This document shows, piece by piece, positions 1 to 64,000 of a DNA stretch of 64,000 nucleotides. A program made the position numbers and the translations under genes. The stretch covers positions 389,614-453,613 of the forward strand of contig NW_003314334.1 of NCBI RefSeq assembly GCF_000143415.4. Reading direction: 5' to 3'. The DNA comes from Selaginella moellendorffii. Its lineage: Eukaryota; Plantae; Lycopodiophyta. The notes beneath the pieces are model-generated. The model ran no database searches, was not told the DNA's origin, and saw nothing but the letters and a program-made list of their open reading frames with translations. Every line of letters starts with the position of its first letter. The stretch's first letter is position 1.

Positions 1-91
1 TGAGAGGGTGAAAGCCTAAAGCGTTCGTCTCCCAGACCCTGGGGGGTTTGGTGAACTCCAAAAGTATAGTAAGGGGGAGGACTGTAGTGGA

Positions 92-153
92 GCCAGTTTG
101 GCCAAGAAAGGCCAGTTTGGCCAGGAAAGGCCAGTTTGGCCCAGGAAGGCCAG
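92..153. repeat. 3 x 19-bp imperfect tandem repeat (gccagtttggccargaaag)
   Basis: Units start at 92, 111 and 130, with a partial unit at 149. Confidence 0.85.
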
Positions 154-1489
154 GCCCAGTGTTGGGTGATGAACTGACCACTAGGAAGTCCAAGACTAGA
201 ATGAATACGGACCAACAAGCGGGGTAGCTTGGTGAAGTGTTCAAGAGCCGGCTCTAGTTCCCCCGGGAGATCAACTAGCCGATGCTCCCAGTCCAAGTGT
301 GGGTGGCACTACCTACTTGGATACCTGGTGTGGCTCAATGGAACCTCGCTCTAAGCCCATGGCTAGAGCACTTAAAGGTGGAAGGTGGGGAGAGTACCCA
401 CGGGGCTCGCATAGGGCCATGGTGTTCCGAAATGTTGTCTCGAAGTCTCAAATAGGGGAAAGGAGGAGGAGCAGTCCTCTAATGTAGTGACTACGGATAT
501 GGTCACGTGGTGAGGAAGTCCCAGAGGACAATGGGACTTAGTGGCTAGGCCTGCGGGCCTTGATCTAGTGGCAGTATTGGTGAACATGGCCATGGATGGA
601 AAAGGGACTTGGCAGGAACTAACAAAGGGATATTGGGGAAGGCTATTCCCCATGTCTGTGGGCATCCTAAGGATGCTAAGGAGTGGATCTGGGATGACCA
701 CTCGTGGACAAATGGCCCAATCTTGGAGAGACAAGATTGTGATGCAAATGGTATTAGACCACCAGTGTGGCAAAGGTGAATGGGCATGGCCTTAGCGTAA
801 CAGGCCGATATGTCAGTGGTACCTTTGAGTGTCAGTCTTGGGACTGAACACGTGGAGCACTTGGACCAAGTGCAAGGGTTGAGTGGCATGGATGCCATTC
901 TCGGGACTAGCAAGTCCCAAGTCCTGAATTGGACTTAAGGAGGTTGTGAATGAGACTCCTCCAAGTGGTCAGAGGTGTGGTTAAGTGACTAAAGTAGAAT
1001 GGAAAATTTAGTCGCTTACAGATTACTTGAATCATTAAACTAATCCCTACAGTCTTAATTGATCCACTTATAATCATGTTTAGGAAGGATCCACTAGTGC
1101 CGTGCTAAACAGCTATGGACCAGCCTATTTGCCACTCATAACAAACCTAGGGAAGGTTTACTTTCACCCACAGTATATGAAACAACTCATGGATCCACCG
1201 ATAGACTAATATTAATCCTACTAACTCAAAGTGTAACCTTGAGTTGCTAATGTGCCTCACTCACAAGCCCAAGTGAAAACTTGTGCAAACGGAACAACTC
1301 AATCCATCTTATGAGCCCAAGAGCAAGCTCACATAATATAGAATAGAAGGTAACCAAATCCATACCCAAGGAACCATTGCAAAGCCTTTGCACCCAAACA
1401 TATACCCACTTGGATCATCATTTTCATCTCTACATATGCAACGAGACTAGTTGCCCAATCTCATTGAATAGTACTCACTGAGATTCTTT

Positions 1490-1500
1490 CTCTGATACCA
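1490..1500 (-). other. Primer binding site complementary to tRNA-iMet
   Basis: + strand ctctgatacca = TGGTATCAGAG on minus, 2 nt from the LTR end. Confidence 0.9.
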
Positions 1501-1502
1501 AA

Positions 1503-2400
1503 TGTAGCGCATGTGGTTTTTACCCTTCATTCTACCATAGGATAACCACAAAGCGGAACCTAACCCTCTTTGTGCCACATGACAAATGCCATATGTCACA
1601 TGCCACGTGTCTAAAGGACAATGGTGTGAAACTCGAGTTTCAAGGCCTTAAGCCACTGAATGAAGAAATGGAGCCAAACTCCTAAGTATGGAGCCAAGGA
1701 GTTGTAAGCTCCTGAGTTTGGACTTCCCGAGAGGTCACCCAGCCCAGTACTATTCAAACCCAAGGACGCTTAACCCCAAATATCCCAAGACCCTTAACCG
1801 ATTGGAAAAGGGGGTGCACTCTTGTTCATGGGCCCTTTCCCTCTATATTTGAACCCCATGGATCGTCTCTCAAGTCGTTCCCTTTGGTTGCTTACAGGAG
1901 TGTTGGAACTAGACCACGGAGCAACTCCTAAGTATACAACTTAAGGAGCAAAAGGACAAGAGCATGGAGTAACTTGGAATAGTCCTAGAGTATCCAACAT
2001 CCCAATGCTAAGACCAGCACGCAAAACGGAGCCAAATAGAGTTTGGCACTATTTTAGCATACCAATGGCCTAACACGAGGACATGGGTACTCCATCAGCT
2101 AGCATGGTATGGAGTTTGGGTTTAAACCTAAGTCGGATGCAAAACAAGGACAAGCACGCAAGTGAAAGCTAGACTATGCCTCAAGTTAGTCGGCCATGCC
2201 CAACCTACCCACTATCCCTCCTATATATTTGGAACCCCCCCCCCCCTGAGGAACACATGCTTTGGGCTTTCACCCCAAGCCACCCTTAGTACTAGGAGTT
2301 AGTCTTTAGAACAAGTTTGAAATTTACTAAATATGGAATGGCGCTAGAATGCGAATTTCAACATGGGACGAACACCATTATGTTCAGAACAATCTCTACA
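1503..2400 (-). repeat. Long terminal repeat (898 bp)
   Basis: Starts tgtagcg (1503) and ends ctctaca (2400), giving inverted termini TGTAG...CTACA. Adjacent to the PBS. The partner LTR is outside the window, so the 2400 boundary is inferred. Confidence 0.75.
1720..1774 (-). promoter_or_regulatory. 5S rRNA-derived Pol III internal control region (A-box, IE, C-box) inside the LTR
   Basis: Minus strand GTTAAGCGTCCTTGGGTTTGAATAGTACTGGGCTGGGTGACCTCTCGGGAAGTCC. 46/55 ungapped identity by hand to the plant 5S core as I recall it (GTTAAGCGTGCTTGGGCGAGAGTAGTACTAGGATGGGTGACCTCCTGGGAAGTCC). Confidence 0.85.
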
Positions 2401-2809
2401 TTCCATAGATATGCCAAATGAGTAAATTTAAACACTTTCCATAAATAGTATTTAGGACTAAATTGAGAAACACAAAGGGCATGATAGCAAGGGTGTTTGG
2501 CAGACACGATAAGCTATCATCTAGCGAATATTGAGGGACCAATTTTAATATCACGGGGATTTTTGATACTAGCAAGTGCAAGCCAATGACAAGAGTTTCT
2601 CAAACTAGGCCGAGTATGCTCAGCAAAAAACACATAGGGTTCCTACCTTATGTTCATCCGATTTAAGTGCACAATCAATGACTAATTTCTCAACTAGCTC
2701 AAGTGGGAACTAATAATAGGTTCAGCAATACCAACCTCCTGCCGTCGTAGCAATAAGGAAAGAGTGTTTGTAAGGACTGACCAACAAGCAACTTTCAATA
2801 CCCGAAGTC

Positions 2810-3560
2810 ACATTCGCGACAATTTACTTGATCGTTTGGGACAGAGTCGATGGTTCACCAAATTAGCTCTTGCATCAGAGTATTGGCAAGTATCAATGGC
2901 TGAGGAGAACATTTCTAAGACTGTTTTTCATGGTCATGCCATTTAGTTTGAATAATGCTTCAGTAATATTCTAGTAGATAATGGATGAAGTTCTTTGCAA
3001 TATGCCAAAGGTGACTACTAACTTCATTAATGATGTTTTGATCTATTTAGATAGGATATGAAAGGAACATATTGATGATGTATGCAAGGTGTTGAATCAA
3101 TTGCAAAAGGTTGGGTTAAAGTTGAAATAGTCTTGATTCCAAGGACACCACTTATTTTAGGTACTACATTTCGCTTGAGGTAATGCTAAAGTTTCCTAGA
3201 CCAAAGTGCGTGAATGATGTGTAGCAATTCCTTGGCAAGGTGTAATACCTTGATTGGTTCATAGATCATCTCTAATCATACTGCACCATTGCAGGCTTTA
3301 TTGGGAATCAAGCAGCCAAGGCAAGGGAGCTTCTGCAATTGAGCTTGCACATGCACAGCAAAACCGTGCATAGCACGTGTGTGCTCAGATCCAGCCCTGA
3401 CTTGACCTCGGCTACCCAACTCCTCCAACTCACACACTATCTCCCCCCCCCCCCCCCCCCCGTGGGACACTTTCCCATAGTCAACCATTGGCAATATATA
3501 TGTGATTATCACTTTTGACTACTTAATTCATTGGGTGGAAGTTTTTGCTCCTCTTAATGC
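2810..3560 (+). mobile_element. Degenerate Ty3/Gypsy pol remnants (RT, then an integrase piece)
   Basis: LLDRLGQSRWFTKLALASEYWQV..KTVF, then MPFSLNNAS..F**IMDEVL..FINDVLIY. Near 3500 an integrase-like VIITFDYLIHWVEVF. Stops and frameshifts throughout. Confidence 0.8.
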
Positions 3561-3925
3561 AAATATGACTTCTGTTGGATATTTCCTTCTCAACTAGGTA
3601 ATGTTCCATCTTACAGGCAAGAATAAGAATAGTGTTATAGAGTACCTAACTAAAATTGAAGAGTGGAAATATAGAATAATTTTGATGGTGTGGGCTGGAT
3701 TCTTCCATCCACTTTCTTGGTGATTGTCTTGAGGATAAATGACGCTACCATTAGTGCAAGGAGTGCAAGGTTGAGGTGCATAACACAGCAAAGTGTTTGA
3801 AGTTGCACCCAAAGCTTCGACATCAGCACCTTCAATGTATTCCACAGCATCCTCTTAAGTGGATGTTACCTCCACTTTCCTTCGCACCTGCTCGGCTTGC
3901 AGCTGAAAGAGAAAGATGGTGAGCA

Positions 3926-4023
3926 TCCTGAATCCAGCAGTAAGATGCCACCCGAGGACACTGCAGGGGGAATAAACTTCTCCACGAGCACTCTATCGAG
4001 AAGAGGAGAAAGCTTTGCAAGAG
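3926..4023 (-). pseudogene. CPN10: Chaperonin-10 (GroES-like) N-terminal fragment
   Basis: Translates LAKLSPLLDRVLVEKFIPPAVSSGGILLLDSG (PLxDRVLV...GGILL signature). Rest of the gene is absent. Confidence 0.75.
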
Positions 4024-4383
4024 CTGCTGAACTCCCCTGTTTTTAAGGGTTCTACATGCTATAAATGGCACCAATGTGATGGTATTGGTGGACTCTGGCT
4101 CAGCTATTTCCTCCGTTTAGCATTTAGTTGTTCAACATTTGGCCTTCTGTACTCGACCTTTGTATGGTACTTGCAGATTACCATCTCTCTCTCTCTCTCT
4201 CTCTCTCTCTATAAAGGAGTGAGTGATTGTGGTGGTAGGCACTCTTTGTTAACATGGATAACTATCTTCAAGGTCTTTTTACACTTTCTAACGATCCTGC
4301 GCCTGAAGTGAGAAAATTGGTTAGTACATCCGCTTGATTGTGACATTGAAACAATGAGTGATAGTTTCAGTTTTACATGCAAG

Positions 4384-4670
4384 GTGTGTGCAGTGCTCGT
4401 TCGTTTGTTGGAAATGGATGCAGAAATCCTCCGGGTAAGGTTATTTTAATTTTTCAGTTGTTTATACTAATTATTTTCTATGAAAAGAATATATGTCACA
4501 AGCAAACAATGATCGAGATCCAGAAGTAGCGTTAGGGTCATGTGAGTTCTGGTATGCTGCTGCATGGCTTTCGTGAGATACCTGAGGTGCTGTTTTTCTT
4601 AGGACGGCATTCTGTGAAGCACAGCTACCTTTGGAACTTTTAAGAGACGCCCTACCCCAACTAATTGGAG
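4384..4670 (+). pseudogene. TRN1: Transportin-1 internal fragment (3 exon pieces with introns)
   Basis: VCAVLVRLLEM.. / EYMSQANNDRDPEVALGSCEFW / TAFCEAQLPLELLRDALPQLI, matching the TRN1 EYMLQxNxDxDxEVALEACEFWSAYCDAQLP region. Pieces are separated by intron-like sequence. Confidence 0.75.
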
Positions 4671-4756
4671 TACGCTAGCTTATTAAAACTTTGTGTTTTT
4701 GCTGATAGCTTTTTCCAGGTCTACTCGAATAACAGGATGCAACACTCGTGGTAACT

Positions 4757-5132
4757 ATGAATGAAGAAATTGAGGAGATCAACCTCGCAGCACCAACAGA
4801 GGAACTGAGGAAACTAAAGATCACTAAGGTGTTGCCACGAGGATTCGCACTCCAACTTCTACATCGCTTCAAGGATGTGTTTGCCTGGACATACAATGAT
4901 TTAAAAGGAGTACCACCTGATCTCTGCACACATTTTATTGAGTTGACTCCTACTAGCACACCACGTAGACAAGCACTATACAGGATGAATCCAACCTTCA
5001 TGGCCAAGGTCAAGGAGGAGATCTACAAGCTACTACAAGTCTGATTCATCTACCCGATCAAGAACGTGCAGTGGCTATCACTCATCGTCATTGTCTTAAA
5101 AAAAAAAGGAAAACTGAGGATCTGCATGAATT
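4757..5132 (+). mobile_element. Gypsy (Tat/Athila-like) RT N-terminal fragment
   Basis: FKDVFAWTYNDLKGVPPDLCTHFIEL...RQALYRMNP..KVKEEIYKLL..FIYPI...W.S.IVIV.KK.GKLRICMNF, with an internal stop. Confidence 0.85.
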
Positions 5133-5270
5133 TTCCAAGGGTGGCCACTTCCGAGACACGGAATTCTGGTTCGGGGGACTGCTGAACCTGGGCCGCGGTG
5201 GTGCCAAGGCTAGCTGGTGACAGGTTTGGCGTGGGAGAATTTGTGCACGTTGACAAATACTTCATTTTGG

Positions 5271-5562
5271 AAGCATATTACTAAACGGAGGAAAAGAAAC
5301 TAACAAGGATTTCCCTAATAGTGGTGAACAAAATAGAAAAAGCCCAACTTGGAAATCAATGTGTTTTGTACACTGAATTGTAGTCTAGAGAAGGGTCCTT
5401 TGTAGTAGACCGGGTTTAAGTCCCTTGGAACGGGACGCCAGAAAGGGTGAGAGCCCTGTCTAGCCTGGACCCTGCTGCATCACGAGGCTCTTTCAGCAAG
5501 TTAGGCTGTTTGGGAATGCAGCCTTAAGTGGGTGGTAAATTCCATCCAAGGTTAAATACTGG
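5271..5562 (+). pseudogene. Degenerate 26S (LSU) rRNA 5' fragment
   Basis: gcatattactaaacggaggaaaagaaactaacaaggatt ... gggtgagagccc ... tgtttgggaatgcagcc ... ggtaaattccatccaaggttaaatac resembles the conserved LSU 5'/D1 region, with many transitions. Confidence 0.85.
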
Positions 5563-5658
5563 TTGAGCCTTTTACTGGAAAGCAATGGCCACTTGAAGAG
5601 TTTGAAGGAGCTCCCAAGTTACTGGTATGCTCTTCTTGAAGAATTCTAGAATTTTTGT

Positions 5659-5755
5659 AGCTATGGTTCCCGCTTACTCTTGCAATGGCTTGCTAGAGCA
5701 CGCAAAGAGAGTTTTTGACCTAATGCCACATCACAATGCTGTGGCGCTCAATTCA
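5659..5755 (+). pseudogene. Single PPR (S/SS-type) motif fragment
   Basis: AMVPAYSCNGLLEHAKRVFDLMPHHNAVALNS. Confidence 0.65.
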
Positions 5756-6199
5756 GATTGCTTGTAAATCTTCATATACGCTTGGCTAGTCAGCTACTTG
5801 GCTGAGAATCGCTGAGAAAAAATCGAGGCAGTGGCGGCGATCGAGCAGCGGGAAGAAGAAGAAAAATTACCGAAGAGGAGAAAAAAAATAAAATTGGTCA
5901 GAGGTCTTGCCAGAGGTGATGAAGCAGCAGCAAGTTCCAAGTATCTGGGATGCCCGGCAAGCACCAGTGGCTACAATCCTGCTTGTTCCGCAGAATTTAA
6001 AAATGTTTCTTAAAGTTTTCAATTTTCCGTATTTGTTAGTTGAAAACTTTAAGTCAAACCTTGTATTCCTCTCCCTTTTGTGGACAAAACTCATTCTTCT
6101 ACTGTCCAATCATATGGCTTATTGTATATTCAAACAGAAATACCTCAGCGATAGAAAAAATGAAAAAAGGTAAATTAGAAAAAAAAAAAAAAGGTGAAG

Positions 6200-7652
<1,453 letters not shown>

Positions 7653-8386
7653 TTCAAACACTGGTGGTTTTCACTCGTTGAGAACGTTTGAGAACGTTTG
7701 AGAGCTGACTTTGCAGTGACAAGAAGAAAACTGCGAGGCTTTTATACGCAGGAAAGCTCTCACAGGCTTGCGCGTGATGGAGCGGGCCTTCATTCGTTCA
7801 ACTCGTCTGGAGAGTGGGGACATGCATCATGGCCCATGCATGTATGACTTTTGCATCTAACCAACACAGCTCTGGATTCGCAACAATATCGCCACGCGAA
7901 CAATATCGTCTTGTGGGATTTTGTTTCTCAGTATCCCACGCACTCGTCCACTGGACGGAATGCTCACGCGTGCACAGATGGTGCCACTGCAAGGCACTTT
8001 TTACAAGCCTGGTTGATATTCCTGCTTCCACAACTATGGGTATGATAAAAGCTGACAAAGTACAAGACAGACCTTTGTTCCCCTGGGCCAGGATATGCTT
8101 TACATCCTCGCCTAAGATAGTGCTGTACCCGGCCACCTTTGATCGCTGTAAATTGGATTCGTACTTTAGTATAGACCTTTGAAGTGCAAAACTTTGTAAG
8201 CCTTTGCTTACCTGTGTTGAACTTGAGTTGCCACGAGATCGATAGAAAAGGGAAAACACCCACCGAATTGTTTTTAAAACAAAGGCCTTCATTTCTACGT
8301 AACGTTTCCTGCCCCCACGACACCGACGATCCCGATGTGTGGGAATAAAATAGTACCGAAATGATCTTTGATATCTCCTCCGAATA

Positions 8387-11300
8387 TTAGCCCGAGAAGT
8401 TAAATCTTTCCTGGAGGCCACACAAATAGGGGATGTACGCTTTCCTTACTTTCACCTACAGCGTACCTGTAGCAGTGACAACAGCTTTGGATGCTGCTCC
8501 AGAAGCATTGTAAGTCTTGTCTGATCCCTCAACAAGTCCTGAAAAAAAAGTGGTCAGCTCATGTTTCAGGCGACTTGGAATTTAGAAAAACACCTGTATC
8601 GATTCTGGAGATGCAAGTATCTGTTGAAGGACACTCCAGCTTTCATGCTGTGGCTGAGTTTGCACAGCTTGTTGTCCTTGATGCCGGTGGTAGCCAGCGT
8701 AGCCTTCCTGTGGAGTCCGCTGGATTTGCGAAAGTTGGTGTTGTAGATGGAAATGCTGTGAAAGTTGCTGCGGTGTTGGCAGAAAAGGTGGCTGTGGCGA
8801 TGGTGCAAATAATGGAGCCTGGGAATACACTTGATAACTTGGAGGAGGGACTGTACCGGAGCTTATACTCGTTGGCCCAGTGGATAAGTCGTTGGGCGAT
8901 TGTCCATCATAAGCGTTGGAGGTCGAGAAAATGGTCGCGCTGCCTTCATCGTCGTTTGATGTCTCTAGATCTCCTGGCTCCTCATCAACTTGAACAAAAG
9001 CTGACGGTGCATCTTCGGAAATCTCTTCCTTTTCAACGTGTTCTGCACGGGCGGAGTGAGGAGCTTCGGTTGTAGAAGTGCGCAAGCGCACAATCCGTTT
9101 GCTTAAGTCGTTCATCAAAAAAGGCTTCCTCTTTGGTGGCCGCAAGGTTGTGCCTGTGCCGATCACTTCAGCCGAAACCTCCCAACTAAAACGATCTCTG
9201 AACTTCTCAAGCATACTATGGGCGGGGATGCCCCGAGCAATGAAATCGTCGGTACTGCTGCTTCGGTGGACTTCAAGTTGTTTTTCCAGCTTTCCAGCCT
9301 TCAATTTCTCCAAAAGACTTTCCAGCTCAAGAGGCCTCTGTAGCAATCTCGAAAGCACCTGCAGTGCATGGACTGCCTAGAAAGAAAAAAGCAAGAAGAA
9401 AAAAGTGTCATATAAGTCCCTGGCAAATACGTACCTGTCGAGCACATTTACTGTCACCTGAGCCTTCGCCACTTTTTCTTCTCAGACAACTCATGAGATC
9501 TGAGATAGCTAGCAATGCAACTTGATCATCGGATGTACGCCTTCCAAACAACGTGTTGAGAGCTCCTATGCCAAGCGAGCTACCAGACACAACAGTTAGA
9601 AACATATGAAAATAAAAACTTTTACCTTTTTCCAGCAGCCGTCAATCTCAACGCTCCCACCGAAAAAGCACGAGCAATTTCAAGCAGCGTCGAGTCATGA
9701 GCACCTTCTACATTTAACGCAGCAGTTAGTCTTTGGCTTAACACCAATAGCGGTTCATCGTGTCGTTCAGCCATGTTATTTCTTGTGCCATCATCGGTAT
9801 CGTTCTCCAAGCTTGCTGTTAATTCACCCAGTTGTAGTTTAAGAAAAGCGACCTTTCCTAGCCGGTGAGAAGAAAACTCGTAAAACGCATGCATCAGAGT
9901 TATAAAGTCATATTCTAGTGGTAAGTCCTGTTATTAGACACGAAACATAAAAACATGAACAACAAATGTAAGGACGAATTAAAAACTACCTTTAATAGAC
10001 TCTTGAACGAGGAAATGATGTAGAGACAGTGCTCAAAACTCAGTACAGATTTGGAGTCACATATCGTCGTAAGACAAGTCAATAACGATCTTATGCAGTT
10101 TGAGGCTTCGTCTGTTCTGAAAGAGGAGAAGCTGAGAAGCGCTTGAAACAGAATTTTCAAAATCCCTTCCTGAAGGAGTACGACCTGAAAGTAATAAAAT
10201 GAAGTTCCAGTACCTTTGTCGTTATGTGCATACCTTTGAGGCAGGAAAGTTTGCAAGCTCGGTAACAAACTCTATGCAGCATAAAACCTGCGTAAAGGGA
10301 AAAACGCTATGAAGGAAGGGAAAAAACCAGAGAATAACTCACATGCAGAGCATCGGCATGTGACGAATGTGCTGCAGAAGACGTTCGTTCTTCTATATAT
10401 GTAAGAAGTGGACGCAACATTGCAGCTGAAAGTTTGGGGTCTACGCATGAGACTCGCACCACAACATGTTTTAGCAAGTCACGAAGAATCTCAGATGTCT
10501 GCACAAGTATGAAACAGTCAGAAACTGCAATAATAAATAGAATGTGCCTCACAGATAGAGCTAGTCGTGGTATTAAATCAGCGAAGTAGTGATAATGCGG
10601 TGCCAGGGCTTCGAGTAAAGCCTCTTTGAAGGGTGTCTGAGTGTGCCAGGTTACTTGTGGGATGACAGTTGTACCGAGCGTTACTTCCACTGAAAAATCC
10701 CAACAGCTACCAGTGTTGTCATCCAAAGGAAGTAGATTTCCCTGCAGGAACTAATATAAGAAAAGAGACAAAACCAGTGAAATACATACCAAAAGTATAA
10801 GAGAGCTACACGTCTCTACCGGGTTCAATGGCAAGTCAGAGCCAGTGACATATGAACGAAATATTCGTGGCGGGATCACCGGGTTCCATCCAAAAATGGG
10901 CCAAAAAGCCAAGACTGCTGCCAAAAGCCGAAGAACAGCTCGCATCTCCACTCCACCTGATTCCCGTGAGTAAGTGGGAACTAGCACTGACTTTCCACTG
11001 AAACGTAAACGCATCATACACACGGAACTAAAAGTAAAATCTTCCTGTACTTGTACGCACCTTATTGCAGCGTGCAATCTTAGAAGTAGCATCACAAGCT
11101 TCGTATTGTGATATTGCCGTCGCTCAAGCTGAAGATCATGATAAGTTAGGAAAATAAAAAATAAAAAATATCGATCTATAGATACCTCAAGCCTCTGAAA
11201 CAATGTTGAAAGAAGTAAGAGCGTAGGTACAAGAAGCTTCACGACGGACGTAAGTATCGAAGACGCTGCCAAATCATCATCCTCAAAGTCATCTGAAGGT

Positions 11301-14300
11301 AAAGAAACAGTACAATGGAATCACTTAGACGCACGATATTCAGCAGACCTTGAAGCATAAAGGAGGCACGTTCCAATAGCGCACTAACAACAGTGACAGC
11401 CCCTTCTGCATATAAAGCAGCTGCGAGACTCTGGAAGAAAACAAGCGCAGTGAGAACGCCGGTGACAAATAAAGAAAACAGTGTCTGTCGCTCACGTGAA
11501 GAGATTTCGAAGAGATCAAAGGTACTTACGGATCCGCAGACGGATGCTAAGATTTGCATGCAAGCTGTCAGCTGAATAATTGTAGAGTCATTAAACCCGG
11601 AAGATCCATCCATTTTGCCCAACAGACTGCTGGCATCGTGCTCATCGACCATTACAGTGTTCACGTCAAACCCATCCAGATTCGAATTCTCTCCAGCAAG
11701 AAATGCGGCGAACTTTAATAGACCAACAGCCCCTTTGTCTTGATAGATTAGAGCTGCATCAGCGACTAGATGTAACCGGATAGTGAACAGGCCGGTTTCA
11801 GATAGCTCGTCCTCCACAACCTTCAGTTTGGAGATCACTTCTTTCAGCTTTGCAGCATGTTTTACCCAGGCAGTCCATACGGCAAGAGTTGAATCGCTGA
11901 GGAGGACGTAGAGGGTTTCTGCTGCATAAGATGCTGCAAGGAGCTTTTCTGCCACAACTTACAACGAGTTAATAGACGAGAACTCAGTTACGAATACCAG
12001 ACGTAGCTGTGGTACTATCCAAAACTTCAAGCATAGTCGAAAGAGCCTGTAAAACTCAGTCAGCGTGCTAAAAACTCTTTGCAAAGCAAACCTTTGTATC
12101 TTGAAAATTAGTCGTGATCGCCCGCCGTCCTATTTGTGTCCTGTGTTCGTGGACATTAGCGTCATACACAGTCACCACACGGGCTCACCTGGATAGGAGT
12201 GACAACTTCCACAAACACCATAAATACTCGTTAGATCCATTGACATATGACTGCAAACGCTGGAAAATGTCAACCTGCCATGAAAACCGCGTAGTTGGCA
12301 TAAGATCTTTTGAGACAAATCCAAAACTCTTCAATGCTTTAAATCCAAGCCTTACCGTAGATAAACTCGTCTCAAGGAGCTTCTCGAAATTCCATGGCTT
12401 CAATCCTAATGTGGATTGTATCGAACAAAAAATATTCGACTCTTCTGGCGTCTGATCACGACATCGCTTCTGGAGAACAGCTGTCATAGCCCTTGCAGCC
12501 TCCGGGTCAGAAGAAAGAAGAAACGTTCCTAAATTTCAGAGGTTAGCTATCGATCATTACAGCTGCGGAAAGTCATACCGGACCGAGAACTGAGAAGAGA
12601 TAAAAGAAGAGTTTGCACGGTGTCCAAGGTTCCTGTCAATATTTTCATACAAGTCTTGCTTCTATCATGGTTCAAAGTAATGAAGGCTGCTATTGACGAT
12701 ATAAAGCGCCTTTCCTGGACTCAACATAAGAGGAAATATATGAAATCAAGATAAGACATGCCTGTAAGATAACCAGAATGTAATCATCCACGTTTTCATT
12801 CGGATTGTCTAAAGAAAAACCATCATCTTCAAACTCCATGGGAAGAAACCGAGATGCATGCTTTGGGAATGTCACGTCAGTTTTTAAATAGAGTACGTTC
12901 TGCAAGCGCAAACCGTTAGCCTCCGGACTTTGAGGAATTAAACTTACAGTAAGTTTCTTTAACAGTCTCGCAGCCGCGATAAAAAGATCATCCTGTTTTC
13001 CCAGGTCAGAGGAATTATCCGTCAGCAGATAATCGATTGTTGCCTGAAACACGTATGATGAGTGAGCCCTGAAAAGACATCAGAAGATGATAACATGCCT
13101 GAAAAGTCGCAGCCAACTCGTATACGCGAAGGCGGTGAAGAACTTGCACGGACAGGTGAACAACAGAAGAACTGAGTGCTTGGACAAGAGTCAATAATAT
13201 GGTTGCATAACATATCTTCTGCCCCTGGCGTTTTCCCCATCCAAGAACAGCGTCGCAGCCAAATGCATGACGAGACGAAATCTCCAAAGCTTGCAATGCC
13301 AAACTTGTAGCAACCGGAGAAACCGTGGAGGCCATTTGCAAGGCCTTGATCAACACGTCAATCCCACCCGCGAGAACAAAGTTAAAACACTCGTGAGTAC
13401 TGATACATAGCAGCTGCACAGCGGCGAGGCCCGTAAGAAAATTATTCACCTGCACGAGTGAAGCTTTCAGACCTGCACCGAAAATAGCAAACAAAAACAA
13501 TACCTCACTTTCTTTTCCCGAATACAATCCATCTCGAATCCACGTCAAAACCGTATCGAGCACTTCAGTCACCGATGTTTCATTCTCTGCTTTGTTCGAT
13601 TCTTCAGCAACTTGAGCCATGGATGACAAAATCGCGTCGTAGTTGTCAAGTCTCCTGCCCATTTTTCGATAGGATAGAGCGGCCGTGACTAAAGCAGCAC
13701 GAGATTTTGGCGATGCAGGAGCAAGCCGTACAAGTCTCCGGACAAGGTTGGAAATCTCTGTTGTTTGCAACGAATGCTCGAGTCGCGGGATATCCCGCTT
13801 TGGAGATTCTGGCACTGGAGATGGATGCTCGGACTTAAAAGGAAGGTCGATAAATGGCGTGGGGTTCAAATCTCGTACAGGTGTTCCATAGATCACGAGC
13901 GTTACTGTGGAATAAATACCACGTATAACCAGATGATCCGTAACAATGACCTGCAAGAACAAATCAAAAGGAGTGTAAGTTTGTTTCTCTATTTTTTTTA
14001 CAGACCTGGAGATCAAGTGATGACACTGAGGAAGCGTAGACGAATGCAGCACAAACTGGCCAGAAACGCGATTCTCCTTTTATTCGAGCAAATATCTCCA
14101 AAGCAAACGACGCTGGATAAGTCTCCCTGCAATACTCATTCCAAAATGAGAACGAAATCCCTTGCAGATCACATCATACCCTAGAACTGGGACGTTTGAA
14201 CAGGCTGAGGGCCGCTGGAACTCCAAAACCTCGCACCCGCTGACAAGAACAGCCTCCGTGAATCTGACCTGCGAGAAAACACCCAATGCGCTCGATTTGA

Positions 14301-14401
14301 GAGCACGAGACGCTGCGCATTACCTCATCTACGTGCTCGCGCAGCTGCTGGTGCTCGAATGTGTGCGCCAGGAGCACGCGCGGCGCCGGATCCTCTTCCA
14401 T
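8387..14401 (-). CDS. VIR: VIRILIZER/KIAA1429-like m6A writer subunit, multi-exon
   Basis: N-terminus LLAHTFEHQQLREHVDEVRFTEAV and IVTDHLVIRGIYSTVTLVIYG. C-terminus ASPESIQ/DLLRDQTRLTMLLEQHPKLLSLLQ/ERFNFSG*. Confidence 0.88.
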
Positions 14402-14496
14402 TTCAGCAAAACCCTAATGCGTGAAGCCCTAAAATATGTCCAACGTTTATATGCCCCCGGAATATGCCGATTTTTGAATTTAAACCACTTGCTACC

Positions 14497-15834
14497 CTAT
14501 GAAACCTTTGATCGATACAGGGTAGAAACAGCTACAAATGGATTTCCATCTTTGTCATTCACGACTCGACTTGCAGCATCCAATCCCGCTGAAACATCGC
14601 CCTGAATTCTACAAGCATTGAGCATGGCCGTCCACGCAGTTTCATCTGCTTCAAAGGGCATGCTCCGGATCAACTCTTTCGCCTCTTCCATCCTCCCCGA
14701 TCTCCCCAACGCGTCCACAATCGATGAGTAGTGCTGCTTTATAGGCACAATCCCGTGATCCGCGATCATCGACACGAAGTTCTCCCAAACATCGCTCACG
14801 AGCCCGACGTGGTTGCAAGCCGAGAGAATGGCAGCATATGTGACATGATTTGGGAAAAATCCCTCGAGTTTCATGGTTTTGGCGAGCTCCAGGCAACGCA
14901 TAGCCTCCTCTTTCTTGTTTCCACAGTGGGCATACGCTGCGATCACTGCGTTCCACGCAGCAGTGTCTAGCTCCGGCAAGGAACTAAACATCCTCCAAGT
15001 CTCCCGGAGATTTCCCGCTTGAGCGTAGGCGTTCATCATGGCCGTCCATGTCACAGTGCCGCGCATCGGCATCTTCTCAAAGCTCCACGCAGCACCAACA
15101 AGATACCGATTCTCGGCATATGCTACAAGTAAGCAGGTCCACGAAACCACGTCTCTCTCCTCCATGCTCATAAAAACCATCTTTGATTCATCCAAGTTAC
15201 CGGCAAGACCACAGCACTGGATCATCACACTGGAAGAGACTTTATCATGCAAAGGCATTTGCTCAAACACAAATTTCGCTTCAGTCAACCGCCCACTCTC
15301 AGCATTTGCAGAGATAAGCGTCGTCCACGAGACGTCATTCAAACTAGGAGCTCGATCAAACAGCCCTTTCGCTTGATCAACGCATCCCACCTGCGCGTAC
15401 GCCTTGATGACCAGATTGTAGCTCACAGCATTCGGCTCCGGCATTCTCTCAAACAAATCCCTCCCGCTCTCCAAGTTCCCAGTCTGGAGTAACACCGTGA
15501 TAATCACGTTCCACGAGAAATAGTCGTGCTCCGGCATCCCAACGAAGATCCGCCACGCTCGCCTGGCGTACCCATTCACGGTAAACCCATGCAGCAGCGC
15601 ATTCCAAGACTTGTGATTCTTCCCTTCCAGCCCCTCGAAAACCCGCAAAGATTCGTCCACTCGCCCGCACTTTCCGTACATCTCGATCACGAGGTTGCAG
15701 AGATACCTGTCCGTGCCGAGGTCGCTGGCGAGAACCCGGTCGTGGACGCGTTTCGCCGCGTGAAAGTCTTTGGTACCAATGCTGCCCCGGACCAATCTCA
15801 CCAGAGCCTTACTCTCCGGCCAGGAGTGTCTCAT
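14497..15834 (-). CDS. PLS-class PPR protein (SS-rich) with E domain, no DYW
   Basis: Intronless ORF with 31-aa repeats (FERMPExxxVSWN). Has the HYSSIVDALGRSG...MPFEADETAWTAMLNAC ending. Confidence 0.9.
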   Translation of the reverse strand: MRHSWPESKALVRLVRGSIGTKDFHAAKRVHDRVLASDLGTDRYLCNLVIEMYGKCGRVDESLRVFEGLEGKNHKSWNALLHGFTVNGYARRAWRIFVGMPEHDYFSWNVIITVLLQTGNLESGRDLFERMPEPNAVSYNLVIKAYAQVGCVDQAKGLFDRAPSLNDVSWTTLISANAESGRLTEAKFVFEQMPLHDKVSSSVMIQCCGLAGNLDESKMVFMSMEERDVVSWTCLLVAYAENRYLVGAAWSFEKMPMRGTVTWTAMMNAYAQAGNLRETWRMFSSLPELDTAAWNAVIAAYAHCGNKKEEAMRCLELAKTMKLEGFFPNHVTYAAILSACNHVGLVSDVWENFVSMIADHGIVPIKQHYSSIVDALGRSGRMEEAKELIRSMPFEADETAWTAMLNACRIQGDVSAGLDAASRVVNDKDGNPFVAVSTLYRSKVS

Positions 15835-15988
15835 GACATTCTCGCCGCGCGGATCTTGGTCGTTCTCGTCGGTGATAGAAGAAACTCTGATATACACACA
15901 CGCTCGTACCGTCAACTTGTTTCTTGGTTCTCAAGATCTGACAAGCGTAATATACTCGTGAGTTCGCGAGCTTCGATCGTACTCTCGC

Positions 15989-17385
15989 TCACGCTGCTTG
16001 TGACGAATGATCGTGCCGACTAACGAATTTTTCCACCAGCTCATTAACAAGTTCTGGAGTTTCGTCCTGCCAGGGACGTACACCGTCATCAAGAACAAAA
16101 TAAATGCCAAAGCGTACCTGTGGACAGTGGCCAGCATTTGGAAGAACTATAAACTCCTCCACTGCCTCGTAGTTCCTGTATGCTTGTCCCAGCAAAACCG
16201 GCTCCCAGGGATCTTTCTCACCCCAGAGTATCGAAACGGGACACTGAAGCAATCGTGATCGTCAGCGATTTCCAGGCACACATCAAGGAGGGCGTCTGTG
16301 ATTTGCCTGGACTCTGGGAAGCATTTCTTCCGGCAAAGGTCCGCCAGAGTAGCCAATGAAATCCAGAAACACGTCGGCCGCGCCACTCTCGAGGCCCGGT
16401 CGCAGGATAATCTCGACGAGCTCGTCAGTCACGGCAGAGTCATCGTGGTAGCACTGAATGAAAGCATCAGATCCAAAACCAGTACACAAACACACTTCGA
16501 CGCAACACCTACCTCACAGAGGATTTTCTTCACAGTCTCTGGAGTAGCGACGGACTTAAAGAACACTTTTCCAACAGCTGTTTGTCTATACAATAAAAAA
16601 AAACACGTGAGGAAGTGTCGAGAAGAAGAACTGAAAAGAATTTACCTCAAGAGATCCTGGAATGCCTTAATGAATGGCCGAGCAAGCCGCGCTTGTTTCT
16701 TTATGTGAAGTAGGCGCAAGGAAATGTTTATCAATTGGAGTCCTTTGATGCTAGGTGGGCGAGTCAATGCTGCTTCAAGGCCAACTATTCCTGGAGAAAA
16801 AAAAATTCCAAAAAGAAAAATTTCTTTCAGTGAAAACCATATAACGAATGATACTTGCCACCAACGGAATTACAGACGAGGAACACTTTGTCCTGGACGA
16901 CGTCAGAGCAGAAATCTAGAACTTGGCTTGCCCAGAGCTCGAACGTATAAAAGTTGCCGGGCTGAGCTTGTCGTGGACTCGGCTTGTCCGAGTAGCCATA
17001 GCCAAGCAAATCGATCGCATAAACCCTGTGACGCTCTGCCAGCACTGGAATGTTCTTCCTCCAGTGATCACTGCCAAGAACAATACAGCGAATTCTTTAG
17101 TATCTATCACGAGGATGAAACCTATCGATGGATTTGTTCTTACCAATTTGCGCCAAATCCGTGGATGAGAACCAGCGCCGGCCCCGCCGCTCCAGCGCGC
17201 TGGTAGCGAATGTTGTAATCGCGCCATTGCCAGAAGCTGGTCTCTACCGCCGGCGGCGATTTCATCCTCGTCTGGAGCTCGCTGGCGCCGCTGCCGGGCG
17301 GCGTGGCGGCGATAGCCAAGCGGCGCCGCGACAACTCCCAAGGGCAATTCAAACCTGAGAATGCCGCGCAGCTGCTGTGCGCCAT
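15989..17385 (-). CDS. Plastid alpha/beta hydrolase (pheophytinase-like family)
   Basis: LVLIHGFGAN, AIDLLGYGYSDKP, CNSVGG nucleophile elbow, WGEKDPWEP, GHCPQDE; transit-peptide-like N-terminus. Confidence 0.88.
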
Positions 17386-18698
17386 CGCTGGAAAGCCCTA
17401 AATCTTTCGAGCGCCATTGACCAGTCAAAGATTCCCCGCCAAAGATTCGATGGAATTTGAAGAAGAAATGTGAAACATTTAAGTATGAACACATTGAATT
17501 TCGACTCGCCCGCTTAACTAGTTGGTGCAACGGCGCACCGAGAAATTGACGTTTGATCCACACCCAGTGAAACATCACCTATACGTATCCCTACAATTGA
17601 GCGATTGGGTTAGAAAATTTGTGTTTTTATTGTGCTGGACCCCAATCAAACTTTGGAAACCACCACCGACTCTCTTGGGGTTTAGGAACAGATCAAAACC
17701 TTGTGATTGTTCGTCTCAGCAACAACTTTGATGAGGGAATCCCTTTTCATTCAATGACAAGCATCCGACCCCAAGAAATCTCTTCATCCGACATGAGATT
17801 GACACTTCGCTACTGGTTATTCCGCGATGCAATGCAACAAAGCGATTCATCCATCCGCATCTCCCCATCGAAATCGATTGACCCTAGAAACTTACAAAAA
17901 CCACGACAAGCCAACGATTTCAATGAATACGCTTGGAATCGCAATCGAGTATTTACTTCGGTAGTTTGCGGGCCAAGCAAGACAAACCGTTGACTAGGCC
18001 GACTGGTCAACGGCCAGCGTCAGCATGGTCGTCGCGCGGTGACCGCAATGGTTTCTGCCGCCATCATCTGCCACCGTCGATCTCGCGAGGCCGGACTTTC
18101 CGTTGGGGAATTCCCCGTATAACGCGTGTCTATTCCAAGAAGCTTGTGAACCAGCGAGGATCTCATTTATAAGCAAGGCATCTGGAGAGGAATCGTCTCT
18201 AGATTCATTTCGAATCCTTCGTCTCTCTCCCCTCGAGCTTGACTGCCATTGCCGTTGATGAGCTTCTCCATTTTAGGAAGAATAAAAAAATTGGCGCATT
18301 GATTGATCAAGAACAAGAACACCAACCCGGGGCCGCCCAGCTAGGAACTTCTAGTAACCAAAGGAAACCTGGGAAGGAGGAGGGCAGCGGGAGGTATAAA
18401 TCCTCGGCAGCAGGAGCTCAAGCTGGGCGATGCTCGAGAAATCCAAGCTACTTTGAGGAGATCTCGAGAGAGTGTAGGAGTTGCTGATGATCATCCTCTG
18501 TTTCTCTCGGATGATGATTCCATCTCTTTCTCTCCCTCTCGTGTGAGAATCGCACTGTATCCTCGAGCTTCTGGCCATCGAAAGATCATCCATCGTCAAG
18601 TTCAAGAAGGAAGGAAGCTCTCTTAATCGTTTCGTCCATTGCTGGAGACGAGCAAGAGATAGAAAGAGAGAGGGGGAGGGATATCTAGATTGTGCGCC

Positions 18699-20405
18699 AT
18701 GGAGTCAGTCGAGGCCGTGGGATCGGCACCGTCGCATCCATCACCGTTCTTCCCGCACGGAATTCGCATCACCTGGTTGGACGTGGCGGCGATGATCGCC
18801 GCTTACCTCGTCTGCCACTTCCTCCGCTACCACAACGCGAAAGGCCCGCTGGTGTGGCCAATTGTGGGGATGATCCCGCAGCTCTCGCGCAACTTCAAGC
18901 AGGGATACGACTGGGTCACGGGCATCCTCGTCCAAACCGGTGGCACTTTCACCTTCATCGTCCCCTGGATCCCCAGCCTCAACGTGGTGGTGACGAGCGA
19001 TCCCCAAAACGTGGAGTACATCCTCAAGACCAACTTCGCCAACTTCCCCAAGGGCAAGATCCTCCGCGCCGGCTTCCACGATCTCCTCGGCAGCGGGATC
19101 TTCAACAGCGACCACAACACCTGGCTGCTCCAGCGCAAGCTCGCCAGCCTCGAGTTCTACACCAAGTCGTTCCGCGACCTCACCGCCAGATCCGTGCAGC
19201 GCCTCGTCCACCGCCGCCTCCTCCCAATTCTCCGCCACGCCGCCGCCACCTCCGCCACCATCGACCTCCAGGACGTGATGCTGCGCTTCACCTTTGACAA
19301 CATCTGCATCCTCGCGTTTGGCGCCGACCCGGGGTGCCTGTGCGCGGGGCTGCCGCGGGTGCCGTTCGCGCGCGCCTTCGACGTCGCCACCACGCTCACG
19401 CTGCTGCGCTTCACGGTTCCGGAATTCAGCTGGAAGCTGGACAGGCTGCTGGGTATCCGTCGCGAGCGCAAGCTGCACGAGTGCCTCAAGACGATCGAGG
19501 CGTTCGCGGCGGACGTGATCGCCAAGCGCAAGGCGGAGATGGCCGACGATCGGCCCTCGCGGCGCAGCGATCTGCTGTCGTGCTTCCTGAGTTCCACGGA
19601 CCCGGCCACCGGCAAGCCCAGCTACTCGGACAAATTCCTCCGCGACGTCGCCATCAACTTCATCCTCGCCGGCCGCGACACCTCCTCCGTCGCGCTCAGC
19701 TGGTTCTTCTGGCTCCTCCAGTCCAACCCGCGCGTGGAGGCCGCCATCCTGGACGAACTGCGCACCGTCGTACGGAGCTCGGGCAGGCGATGCGTACGGG
19801 ACCCCGATGTACGGAACTCGGACTGTCTCGTACGGAAGACCCCCGGAGAGGACGAGCGGGAAGAGGAAGAGGCGGAGGATGGCGGCGAGGATGGCGATGG
19901 AATCCACCAGTTCAGCGTGGAGGAGCTGCGATCGATGCAGTACCTTCACGCGGCGCTATCGGAATCGCTGCGGCTGTACCCGTCGGTGCCGATCGACAAC
20001 AAGGAGGTGGTGGAGGACGACACTCTCCCCGACGGCACGCGCGTCAAGAAGGGGAGGCGAGTGCTCTACTCGATCTATTCCATGGGCCGGATGGAGAGCA
20101 TCTGGGGGCCCGACTGCCTCGACTTCCGGCCGGAGCGCTGGATCAAGAACGGCTTCTTCGTGCCCGAGTCGCCCTTCAAGTACACGGCCTTCAATGCCGG
20201 TCCGCGCCTGTGCCTGGGCAAAGACGTGGCCTATCTGCAGATGAAAGCCATCGCAGCTTCCATCCTCAGCCGATTCAGCGTCCGCGTCGTGGACGGCCAT
20301 GTCGCCAAGCAGAAGCTGTCGCTCACGCTCTTCATGCGGAATGGCCTCCCCGTGACGCTCCACCATAGACCTCTCTTTGATGATGGTGATTGTCACTCTC
20401 CTTAG
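18699..20405 (+). CDS. CYP86: Cytochrome P450, CYP86 clan (fatty-acid omega-hydroxylase-like), intronless
   Basis: NVEYILKTNFANFPKG, FILAGRDTSS, ESLRLYPSVP, FRPERW, AFNAGPRLCLG. Confidence 0.9.
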   Translation: MESVEAVGSAPSHPSPFFPHGIRITWLDVAAMIAAYLVCHFLRYHNAKGPLVWPIVGMIPQLSRNFKQGYDWVTGILVQTGGTFTFIVPWIPSLNVVVTSDPQNVEYILKTNFANFPKGKILRAGFHDLLGSGIFNSDHNTWLLQRKLASLEFYTKSFRDLTARSVQRLVHRRLLPILRHAAATSATIDLQDVMLRFTFDNICILAFGADPGCLCAGLPRVPFARAFDVATTLTLLRFTVPEFSWKLDRLLGIRRERKLHECLKTIEAFAADVIAKRKAEMADDRPSRRSDLLSCFLSSTDPATGKPSYSDKFLRDVAINFILAGRDTSSVALSWFFWLLQSNPRVEAAILDELRTVVRSSGRRCVRDPDVRNSDCLVRKTPGEDEREEEEAEDGGEDGDGIHQFSVEELRSMQYLHAALSESLRLYPSVPIDNKEVVEDDTLPDGTRVKKGRRVLYSIYSMGRMESIWGPDCLDFRPERWIKNGFFVPESPFKYTAFNAGPRLCLGKDVAYLQMKAIAASILSRFSVRVVDGHVAKQKLSLTLFMRNGLPVTLHHRPLFDDGDCHSP

Positions 20406-20662
20406 CGGATCTTCTCTTCTAAGTTCTAGATGCTCTCGTCCCTCTCGTGAGTCATCTTATCTTCTGAGTTCTAACACACCACACACAAGCTTTCATCCGA
20501 GAAATCCTCCGAGGGATCCTCCGAGAGATCATACAATATAAGTAGAGCTGGTTCTCCATCCCATCCATCCATCGCCCATAAATCCACCATAAGTCCAGAG
20601 ACCGTATACGTCAGAACCCAAGCTTGATTTTCCACCCAAGCACATCTATGTCTCCGGTCAGA

Positions 20663-20687
20663 TCTCTCTCTCTCTCTCTCTCTCTCT
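20663..20687. repeat. (TC)n microsatellite
   Basis: Direct observation. A similar (TC)n run lies at about 4184-4210. Confidence 0.9.
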
Positions 20688-23199
20688 AGGTAGACTATCT
20701 TAGCTTTTGGTTTTGTTTGTTCTTGTGGGGTAAGATCTTTCTTTCTCTCTCGTGCTCTTTCTCTTTCACATCCAAGAGCAATAAAAACGAACTCCAAAGT
20801 TTCCTTCACCTGTACCACACAAAGCGTGGGTACGGCCCGGCAAAAACTCACGTACGGTACGATTGTCACGATTGCATTGCATGCAGCTAAGCATGCTGTT
20901 AACAGCAAGTAAGCTGATTTGCGAAGATTTATGGAGATTTGAATCGAAAGCGTGCCACACATCCCTTTTCTCTTTTTTACTTTCCCAGTGACGGAGCAAT
21001 GAAGTCGTTGCTTCCATCACAGACAGAGCAATCTTCGCCTCGCGAGCAACATTCCAGCTGTGAAAATACGCGACAACCTGTATAGTTTCAACTTAAAGGC
21101 CGGAATAGACAGCCACACAGTCTCAGTGATCAAGTATCATTTGAAAGTCGGGCGTTTTACTCTAGGTTTTTTTATTTCCTATAATACTGCCAATCTAATT
21201 TACATATTATCTGGTCAACATTTTCAAACCAAAGTATATTTTCTTTAGTTGTACTATTATTGCACAATCTCTGTGGATGGTTACATACATAGATAAATTT
21301 CCTACATTTTTTTCTGGCGGCAACCAAATTTTTCATGGTGGCATTCACTATCTATCAAATATTTACTTGTAGATGTTATGGATGCCAAATTGAAGGATCT
21401 GCTGAGGGAGGTTAGGTGGACATTATCTTTGACTATAACATCAATTGGCTAATCCATTTGCGAGCATGAATTATAAGAAACACTAAGTTTCTATTATACT
21501 AGTAATATGCAGTGACTTGACAGTTTCCCAACTAATAAATATTAGTTAAAATCCTAAACATCCTAAATTGTTAACTGTGCAATTGAATGAAAGGGAGTGG
21601 GTCTTGGCCTAATTCAGCATGCATCATTCTGTGTGAGATTTGAGCTATATAAAATCTGTATGTTCCAACCATAGTAAAATGTTGAATTAATTTTTGGTAA
21701 AATTCAAGTATATAGATATATTTAGAATATTCTTAGATACTCTAATATTCTACCATCTAATGGTTGTTATTGATTTAGATTAATCTTGTATTTATAATTT
21801 ATAACCTAAACACTTCCTAGTATATTCTAGTTTATTCTACCAATCTTATAAATGATATTTAATATAAACAGTGTTTAAATTTTAATTCATGCTTTTTATT
21901 TTCTCACCTCTTAGTGGCAAGAAGCAAAGCTCAATCTGAATGGGACTCTCTGAGCTATCAGGATAAGAAAGGATAGACCTCCCAACACAATTACCAAATC
22001 TCCAAATTCAAAGAGAAAAAGCATACTAAGTGAGTGAGTAAATTCTCAAATTCTCAACCCATGAGAATTTAAGCACCAACCAGGCTTGCTGGTAATAACA
22101 CAAATAGATTTATGGTTTGCAAAGTAGTTCAAACTTTCCTCTGTAAGTCACAGAACTTCCATATTTCATGTTTTGAGCACATTATATAAGGCTCACATTC
22201 AATTTGCCTTTGCACAGCTGTTCTGGGAAAGAATAAAGCCAAAAGAAATCCATACCCACACACTTTCTATATAGCTACACTATGTCACTAGAAAACATGT
22301 TAAAAATCTCAAGTCAAAGAAGAAAAATCCTAAAACTTCTCAACATAAGGTGTGTCGAAGACACATCCATACTAATCACCAGGTATAAACCCATATAAAA
22401 GAGCTCAACAAGGAAGGCGATTGAGATGGAGTGGGAAGTGAAGCAAAAAAAAACTTGCGCTGTTAAGGATGCAACTTGTCAGTCCCTATTGATCATTTGT
22501 TTTCCAGGAGTTCTTTTGTTTGAAACAATGCCGCAGAATTAATGACCGACCAGACTTGCATGAGAACACAAAAATCAATTAGCTCTTTGAAGGATCAAAA
22601 CATTTCGAGTTCTCGTCCAGTTGTAACAAATTTTCTTGTCTAGAACCTCACCAAGAGAGAACAAAAACATTATGAGAAAGCCAGTGGTTGTGCTTGTATC
22701 ACCGGTTTCTCGGACTCGTCCCAGAGCTTGCTCTTCCATGGAGGCAACGATGCATTCTCAGCTTCACCAAGATGTGGGGAGTAAAAAATGACCTGGGGGT
22801 GCTCCGAGATGCCCCGACTCAATGCCATCCCTCGCGGATTTGTAGTCAACCAGCGCTTGTTAGATTAGAACCGATGCAATGCAATGGAAGTGGCACACCA
22901 CCTTTATGGAGTTTACAAACTTTTGTTTACCATTCCTACAGCGTGTAAAAGCAGTGACGATAGAAGGCAATTTACCGTTTCAGGAGTCAGGAGGCAGCAC
23001 AGAACGATAATATCACAACTCGTAAATTCGATCATAGGTAGCCAAGCATTGGGAAACAAAAGTAGAAAGAAGAGTCTCAATGTCTGAAACAACGGCACTA
23101 TTTTCTAAATTTTAAAACCTTATTAAGAATATTCTTGTGCATAAGCAAACGTTCCGAGATTCCTTTAGGGAAGTAGAATCCCCTGTTTTAGGTTTTGTG

Positions 23200-24516
23200 A
23201 TGGTCATGGCGTGCTCGTCGTCGAGCTGCAGCTCCCTGGCGCAGCCGCTGGCGGAATTCTCGAGGAAATCTCCGTCGGCAAGGATCTCGCAGAGGTCCGT
23301 GGTCCAGATGCCGATTGGAATGCGGCGGAGTGGTGTCTCTATCTCTCTGGCGCGGGGTTTGAATCCGGGGTGTGCCCTGGCCATGGCTGTGGCACAGGAG
23401 GAGCTCAGGGATTCCGCTGATTCGAGCAAGGCCGGCGCGGTGCTGCTGGAGGTGAGGGATCTCAAGGCGCGGGTGGCGGATTCCGAGACGGAGATCCTGC
23501 GAGGCGTGGATTTGACAATTCGCGAAGGTGAGGTGCGTTTTTCGGCGTTCTAGTTTCCATTGCGAGGTAGCGAAGAGTTTGCAATGTAGTGGAGCTGATT
23601 GCGTGAACTCTCTCACAGGTCCATGCGATCATGGGAAAGAATGGGTCGGGAAAGAGCACATTTGCGAAGGTAAGGTCTCTTATTCTTTTTGTACCTCGTT
23701 TGTTTGATGCGTGTTTTCCAGGTTCTCGTTGGTCACCCCGACTACGAGGTCACTGCTGGCAGCGCGGGTTTTAAAAACGAGAATTTGTTTGACAAGGAAC
23801 CGGAGGAGAGAAGTCATGCCGGGTTGTTTATGAGCTTCCAGTCGCCGATCGAAGTGCCTGGCGTTAGCAACGACGAGTTCTTGAGGATGGCGTGCAATGC
23901 CAGGCGAGCGGCTTTGAATAAGCCGGAGCTTCCTCCGCTCGAGGTTTGTGTGATTTTTGTAGATGGTGAACTTTAGGTGAGATTGTCTGCTATTGCAGTT
24001 CTTCGCGCACCTTATGCCGAAGCTCAAAGCGCTGAACATGAGCCCGACGTTCTTGAACAGGAACGTGAACGAGGGATTCAGTGGTGGCGAGAAGAAGAGG
24101 AACGAGATATTGCAACTCGCGGTACTGCGACTTGTGTTTTTTTTTCTCTCTCTCTCTCTTTTTTTTTTGAAGACCGTTTGTTCGTACCTTTCGTTTGCCA
24201 GGTTTTAGAAGCAGATTTGGCACTGCTCGATGAGATCGACTCGGGACTGGATGTGGATGCATTACGAGATGTGGCAAACGCCATCAACGGCCTCAGAACA
24301 AGCAAGAATGCAGTGCTGATGATCACTCACCACGAAAGACTACTCGACTACATCCACCCAGACTATGTCCATATCATGGTACAAACGCCCCATAAAAAAT
24401 TTCAATTCTTGATGCTTCGTGTTTGTGTACTCGAACAGGACAACGGGAGGATTGTAAGAACAGGAGATTCATCTTTAGCACAAATTGTGCACAAGGAAGG
24501 CTATACCGCACTCTGA
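23200..24516 (+). CDS. SUFC: Plastid SufC / ABCI6 (NAP7) ATPase
   Basis: [67 protein letters not shown]. Confidence 0.93.
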
Positions 24517-24730
24517 TGAGAAAGTTTTTGCTACCATATTTTCGATCATAACTTATGTTTTGCCTTTAAGCAGTTCTGTCACGAGAGCTGAAAGGAAACA
24601 CTCGAAAGTTTTGTGGACGCCACCGTCAGGAGCTATGGAGGTGGTCAGCCAAATGCTTTTCACCAGAGTCTAGAAAGTACGTCGAAACACCTGCAGCTGA
24701 GTCGACAGAATCTCTTGCCTCGCGGCTGTT

Positions 24731-25069
24731 GATCGCCAGCGATTTCCAGGCACACATCAAGGAGGGCGTCTGTGACTTTGCCTGGACTCTGAGAAGCATT
24801 TCTTCCGGCAAATGTCCGCCAGAGCAGCCGATGAAATCTAGAAACACGTCGGCCGCGCCACTCTCGAGGAAAATCACGGATAATCTCGACGAGCTCGTCA
24901 GTCACGGCAGAGTCACCAGAAATAAACCATCTCCAGATCAATAGAACAAAAAACTCACTTGCAGAGGATCTTCTTCACAGTCTCTGGAGTACCTAAAGAA
25001 CGTCTGTACAAAAACGCGCAAGTAAGTGTCGGCAAGAGAAGAAGAAGTGGAGGAATTTACCTCAAGAGA
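24731..25069 (-). pseudogene. Partial duplicate of the alpha/beta hydrolase gene (copy of about 16257-16655)
   Basis: Near-identical tracts including introns (e.g. gatttccaggcacacatcaaggagggcgtctgtga, gataatctcgacgagctcgtcagtcacggcagagtca), with deletions. Confidence 0.88.
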
Positions 25070-25116
25070 CAGCCTTAAAACTTTCCTCCTCGGGAAGCTC
25101 AAACTTTTCTCGGGTG

Positions 25117-25850
25117 ATGGCCGAGGTTTTGGCGCTTCGATGTTACGGTACGTAATGGAAAACCTCGAGCTAACCTCGCGCGTGCTTTGCAGGTCAATCC
25201 ACGGAAAAAATCCAGCAGCAAATGGTGCTGTAGCGTTTGCAATGCGGTCACCAATGGAACTGCAAAGAAAATTCGAGAGCTGGTCCAAACGCTGAAGTAC
25301 TCGACTCTAGCGCACCAGCAAGATCACTTTGAGCCGAATGACGTGGGAGATCTCACCACACAAGAGTATGAAGGTGGGGAAAGTATGTCCATGGTTATGA
25401 AACTGAGCCAAGCAAATGGATTGAGTTCTTAGAGGCCGGGGTGAGTCTCTCTGGTAAATTGTTTTTGTTCTCTTCTCCATTTTCTGATTGCAACACTTGG
25501 CAGGATTCACGGTTTGAAGCTCGTGCGGAAAGGAAAATGTCTCTGTGAAGAACGACCGCGGCACTAAGTCTGAAACAGGGATCGGTTTGGACGAGTGGAG
25601 AAAACAAAATGCTGGTGGAGCTAGCAGAAGGACTGAAACAAGGACAGTTTCGAGCAAATGGAGGAAGTATCTAGAGACCGATGAAACAAAGATCCGAACG
25701 TGGAGCGTGATACGGATTTGCAGGGCAGAGCTCAGTCTTCTAGCAGAAAGTGGTTCCTTCCGGAGAATCTAAGCGTACCTGAAGATGCCTTGCACACAGC
25801 TCACGGACGAACTTGCGACAGACGACATTCATCCGTCGTTTCTTTAGCCA
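25117..25850 (+). pseudogene. Inverted degenerate duplicate of the MRNIP-like gene
   Basis: atggccgaggttttggcgcttcgatg, RKKSSSKWCCSVCN, KWRKYLETDETK; internal deletions and frameshifts relative to 28660-29671. Confidence 0.85.
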
Positions 25851-25897
25851 GGCGCGAGAAGGTGGAGTCAAGGGAGTTTATTTCTTTTCACAAGGAT

Positions 25898-27319
25898 TCA
25901 CAACAGGCGGATGATACAGAGCTTGATCGAGTCGATGTAAAAGTACATGATGCGCGGTTCCATCAGTCCTTCGTCGGAGAGAGTTTTGGCAAGCGTCATA
26001 TACAACGGCACCATGTCAGCGCTCCGCAAAGACCTCAGCACGACAAGCATCTCTGGCACCTCCGGCCGAAGTCCTCGCTCCAACATCTTAGACATGGCCG
26101 AAGCTGCCTCAGCGGGATTACCACCTTTGATGAAGCCTCCAATCAGCACGGAGAAGGTTAACTTGGTCGCTTCTCTTCCCGACGCTTCCATCTTTCCAAA
26201 GATCCGATAAGCGTCTTCGGCTCGGTTATTGAAAGCACATATGCCGAGTATCGTGTTGAACATGGACGGAGCTGGGGACCGTCCTGCCAGCTTCAACTTC
26301 CACAAGCTACGCTCCGCATCGAGACCTTTGCCTGCCAGACAGTACATTGCTAGCAGCCTTTCGTAGATCGTCGGCATAAGTTCCTGCGACTGCTCGTCCT
26401 CGGCTGCCCATTGAGTAAACTGCTCGGCTTGACGATGCAACGATGCCTCGTAAGTTCTTATGGACTTGTCGCTGCCTTCGATGCTAATGACGCCTTTCTT
26501 CTGATACTTTCGCAGCTGGTGAACAGCAAAGCTCAGCTGCTCTTGTTCGTGAACTGCAGCCAGCATCGCAGCGCTGTACGTTGTGCCTTTCAACGGTAGA
26601 CCACCATTTCGGATCTCGGTCACTAGTCGAATCGCCTGCTTGGATTGTTTGCTGGAGACCATCTTTACGATGAGATATTGTAGAGGATCGTCAGCTCGGT
26701 CTTGGTACCACTTGGAGCTCATCACCTCCTTTACAAAAGTAAGTGCCTCGGACGCCTTTCCTTTTTCCCAGTAGGCAGCTACTATAGAGTGCATGATGCG
26801 CGATTCTGGAGTGAGGCCCACGCAGTACATGTCTTCTAACAGCGCTTTCACTTGTTCCACAGGCTTCTCTTGTTCCACCAGCTTCATCGCCCAATTCACC
26901 ATGATCGACATCATCAATTGGTGTGTGTCATTTTCCACTCGGTTGGTTTTTTGCATCCACTCGAAGACTTCCAGCGCAAACCAAGAATCTCTACCTTCTT
27001 CCGCAAAGTAAGCGAGAACGAGCTGCAAGTCCTTGGCCGAGAGCTGTCCGCCGATGTCATTCAACACCTCACCAGGTTCTTTCAACAGCCCTTCTAGCTG
27101 AAAGATTGTCTCTTGGAGAGCGTCATTTTTCTTTCTCTGACCGTTACCATTGCTTACAGGGACAGGGTTTCCAGGTGATGAAGCTCTGATCAAGAGGGAT
27201 CTACCATGCTTCAAGGGACTTACAGGGATCCGCAAACCTGGTAATAGCGATCTTGCGATTCTCGGTGCGGCCGCACAGCCGAGGTGAGAAATTGCTGCTT
27301 TGCAGCCGAGGCTTTCCAT
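25898..27319 (-). CDS. P-class PPR protein, At2g30100-like (plastid)
   Basis: DLQLVLAYFAEEGRDSWFALEVFEW, YERLLAMYCLAGKGLDAERSLW, C-terminus YFYIDSIKLCIIRLL. Confidence 0.8.
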   Translation of the reverse strand: MESLGCKAAISHLGCAAAPRIARSLLPGLRIPVSPLKHGRSLLIRASSPGNPVPVSNGNGQRKKNDALQETIFQLEGLLKEPGEVLNDIGGQLSAKDLQLVLAYFAEEGRDSWFALEVFEWMQKTNRVENDTHQLMMSIMVNWAMKLVEQEKPVEQVKALLEDMYCVGLTPESRIMHSIVAAYWEKGKASEALTFVKEVMSSKWYQDRADDPLQYLIVKMVSSKQSKQAIRLVTEIRNGGLPLKGTTYSAAMLAAVHEQEQLSFAVHQLRKYQKKGVISIEGSDKSIRTYEASLHRQAEQFTQWAAEDEQSQELMPTIYERLLAMYCLAGKGLDAERSLWKLKLAGRSPAPSMFNTILGICAFNNRAEDAYRIFGKMEASGREATKLTFSVLIGGFIKGGNPAEAASAMSKMLERGLRPEVPEMLVVLRSLRSADMVPLYMTLAKTLSDEGLMEPRIMYFYIDSIKLCIIRLL

Positions 27320-27890
27320 GGGGAAATATAGCCTCACTATTCCTCGCAGGCCACCATCGCTTGCGGCCCTAAATCACGTAACGCTCGCGCAACGCAAGCC
27401 AAGTCAAGAACCAACAAACGAGGTAATTTGGCGGCTTTCTTTTTTTACCTCAATGCGAAAGTGCCGCGTGGCTTTTTATATTTCAGCCAAGTGGATCGAG
27501 AAAATCCGAAGTGGAAGTGGAGTACACGGCAAACTTTTAACACAGCCTCTTCTGAAGCTTTGTTAGATTCGGCCATGTAGGATACCACTAAAAGAGCTGG
27601 ATTTTTGCCATTAGGTGATTGAAGTAAAAGATGCCTATGAAATTCCCGGTCATGCGAGGTATTTGTTTGCTTTTTTATGACGTAGAAAGTCACTCACCAC
27701 TGATGTTAGTGGCATTGGATGAGCGTGAAAGCATTGTACTGTAGGGAGTTTTCCAAGGGCCGTATTTGTTTCACACTTCTAAAGTCCGAATACTGGTGAA
27801 ATATTGAAAAAATTCGTTCGCAATAATGTACCAAGAAACTTTCCCTCTTTTATTAAGTTAGAGATTCAAAGAGAACTGAACTAGTGGTAT

Positions 27891-28489
27891 TTAAACTGGT
27901 GGGGTGAAAATATAGAGCTTGGTAACCACCTTCTCAACAATGTTGAGACCATAAGTTTGCACTGGGGTTGCAATTTCAATGCCATTGATAATTGCAGGAT
28001 TGTTATCATCTGGTAACCCACCAAAACCAACTCCACCAGTAACAGGGAGTCTTTGAGTGGGGAGCTGCAAGTTTACAGGTCCCTGGATCTCAAAGTATGA
28101 TCCATTAGTGAAATAAAATGTGCCTGTAATGAAGAGGAGGTCTGGTGTTTGGCGCCATACAGACTGGAATCCTATGAAGCTTCCAATCTGTTTTGAGTTG
28201 TATTCAGGGCCCTCTGTCATCTTGTAGTTGAACTCTAGAGTTGTGGAGTTGGGAGCAGCAGGTTTGATGGAGATGATGAGAGAGGAATTGGTCTGCTCTT
28301 GTATGATGTGGAAGTAGAAATTGAGGGTCAGCTTTCTAGGCTTGTTGCAGCACTTTGGATCGTCATGAGATATTGCCTGTTGAAAGAAAGGAAAACATTT
28401 GGCAACTTAGCAAGTGATATTTGAGCTTTACTCACCATTGTTAATGTCGCTGCTAGGAGAAGTGTGATCAGGAGTTTAAAGCAAGACAT
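27891..28489 (-). CDS. Divergent dirigent-like secreted protein (intron 28377-28435)
   Basis: Signal-peptide exon MSCFKLLITLLLAATLTM; LNFYFH, MTEGP..SKQIG, RLPVTGG.G. Confidence 0.7.
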
Positions 28490-28659
28490 TGCAGTTTCTG
28501 GAAATTATGTGCCACTCTCAGAACTAGTAGAGGCGTCCTCGTTTTAAAGACCAATACATGATCTGATCTGATTGTAATGTAGGTTGTGTTTGTTGAGGTT
28601 GGAATAGTCGAGTTGGAGAACTCTTTCTTGGCTTGGACTCTTCACCTTGTCGCACCTGA

Positions 28660-29671
28660 CTAAAGAAACGACGGATGAATGTCCTCTGTCACAAGTTCGT
28701 CCGCGAGCTCTGTGTGCAAGGCATCTTCAGGCACGCTTGGGTGCTGCGGATGGAACCACTTTCTGCTACAAGACTGAGCTCTGTCCGTATCAGGCTCCAC
28801 GAACTGGCGCTTTGTTTCATCGGTCTCTAGATACTTCCTCCATTTGCTCGAGTCTGTCCTTGTTGTGCTAGAAGACTGGAGTCCACCAGCATTTTGCTTT
28901 CTCCACTCATCCAAACAGGTCCCTGTTTCAGACTTCGTGCCGCAGTTGCTCCATCTTCCCGAGTTCAGGTCGTTCTTCACAGGAACATTTTCCTTTCCCA
29001 GGTATCCAGCTCCATGCAGCTTACTACCAGTCGCAATGGTCGTCTTTTTGGTGTTCTTCTCGCTTGAAACTGAATGTGCTTTGAGCGGACCATCAAGCCC
29101 ATCACATTCGTAACACGCTACTTCGTCGTGCAACCTCTCCGTTCTTTTCCGTTTTGTGGCACTCTCTGGGATAGAAGTCACGTACATCGTATCCTCGTCA
29201 CCAGCACGAGATTCAACCTGTGAGTCCTGCCAAGTGTTGCGATTAGATAAAAGAGAGAACAAAATAATCAACTAGAGACTCACCTCGGTCTCCAAGTACT
29301 CGGCCCATTTGCTTGGCTTAGTTTCGTAACCATGGACATTCTTTTCTCCAACTTCGCTTTGTCCATTCTCTTGTGTGGTGAGATCTCCCACGTCGTTCGG
29401 CTCAAAGTGATCTTGCTCCTGCGCTAGAGGGGAGTAATTCAGCGTTTGGACCAGCTCTCGAATTTTCTTTGCAGCGCCAGAGCTTCCATAGACCTTGGTG
29501 ACCGATTGCTTCTCATTGCAAACGCTACAACACCATTTGCTGCTGGATTTCTTCCGTGGCTTCACCTGCAAAGCACACGCGAGGTTAGCTCGATCAAAAA
29601 CTCAAAAAAAGATTCTCAAGTACCTGGAACATTTTGCACGCGTAGCATCGAAGCGCCAAAAACTCCGCCAT
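28660..29671 (-). CDS. MRNIP: MRN complex-interacting protein-like
   Basis: MAEFLALRCYACKMFQ/VKPRKKSSSKWCCSVCNEKQSVTKVY..KIRELVQTLN; SKW repeats. Confidence 0.8.
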
Positions 29672-29739
29672 CGAGAAAACCCTAGAAATTTCCCGCGCTC
29701 GAGTAAAAGCTAGGGTTTAAGAGTTCTTCTAGGATCAGG
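29672..29739. promoter_or_regulatory. 68-bp head-to-head spacer with two oppositely oriented telo-boxes and an E2F-type site
   Basis: aaaccctag at about 29677, tttcccgc at 29689-29696, tagggttt at 29711. Confidence 0.6.
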
Positions 29740-30254
29740 ATGAGCGTCAATCGGTTTTGCCCCTACTGGTACCTCAGATCTTGGAGCTTTTCTTTCACCC
29801 TGTGTGCTTTCTTCTCCAGCGAGAGCCTTCTGGATCCCGAGGAAGATGCCGAGAGAAAGATCCTGCTCTGGTCGTGCCCAGATTGCACTCACAAGGTGAG
29901 AGATTTCGCCCCTAAAATCACAATCCCAGTGAGATTCTTGGCCCCAAATCGATTGAGCAGGAAGAAGCCGCGGACAACGTGACATACCACAAGGTGATCC
30001 AGAAGCCATCCGAGGACAAGACGATGCCCGCGATCCTCCCGCGCACTCGCAACGCGCGATGCCCCAAATGCGGGCAATGCGAGGCCAGATTCTGGAAGGT
30101 AAGAATCTAGATCGCGCCGCGATTGCGATTGCCGCTGCTAATCGACTGGAATTTCCAGGCCAGGCCTCCTGGCGAGCTGCTGGTGAGCCTCTTCTTCGCG
30201 TGCTGCCACTGCACGCATCGATGGCAGGAGCGCCCGGAAGAACACGCCGTGTGA
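29740..30254 (+). CDS. NRPB9: RNA polymerase subunit 9 (RPB9-like), divergent; 4 exons
   Basis: Spliced: MSVNRFCPYCESLLDPEEDAERKILLWSCPDCTHKEEAADNVTYHKVIQKPSEDKTMPAILPRTRNARCPKCGQCEARFWKARPPGELLVSLFFACCHCTHRWQERPEEHAV*. Two Zn ribbons. Confidence 0.85.
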
Positions 30255-30415
30255 GGGCGGCGAGAGAGAGAAAGAAAACCCTCGACGCAAGCTCGAAGAA
30301 CACGAAAAGCATTTAGAATGATTCCCTTTGAAAAACCCTAGAAAGGCGAGGACGAGCCGAGAGCTAGGGTTTGTAGGGCATGGCGCATTGCGATCGATGG
30401 CGGCGATGAGGAGCG

Positions 30416-32233
30416 ATGGCCGGCATGGAGGTGGACGACGGCCCCGCTAGGGTTGGCGGCAAGCGCCACATTTCCAGCCATCGCATCCCCCAGGTGTGTA
30501 GATACTGGCAAGAAGGCCGATGCAACAAGGGCGATAGCTGCCAGTGGCTCCACTCGTCGGGCCCTGGAACATCCGGGAGGCTCGATGGCGATAATTTTCT
30601 CGTAGGAAGCAAGCGGCACAACAATGTAGTTGAGGGGCGGCGATGGGGGAAGCCTCGCGGGCGGAGAGGCGGCGGTGGCGGTGGCGGCCGGGGGATTTTC
30701 ACAGACGGTGGGAGACCGCGTCCCAGGGACAAGCCTTGTATATTTTGGATGAAAGGCGACTGCAATCGTGGTAGCCAATGCAATTTTCTTCATTCCTACA
30801 GCACTACTACAGAGATGGAGATGATGACCCAGCTCACAGGCCACACCAAGGTAGGCTCGGACTCATCTCTTTCTCGGTTCTCTTGTTCTTCGCATCGGTG
30901 TTTGATCGCTTTTGCTTCTTCGCAGGCCGTGAAAGGAATCGCATTATCTTCTTCGTTATACACGGGAGGCCAGGACAAGTCCGTCAAAGTGTGGAACAGC
31001 GACGACGGAAAGGTTTGCGTCCAGAGGCTTATAAGAGTTTTCGTATTGACTTTGCTATCTCTTCCCCTTTGGTTGCAGTGTACAACCACTGTTCCTATGG
31101 GATCTGAGGTGGAGTCACTACTTATCGCGTCTGGGTGGCTGTTTGTGGGGCTTCCGAACGAAGTTCGGGTGAGAATTTTTTTTTCTGTCATTACAGTGCT
31201 CTAACTTCGATGCCTCGTGCATAAACTTCTGTTCTCGCAGGCGTGGAACATGCAAACCAACGCTCAGCAAAGTCTGGACGGCCCCAAAGGTCAAGTTTAT
31301 GCTTTGGCTGTCTGCGAGGATGCTTTGTTTGCCGGTTCTCAAGTAAGTAAGCCAATCTTTCAAAGCAAAACCGAAGTGGATGGTTTGCTAACAAGATGTT
31401 TTGAAGGACGGAAGCATTCTGGCTTGGAAATACAACACGGCGGTAAATGCTTTCCAGCCGGCGTATGGTTTGTATGGCCACGCCGGTGCTGTTGTAACAC
31501 TGCAAGCTGCTGGCGGCAGACTCTATTCCGGGTCCACGGATAAGTCCATTCGGGTAGTGTATCAGATTGGTTTGGTGTGAAAAAACGAAAGTATTACATT
31601 TTCATGAACAGGTATGGAACATCGCCACCAGAGAGTGCTTATTTACTCTTCATGGCCATTCTAATGTAGTTATGAGCCTGCTTTGCTGGGAGCAATTTTT
31701 GTTATCGTGTTCTTTGGACGGGTATATAAAAGTAAGTCATCTCAAAGTCTTGCTAGCGATGTGTTTTGACGCTGTTTTCGTTTTGCTCCAGGTCTGGGCG
31801 GCCACTCCAAGTGGATTAGAAGTCACTTACACGTACCCTGAAGATGATCAGGGAGACGAACTCGATGTAAGCTTTGCAAGTTCTTGCAAGTTCTTTTGGT
31901 TTACGTGAATCTTCTCTTTTCGCTCAGGGTGCTCTGGCTTTGTGCGGTACAGTCGATGCGCAAGGGAAGCCAGTGCTCTTGTGTTCATACAACGACAACA
32001 CTGTGAGACTGTATGATCTTCCAACGTAAGTTCTCGAGCAAACTCTAGGCTGCGAGTCACTCAAACTTACCATGCGCTGCTTTGTTCGCAGTTTTAACGA
32101 GCGAGGAGTTTTGTTCTCTCGAGACGAAGTGAGAGTTTTGCAAGGCGGCCCTGGAGGGCTGGTTTTCTCCGGAGAGAGTTCTGGGGATGTCAAGGTGTGG
32201 TGCTGGACCAAGGCCATTTCGTCTACAGGCTGA
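30416..32233 (+). CDS. ZFWD: CCCH zinc finger + WD40 protein (ZFWD family)
   Basis: CRYWQEGRCNKGDSCQWLH and CIFWMKGDCNRGSQCNFLH, then WD40 repeats (LHGHSNVVMSLLCWEQFLLSCSLDGYIK). Confidence 0.88.
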
Positions 32234-32333
32234 TTGATTGGCGATATAGATTTGCGAAAAAATGGGAATAAAAAAGAGAGCAAAGGCCAACCTATTGTTT
32301 GATTTTTAGGGCAGAAGCTATAGTGGTGTCGTC

Positions 32334-32910
32334 ATGGCGATGGCGCCAGCGAGTGGGGCGGTGGCAGCGCCGGCCAATGATTCGGCGCTCGATCCTGTCG
32401 CGCAGTGCGCTCTGGCGACGCTCAATGTGATGCGGCTGCTTCACGATTCGTCGCCGTGCAAGGTCGCAAGATTTGGATCGATTAGCGATGATTTCTAGCA
32501 AATTTTGCAGAGCTTGGAAAGGCTGCCAAGGGATTTGTCGGCAAAGCTACCGAGCATCAGGAACACAGGTTCTGTAAGTCCTCGAAGGTCGATTTTTTTC
32601 TTTCGAGCTAACAGTCTTTTGCAGCTTTTGCACCAAATGCCAGCAGTTGTGATTTCTCTCGATACTTGCCTTGACAGTGCCGTTCAAAAGTATGGTTTTC
32701 CTTCTTCCGGAAAAGAGATTCTTAACGACTTCTTTTTCTTGCTAGTGCTCGACTACTCAAGGATGTGAGACGACTGCTCTCTTCTGAAAATTCTGGTAAC
32801 CTTTTCAAGTGGTCCTTGAGAAAATGCTAACTTTCGGGACAGAAAAGTCACTGGAGTCTGAAAGAAACGAAGACGCGAGCCAGGAAAAACAGGTAACTTC
32901 GATTAATTAG
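32334..32910 (+). CDS. TOM2B: Tobamovirus multiplication protein 2B-like (small multi-exon gene; last exon tentative)
   Basis: Spliced ...ATLNVMRLLHDSSPCK/SLERLPRDLSAKLPSIRNTGS/LLHQMPAVVISLDTCLDSAVQN.. resembles the TOM2B LxKLPKNLLAK..LxQLPxVISSLD pattern. Confidence 0.65.
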
Positions 32911-32972
32911 AGCGCAAAGAATGAGAGTGAATGGTTTTCTTGATGACGAAGATCTGTGCTAGAGCTTTCCAA

Positions 32973-33467
32973 TCAGTGACTTACCCTGACATCGATCTCC
33001 AGGATGACTGAAGCACCACTGGCAGAGGCGGTCTTGATGGTAGCGTAGCCCCGAGCATTGCGAAACTGGCCGGTTCCTCCGATAACAGCGATCTCCCGGA
33101 CAGCCTCCGAGGTGTCGTCGGATCCGTGGAAGCTCAGCGTGCTCCCCTTGAAGTCGCCCGTCTGGAACACGGCACTGAAAGTGAGGAGCAAGCTCCTCCC
33201 GTCCATGGACGCGACGATCCAAGTCCCCTGGCCCCTTCCAATCGCCGGAGACGATGCGTCGGCCCCCTGAGTGAGCGGATCATCGATGACGGTCACGGTG
33301 CCGAAGCCCGCGGTTCCAGGCCCCGCGACCATGACGACGCTCTGGTTTGGAGGAGTCATGTTGTCGTGCATGTAGAAGTGGAGGCTCGTGTCCTTGGCAG
33401 CGGCAGCAGCGATCCAGACGAGAATTGCGACTGCCCAGCAGTGGATCAGGGGTGGAGAGGCGAGCAT
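32973..33467 (-). CDS. DIR: Dirigent protein, intronless
   Basis: Signal peptide, LHFYMHD, FGTVTVIDDPLT, IGRGQG, GSTL, REIAVIGGTGQFRNARGYA. Confidence 0.93.
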   Translation of the reverse strand: MLASPPLIHCWAVAILVWIAAAAAKDTSLHFYMHDNMTPPNQSVVMVAGPGTAGFGTVTVIDDPLTQGADASSPAIGRGQGTWIVASMDGRSLLLTFSAVFQTGDFKGSTLSFHGSDDTSEAVREIAVIGGTGQFRNARGYATIKTASASGASVILEIDVRVSH

Positions 33468-34155
33468 TCTTACAGACTTTCGATGGAGATCCTTGTGATC
33501 ACGCGCGCTTCGAGGGAGACCGAGCATGCTCTGCTTAAATAATGGAAAGTCTTCTCTCCACTTCTGTGGTTTGGTAGAAGTCGAATATGCCGGGTATATG
33601 CTTGCGAGTAGTACTCGGGTTCGATACCCGGTGTGGAGTTTTGATAACCTAAGGTTTTAAAACCATGAGCCCTAGCCTCCCCTACATTTTCTTCCTCTCC
33701 ATGTTCTTCGTTTTATCCCATTGCTGGAGTTCACAACACGACAGTGGCGGCGCAGTGCCGTGCCGTGCCAGATCCAGCCACAGACGATCCAGCCTACAAT
33801 CCGAGCTTCTTGCGACGGTGCTTTGATGCGTTTGAGAGGCTCTACACAAAGTCTGGGACAGATTTTTCCCTTTTTGTGGTTTTGTTTTGGATCAGATGAT
33901 GTTTTTGTAGTCGACTTGATGCGGACAGAGATTAGCTTGTCTCTGACAAAAAGGCTTTCTGATGATCCAAGCATCCCCTCTTGCGCTGTGGTTTTGCTCA
34001 CATTAGTCACTAGATTCTCGCATGATTTTCGTTTCGACTCGGTCTAGATCTATTGCACAAAACCGAGAAAGTTACAAATCCGCAAGATTGGTCACCGCTA
34101 GAGATGTTTTGGGATCGCCCACAACCTCGGTTCTTCCCATCTGATCAAAACCCCT

Positions 34156-36246
34156 CTAGACTGATCCTTTGACTGAATGTTCCACTTCCGTACGATGGTG
34201 AATGCTCGCCAAAAGCACGTAAGGAGCAGAGTTTTGGGGATCGGCAAGCATGGCCTGTGACGCCGCCATGCTCCCTCCGCGGCTGTTGTCGTGGCTCTTG
34301 CACGATCCCAGCAAGCACTTCCAATCCACACTGTCGGGAACAAAGGGCATGCTCGCGACGAGATCGTGTGCGTCTCGCAAGTGCCCCGCGCGACCCAGCA
34401 GATCGACTAAACAGCAGTAGATCTTCTTCCCGGGCTTGGCCATCCCGAAATCCGAAACCATGGACGCGAAGCACGATCGCCCAGATCCAACATCCCCGGT
34501 GCGGCTGATCGAAACGAGCACGCAAAGGAAGGAGGTTTCGTCCAGTGGAATGGAGCTCATCTTCATGGAATGTAGGAGATGCGTGGCATATTCGTATTCG
34601 CTGCCGTGGTGAGCGTACAGAGCCAACATCGCATTGCAAGAAATCGTGTCCAGCTCCGGCATTTGGATCCACAGCTTCTTTGCTTCGTTGACCAGTCCAC
34701 GCTGGGTATATGCCGAGAGAATAGCGTTCCAAGATGCCACATTTTTGTACGGTATGTCATGGAACACGGCCTTAGCCTCGACAAGATCCCCGCTTCTGGC
34801 AAATGCCGCCACCATTGAGTTATACGAAACTACGTCCCGGTTTTCCATTAAGTCAAACATTAGCTTTGCCTCTTCAATGTAGCCGCCACCAAGGAATGCT
34901 GAGAACATTGCGTCGTAACTTACCAGGTTTTTATCCTCCATCTGATCAAATAAGCTCTTGGCTTCCTCCAGACGGCCGTTTTGGGCATATGCAGACAGCA
35001 TTGAGTTCCAAGAGACGATATCTTTTGTTTCCATTTGATCAAAGAGGGCCTTTGCATCGCCAACCTTCCCTGCTTGTGCGTATGCCGAGAGCATGCAATC
35101 CCATGACACCACGTCCCTCTCTGGCATTGAGTTGAGTAGAGAGTTAGCGAGATCCACATGCCCGTTTTGGGCATATCCATTGAGCAAAGTGTTATACGAG
35201 ACCAGGTTTTTCTGTGGGATTCTATCAAAGACTTCTTTAGCTCGATCAGTATGTCCTCTCCGGGCATACGTAGCAAGGAGAGTGTTCCAAGAGACAATAT
35301 CCCACTCTTGCATTCGATCAAACAGACTGGTGGCTTCCTCGATGCAGCTGCTACCAGTAAGGTTGAGATCATAAGCAGACAGCATTGCATTGTAAGAGAC
35401 AATGTTCTTTTCTGGAATCAAGGAGAAGAGTCTCTTGGCCTTTTCCATATGCTCGTTCTGCGCATATCCCGTGAGCATCGTGTTCCATGAAATTACGTCC
35501 CACTCAAGCATCCGACTGTAAAAAATGTGCTCGGTTTCTTCCAGATTCCCTTCATGGGTATAGAGAAAAAGCATTGCATTCCAGGATACAACATCACTTT
35601 CGGGAAAAGAGTGAAGCAGTATTTTTGCTTCCAAGACATGTCCGCCTTGGGCATATAACGATAGCATTGTGTTCCACGACACCAAGTTTCTCTCAGGCAT
35701 TTTGTCAAAGAAGTTCTTGACCTCTTCCAAATGTCCAGACCGCGTATGTGCTCCAAGCATAGTTGTCCACGAAACAATATCCCTCTGTGGCATAAGTCTA
35801 AATATTCTTTCTGATTCCAGTACCTTTGAGTTCAGCATATAGACTGAAAGGATTGAGTTCCAAGAAAAGTGGTCGTGCTCGGGCATTGTATCAAAGATTC
35901 TTATGGATTCCTCTAAGTACCCTCTTTGGGCATATGCAGCTAGCATGGCATTCCATGCTACTAAGTCTCTCTGATCCATCCCATCAAAGAGTTTTTGCGC
36001 TTCCTTGAGATGTCCATTTCTGGTATACGCGCAGATCATCATTACCCACGAGAATGGATTTTTCGGTCGAATCTCATTGAAGATTCGGCGGGCATTATCG
36101 ACACTTCCACACCTGCCGTACATCTGGACGAGAATGTTGAGGGTGAACCGGTCGGGATGGGCAATGCGGGAGTGTATTTCGTTCGCTTGTGAGAGTTCTG
36201 TACAAGCGTTTATCAGGCTTCGTACGGCGTGATCTGTGCCCATCAT
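34156..36246 (-). CDS. PLS-class PPR protein (long SS array) with E domain, no DYW
   Basis: 696-aa intronless ORF with tandem 31-aa repeats; YCCLVDLLGRAG..MPFVPD..WKCLLGSC. Confidence 0.92.
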   Translation of the reverse strand: MMGTDHAVRSLINACTELSQANEIHSRIAHPDRFTLNILVQMYGRCGSVDNARRIFNEIRPKNPFSWVMMICAYTRNGHLKEAQKLFDGMDQRDLVAWNAMLAAYAQRGYLEESIRIFDTMPEHDHFSWNSILSVYMLNSKVLESERIFRLMPQRDIVSWTTMLGAHTRSGHLEEVKNFFDKMPERNLVSWNTMLSLYAQGGHVLEAKILLHSFPESDVVSWNAMLFLYTHEGNLEETEHIFYSRMLEWDVISWNTMLTGYAQNEHMEKAKRLFSLIPEKNIVSYNAMLSAYDLNLTGSSCIEEATSLFDRMQEWDIVSWNTLLATYARRGHTDRAKEVFDRIPQKNLVSYNTLLNGYAQNGHVDLANSLLNSMPERDVVSWDCMLSAYAQAGKVGDAKALFDQMETKDIVSWNSMLSAYAQNGRLEEAKSLFDQMEDKNLVSYDAMFSAFLGGGYIEEAKLMFDLMENRDVVSYNSMVAAFARSGDLVEAKAVFHDIPYKNVASWNAILSAYTQRGLVNEAKKLWIQMPELDTISCNAMLALYAHHGSEYEYATHLLHSMKMSSIPLDETSFLCVLVSISRTGDVGSGRSCFASMVSDFGMAKPGKKIYCCLVDLLGRAGHLRDAHDLVASMPFVPDSVDWKCLLGSCKSHDNSRGGSMAASQAMLADPQNSAPYVLLASIHHRTEVEHSVKGSV

Positions 36247-36429
36247 GGTATTGAGATGATCTGTTGATAAAAGTGTAGCAAAGATCTTGGAGGTAATGTG
36301 TTTTTATAGTATAAGTTTCACTGCCCAAAGTGGAAGAATCACAATATCCTAATTTTATCATAATAAAAGAGTCACAGAGACAGTATCTACAAATCTAGTG
36401 AGAATTTTGTATGGGTTCTTGTGTCGCAG

Positions 36430-37117
36430 CCTGAGGTTCTTGTGTTCTCCGAGTTCCACTCCACGAACCAGATTCAAGTAAGTTCTTGGTCTTGATCTAC
36501 TCCAAAAACATGAAAATTACAGGTTACCAGATTCTTATGTGGTGGATTCATCGTTGGTATTTCCTCAAGTCATGCAATCTTTGACGGAAACTCTGCCTGT
36601 GAGTTTTACGACGCTATCTCCAGAACTGTAAGAGGGGATCTCATTCCGTCGACGTCAATTCCGGTCGCACCATCTTTCGCGGCCCAAACGATCCAACACT
36701 CAGTCACCCGGAGCTCGTTCCAATGCCTGATGTTCCACCCAGCGCACTACCATCATTCCAAATCGCTCCACTCAGGTTTCGCATTTAAATTATTCTCCTT
36801 CATGCCCACCATCCATTCTTTCAAGAAAAAGGCACTGTGCGATGGCACCATAGCCAGATGCTCGTCTTTTGAAGCATTGGCGGGCCATGTCTGGAAGGCA
36901 CAGACAAAAGCCTCGTGCAACAACAACAAAAGAAAAGGTGGCGAACCTCTTTGTGGCTGTTTACAAATGTTCGTCACACGATGGCAAATCTACCAAAGAA
37001 TTACGTTGGAAATGCGGTGGTGTCTGCTCCGTGCTGGGACATGGTTGAGGAGATTCGCAACGCCGTTGTTTATGGGCATGAGTTTTAAGAAAATGGGCAA
37101 ACTGGAAGAGTTCTTGA
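36430..37117 (+). pseudogene. Deleted, frameshifted tandem copy of the BAHD acyltransferase
   Basis: Collinear similarity to 38040-38935 (caggttaccagattc.., HAIFDG, ARCSSFEAL, KMGKLEE) with large gaps. Confidence 0.85.
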
Positions 37118-37558
37118 ATACAGCAAATAAAAGAATTTAAACTTGAAGAAAGATAATGCTAAATTATTTATAATGCTAAACCGTACTTAGAGATGTACTT
37201 GCATCGTGCACCGACATCTATATTCTTATTAAGTGTGAAGAACGAGCGATGCTAGATTGGCTACTCGGCTTCCGCAAGAGCATGCTCATTTGTCAATGGC
37301 AAAGGCTGGATTTTGTCGTCACAGTTACGTGAGGAAGACGTGCCACAATGTGGGGGTCCTCAAACTGTAAAGCTCTGGATGTGATGAACATCATGGGTGA
37401 TTTACAGGCTGAAATGATTTCTACACTCCAATGTCGTGTCCAGCTTATGGCCACAAGTTCTCCGTAAGTTTATCAAGTTGCATACTTTAGGATGGTTGTA
37501 TAGAAAATCAACCTATAAAAGAGCCAGCAAAATCACACTCTTTGCCATCGAGAAAGAA

Positions 37559-38944
37559 ATGGGTCAGCATGTTTTTGTAGAAGAGGTTTCTGTTTTGAAG
37601 CCTCCCATCTCCACTCCTTGCACCACTCTCTTCCTCCACAATCTCGAGCAGCAGCTCTTCTTCCCAGTAGAAATGCTCTTCTCCTACAAAGTCGACTCCC
37701 CGGGTTCCACCCGAAACGTTGCCCATGTCGTGCGAGATGCTCTGCAACAGGTTCTCGTCCCTTACTACTTCGTGGCCGGAAGGATCCGAGTGAACGAGGA
37801 GCAAGGCCGAGTTGAGCTCGACTGCAACGGGGCTGGAGTTTTGTTTGCCAGTGCGAGCTGCTCGTCCACGATTCGTGACGCTGGAGACCTCCGAATGCCA
37901 AATCCAAGCGCGAGAAACTTTCTCGTTTTTCCTACCGAAATGCCCATGGAAATCTGCGACGTTCCGCTCGTAACGATCCAAGTAAGTGTTTCTTCTTGGA
38001 TGAACTTCCGTTACTTCCACTTACAAGTTGCATCAACCTTGCAGGTTACCAGATTCATATGTGGAGGATTCATTGTTGGTATTTTAGCAAGCCATGCGAT
38101 CTTTGATGGAACCGCTGGCTGCGAGTTTTACGATGCCATTGCAAGAACTGCAAGAGGGGATCTCAACCCAGCGACGATGACCTTCAATCTTGATCGCTCC
38201 GTCTTTCGCAGCTCAAATCCACCCCGACCAACGCTCGATCACCCCGAGCTCGTTTCGATGCCTGATGTCCCAGCCAAGTTGATCTTCAGCCCAGCGCACT
38301 ATCACCCTTCTAAATCTCTCCTCCCGGGGTTTTCTTTTAAGTTATTCTCCTTCACGCCCGCCATGCTGGATTCATTAAAGAAAAAGGCGCTGTCGGATGG
38401 CACTATAGCCAGATGCTCATCTTTCGAAGCTTTGACAGCCCATATCTGGCAGGCGCGAGCAAAAGCCTCGCATGACTCCCATGCAACAACAAAGGTGGCG
38501 AACCTCTTTGTGGTTGTAAACGTTCGTCACAAGGTCAAAAATATTCCGAAGGACTTCGTTGGAAACGCGGTGGTGGCTGCTCCCTCCTGCGACACCACAG
38601 TGGAGGATCTTTGCAACGCAACATTGTCGTTGTGCGTACGAAAGGTCCAAGCAGCCATTAGGCGTGGAACGGAGGAATATGTGCGGTCAGTAGTGGATTG
38701 GTGCGAGGACAGGCATGGCATCATTGACTTGCCGGGTGGCATGATCATCACACCATGGTCGAAGTTGGCATTTCACAAGCTGGATTTTGGATGGGGGAAC
38801 CCGGACTACGTTACGTCAGCTGTGCATGACAGGAAAGAATATGTGGTTTTGCTGTCCAACTGTATGGGAGATGGCGGAGTGGACGTGTTTATGGGTATGG
38901 AGTTTGAAAAGATGGGCAAACTAGAAGACTTCCTCATGGTATGA
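37559..38944 (+). CDS. BAHD acyltransferase (ASFT/HHT omega-hydroxyacid feruloyl transferase-like); intron 37982-38044
   Basis: LVPYYFVAGRI, IQ/VTRFICGGF (conserved Q intron), HAIFDG, SSFEALTAHIW, EEYVRSVVDW, DFGWG. Confidence 0.9.
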   Translation: MGQHVFVEEVSVLKPPISTPCTTLFLHNLEQQLFFPVEMLFSYKVDSPGSTRNVAHVVRDALQQVLVPYYFVAGRIRVNEEQGRVELDCNGAGVLFASASCSSTIRDAGDLRMPNPSARNFLVFPTEMPMEICDVPLVTIQVSVSSWMNFRYFHLQVASTLQVTRFICGGFIVGILASHAIFDGTAGCEFYDAIARTARGDLNPATMTFNLDRSVFRSSNPPRPTLDHPELVSMPDVPAKLIFSPAHYHPSKSLLPGFSFKLFSFTPAMLDSLKKKALSDGTIARCSSFEALTAHIWQARAKASHDSHATTKVANLFVVVNVRHKVKNIPKDFVGNAVVAAPSCDTTVEDLCNATLSLCVRKVQAAIRRGTEEYVRSVVDWCEDRHGIIDLPGGMIITPWSKLAFHKLDFGWGNPDYVTSAVHDRKEYVVLLSNCMGDGGVDVFMGMEFEKMGKLEDFLMV

Positions 38945-39000
38945 TTGATAATTGAGTGAAAAGCATAATAAAAATTTTCCGTAAGTCTCACTAATTTGCT

Positions 39001-40142
39001 TTAAGTCTCGAGCTTATGAGCCTCCACTATAGAGCAGAGACAGTTCACATCACCTATAGTTTTAATGTTGTTAAACTGTGCTTGAGTGAGGAGCTCTGTG
39101 AACTGCACGCTTGTTCTCTCTTTGCCTCCTTTGGTGAGGGCCAAGAGGACCAAGTCGAATGCAAATTTGAGTGATTCGAATGGTCCTCTTTCTGCTGGAT
39201 CCATGTCAATATCAACAATTATCAGCTTTCCTCCATGGGGAAGTGCCTTGTAGCAGTTTTGGAGAACAAGAATCACTTCGTCATCGTCAAAGTCATGTAG
39301 TATAGTCTATAATAAAAAAGAGAGATCAAAGTTGATATCCTATGAGAGCTCCTTACTTTGAGGAGAATTGCATCAGCTGGTGGAATGTTTTCCATCATGT
39401 CACCACGAACATGCCTCACACCTTTAGAAATATAAAATTATTTTCAACAAGATGTATATATTTTTTTACCTGGAATGGCTGGAGCAGCGTGGGCAACATG
39501 AGGAAGCTCATAATTCACACCAGCAATGTGGGGATACTTTTCCACAACCCTGCCAATATCAGCTCCAAAACCTCCTCCCACATCCACTAAAACTCCTCTA
39601 ATCTCATCAAAACCATGATAAGTTTGTAGAACCGAGTCCATGGTAACATTGGAGATGGCTACCATTCCCTGGCTAAAAAGCCCCAGAAACTCTGGATTTT
39701 TCTCCATGTAATCCCAGATAAACATCCCTTGGGCTCTCTGGAAGGGGACCTCGCCACCGTGAAGTATGAATTCGTGTATGTGATGCCACCCTGAAGTTAC
39801 GACCTCGTCTTGCAGCATGAGCAGCCGAGCAAACTTCGATTCAGTGAGCATCTCGCAGAGCTCGGTGCTTCCATACTTGAATTCGCCTGGAACTTCCAGA
39901 GATTGAATCTTTAGAAGAACTTTCTTCACCACCAAGTAGTCGAGGAGACGACGAAGAGGGGCTAGTTGGATGTTTGTGCCTTGGAGCCGGGCCGCGATTT
40001 CTTCCAAGCTCATAGATTTCTCCAAAGAATCGGAGAGAATGTCTGGAATTCTAAGAAGAACCGCGGCCTTGATCCCGAAAGAAGTCGCATGGCCGATGGC
40101 CATCTCCCACAGAGCCGCGAGATTCTGCGCGTGAGAAGCCAT
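39001..40142 (-). CDS. Class II SAM-dependent O-methyltransferase (COMT-like fold), 3 exons
   Basis: Dimerisation domain (IKAAVLLRIPDIL), LVDVGGGFG, ELPHV, GDMM, ILHDF, GGKERT. Confidence 0.9.
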
Positions 40143-40192
40143 AGCCAAGCGCCCAAAAACCTTCGAATTTAAATTCAAAAAAGATTCGGTAA

Positions 40193-42193
40193 ATGATTCT
40201 CCCCTCGACCAAGGCCGAGTGCGCGGGGTTGATTCGATCGTGCAGTAGCATAGGACAGGCGCGCGACCTCCACTTGCAAATCCAAATCTCCCTCCGGAAT
40301 CTCCTCACCCAGGATGCCTTCCTCGCCAATCTCCTCGTCCAGATGTATGGGCGATTGGGCAGCGTGGACGAGGCGCGCGCCCTCTTCGATCGAATCCCCA
40401 GAAGGAACTCCTTCTCCTGGGTGCTCATGCTCACGGCTTACGTCCAAAACGGGTTTCTGGATCGCGCCAAAGCGCTGTTCGACCAGATCCCTCACGCCAA
40501 TCCCGTGGCGGCGAATGCGTTGCTGTCGGCGTACGCCCACGCCGGCGATCTCGCCGCAGCAAGAAATCTGTTTGATTCGTTGCGCGAGCCCGAGTGGCAG
40601 AGCCTCTCGCTTTGGAACACGATGCTTTCGGCATATGCCCTTACCGGCCATCTAGAAGAGCTCGAGCGTCTCTACAAAGAGATGCCGGTTTGGGATAGGG
40701 TCTCGTGGACGGCCATGCTGACCGCGTACGGAAGGTCTGGTGATGCTCGAAAAGCTAGTATTGTGTTTGAATTCATGGCCGAGAGGGACATGGTTTGCTG
40801 GAGCGCAATGATCACTGCATTTGCCCAAAACGGGCAGTTTCTTAGCGCAGAAAAACTCTTTCGCTCGATGCCGGAGACTGACCTAGTGTCCTGGAATGCG
40901 ATGCTGGCGATGTACGCACAAGCCGGAAAGATAGAAAATGCGAAGAAAACCTTTGATTCGATGCCCGAGAGAGATCTTTTTGCATGGTGCGCACTGATCA
41001 CAGGATATGCCCAAAACGGGCATCTGGAGGCCGCGTTTTTCTTGCTGGATTCGATGCCGGAGCGGAACCTGGTGCCCTGGAACGCAATTCTCTCCGTCTG
41101 CGTGCAAAGGGGTCTCTTGGACGAGACGAAAAACATCGTCGATTCGATGCCGGAGGTCGATCTGATCGCCAGCAACGGGCTGCTCATCGCCTACGCTCAA
41201 GAGGGCGATCTCCAAAACGCAAGAAAAACTTTCGATCGAATGCCCGAGCGCGATATCGTGTCATGGAACGCGATGCTCTCGGCCTACACCCATCTCGGCC
41301 TCGTCGACGAGGCCAAGAGCTTCGTGGAGCAAATGCCCGAGGTGAGCATGGTGACGTGGAATGCCACGTTGTATTCCCTCAGCCAAGCTGGCCATGTCAT
41401 GAGGGGAAAAGCTCTCTTTGAAGAAATGAAGCTCAAGGACTATTACTCCTGGAATGTGATGCTCTCGGTATATGCCCAGAACGGGCATCTGGAAGAAGCC
41501 TTGGACGTTTTCCACTGCATGCCCGAGAGAGGTACCGTCGCCTACAATACAATGATCGCAGCTCACGCTCAAAACAAGGATCTGGATCGAGCAAAAGTGC
41601 TATTTTTCCAAATGCCGGAGTGGGATACAATCACCTGGAACGCCATGATGACCGCGTTTGCGAACAAAGGTCTTCTCAACCACGCGCGGCGATTGCTACG
41701 CTTGATGCCGGAGCCCAATCCCATCTCCTGGAACGCTCTCATTGCAGCCTTTGGAAGCAATGGACGCCTGAGTAGCGCTGTGGAGATTTTCCAGGAGATG
41801 GTTCTCGAGGGATCCAAGGTGAGCGAGACGACTTTCGTTTGCTGGCTCCTCGGTTGCAACCACAACGGAAACGTTGCTTCTGGCTGGTCGTGCTTCCGAT
41901 CAATGTTCGAGCATTCTGTCCCGCCATCCAGACAAAGTTACTCGTGCATGATCGATATACTTAGCAGGGCTGGTTACCTGAGAGACGCCGAGGATCTCAT
42001 TCGCTCCATGCCTTACGCTCCAGACTTTGTCGACTGGCAGTGCTTGCTCGGAGCTTGCCGAGGGAGCAGCGAGAACCGCAGAGGTGGCGCTCGAGCTGCA
42101 AGGCAGGCAATCGAGTTAGAACCCAAAGACGCTTCCACTTACGTGCTGTGGGCGAACATCGAGGTCCCGAAGCAAAAGCTTGTTCATCTCTAG
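40193..42193 (+). CDS. PLS-class PPR protein (SS array) with E domain, no DYW
   Basis: 666-aa intronless ORF; YSCMIDILSRAG..MPYAPD..WQCLLGAC..YVLWAN. Confidence 0.92.
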   Translation: MILPSTKAECAGLIRSCSSIGQARDLHLQIQISLRNLLTQDAFLANLLVQMYGRLGSVDEARALFDRIPRRNSFSWVLMLTAYVQNGFLDRAKALFDQIPHANPVAANALLSAYAHAGDLAAARNLFDSLREPEWQSLSLWNTMLSAYALTGHLEELERLYKEMPVWDRVSWTAMLTAYGRSGDARKASIVFEFMAERDMVCWSAMITAFAQNGQFLSAEKLFRSMPETDLVSWNAMLAMYAQAGKIENAKKTFDSMPERDLFAWCALITGYAQNGHLEAAFFLLDSMPERNLVPWNAILSVCVQRGLLDETKNIVDSMPEVDLIASNGLLIAYAQEGDLQNARKTFDRMPERDIVSWNAMLSAYTHLGLVDEAKSFVEQMPEVSMVTWNATLYSLSQAGHVMRGKALFEEMKLKDYYSWNVMLSVYAQNGHLEEALDVFHCMPERGTVAYNTMIAAHAQNKDLDRAKVLFFQMPEWDTITWNAMMTAFANKGLLNHARRLLRLMPEPNPISWNALIAAFGSNGRLSSAVEIFQEMVLEGSKVSETTFVCWLLGCNHNGNVASGWSCFRSMFEHSVPPSRQSYSCMIDILSRAGYLRDAEDLIRSMPYAPDFVDWQCLLGACRGSSENRRGGARAARQAIELEPKDASTYVLWANIEVPKQKLVHL

Positions 42194-42241
42194 AATTTCA
42201 AAAAGGCTTTTCTCTTTTGGTCTCTGTGAATATTTACAACA

Positions 42242-45200
42242 CTAATACAACCTTCCTCGGCATCCAGACGATCCACAGTGGCACGGGCAACCCCTTCCTG
42301 GTAATAACTTGTACCTGTAGTCGTAAGATAGTTCTTCTCCGCAAAGAATCTGCGAGAAACAAAAACAAAACTTAGTGGAGGTCCGTTTGTCACCCATGGC
42401 TCGGTACTTACATCACGGCTAGCAAATAATCCAATGTGCGCGAGTTGATAGTCCATGCTCTCCACTAACACCTGATAGTTTACAAGGTTCGGGGAACAAC
42501 TGCGTAAAGCCAGCATTCAATCAGCAACGCATCCACGATATTGCCGTCACAGTACCTGTGGTTTATAAACCTCGCAACGTTTCCATGCTTTGTTGCATCT
42601 ATAACAAACGGTTTTATTCTTGGAACTCTGCTTGGTCCCCTTCGAGATCTCCCTCCGGTGTTTAAGTGCACATCAATGTCGTACAGATAGCTACAACCAA
42701 CTTGATCGTATCTGTCCAATCAAAGTGTAAGACGAAATCCGGAATCCAGATCTGCAAAACAATCACCTTTCTCCTCGCCGATTTGCTTCTTGATCGTTCA
42801 GTACTTCACCAAGGTACTCGCAAACAAACGTTCCACGGGAGATGTTTTGAGCGGCCCTCACAGCCCATCCCTTTGACAACACAGGCACTTAGTTAATCCA
42901 TCTTCACCGAGGAAAACAAATAATACCTTGTGCCTCGTCTTGAAAACCTCCAGTTTAACTTTTACACCTCTCTGAAGAACACGATTCGGACACTCCTCGG
43001 AGCACATACAACTCGTATTGCACTCATAAACGAGGTAACCCTCCTGCAAAACAAGAAACGAATGAGCTATCTTACTAGGTAGAATAATGACGCTTACTTG
43101 AAGAACGATGCGGCCTTCTCCATCGTAAGGAAACCTCCGAAGCATTTCTTCTCCCCATATGTCACATGCGTCTGCGTAATCACTATCAAACATTTCCACG
43201 TGATCACACGACCTTGATGAGCATCGACCCCGTCCGCAAGAACAGCCGATTTGCGAATCCTGGAAGTTACAAAGAGAAAAAACAGAAAACCGAGAAATTA
43301 GAACTTGAGAACCAATATAAACAAACCTTCGTATCAAGTCCCAAAGACGGATCAAGCAAACGATCTGTGACGTAGCTGAAAGTCTCCCACGGTTTTAGAG
43401 AGTCGACGTGGTACGACTTTCCCTCCCTACACTGCAAGCAGTTGCAGGGATCGGTCTCTTCGTCCTCCACACAAGGAACCGGTACACGCTCTTTCCCGAA
43501 GCTTATGTCTTCGCAAAGAACCACGCTCTTTTTCCTGGCCGACGCAGCAACGGCACCCTTCCGGAAAACATGCAGCCTCATTTCCGAGGTGCGCTCTGGA
43601 GCTCTAGCGGTACAGTTTTGAGGACAAGTGAAACCATCTCGAGCCCACTCAATCTCCTGCGGAGCAGCCAATTTCACAGCGTTTGCGTGCGTTCCCTTGG
43701 GGACTGAGTCGTACTGTTCTTCCAGAGTGCGGTAGAACCGTGCCTCGCAGCATGCAGACCGAGCAGCAGCTAGAATTTCATCATCTCCAGGAGGTCCAGG
43801 CAGCTTGGCAGCAGCCCCACGTTCAGCTTCCGATCTCTCGCTCTTCTGTTGCTGCACGCTGTGCAGTGCCTTCTTGATGCGAAGAATGGAGTTCATCCCA
43901 TGCTGGCTGAGTTTTCCACGCCTCCGGTTACTACGGTTGCCTTGAGTCACGCCCGTTCTCGATTTCGAGATTGTCCCAACGTGTGAGGACATGTGTACTG
44001 CTTGATGATGCCGGCCCAAGTCTGGTAGCGCACGGAATTTTTTCCCGCACAGCTTGCAGGTGTACTTGTGCTCCGAGCCGTCGTTGTCTACAGAGTAGCA
44101 GTTCCCATCGAGGTACTCGAGTGCTTCCATCTCGTCAGCCGAATAGTCCGAGCTAGGAATGTCCATGAAGTCTTCGTCGTCCAGAGAATCTTGCTGGTTG
44201 TCATCTGAAAGTACCGGGAATGGTTCTTCTGCAGTGACAAGATCGTCGTCCGGCATCTTCGTGTCTTCCGCAGGATCCTCAGCTGGTAGAGCGAGTGTTG
44301 GCATTGCACTGAGATGATCCGAATGTCCCGACACCACGTGATCCCACAGAGCCTCGAAGTGTGGAAACTGCTCGTCACAGTTGATACAGATGTGAACGGC
44401 GGGAACGTCCGTCAAGGCTTCGTGATCGGTCTTACAGTGTCTCTCCAGGCTCGACTTGTTCGTAAACTCCTTGTTGCATTCCTTGCAGGCATAGCCTTTC
44501 AAGAACCAGTGCGCCTCTGTCTCATGAGAAGCCTTCCAGTGGTTGCCGAGCTCCACCATCTCGGCAAACTCGTCGTCACAGATGCTGCACTTTATCTTTT
44601 CTTGCTGCTTTTGCTCGGCCTGGTCACCCGATAGCTGCTCTGGACATTTGCCTTCAACCTCCGCGGCCCCTTCTGGAGTCGGTTTCGATGCCTCCGCACG
44701 CTCTTGAAGCTTCAAGAACCTCCCGAGCTTGTCCTTCCGCTGGTTTACTAGCTTCATCAGTGCCGTGGCAGCATGGATATCCTTGGAGGCTTCAGCAAGC
44801 ACCCAATCCAGTAGCTTGTCAGCCGAGTCGGTAGTGTCACTGGTACTGGCTCCTTCCATTTTCGCACTTTCCATATACCTGCTGAGCCAGCTTTTTGCTT
44901 TAAGCACAGTTTGTGCTTCGTCCAGCTTCTTCACTTCAGACGGAGCCGCATCTTCTTGCTGCGAGTTGCTATCCGGCTGATGCTTCTCACAGTAGAAACT
45001 TCCCGGTCTTGATTTGTGAGAGCACTGATCGCCATTTACGCACCTCCCAAGGCAGCGCACCCGCGTCGCTGCCGGCCCGTTGTTTCTAATTATTCTTCCC
45101 ATCCGCTTGAGATGCCAACTATAGTTTCTCGCTCGCTCTATAGAAGCCGTCACCTTTCTTCTCCTGGGACTGCTTTCTTCTTTAACGTCTTCGCCAGTCG

Positions 45201-47613
45201 GAGGCTCTTGTTGTGTTTTCGCATCTGTTTCTGCTTCCTCCTTGAATTCGTGCTGCTGAGGTTCTGGTTCCACGTTTTCTTCGGTCGCCCTCTGGGAGCT
45301 TTCAGCGGTTACCAACTGCGGATTTAAATGAGGTGCGTCCGCAAAACTGTGCTTCTTGCAAAACAATGAATCTTCTTTGGCTCTGTGCGTGCAGCGCCTC
45401 CCATACTTCGTGATCCCTTCGCATATCTTATCACCCGGCATTTTCGGAATAATCGTTGTCGAAGACTTCGGTGTAGCTGCGACGGCTTTCGGCGGCGGCG
45501 GCGGCGGTGGTGGTGGTGTATACTCCAGTTTTTTCACGCCTTCTATGCCGTCCCCAAAAGCCAAACTCATATGCTTGCAGCAGTACAGAGAGCCTTGGCT
45601 TGGAAACCGGGTGCACTGCCTTTTCTTCTTCTCCATATACGCAGCACAAAGCTGGTAGTTCGAGCTGAGCCTCTTACTGATAGGCGCTGTAGACTGATTT
45701 ATCAGCGAGCTCGAGCGGCCAGACAGGTCGTCATCCTCGGATTTCGGTACCGATGCTGGTGTCGACGTAAGTACTTCAGCGGATGGTGCTTTGGGCCTCT
45801 GTTGGTTGTCGGCAGTGTAGCCGTTCACTTCGTCTTCCTTTTTCACTGGGGTTGAGACGGGAATAAGTTGCGTTGGGTATCTTCGCCGAACATCTAGCTT
45901 CGACCTCTTTAGAGCCAGCTCCACGTTCGCTGCGTCCGAACTCAACCTCCGGCGCTTAAGAGTCTCGGAATCCGCAAACAGCGACGAGTCTGGCGTCATC
46001 GAGATGCTCGGATAGACGCTTCTGTTTTCGATCACTGCTCGCTTCCAATCTTTCCATTCTGTTCCAACAGCGGACTGTTCTGGTGCATCCCAAAGAGCAT
46101 GGACAGTTTCCCATAGGACAGCGTTTACCAGCTCCTGCAAAACAAAAAAGAAAACCGAGATTTAAAGTTCCGAAAGTATTACACACGTTATTGACCTTGT
46201 TAAGATGTTCAACGGTTTGTGCACTCTTAGCAACTTCACAGTCATTCTTCCACCTGTTAAAGCTTTCTTGAAGCCATGTCTCGTTATAGCACGTTAGCTG
46301 GATCATCTGCAATTACCTTAAGACATAAGCAGCACACCTTTTTCAAAACGTTACGTTACGCACCCCGAAAAGCTTGACAAGCATTTTGCTAACGTCTGAA
46401 TACTCTTTAGATTCCACGGCCTGGTTCGCAAAAGTCTTCCACGCGTTTACATTCTGAGCGCTATCTACGACTGCCTGCAAAATTACCACTGTTGGGAAAC
46501 CAAACCAAAAAACTATTCAGGAAAAACCTTAATGGGCAGGCGGTCGCTGATGTCAAGCATGTTGGCGGCCAAGACACGGAGCATGTGGTGCTTTGGAAGG
46601 TCGAGATTTTCCACCGCATCTCTACCGCTTTGATGTGTTCCAAAGGCGAGCGGCTCGGGACTCTCCGTGATATGGCAAGCATACTCAAGGTCCACCCAAG
46701 AGTACGTTCGAGAATTCGGAAAGAACACCACCACATATGTCTTCTTGCTGTACGTAGGCATGGCTCTCACCGTCGCGGACGAGCAATCGCTTGGGTAGCA
46801 CTGTATACAAGCTCGCCATTTCCCTCGCCACTGTAAAAGGAGAAAGAGAAAAAAAGCTCAGAGACTCAACAATTTACTGCCAGGCGAAATTCCAACTCTA
46901 GAACAAGAACCAAAATCATCCATCTTTGAAAGCCCCAAAAAGCATGCACCAAGAACTCATGCAGGGCCAGGTCAACTAATGATCGCGAGATTTAAATCCA
47001 TTACCCTAGGCACTAGATCCAGGACCTTGCACGAATGCTAGCTTCTATAAGATGCCTCGAATGCATGAAAGGAACTCAAAGAATCAACATACCCACCAAG
47101 AAAAAGAACGAACTTTGAGAAGAAGGAACTAAAGAATCGAAATTTACGCACCTTGACCCAAAGAGCTATTCCACCTTCCTGCGTCATGGTCGGCTCTTGC
47201 ATCTCACTTATGCCTATAATGCTCGTGGTAGTCGCGGAAACACCCTTTTTCTTACTCCATCCCTTAGGTCTTGCCTTACGTCCACCGTCCCCACTTGTAC
47301 TCACGACCCCAGTTAAACTTTTTCCACAACCCGGGCTGCCCTGTTCATCCTCCTCCAAAATTTCTTTCCCGGCCAAGTCTTTGGCAAGTTCTTCCTGGGA
47401 GCTCAGCACGCAGCCTAGCAAATCCCCATCGCTCTCGCTCCTCTTCACCTCTCCCAGCAGGAATTCCTTGGCCAGAATCCCATCCCCGGCCAAATCCTCC
47501 TCCACATTCTTGGAAATCGTCGCGGATGCCGCAATCACTTGCTCGTCATCGAAGTTTGAATAGTTGCAAAGGCAGCTATCGACGGCGGTGGTGACTGTAG
47601 CGCCATCCCCCAT
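42242..47613 (-). CDS. SUVR5: SUVR5-like histone-lysine methyltransferase (C2H2 fingers, pre-SET/SET/post-SET)
   Basis: LWVK/WRGKW, C2H2 fingers ([12 protein letters not shown]), [52 protein letters not shown]. Confidence 0.9.
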
Positions 47614-47980
47614 GGATTATCACCCTGGCGAGCTCCTGCAAAGATCTATTCCACTAAACCCTGCCCCGCGGAGACGATGCCGGCCCGGAGATTGCAGCCT
47701 TATACCTGGAAGATAGTTGCGAGCTTTGATCGTCGCGCTGGAGTGAATGGAATCGTCGCGGGAGGGAGGAAATATCGATGCGCGCGAGATGACCTAGCGA
47801 GAGCTTGGCGTGCCGGGGTGGATCACTCTCGACGATGGAACGAACTCGTCCTTACATTATTAAAGCCCTAAAACACAAACCCTAGTAGCAGCTAGTCGCC
47901 AAGCCCTTAAAAAAGAAAAATGTACCAAAGGGCAACAGTGTCTTCGTTTAGGGTAGTATTTTTTTTTTATTTTAAGGCTA

Positions 47981-48479
47981 TCAAGTGAGGAATGATCGAA
48001 GTGCTGCTACTGCGTCTCCCTTGTGCTCTCGCAGCGTTCTCTCGGCGATCTTCCTATCAATCTGGAAGAATTTGCAAGAGTGAGCAGGAGATCTTTGGAA
48101 GAACTTCGCAAAGAATACCTCGAGCTCATTCGCGATAACGTCAATGTGCGCTGGATCTATCTTCACAGCTGCGAGTTCTTTCTCCCTACAATGCAAAAAA
48201 ACACTTAAAGGAGAAAGAATCAGGCAAGAGAAACACAGCACCTTAATCTCTGGATGTCTCTATCGGCATCAGACGTCGCCGCAATCGAAGCCATGGCCTA
48301 GAAAACAGTCGCAAATTAAGACTTTCGCTAGATTTCGAAGAAAAAATTCCACTCACCTGTTGAACACGCGTAGAATCGAGCTGCCGCTCCTCCACATGAT
48401 CGGTAATCTTGTCTAGCGCCTTGGATTGCTGTTGCCTGTCCTTGGAATCGGGCGCGCGAGCCGGCTCCTCGTCCGCCAT
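47981..48479 (-). CDS. HYPK: HYPK-like (NatA-associated, UBA-like) protein
   Basis: QQQSKALDKITDHVEERQLDSTRVQ..REKELAAVKI..IANELE..AERTLREHKGDAVAALR. Confidence 0.85.
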
Positions 48480-48546
48480 TGCCCCAAGAGCCCTAAACCA
48501 AAAATCTCGTTGTTGCCCAAGAACCCTAATCTTAACTTTGACCATA

Positions 48547-50712
48547 TCAGTCAACGGCCCTGACCATCTTTGACTCGGAGAAAGTGTTGGCCATGAGCGC
48601 GTACGCTCCTGGATCTCTAGCGTCCAGCCGCAGCATCGCCTCAAATGCGAGCTTCCCAATCTCCAAGTTCCTCCACTTCCTCGCCGCGTTCATGATCGAC
48701 GTCCACACTGTCAAGTCCGGCTCGAAAGGCATGCTCTTTACCATCGCCACCGCCTCTTCCAGATGGTTTGCTCGAGCTAGAAGATCCACCACGCAAGTGT
48801 AGTGCTCCACGCTGGGAACCACCCTGTGATCCTCGGAGATCATCATCTGGAAGAACTCCATTCCTCTCTCCACCAATCCAGCGTGACTGCACGCCGTCAA
48901 GACGTGAAGGAAGACGATCCCATCGATCGCTACGCGCTCTCTTTTCAACCTCTCCACCACCTGGAACACCCCTTGAGTGTCACCCTGCTGGCTAAACCCC
49001 GCGACTAGAGCTCCCCAAGCCACCGAGTCTTTCCTCTGGATCGAATCAAACACTGCTTGAGCTTCCACCATGCTCCCACACTTCCCGTAGAAATCCACTA
49101 CTGCTGTTGCTAGAACCGTGTCCCTGGCCAGATCAATCCTGGGAGTGCTCGCTACTTCGCTGTGGATCTTCCTGCCGGTCGAGAGAGCTGCTAGATTCCC
49201 ACAAGCCTTGAGAGCCGCGACGTAAGTTAGAGCGTCCGGCTCAATCCCGCTACCTTTCATCTGTTCCAGGAGCTCCAGAGCGACTCTAGCTTCTCCTTGA
49301 GCGCTCTGTGCGTGTCCGAGGATCAGGGTGTTCCACGAGACCACGCTTCGTTGGATCATACCATCGAAGACCCGACGAGCTTCGACGAGTAGTCCACACT
49401 TGCAATACAGATCCAGCAGCGTGTTGGCTATGAATACGTCCTTCCTGTAAACGGACCTTAGCACCTGTGAGTGAAGAGCAAATCCTATCTCCAAACTCAC
49501 AACTTTGAGAAGCTCACCTCCAATCTGCGATGGTGTTTCTCGAGCAGCCAGAGAGCTGCAAGCTTTGAGAGCCGCGACGTAAGTTCGAGAGTCCGGTTCC
49601 ATCGGCTTTCCATCTCCGTGTTGCATCAGCTGGAAGAGCGTCAAGGCCAGGCGTTCTCGTCCATTCTGAGCCAGCGACAGTAGCATGATGTTCCACGAGA
49701 CTAAATCGCGAGTTTTCATCCTGTCAAACACCGCCAGTGCCTCCACAATCCTTCCACACTTCGAGTACATGTCGATCAAAGTGTTGGCCACGAACATATC
49801 CGCTGTATGACCCCTCTCTCGAGCCTGGGAGTGAATCTCCATTCCTTTTTCCAGGCTCTCCATCTTCACAAGCTCTCCATTTACGCGAGTACCTTCTTCT
49901 TTCTCCGCCAGGCCAATGCAAGCCTCAAGAGCAGCGACGAAAGTCCAAGAGTCTGGCGAGATCATACTCTCCTCTTCTTGCATCCTCGAAAACAATCTCA
50001 TGGCGAGCTCGCCCTCCCCGTTCTGAGCACACCCGATGATAATCGAGTTCCAAGTCACCACCGATCTCTTCTTCATCCGGTCGAAAACTTTCACTGCCTC
50101 GTCGACTTTGCCAACTTTGCAGTAGAGATTCACCAGCGAGCTCGCCACAAAGAGGTTGGATTCGTGTCCTCTCTTCGCTGCAAGAGCGTGTAGAGCCAGG
50201 GCCTTCTCTAGAGCACGCTCCTCCCGAAAAACCATCCCTCTGTCCATTTTCTTTGGAAGCTGCTTCCTCCGCCACTGTTCTTGCTCGGCCAAGCTCGTAC
50301 AAGCTCTCAGCGCCGCCACCATGCTACACGAATCCGGAAGAAATCCCTGTCCCTGCATTGCCTCGAAGAGCTCCAGCGCTAGCTCGCCCTCGCCACACTG
50401 GGCATACCCCAAAACAATGGTGTTCCAAGACACAAGGCTTCGCTGCTTCATCACGTCAAACACCGATCGCGCATCCGGCATGCTCCCAGCCTTGGCATAC
50501 ATATCGATCAGCGTGTTGGCCACGAAGAGATTCCCATCGCTCCCTGCCTCCACTGCGCGAGCGTGGATTCTCCTCCCGCTCTCCAGATCCCTGGAGCTGC
50601 TGCATGATTTCAACGCCGCAATGAGCTCCGTGATAGCGCCATTCTTCTTCCCTAGATTCTCCCGCTTCGCCCTGGCGATGGGATTCACCGAGGGATCGAG
50701 GATTTCCGCCAT
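48547..50712 (-). CDS. PLS-class PPR protein with elongated L motifs and E domain, no DYW
   Basis: 721-aa intronless ORF with P-L-S triplets; HYTCVVDLLARAN..MPFEPD..AYALMAN. Confidence 0.92.
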   Translation of the reverse strand: MAEILDPSVNPIARAKRENLGKKNGAITELIAALKSCSSSRDLESGRRIHARAVEAGSDGNLFVANTLIDMYAKAGSMPDARSVFDVMKQRSLVSWNTIVLGYAQCGEGELALELFEAMQGQGFLPDSCSMVAALRACTSLAEQEQWRRKQLPKKMDRGMVFREERALEKALALHALAAKRGHESNLFVASSLVNLYCKVGKVDEAVKVFDRMKKRSVVTWNSIIIGCAQNGEGELAMRLFSRMQEEESMISPDSWTFVAALEACIGLAEKEEGTRVNGELVKMESLEKGMEIHSQARERGHTADMFVANTLIDMYSKCGRIVEALAVFDRMKTRDLVSWNIMLLSLAQNGRERLALTLFQLMQHGDGKPMEPDSRTYVAALKACSSLAARETPSQIGGELLKVVSLEIGFALHSQVLRSVYRKDVFIANTLLDLYCKCGLLVEARRVFDGMIQRSVVSWNTLILGHAQSAQGEARVALELLEQMKGSGIEPDALTYVAALKACGNLAALSTGRKIHSEVASTPRIDLARDTVLATAVVDFYGKCGSMVEAQAVFDSIQRKDSVAWGALVAGFSQQGDTQGVFQVVERLKRERVAIDGIVFLHVLTACSHAGLVERGMEFFQMMISEDHRVVPSVEHYTCVVDLLARANHLEEAVAMVKSMPFEPDLTVWTSIMNAARKWRNLEIGKLAFEAMLRLDARDPGAYALMANTFSESKMVRAVD

Positions 50713-50933
50713 GCTGCTTACCGCATTTTTAGCAGGAACCCTAAATGATTAGAGCATATTCTGATCTATAAAAGAGAATATCCTGTCAAGCCCTACAAGA
50801 TTTGAAAAGAGAATAACCGAAACGACTATACTCTCTAGTTATAAAAGAAAATTTGTCTTGCAAAGTAGCTTACTTCCAAGCTAAAAGAGGGAACATACAA
50901 GTAGAACCACACCTCCTTTCACACAAACACCAC

Positions 50934-51213
50934 TTAATACCCATCGTCGTAAGAGCCGCGGCTCCCACCGTTGGATCGACCCCCGCCAGCGGGGCGATCG
51001 TACGGCCCAGACCTGCTCCGGCCACCGCCATCACGGGGTCTATTATACCCCCCGTTACCACGGTCACTCCCACCACCGTAGCGTCCGCTTCCACCTCGGT
51101 CACCGCCTCGGCTTCCACCATACTTGTCACCGCCGCCGCCGCCACCGCCGCTGGTACAGTCTCTCGCCCAGTGGCCACTCTCGCCACACTTAAAGCAGCC
51201 ACCGTTGCCGCCA

Positions 51214-51247
<34 letters not shown>

Positions 51248-52011
51248 TGCCGCTTCTTCTTCCATAGCCTCCGCCATCTCGGCCCCCATCTCGGCCTCCA
51301 TCGCGGTCTCGGCCACCGCCGCCGCCTCCTCCGCCGCCAGACTTTGGCTGGGCTTTACTCACAGTGATGGAGCGGCCGTCCAGATCTTTGCCGTGCATGC
51401 CATCAATCGCGTCTTGCATGGAGTTCTCGTCGCCAAAGGTGACGAAGCCAAAGCCGCGAGATCTTTCAGTGTCCCTGTCAAGCACCACCTACAAAGCAAG
51501 AAAAGAGTTCCAAAAGTTAGAACCTTTGCAAATCGAGCGAACAAAAACTAGCTACGAGCTCTACGAAAAACAAAACATCAAAGCTGCGTTAGTAGCATCA
51601 CACAGGCAAATCAAGCAAGCAGGAAATGAAAAAAAAAAAAGAAAGAAGCTTGCAAGAAGACTGAGCAAAAAATCCTTTTGCAACCATCCAGACATCCAAG
51701 TTTTTCTTGTGGAAAGAACGAGGACAGATTGGGGAGGCCAAGGGTTTCATCTGTCTCAGTATCCTACCTGTTTGGGGCCTGTAAAAAGAAGAACAATAGC
51801 AACTCTCTAGTAGCAAGAACAAGAGCGTAACAAAACCGGACGGGATCCAAAGAGAGAGCCAGCCACACAGAGATCATTTCAAAGTTTCCTTGAAAACCTT
51901 GGCTTCAATAACGGTGCCATAGGGGCTGAATGCGTCTTCCAGGTTGCGATCAGTGGTTGCCCAAGACAAACCCCCAACGAAGCACCGGAATTCATCGACT
52001 GCCGCCGCCAT
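50934..52011 (-). CDS. RZ-1: Glycine-rich RNA-binding protein with RRM and CCHC knuckle (RZ-1 type); intron 51489-51897
   Basis: [33 protein letters not shown], Gly/Arg/Asp-rich tail. Confidence 0.92.
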
Positions 52012-52281
52012 CGCGAGAATCTGCGCAAGAGCAAACGGCGGGAGGGATCGAGCTTCAACCACGGCAGATCTGGCGAGAGACTTACAAGTGGGGCGCGTAG
52101 ATCCGGACGAGAGCTGCGCGGCGCGACTGGCCCTAGGGTTATTCACTAGAGAAACCGACTCAAAAGCCAATCCAACGGTCAATATGTACGCTCAAGATCC
52201 AACGGCTGCAAACCATCCCTTGGTCTTATTGGATCAAACCCAACCTTGTGATATTTCTTTGATTGGAACAACGATTTTTTC

Positions 52282-54551
52282 TCATACATCGCCTTCCAAG
52301 CTCATCAGCTTCGAGTATGCTTTCTCGGAGATGGATCCCTTCTTCAATTTTTTCAAGAGCCTGTAGTCACTGTTAATCTCTTCCAGTTCTTCTCTATCTC
52401 TGTGCGAGCGCTTCTTTGTTCTCTTCGCGGGACGATCCTTTTGGTGCTTCGATGGCGCCAGAGCTTTTCTTTCTTCTCTCCTCGACGTATCTGGTTTCTT
52501 CTCGAGGTTTTTTCTCCTTTGCTTCTCCCGAGCTTTCTCCCTGAGAATGACAACGTTCATGATGGGAACAAAGCGAGTACTAACATGTACCGGTATGGAA
52601 TGGAATCGACGTCAATGTTCTCCACAGGAGTAAAATGCTGCGACGTGAGCACACCACGCTTTAGTTCTGGCATGGAAGGGAGTTGCAATAGACCGAAGCT
52701 CATGGCGACCTTTCCAAGTTCCAGTTGCTTCCATCTGCAGTTCACTCTCGTCACTGATCGATCAAACAGACAACTCTTACTGGAAGATAAAAGTGCAGTG
52801 GTGCTCTTTGTACGCTCGGAAGTAGGACACAAATGCCTTGAGTCCTTTCTCCATCACGTCCCTATCCTTCATAGCAGCGGCCCGTAACTGCAGAACGAGA
52901 ACAACAAACTGACTTTGTCCTTCTGCGAAGTCAAGCAAACCTTGGGTATAATATCAGGCACTTCAGTTTTCTCTCTCTTTTCTATCGGGACGTTTCTTAT
53001 ACGAAGGAACTCTGCGTAAGCGTCTTCCTACGAAATGGCCCCAGATTATAAACAAACAAACCACAAAAACTCGTTTCACCTTTGGAAGAAGAAAAACTAA
53101 AGCATCTCCCGCTCTTCCCATTCTGGCAGTTCGGCCGACCCTATGAACGAAAACGTTTGGGTCTTGGGGAGGATCATACTGTCACGCGAAAGAACAACGA
53201 TGTTATAAAACCACATATCATGATAAGGTTTCAAATACCTGCACGATCCAATCCACCCCAGGTATGTCCAGTCCACGAGCAGCCACATCTGTACAAAACA
53301 GCACTCCCGCAGGCATAGCGGTGAATTTTTCTAGAGCCTTTACTCTGACACTCTGAAAAACAGCTCCGCAAGTGTAAGGAGAAGAATAATAGGAACAGAA
53401 AATGTAACACTTACATACTTGTTTCATTTTCCCATGCAGTACAACTATCGGTACATCCTTGAGAGTCTTGAGCCGAGGAAGGACAGTGCCCCAGTAATCG
53501 ACAGAAGCACAGGTCATGAAATATCTATCAAAAGACAAAACAGTCGGAAAGAATAAATACAAGAAGCATAAACCTGTATCACTTACACAATAGTTTTCCT
53601 GGAGGCATTCTCTCGCAAGAAGTTGACAAGCTGCGAAGATTTCTCCTCACCTTCACATTCCAGGTACTGAACGAAACAAGCAAGAACAATCGCAAGAGCA
53701 ATAAAAGCCAAAGCATACCTCAATATTCAAACCGGCAGGCGTCTTAAAGGTAGTCGACGCTCCTTTCACTTCACTGCGAACCTCCACTCTTACAGGATTT
53801 CTCAACCCGGCCTTTGAAAGCTCCTCCACTGCCTGCGTCTGTGTTGCCGAGAAAAGTCCCGTTCGTCGTTGCTTTGGCAAGAGTTCTATGATGGCTGATA
53901 CTTGCCGCTGAAAGCCCATGTCAAGAAGCCTGTCAGCCTCATCGAGGATCAAAATCTGGAAAGAAACAATGAAAAGAGATGTTATCGTGTCAAGAGAACT
54001 TAGATCAGAAGTTCTTGCCTCGAGATGCCGAAACTCCAAAGCTGTCGATCGCTCCATGATATCATGAAGTCGTCCCGGTGTTCCAATGAGCACATTCCCG
54101 CCTTGCTCTTTCACTCTCTCCAGATCAGCTGTGACATCGGTTCCACCCACGAGCAGCAATGCCGTGAGATTTTCCAACGTTTTCACAAACTTTTGAGCGA
54201 CACCGAAAATCTGAGAAGCCAATTCCCTCGTTGGAGAGATTATCATCGCTCCCACCTACACATTCTCTTGTAAAAATCTCCAGCAAAGAAATCCCTGCGT
54301 ACCTCATTCCTCCTCAACGGCGTCGCGAGGCGGCGGAGAATCTCCACGACAGGAACCACGAACGCGAGCGTTTTCCCGGATCCAGTAGCGGCATCCACGG
54401 CCACATCCTTGAAGCTGCACAGCAGGGGGATCGTCGCGACCTGGACTGGCGTCGCGCGCGAGAATCCAAGCTGCTGCTCTAACACCCGGAGCGTCTCCGG
54501 CGAAAGCTTTGGCTCCAGCGCCGCGAATTCGATCTTCGTCACGACCTCCAT
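52282..54551 (-). CDS. RH18: DEAD-box RNA helicase RH18 (DDX55/Spb4)
   Basis: [70 protein letters not shown]. Confidence 0.9.
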
Positions 54552-54800
54552 TCCCTGCCAAGAACCCTAAACCCCGACCTTTATTAAACCGATAATGTGA
54601 TCTAAAGGAAAAGAAACCCATCGATTAAAAACGAAGTTTTTACCTGTCAAAGCTCGCTGGATCGCTACCAACTCGCTGGATCTATCACTGGAGTTCTTTG
54701 CTCGTACCAGTGAATCCATCAAACTCCAACTTTGGGACGAAGATCCAAACCGAAACACCCATCTTCGTTTCCAGCGCCTCAAGTTCCTGGCTCCTGTAAG

Positions 54801-55620
54801 ATGTCAATATCAGTAGACCCCGCAAACTTTAGCGTGTGTACCTTTCTTTTACTTCAGTATCTCTCTGAAATCCACCCCCATCCATATCCACAGTCCTCTC
54901 CCAGATCGAATGCAAACGAGTCTCCACGGTTTCCTAGCGAACTTCACGAGATGGTGTGTAGTAAGCTGCTTCCAGTAGAGGTAGCGCCGAGCTTGGCGCA
55001 CAGCAGCGGAGATAGATTCAAGCAACCTCTGCGAGTGCAGTGTCGCAATCTCTCGACCAAGCTGAATAGCAAAGTAGAGGATCCGTTAGTAGCAAAGAGC
55101 AAGCAAGGAAGTCTGGATTACCATGTCAACGTAGGCTATGCCATCAGGACTTTGCGGGAGGAGCTGCCTGTTCTGTTCCACAGAGATCTGAGCTATCAGA
55201 TATACAGGTAGGAGATGAGAATGAAGTAAAGGTAGAGTGGCTTACCTTATTTGGTGCAGAGAGGACATCTCTTTCAGAGATCCAGTGAACTGCTTTCACG
55301 GACTTGGGAACTACAAGTTTATTGTACAGGTGCTCCGGCTGAATGGTAGAATGCTCTTCAAGTCGATCTGGGTGGAAATCTTGAGCGTCTGGCAGCCTTC
55401 GGAGAGCACTATTGTGATCAGATGGTCTGTTCGCGGCATTCCACGAGTGCCGTGGGAAGCCAGAGGTCTCTTCGACGGCGTTTCCGAGTACAAACTGGAC
55501 AGTAAAGGAAAGATTTATGAGCACAAGGTACATAACGTTATCTTCAACTCACCTCCAAAATGCAAAGTTGCGACGACTGTCTCGGATCTTGTCGCAGCCA
55601 CTACGCACATGAATTACTAA
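54801..55620 (+). CDS. DUF2358 (SnoaL/NTF2-like) protein, 2 exons; start uncertain
   Basis: YHVNVGYAIRTLREELP..IYR/EDISFRDP..RWSVRGIPRVPWEARGLFDGVSEYKLDSKGKIYEHKVHN. Confidence 0.8.
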
Positions 55621-55955
55621 ATGACACTTGAAGTAGAGCTCATGGCAGAACAAAAGACAAGGTTTAACTCTTACAGCAGTGAGGCCGATAAAAATGAATA
55701 ATCACAACGAAAAGAATACAGCAAAACTCACTCGTCCTACGCATTGTACAAACACTCTCACAAAATGGAGTAAGTTTCCTGCAAGCGAATGTACACAGCT
55801 TTAAAACCAGCAATAACATAGAGAGGATGTTTACTCACCTGGAAGATGAAAATTCTGTTGCTTGTAAGGTCTGGTCACGCTACTAAGTCCTCCTCCCGGT
55901 ACTAAGTCCTCACGTCAGCCTTTTCACGCCAAAATTTGGAGCTTCCAAGTACGAC

Positions 55956-58900
55956 TTAAGCAAAAGGTGATGAAACAGGAGCTCCAACACCATCTGATCG
56001 TCTGATGGTACCCATGCCGCAGATGGTGCATCCTGGAGACGTCAGGGCCGAAAACTTAGCGCTACAAAGATCGCAAGAGTCGTGGCCTATGGTTGGCAGT
56101 CGTCCCAGTGTTGCAGAGCAGAACTGTGCGGGATCTTCTGTGTCCTCTATTGTTCTGTCGAATAATCCCCTCTGGGTGCAAACAGCAATGAGTGATCTCA
56201 GTTCTTCCTGCTTGTTGGGAGGAGCCTTCGAAAGTAGCAAGTCCAGCTGTGATTTTGCAAAGGCGTAGTTTTGCACGTCCATGTTTCTCTTGATAGCTGT
56301 CCGTATGCAAGTGATCCGATGTTTCGCTTGCAATGGTAATGTGCTCAGGTGTCTTGCCAGTCGGGCGATTTCGTCTTTCGCGCCAACAGCCGCTGTTCCG
56401 TCGACCTTTAACAGCTTGGCAATTTCCTGAAGAAAAGCAGCAGGAGTTATATTAGCAACTACTGAAAGAAGTATTACCTGCAAAAGTAGAACAGCAACTT
56501 TGTACTGAGAACAGATTTTAGCTTGAGCCTTGACGTCGACTCCGAGAGATCGATCTTTAGCAAGCGCGAGGAAAGATTCATCCAAGCAAGACATGGCATC
56601 AGAAAGCTGATTCTGTTCCAGATGTGCAACGGCAGCTTTGAAGCACGTTGATGCAGAAGCTCCACGCGGCACCTAGAAAGACAAGCGAATTAGCTCAAGA
56701 ATATAAAGGATAAAAGAGCACGTTACTTGGCCTGGCTTCCATTGTCGTGGAGGTGAAGGAGCTTTAACTCCTAGAGCAGCTGCAGGCATCGAAGACTCAA
56801 AGTTAAGATTGACAGGAGCAGTGCTGGTCTTTTCAGTCTGAGGAGCAGCTTGCGGAGGGACACCACCATCCGGTAAGGAAAGATCGCCGCTTTGAGGAGG
56901 AATACCACCATCCGGTAAGGAAATATCAGCTTGAGGAGGAACGCCATTCGACATAATGCCAGGACCGCCCACTATGCCTCCTGGTGCACCGGCCATATTT
57001 TGGACTTGAGGAACATTTGAAGTCCAAAGTCCTGGTGTGAGACCATCCGGAGTGATATTGACAGTGAGAGGCTGCGCAGCACCACTGCCTTGACCTGTTC
57101 CATTCGCGTGAAAGAAGTCCTCTGGAATTGGTCCGCTGGCAGCTGATACACCCATTCCCATTATCACAGGGAACACCTCGGTGTTGGTTTGAGTTGTCGT
57201 AGTTTGGATCGGAATGTCTTGAATTCCCCCACTACTGCCAAAACTGCCCTGTGAGCCTCCTGAAGCACGCCTTGTACGTGGTGGTAAGGTGTCTGCCAGC
57301 TTGAACTGCTTCGTAGCTTCCTTCACTTTATCCACGTCCACAGTAGTAGTAGCCAGCTTGTCTCGGATTTTAATTCTGATCTTTTTCTTCGTGGTAGATG
57401 TTTCATCCTCTTCGCTGCTGCTACCATCGACACCGTACAATCCTTTCTTGAACTCTTCTGCGGCCTTTGCCTGTTCGTCAACAATCCCGTCGTCTTTCTT
57501 TGCAGCTCTGATCTTGTTCAATAAACTGTCTTCGGCAGCTTTAGACTCTGTTGAAGGTAATGCCAGAGCTGGTGCCGGTTTCTCGATGTCAGCTTCCCCG
57601 TTTGTAAGTCTTCTCACTAACGCATCGTCACGTACTTCCACAACGGAGCCCCGACCCTTTAACGTACCAAAGTAAACTCCAATGTGATCTGGAATAAGCG
57701 TAGGAATAGGTCCGCTAGGAGTCTTCATGTACGCAGTTACTTCTCCAGACAGTTCCCATTCCCGAGAACTCTTCACTTCAGGGAACGTTTTGATTTGCCA
57801 GTTACCTCCAGCCCATTCTGGGCCCTTGGGAGCAAGACTTTCAGCAGCAAAGTTTGCGAAAACACCACCTTGTCCCCATCCCGAAGATCGGACAATAAGT
57901 ATTTTTTCTGATAACCGCTTCAGCTCTGGCTCGACGCCTGTTTCCTCTAACTTTTGGACTAGCCTTCTTAGAGCGCTGGGATTCAAGTGACATATAAATA
58001 AATCCAGCATGCTCTCATAATCTGAGACGGCTTCATATACTTCTTTCGCTTGGTCGAATTGACCAAACCTGCAACAAAGTCTTGTCATCTACCAAACAAG
58101 AAAGAAACGAAGATAACTTACTTAATGCATTCTCTTCCAAGCCCTTGGAATCTGTGGAACAAGCGTGAAGTTCGAGGGCAACGAGGATAATCTCGAGATC
58201 GAAGAAACTCATCTTTCAAAATGGAAAGAGCAGTTTGAAACCGGCGAGCGACTACTGCATACTTGCATCGCAATTCCTGTAGCATGAAATTCGGAATAAG
58301 TAACTCAAGCTTAGATGATATACCTGAGTAAACTGTGGCCCTGCTTGTGAAAGTTCAACAGCGAGCTCTCCACAGACGGATGGAACCCGTGCAAGTGCAT
58401 CAAGTGACCTCGGTGTGACCCGAAGACTATCAAACCTGTAAGAAACGATAAATACATCAGAAATGAAACAAAGGAGGAAGTACCTCGACGTCAGTCTAAA
58501 CAGGATTTCGGACAGATCAAGTTTAGGCTGAAGTTTGACTTGAAGTGTTGTCCATCCGATCAGGAGTGGCTCCAAAAGACCTGCTAAACGGGTCTTTATT
58601 TCGACAAGTTGCTTTTGTCTTGGACTTGGATCATTGTGGCAGACCAGTAAGAGGCGATCGTTCAGCGTCCCAACAAGCACTAAAGACAGAAAATCAAGGC
58701 AATGAGAGGAAATCAGATGAAACTGGCTAACCCGAATTTGGCGCTGCTAGCGTCGTGACTGCACACGCGGGTCCATCCCACCCAAGTACAGCGACGGTCG
58801 TCGGAGTTGAAAACAGTAATGCCGGTCCAACCCATACTAGAGATCTGAAGTATTAAAGAGTTAAGGTTGAACACATGGCAAACAACAAACAAAAAACATA

Positions 58901-61900
58901 TTTTGGTGGATATTGGAGGGAATCCCTTGTCAAATGTTGCAGACGTAGAATTGATGACTTCAAGATTTTGAGAGACGATCATGACTCTCTCAGTCGTAAG
59001 AATTCCAGCAAACTGACCAACCATGGTTTCCTGCCAACGAACCTGCGTGAAGGAAAAAATTAAATCAGAAAAATATAACAGATTGATACACATTACGAGT
59101 ACCTGCAAAACCGTTTCAAATTGCCTGATTTTCAAGAAGCGACCGTCTTCTTGTTTCGTAGAAAGCTCAAACATGTCGCCGCTGGCTCCATAACCACTTG
59201 AAAATATTCGTGTCAGTCCTATATGACTCCCAGAGGAGACATACATTAACAGAGAATCTGAAAACCCATGTGTGAGTACAAAAGAGGAAGTATAAGAGAT
59301 CGAACCTAAGGGAGTAGAATATATGCGTTGCACGGGACTATCAAACACAAACTGTATCAAGCCTTTCTGTCCGTTCTCGTACGTTTGAGCCTTTGCATGA
59401 AGTTCTGAAAATGTACTGACGTCTAAAGCACCATTTGTATCGCCATTGGATGTGGCTGATTTAACTTCGTCTTCAAGAGGATAAAGAGTCAATCCAACCC
59501 CGTCTTCATCAAGAATTGCATACTTGTCCTCCTTAAATCCCAGAAAAGCACCATCGCGGCCTGCAACTGAAATGTAAGAAACAGAGAGTTCGAGATCGAA
59601 AACGGACTGAACCTGTTATAGTGTTCAAACGTTCACCAACAGCTTCAGCAGTTAAGGATTCTCGATAGATAACGATTTCGCCAATGGCTCCTCGGCACTC
59701 AAAGAATATAAGAAAAAGATGCTGTCGAGAACTATATAGCATGTGAGTAGGCGACCGTTCTTGACCTCCAAGTGCCTGTGCAAGGTACGTCAACACGATT
59801 TTACAGCCAATTGAACTCAATGCTTACGGTCGGAGAAAGCTTTTTGTAGATATTATAGTCTCCAGATGCAAGATTGTAAGCAGAAAGGTTACAACCGTCC
59901 ATGAAAAAAGCACGGATAGGATAATTGAATATGCCTTGTTCAGAGGTAAAGAACCCAAGGTCTTGTTGCAATGGCTAGAAAACAGAAATTAGTCTTAAAT
60001 ACTTAATGCTTGAAGTTTAGTACCTGGCAAACAGGGAGATCACGCAAGTGATGACTCGGATCTGCAATGGATAAAAGCGGTAGTCTAAATGAAGTAGTGT
60101 CTCTTGGCTCCCCTCCATGTTTCTGCCAAAATAACGTGAAATGTCAATATTATGGCATCAAACATAGTGTGTGCTTACTCCATACAAAAATGCCTTTCGC
60201 GCGAGGTCCGACATTGTCAGGCTGTTAAAGAGACGTCATTACTGTATTTGATGAATGGTATGATGCTTACCCTTGCTGGCCTCTCGCCTGCTGTAATTGC
60301 ATCTGCAGCTGATAATCGGGTACAATGCCAGTCGAGCCCAAAAGTGCAAGTTTTTCCTTCAAGACCGATCCTAAATCTTAAAATATCAGCTCAAGATCAT
60401 TTCTACAAATGCTAAATCCAACCTGGAGAGCCTCTAGCACTTTGAAGCACAGAGAATAGCTGCTTCCTAGCTTCCCTCGACACAGCTGATGCTCTTCTTC
60501 TCGCTTCCTCTTTCCTACTGTTGCTCTATAAGGACAAGATTTAGCTGCACGTAAGCACTCTATTATATAGCGTACCGGAAACAATATTGTTGCCAAATTC
60601 AGCTTCGGATGTAGGAGAAAATCAGTAATCTTCGGGACAGGGTATATAGTGTCGCCACTACATTGAGCCAGAACCTTAGCAACATCCAAACTTTCAACGC
60701 CTAGAAGAAAAAGAAAACAAAGAGGACTTAATAAAACTACCCGTATATTGAATAACCAGTACAATGTTACCTGCAGACTCGAAGAAGTTCGCACGCATGG
60801 GAGGCTTATTCGAATTTAGAATGACCCTCGTCCTCCACACCTGCACCATGCCATCCCTTGAAAGAGTCACAAGTAACCGCAACATAGAATGCCAGGAAAG
60901 AGCTGAAATTGGATTTGACCCCGCTTGAGTGCTGCCAAGTTCAATGAACATTTAGCATCCTGAAGTAAACACGTAGACTTGTACTTACATCCCGATCATA
61001 CTGGGTTGTGTTGGAACTGAGACGTCCCATGCTATTAGTGTGCCGCTTCTGTCGCCAACAAAAACCCATTCTAAAGTCGGATGAAACGCAAACGCTCCTG
61101 CTCCAACTAGTTTTATTGACGTGTCAACTGCAAAAATGGTTCGGTTACAAATACTTGAGTGAAAGACATAGAAGGAACATACTTTGCAAGGTATACTGCA
61201 CGGTGAAAGACTGTATGTGATATGCCCGAATAAGCCCTTCGGCATACGCAACGAACTGTCCAAACAGATCCGAATTACCAAAAATGCGAAAAAATCTAAC
61301 GAAAAGATGTAGGTACCAGAAGAGGACTTCTTGGATGGCAAGCAAGGCCAGTGACTGGCTTTTTCAGATCCGTCTTAATAATGGTCGCTGGTTTGGCACC
61401 TTCTATAGTCCCCACAACTACAACCAAACGTGACGCATCAAATAGTTTATCTTCATACAAGAAAAAAACTTACCATTTACACTTGAACGCCGATACGTTC
61501 CAAAGAATAGCCACGGTCGAAGTGGTGTCAGAGCAATGTGTATCTCCATCCCTTCTGAGATCCTGTCTGTTTTCTTAGCTGGAGAATAAAGAAAATGCGT
61601 GTGCTCGGTATCTAGATCCCACGACTTAATGCTCCAATCCTGGGAGGAAAAAAAAAGAATCCAATTCATGCAAAAGATCTATGCCAAGAGCTGTATCATA
61701 CCTCTAGAACTGCGACAATTACATGCCCGCCAGCAGGACTATATGCCATACGCACGACGGAAGCTCCAATATTGATGCTCGAGAGCTTACAGCCCGTGAG
61801 AGCATCAAACTCTGCAAGAAAATCCACCATGATCAGCCAACCCTCTCACATTCTTAGTAAAATTTCCGGATCACGCGAAATCCTCGCGTCAATTCGGAGA

Positions 61901-62047
61901 ATTTAGCTCGCAAATCTCACCAGTGATGTGTTGCCCGACCGCCGCCGCGAAGAGCGCCTGCGAGTGATGAAATGCTCCACACTGTGGCCGAGCTCCATCG
62001 CCCTCGGCTCCCTGGACCTCCAGATACTGCCTCGCCGTCCACTCCAT
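55956..62047 (-). CDS. TWD40-2: TPLATE/TSET complex WD40 subunit (TWD40-2-like), multi-exon
   Basis: MEWTARQYLE..AFHHSQA..EFDALTGCKL, FAFHPTLEWVFVGDRSG, PKGPEWAGGNW.IK, C-terminal Cys cluster CDLC..CTICGMG. Confidence 0.88.
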
Positions 62048-62519
62048 CGCTGCTAAAACCCTATAAACCCCCTTAGATCTGCGTCACACCTCTAGCGCCA
62101 TCGCGTCGCTCCCGGATCCACATCCACAAAACCCTAGCTCACCTCGCGCGAAGCTCCCACAAGCTATACTACTGCCAGTATAGAGCTCGCACCACATTCC
62201 ACTCCGGAATTCCAAGTGATTAAAATCCAACGGTGCAGATTTCCGAGCCCTAGGGCTTAGGGTTTATCCACTCCCTCGACGCGCGCGGGCGACTCCTGCC
62301 TCCTAACGCATCAGCGCCAAGACTCACGGCTGGTATGCTCGGCATTCCCTTTCCTGCCTTCCATTGCCCCAGATGGGATTTTCGAGCCAGGGGAATTGGA
62401 TCGGTCGGGCCTAAAACCCGTGCTCTCCTGCTAGCCTTCAGGCTACAAATCCGTGCTCTTCCGCTAGCAGTAGATTCCAGCCAGGGGGATTGGATTGCAT
62501 GCTCTTCTGCTAACAGTCA

Positions 62520-63300
62520 GGCAGTAGAAGATGGTTTCGAAGGAAAGGGAAGAAAGGAGTGGCTTTGAAAGCCTCGACTGCTGAAAGGCTGACAATGTGA
62601 CGAAGAAGCCTCCTGCGAGAAAATCTAAACGGACAGCAAAGCCGCAAGAAGAGAACCAGGATAGATCCAAGCAGCAACCGGTGGCTGTGGAACAAAAGCC
62701 CAGCGACACTACAAATGCCGCGAAGAAGCCTCCCAAGGGAGGAAAAGATGGTGGAGATTCGAAGTAAGTCCTCAAGAAGCAAGAAGAAGGCTGAAGTAGT
62801 AGAAGCCATCGCCTGGCACATTCTCGAGATGATTAAGCTGGAAGGCATCATGAAGAAGGGGCTTAGTAAATCCGCTGGAAGAGTCCAGTCTGCTGCTGGC
62901 TTGGAGAAGGAGATCGAGAGCTCCTCGAGAGTACTGCGCAGAGATTTCTCCAACAGAAAGCAAGGGACAAGTGAGCTTTCCGGCACAGCTTGTGAGCTAC
63001 AACGGCGTCAAACTGGACCAGTTCTCGCTCACTGCTGGCGACGCTAAGGCCGTAGACGTACTCTCCAGTACGCGTTCGAGGCCGGATGGTGGCGGCGTTC
63101 TTGTCGCGCTACTTCACCGAGGATGTGGACTACCGCTTCACGGCCAGGATGGAGGAGCAGCAACTCGACGCTGTTTCGTCCGGGAACATGAAGTGGAAGC
63201 AGTTCTGGCCAAACTTCCACGGCAAAAGTAGCAGACATGCAACAGGTAGACGACTAGCTTTCCGGCCAAGGTTGATCGCCAATGTTAAACAGCTCTTTCT
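62520..63300 (+). pseudogene. Type IA DNA topoisomerase (bacterial TopA-like, organellar) relic
   Basis: Collinear motifs EAIAWHILEM, SAGRVQS, EKEIES, VAAFLSRYF..VDYRFTARMEEQ.LD, joined by large deletions and frameshifts. Confidence 0.75.
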
Positions 63301-63578
63301 CAATTGTGTGAAATCCTTCTGTATATCACATCTTGGATCTGGATAGCCTTCATGAGCATGGAGGAATATAGACTCACGACTAGTACGAAATCATTTGGAC
63401 CACGAAGACTTCCGTATAGACGAATCCTTCACGAGTATGGAGGACTCTTTCTCCTTTTTCTTTTCCAGACGACTATTTCCGCCCCATTTTGCAATAGTGT
63501 CATATTCCATGAGAGCTTTTGACTTGTAAAGGTTGCTCGACATAAAAAGGAAAGCAGTTCGAGCAGAGCTTCGCAGGC

Positions 63579-64000
63579 ATGGGAGGGGCTCTTGTTCTTG
63601 GTGCTTATGTGATGCTCTGCATTTCAGCTTGTATACAGGCATGGGAAATGTATGAGCTCCAGGCTTTGCTTGCGTTTAAAGGAGGTTTATCAAATCACAC
63701 TGCTCTATCCGGCTGGACAATGGATAATTCTCACAATCTCTGTGTGTCTTGGGAAGGAGTGACCTGCAGTAATGTTACTGGTCACGTTATAATGCTCGAT
63801 TTGGGGGGTCTCAATCTCGAAGGAATAATCAGTCCGGAAGTATCCAGGTTGAAAAATCTGGAGGTGCTTGACCTCTCTTTGAATAACCTGGTTGGCCCTC
63901 TACCAAAAGAGTTTGGAATGATGAAGAAACTGAAAACGTTGTATTTGCCATGTGAAATTCCGGAATTTATTGGCAATTTATCATCGCTCGAAGTTATTTG
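63579..64000 (+). CDS. LRR receptor-like kinase/protein, N-terminus (runs off the window)
   Basis: Signal peptide, ALLAFK, LSGW..CVSWEGVTC, LDLGGLNLEGIISP, LDLSLNNLVGPLP. Confidence 0.8.
   Translation, partial: MGGALVLGAYVMLCISACIQAWEMYELQALLAFKGGLSNHTALSGWTMDNSHNLCVSWEGVTCSNVTGHVIMLDLGGLNLEGIISPEVSRLKNLEVLDLSLNNLVGPLPKEFGMMKKLKTLYLPCEIPEFIGNLSSLEVI

Follow-up and report, generated by a model that had tools for sequence, protein, structure and literature searches.

RPB9, the ninth subunit of Pol II-type nuclear RNA polymerases, is one of the small polymerase subunits that green plants conserve most strongly. The yeast subunit adjusts fidelity, backtracking and the choice of start site. Two groups of described proteins are close enough to be set beside the Selaginella moellendorffii protein considered here. 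RPA12.2, RPC11 (RPC10), TFIIS and TFS resemble it in having N- and C-terminal zinc ribbons and a last knuckle of the CxxC form, but differ from it by the QxRSADE catalytic hairpin, which the Selaginella protein does not have. The plant subunits NRPB9 or NRP(B/D/E)9a and 9b (chain I of 7eu0 and 8hyj) share with it the cysteine spacing of ribbon 1 and the absence of a QxRSADE hairpin, and they give its best match in both sequence and fold. In this second group, differences lie in the last knuckle, which is CCHC (CxxC) in Selaginella versus CCNPNC (Cx4C) in plant NRPB9, in the 7-residue C-terminal tail of the Selaginella protein and in its sub-threshold Pfam scores. According to the literature, Pol V function in Arabidopsis requires NRP(B/D/E)9b and not 9a. 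Genes of the NRPD1/E1-like, NRPD2 and NRPD7 types are present in Selaginella (PMC5569507), and for lycophytes the papers cited here treat subunits 1, 2, 4, 5 and 7 and not the ninth (PMC4476159, PMC10533338, PMC5569507).

The window, a 64-kb stretch of S. moellendorffii scaffold GL377638.1 (assembly GCA_000143415.2), carries an RPB9-like gene whose four exons (29, 76, 138 and 96 nt) make up a coding sequence of 339 nt on the forward strand, specifying 112 amino acids and a stop codon (Table 1). Four GT-AG exons and a product of this length had been proposed in an earlier note on this DNA, and both are borne out by scripted inspection of the splice borders and by RNA joints. The start codon is placed at 29740 because the frame has a stop at 29704-29706 and no ATG from there to 29740. 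The second Cys codon is split by the end of exon 1 (phase 2). Retention of intron 1 would add 17 residues within zinc ribbon 1 and gives the 80-aa open reading frame listed for this region.

At NCBI, the gene is represented only by partial, unnamed models, one per haplotype: SELMODRAFT_19054 (hereafter P0001) and SELMODRAFT_128647 (P0151). The NCBI models choose the upstream AG of the NAGNAG acceptor of intron 2; in P0001 the acceptor is thereby placed 3 nt upstream (29958), with an extra Gln as the result. RNA contigs back the acceptor at 29961 and not this upstream choice. P0001 and P0151 were used for the database, family and structure searches in place of the joined 112-aa model, and residues 1-11 of the protein were covered by reading by eye and exon-wise translation only. 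A local tblastn with the joined translation found no second RPB9 copy within the 64-kb window.

Table 1. Features of the RPB9-like gene and of its neighbourhood (positions are counted in the window)
Feature	Position	Strand	Description
RPB9-like exon 1	29740-29768	+	Start codon and first CxxC of zinc ribbon 1; from sequence and the joint in runs X1 and X5
RPB9-like intron 1	29769-29819	+	51 nt, GT..AG; in frame and stop-free
RPB9-like exon 2	29820-29895	+	Remainder of zinc ribbon 1 with second CxxC; 76 nt
RPB9-like intron 2	29896-29960	+	65 nt, GT..AG; NAGNAG acceptor (29956-29961)
RPB9-like exon 3	29961-30098	+	Shortened linker, PAILPR and first half of zinc ribbon 2 (CPKC ... EARFWK)
RPB9-like intron 3	30099-30158	+	60 nt, GT..AG
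RPB9-like exon 4	30159-30254	+	Second half of zinc ribbon 2 (CCHC knuckle, HRW), 7-residue C-terminal tail and stop
Antisense intron	29912-29987	-	76 nt, CT..AC on the + strand; joint in runs X2 and X8
MRNIP-like gene, 5' part	29272-29671	-	ATG at 29671; first intron 29566-29623, joint in contigs
CCCH zinc-finger and WD40 gene	from 30416	+	Starts ~160 nt beyond the RPB9-like stop codon

The protein belongs to the RPB9 family and not to RPA12/RPC11, as had been proposed. In a phmmer search of the PDB, P0001 matched Arabidopsis NRPB9a (7eu0_I) with E=2.1e-17 and the Brassica oleracea chain (8hil_I) with E=4.5e-17, followed by Drosophila RPB9 (3.5e-14), human-type RPB9 (~5e-12) and yeast RPB9 (~1e-7); RPC10/RPC11 reached only 0.31 and RPA12 gave no match. 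Among 1.84 billion representatives, HMMER returned 159 proteins with E<=1e-3, only four of them with E<=1e-10, the nearest being 47% identical. Within the best 150 of these 159 matches, DPTLPR or a close variant of it occurs in most, and QxRSADE in one. Pfam scores are low: PF01096 (the TFIIS-type ribbon) gives 14-18 bits on exon 4 and P0001 (18.2 on P0001), short of its cut-off of 21, and for PF02150 (Zn_ribbon_RPB9) there is no match on P0001, from which the first 11 residues and the first CxxC are missing, on single exons or on the intron-retaining reading frame. The AlphaFold2 model, that of P0151, was built on a 60-row alignment and has a mean pLDDT of 81, with values >90 over ribbon 2 and low values in the linker. 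Foldseek against the PDB places 36 matches to RPB9 (chain I of Pol II, IV or V) ahead of all others; the first RPC11 match has rank 37 and the first RPA12 match rank 41. Membership of RPA12/RPC11 was rejected on E-values, motif scan and fold ranking. A grouping with an archaeal TFS-like sequence, obtained at weak support (74) in a 95-row quick tree, was read as long-branch attraction.

Exon structure points to the same family. Exon sizes are 29/76/162/81 nt in the canonical RPB9 gene of the liverwort Riccia sorocarpa and 29/76/150/90 nt in a copy from Calypogeia fissa, and the phases are identical in all three genes. Exon 3 of the Selaginella gene is 24 nt shorter than that of Riccia and ends at the same place, after the equivalent of FFQ. 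Identical intron positions and phases indicate that the gene was inherited or duplicated as DNA from an ordinary RPB9 gene of plants; origin as a retrocopy was rejected, the introns being at ancestral positions.

In zinc ribbon 1, encoded by exons 1 and 2, the cysteines stand at residues 7, 10, 29 and 32 and align with those of canonical RPB9. In zinc ribbon 2, they stand at 69, 72, 96/97 and 99, and residue 75 is a further Cys. All eight Zn-ligand Cys positions claimed for the protein are therefore found in the exon translation and in the alignment. The KILL, LPR, LFF.CC and HRW elements are also present. The near-invariant DPTLPR that precedes ribbon 2 is absent and is replaced by PAILPR, in which LPR alone is retained. 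This replacement, together with EARFWK for EAVFFQ and CCHC for CCNPNC, had been described before and is read in the exon translations in each case. The loop equivalent to QxRSADE reads ARPPGELL, without an acidic hairpin, and both the exon translation and a motif scan confirm that the QxRSADE loop is missing. Compared with canonical plant RPB9, the linker between the ribbons, noted earlier as shorter, lacks 7 residues and the last knuckle lacks 2.

These changes are distributed unevenly. With a consensus of 97 canonical streptophyte RPB9s as reference, ribbon 1 is identical at 13/24 positions with 0 residues missing, the linker at 11/40 with 7 residues missing, and ribbon 2 at 16/39 with 2 residues missing. 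The canonical streptophyte proteins, algae included, are 72-100% identical to this consensus (median 82%), as against ~40% for the Selaginella protein, which matches 40/114 columns and keeps 21 of the 33 positions of >=95% conservation. In a 38-row maximum-likelihood tree, the Selaginella stem measures 1.42 substitutions per site; end branches in the same tree measure 0.01-0.26 for canonical streptophytes and 0.6-1.0 for other divergent plant copies. Placement inside the streptophytes is not rejected by the AU test (p=0.26).

Evidence for expression comes from contigs of four public runs, belonging to four studies, that were placed on 29200-31200. The runs had only been guessed to be RNA, and the presence of exact splice joints marks them as RNA-derived; their contigs show no levels, and strand is readable from splice signals only. 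The joints 29768/29820 and 29895/29961 occur in contigs of runs X1 (study P1) and X5 (study P3). The joint 30098/30159 occurs in X1, and X5 has matching loose ends on both sides of it. All three sense joints are thus found in contigs from two studies, which settles in the affirmative whether the gene is expressed.

The RPB9-like gene lies head to head with an MRNIP-like gene, the start codons being 68 nt apart (29671 on the reverse strand and 29740 on the forward strand). The product of the MRNIP-like gene is a protein of 298 aa with the Pfam domain PF15749 (MRNIP). One contig (X1, record 2) spans the region from MRNIP exon 2, across intron 29566-29623 and the sequence between the genes, to the 3' border of RPB9-like exon 1, so the 5' ends of the MRNIP-like and RPB9-like transcripts overlap. 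Downstream, the CCCH-WD40 gene has introns at 30851-30925 and 31013-31078, with joints in all four runs.

In runs X2 and X8, the RPB9-like gene is crossed from end to end by a spliced transcript of the opposite strand, which extends from at least 30319, in the exon upstream of its intron, down into MRNIP-like exon 1. In record 24 of X8, the antisense intron is joined to 29622-29912 and the contig continues past the MRNIP intron. Being joined to MRNIP exon 1, the antisense transcript resembles an isoform of the MRNIP-like gene with a long 5' UTR. Among the pieces listed for X2 and X8, unspliced sequence covers sense introns 1 and 3 in X2 and sense intron 1 in X8; in these two of the four runs, the spliced transcript over the RPB9-like gene is antisense only. 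The listing of sense-spliced joints in X1 and X5 alone hints at alternative sense and antisense states of the locus.

The second NCBI model, P0151, comes from scaffold GL377655.1 and falls into the same 90% cluster as P0001. Gene order on that scaffold is the same as in the window, namely PPR, dirigent, MRNIP (-), RPB9-like and CCCH-WD40, which identifies P0151 as the allele on the other haplotype. The RPB9-like gene is intact on both haplotypes. Their coding sequences differ at 4/339 positions, two synonymous and two non-synonymous (Thr/Pro in ribbon 1 and Glu/Asp in ribbon 2), and their introns at 6/176. The resulting pN/pS of 0.27 is not significant (p=0.20), and non-synonymous divergence is 0.8% versus 3.4% in introns (p=0.065). 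A 6-nt GA-rich indel at 30268 also distinguishes the haplotypes, in the short spacer between the RPB9-like and CCCH-WD40 genes.

Length changes in the RPB9-like exons are all multiples of three. By our own estimate, neutral drift over ~1.4 substitutions per site would leave 8/8 cysteines in place with a probability of ~1e-5. Judged from the sequences compared, retention of the ligands, of LPR, LFF.CC and HRW, of the open frame and of in-frame indels is a stronger argument for constraint than pN/pS. A pseudogene was rejected as the main reading, both haplotypes being intact, the Zn ligands kept and the RNA spliced. Thus, the description of the gene in the earlier note as a divergent and intact member of the RPB9 family stands, given the ~40% consensus identity against 72-100%, the intact haplotypes and the spliced RNA, while its status as a paralogue and its lycophyte-specificity are hypotheses.

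Long-branch RPB9-like copies also occur in other plants: in Calypogeia fissa (P0008 and P0152), Welwitschia (P0101), Dioscorea (P0011), Dendrobium and Phalaenopsis (P0123 and P0082) and Cajanus (P0017 and P0271). They are lineage-restricted copies and, like the Selaginella gene, lie on long branches, and DPTLPR is partly lost in those of Calypogeia, Welwitschia, Dioscorea and Dendrobium. They differ from it in degree, with 23-27 of the 33 invariant positions kept versus 21/33 in Selaginella, the most divergent of all. A canonical RPB9 is found beside the divergent copy in four genera (Dendrobium, Cajanus, Dioscorea and Paspalum). Rapidly evolving additional copies of RPB9 are thus a pattern that recurs among plants and has been little studied, and the Selaginella gene is the most extreme case found. 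No paper treating the divergent seed-plant RPB9-like copies as a class was found in the literature; in databases, some are named '9A-like' or '9B-like'.

Calypogeia fissa (L004:8001-10073; P0008, P0152 and P0153) has at least two genes for a divergent RPB9-like protein. In these copies the linker is 3 residues shorter, EPVLPV replaces DPTLPR, exon structure is canonical and the proteins are recognised by Pfam. Several angiosperm entries named 'RPB9' (P0002, P0005, P0006, P0155 and P0156) are 190-325 aa long because their gene models join RPB9 to upstream sequence, which in Populus is similar to a short-chain dehydrogenase; they are probably annotation artefacts.

In the best tree, the Selaginella and Calypogeia copies are weakly joined (ultrafast bootstrap 57, SH-aLRT 83), a grouping that may be due to long-branch attraction. 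The Selaginella protein is closer to canonical RPB9 (44% identity) than to the divergent copies (33-37%, with 37% to Calypogeia), which argues for independent origins. It is tempting to see in the Selaginella gene and the Calypogeia copies the remnants of one ancient land-plant RPB9 paralogue, which would have arisen with a Pol II-derived silencing polymerase as its dedicated ninth subunit. The shortened linker and the lost DPT common to Selaginella and Calypogeia, together with the weak join in the tree, speak for such an ancestry; with the two lineages less similar to each other than Selaginella is to canonical RPB9, we consider it highly improbable.

No canonical Selaginella RPB9 occurs among the best 120 of 689 matches to Sesamum RPB9. 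These 120 are mostly angiosperm proteins, with streptophyte algae and one liverwort also present, and mosses, ferns, gymnosperms and Marchantia are missing as well; since such groups are missing too, the Selaginella blank among the best 120 of 689 says little. One candidate for the canonical protein, the Logan-derived P0256 (run SRR25322598), was rejected, its place in the tree being with the Cajanus copies (99/96). As for orthologues elsewhere, a word-index protein search with the exon 1-2 reading frame and P0001 matched only the protein itself. In runs from the species itself, contigs over the gene measure 100-330 nt, so that protein sets derived from transcriptomes would miss the RPB9-like protein. 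Synteny does not separate orthologue from paralogue either, as no MRNIP neighbour lies within 8 kb of the Riccia canonical locus or of the Calypogeia locus.

The Selaginella gene derives from a normal RPB9 gene, encodes two zinc ribbons with a shortened linker between them, is spliced as predicted and is intact on both haplotypes. The reading that we prefer, with moderate confidence, is that it specifies an alternative RPB9-type subunit, expressed and constrained, with altered docking. The predicted protein would retain the RPB9 fold and, as an alternative ninth subunit, would most likely occupy the position of RPB9 in a Pol II-type enzyme, which lies between the jaw/funnel of the largest subunit and the lobe of the second subunit. 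Its altered linker and lost DPT would change this docking or the preference for a given largest subunit, and the genome probably also encodes, at another locus, a conventional RPB9 that serves Pol II. The term 'alternative' expresses an expectation, given that no canonical Selaginella RPB9 was retrieved among the best 120 of 689 matches.

Other readings have to be weighed against that of an alternative subunit. The gene could be the sole RPB9 of S. moellendorffii, a true orthologue that evolves unusually fast and serves Pol II as well as Pol II-derived enzymes. Its introns occupy the positions of canonical RPB9, no Selaginella protein is found among the best 120 of 689 relatives although streptophyte algae and a liverwort are, and to our knowledge S. 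moellendorffii has had no whole-genome duplication and has many single-copy families. However, those 120 relatives are mostly angiosperm proteins from which other land plants are missing too, the gap between ~40% and 72-100% consensus identity would be extraordinary for a sole Pol II subunit, and the divergent copies of Dendrobium, Cajanus, Dioscorea and Paspalum are accompanied by a canonical one; we regard a sole RPB9 as unlikely. Quite improbable, in our estimation, is a redundant duplicate under relaxed constraint, transcribed from a promoter region common with the MRNIP-like gene and drifting towards loss or a non-polymerase role. Such drift would fit the longest branch in the family tree, the disappearance of hallmark motifs, Pfam scores under their cut-offs, the failure of word-index and HMMER searches to find orthologues (nearest 47%), the 2/112 amino acids at which the haplotypes differ and the antisense transcription across the gene. 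It fits poorly with eight zinc ligands, LPR, HRW and a four-exon open frame kept on both haplotypes, with in-frame indels only, with accurate splicing and with a non-synonymous divergence (0.8%) below that of introns (3.4%), though with p=0.065.

The same altered linker can be viewed in another light. The earlier note had proposed, by pure inference, a dedicated ninth subunit of a Selaginella Pol IV/V-like enzyme, and precedents published for Arabidopsis (9b) and maize, combined with the NRPD1/E1-like, NRPD2 and NRPD7 genes of Selaginella, lend themselves to this proposal. The linker is moreover the most altered region of the protein (11/40 identical, 7 residues lost), and in Pol II structures it is the RPB9 linker that docks on the largest subunit. 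Against this stand the solved Pol IV and Pol V structures of Arabidopsis and Brassica oleracea, which hold a ninth subunit of the ordinary NRPB9 type (7eu0_I, 8hyj_I and 8hil_I), so that a divergent subunit is not required by Pol IV/V, and the small amount of 24-nt siRNA in S. moellendorffii (PMC5569507). A subunit dedicated to Pol IV/V is accordingly very unlikely in our view, and an alternative RPB9-type subunit of a Pol II-type enzyme is the reading that we retain.

Specialised plant polymerases have repeatedly been built via duplication of Pol II subunits, of which the ninth has received the least study outside Arabidopsis and maize. At present, the Selaginella gene is an unannotated and ordinary-looking instance of a fast-evolving gene copy. 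If it were the sole RPB9 of Selaginella, Pol II would tolerate far more change in its ninth subunit than other plants suggest. As an expressed copy with a predicted RPB9 fold but a rewritten linker, it offers a natural variant for probing polymerase choice and the role of the ninth subunit.
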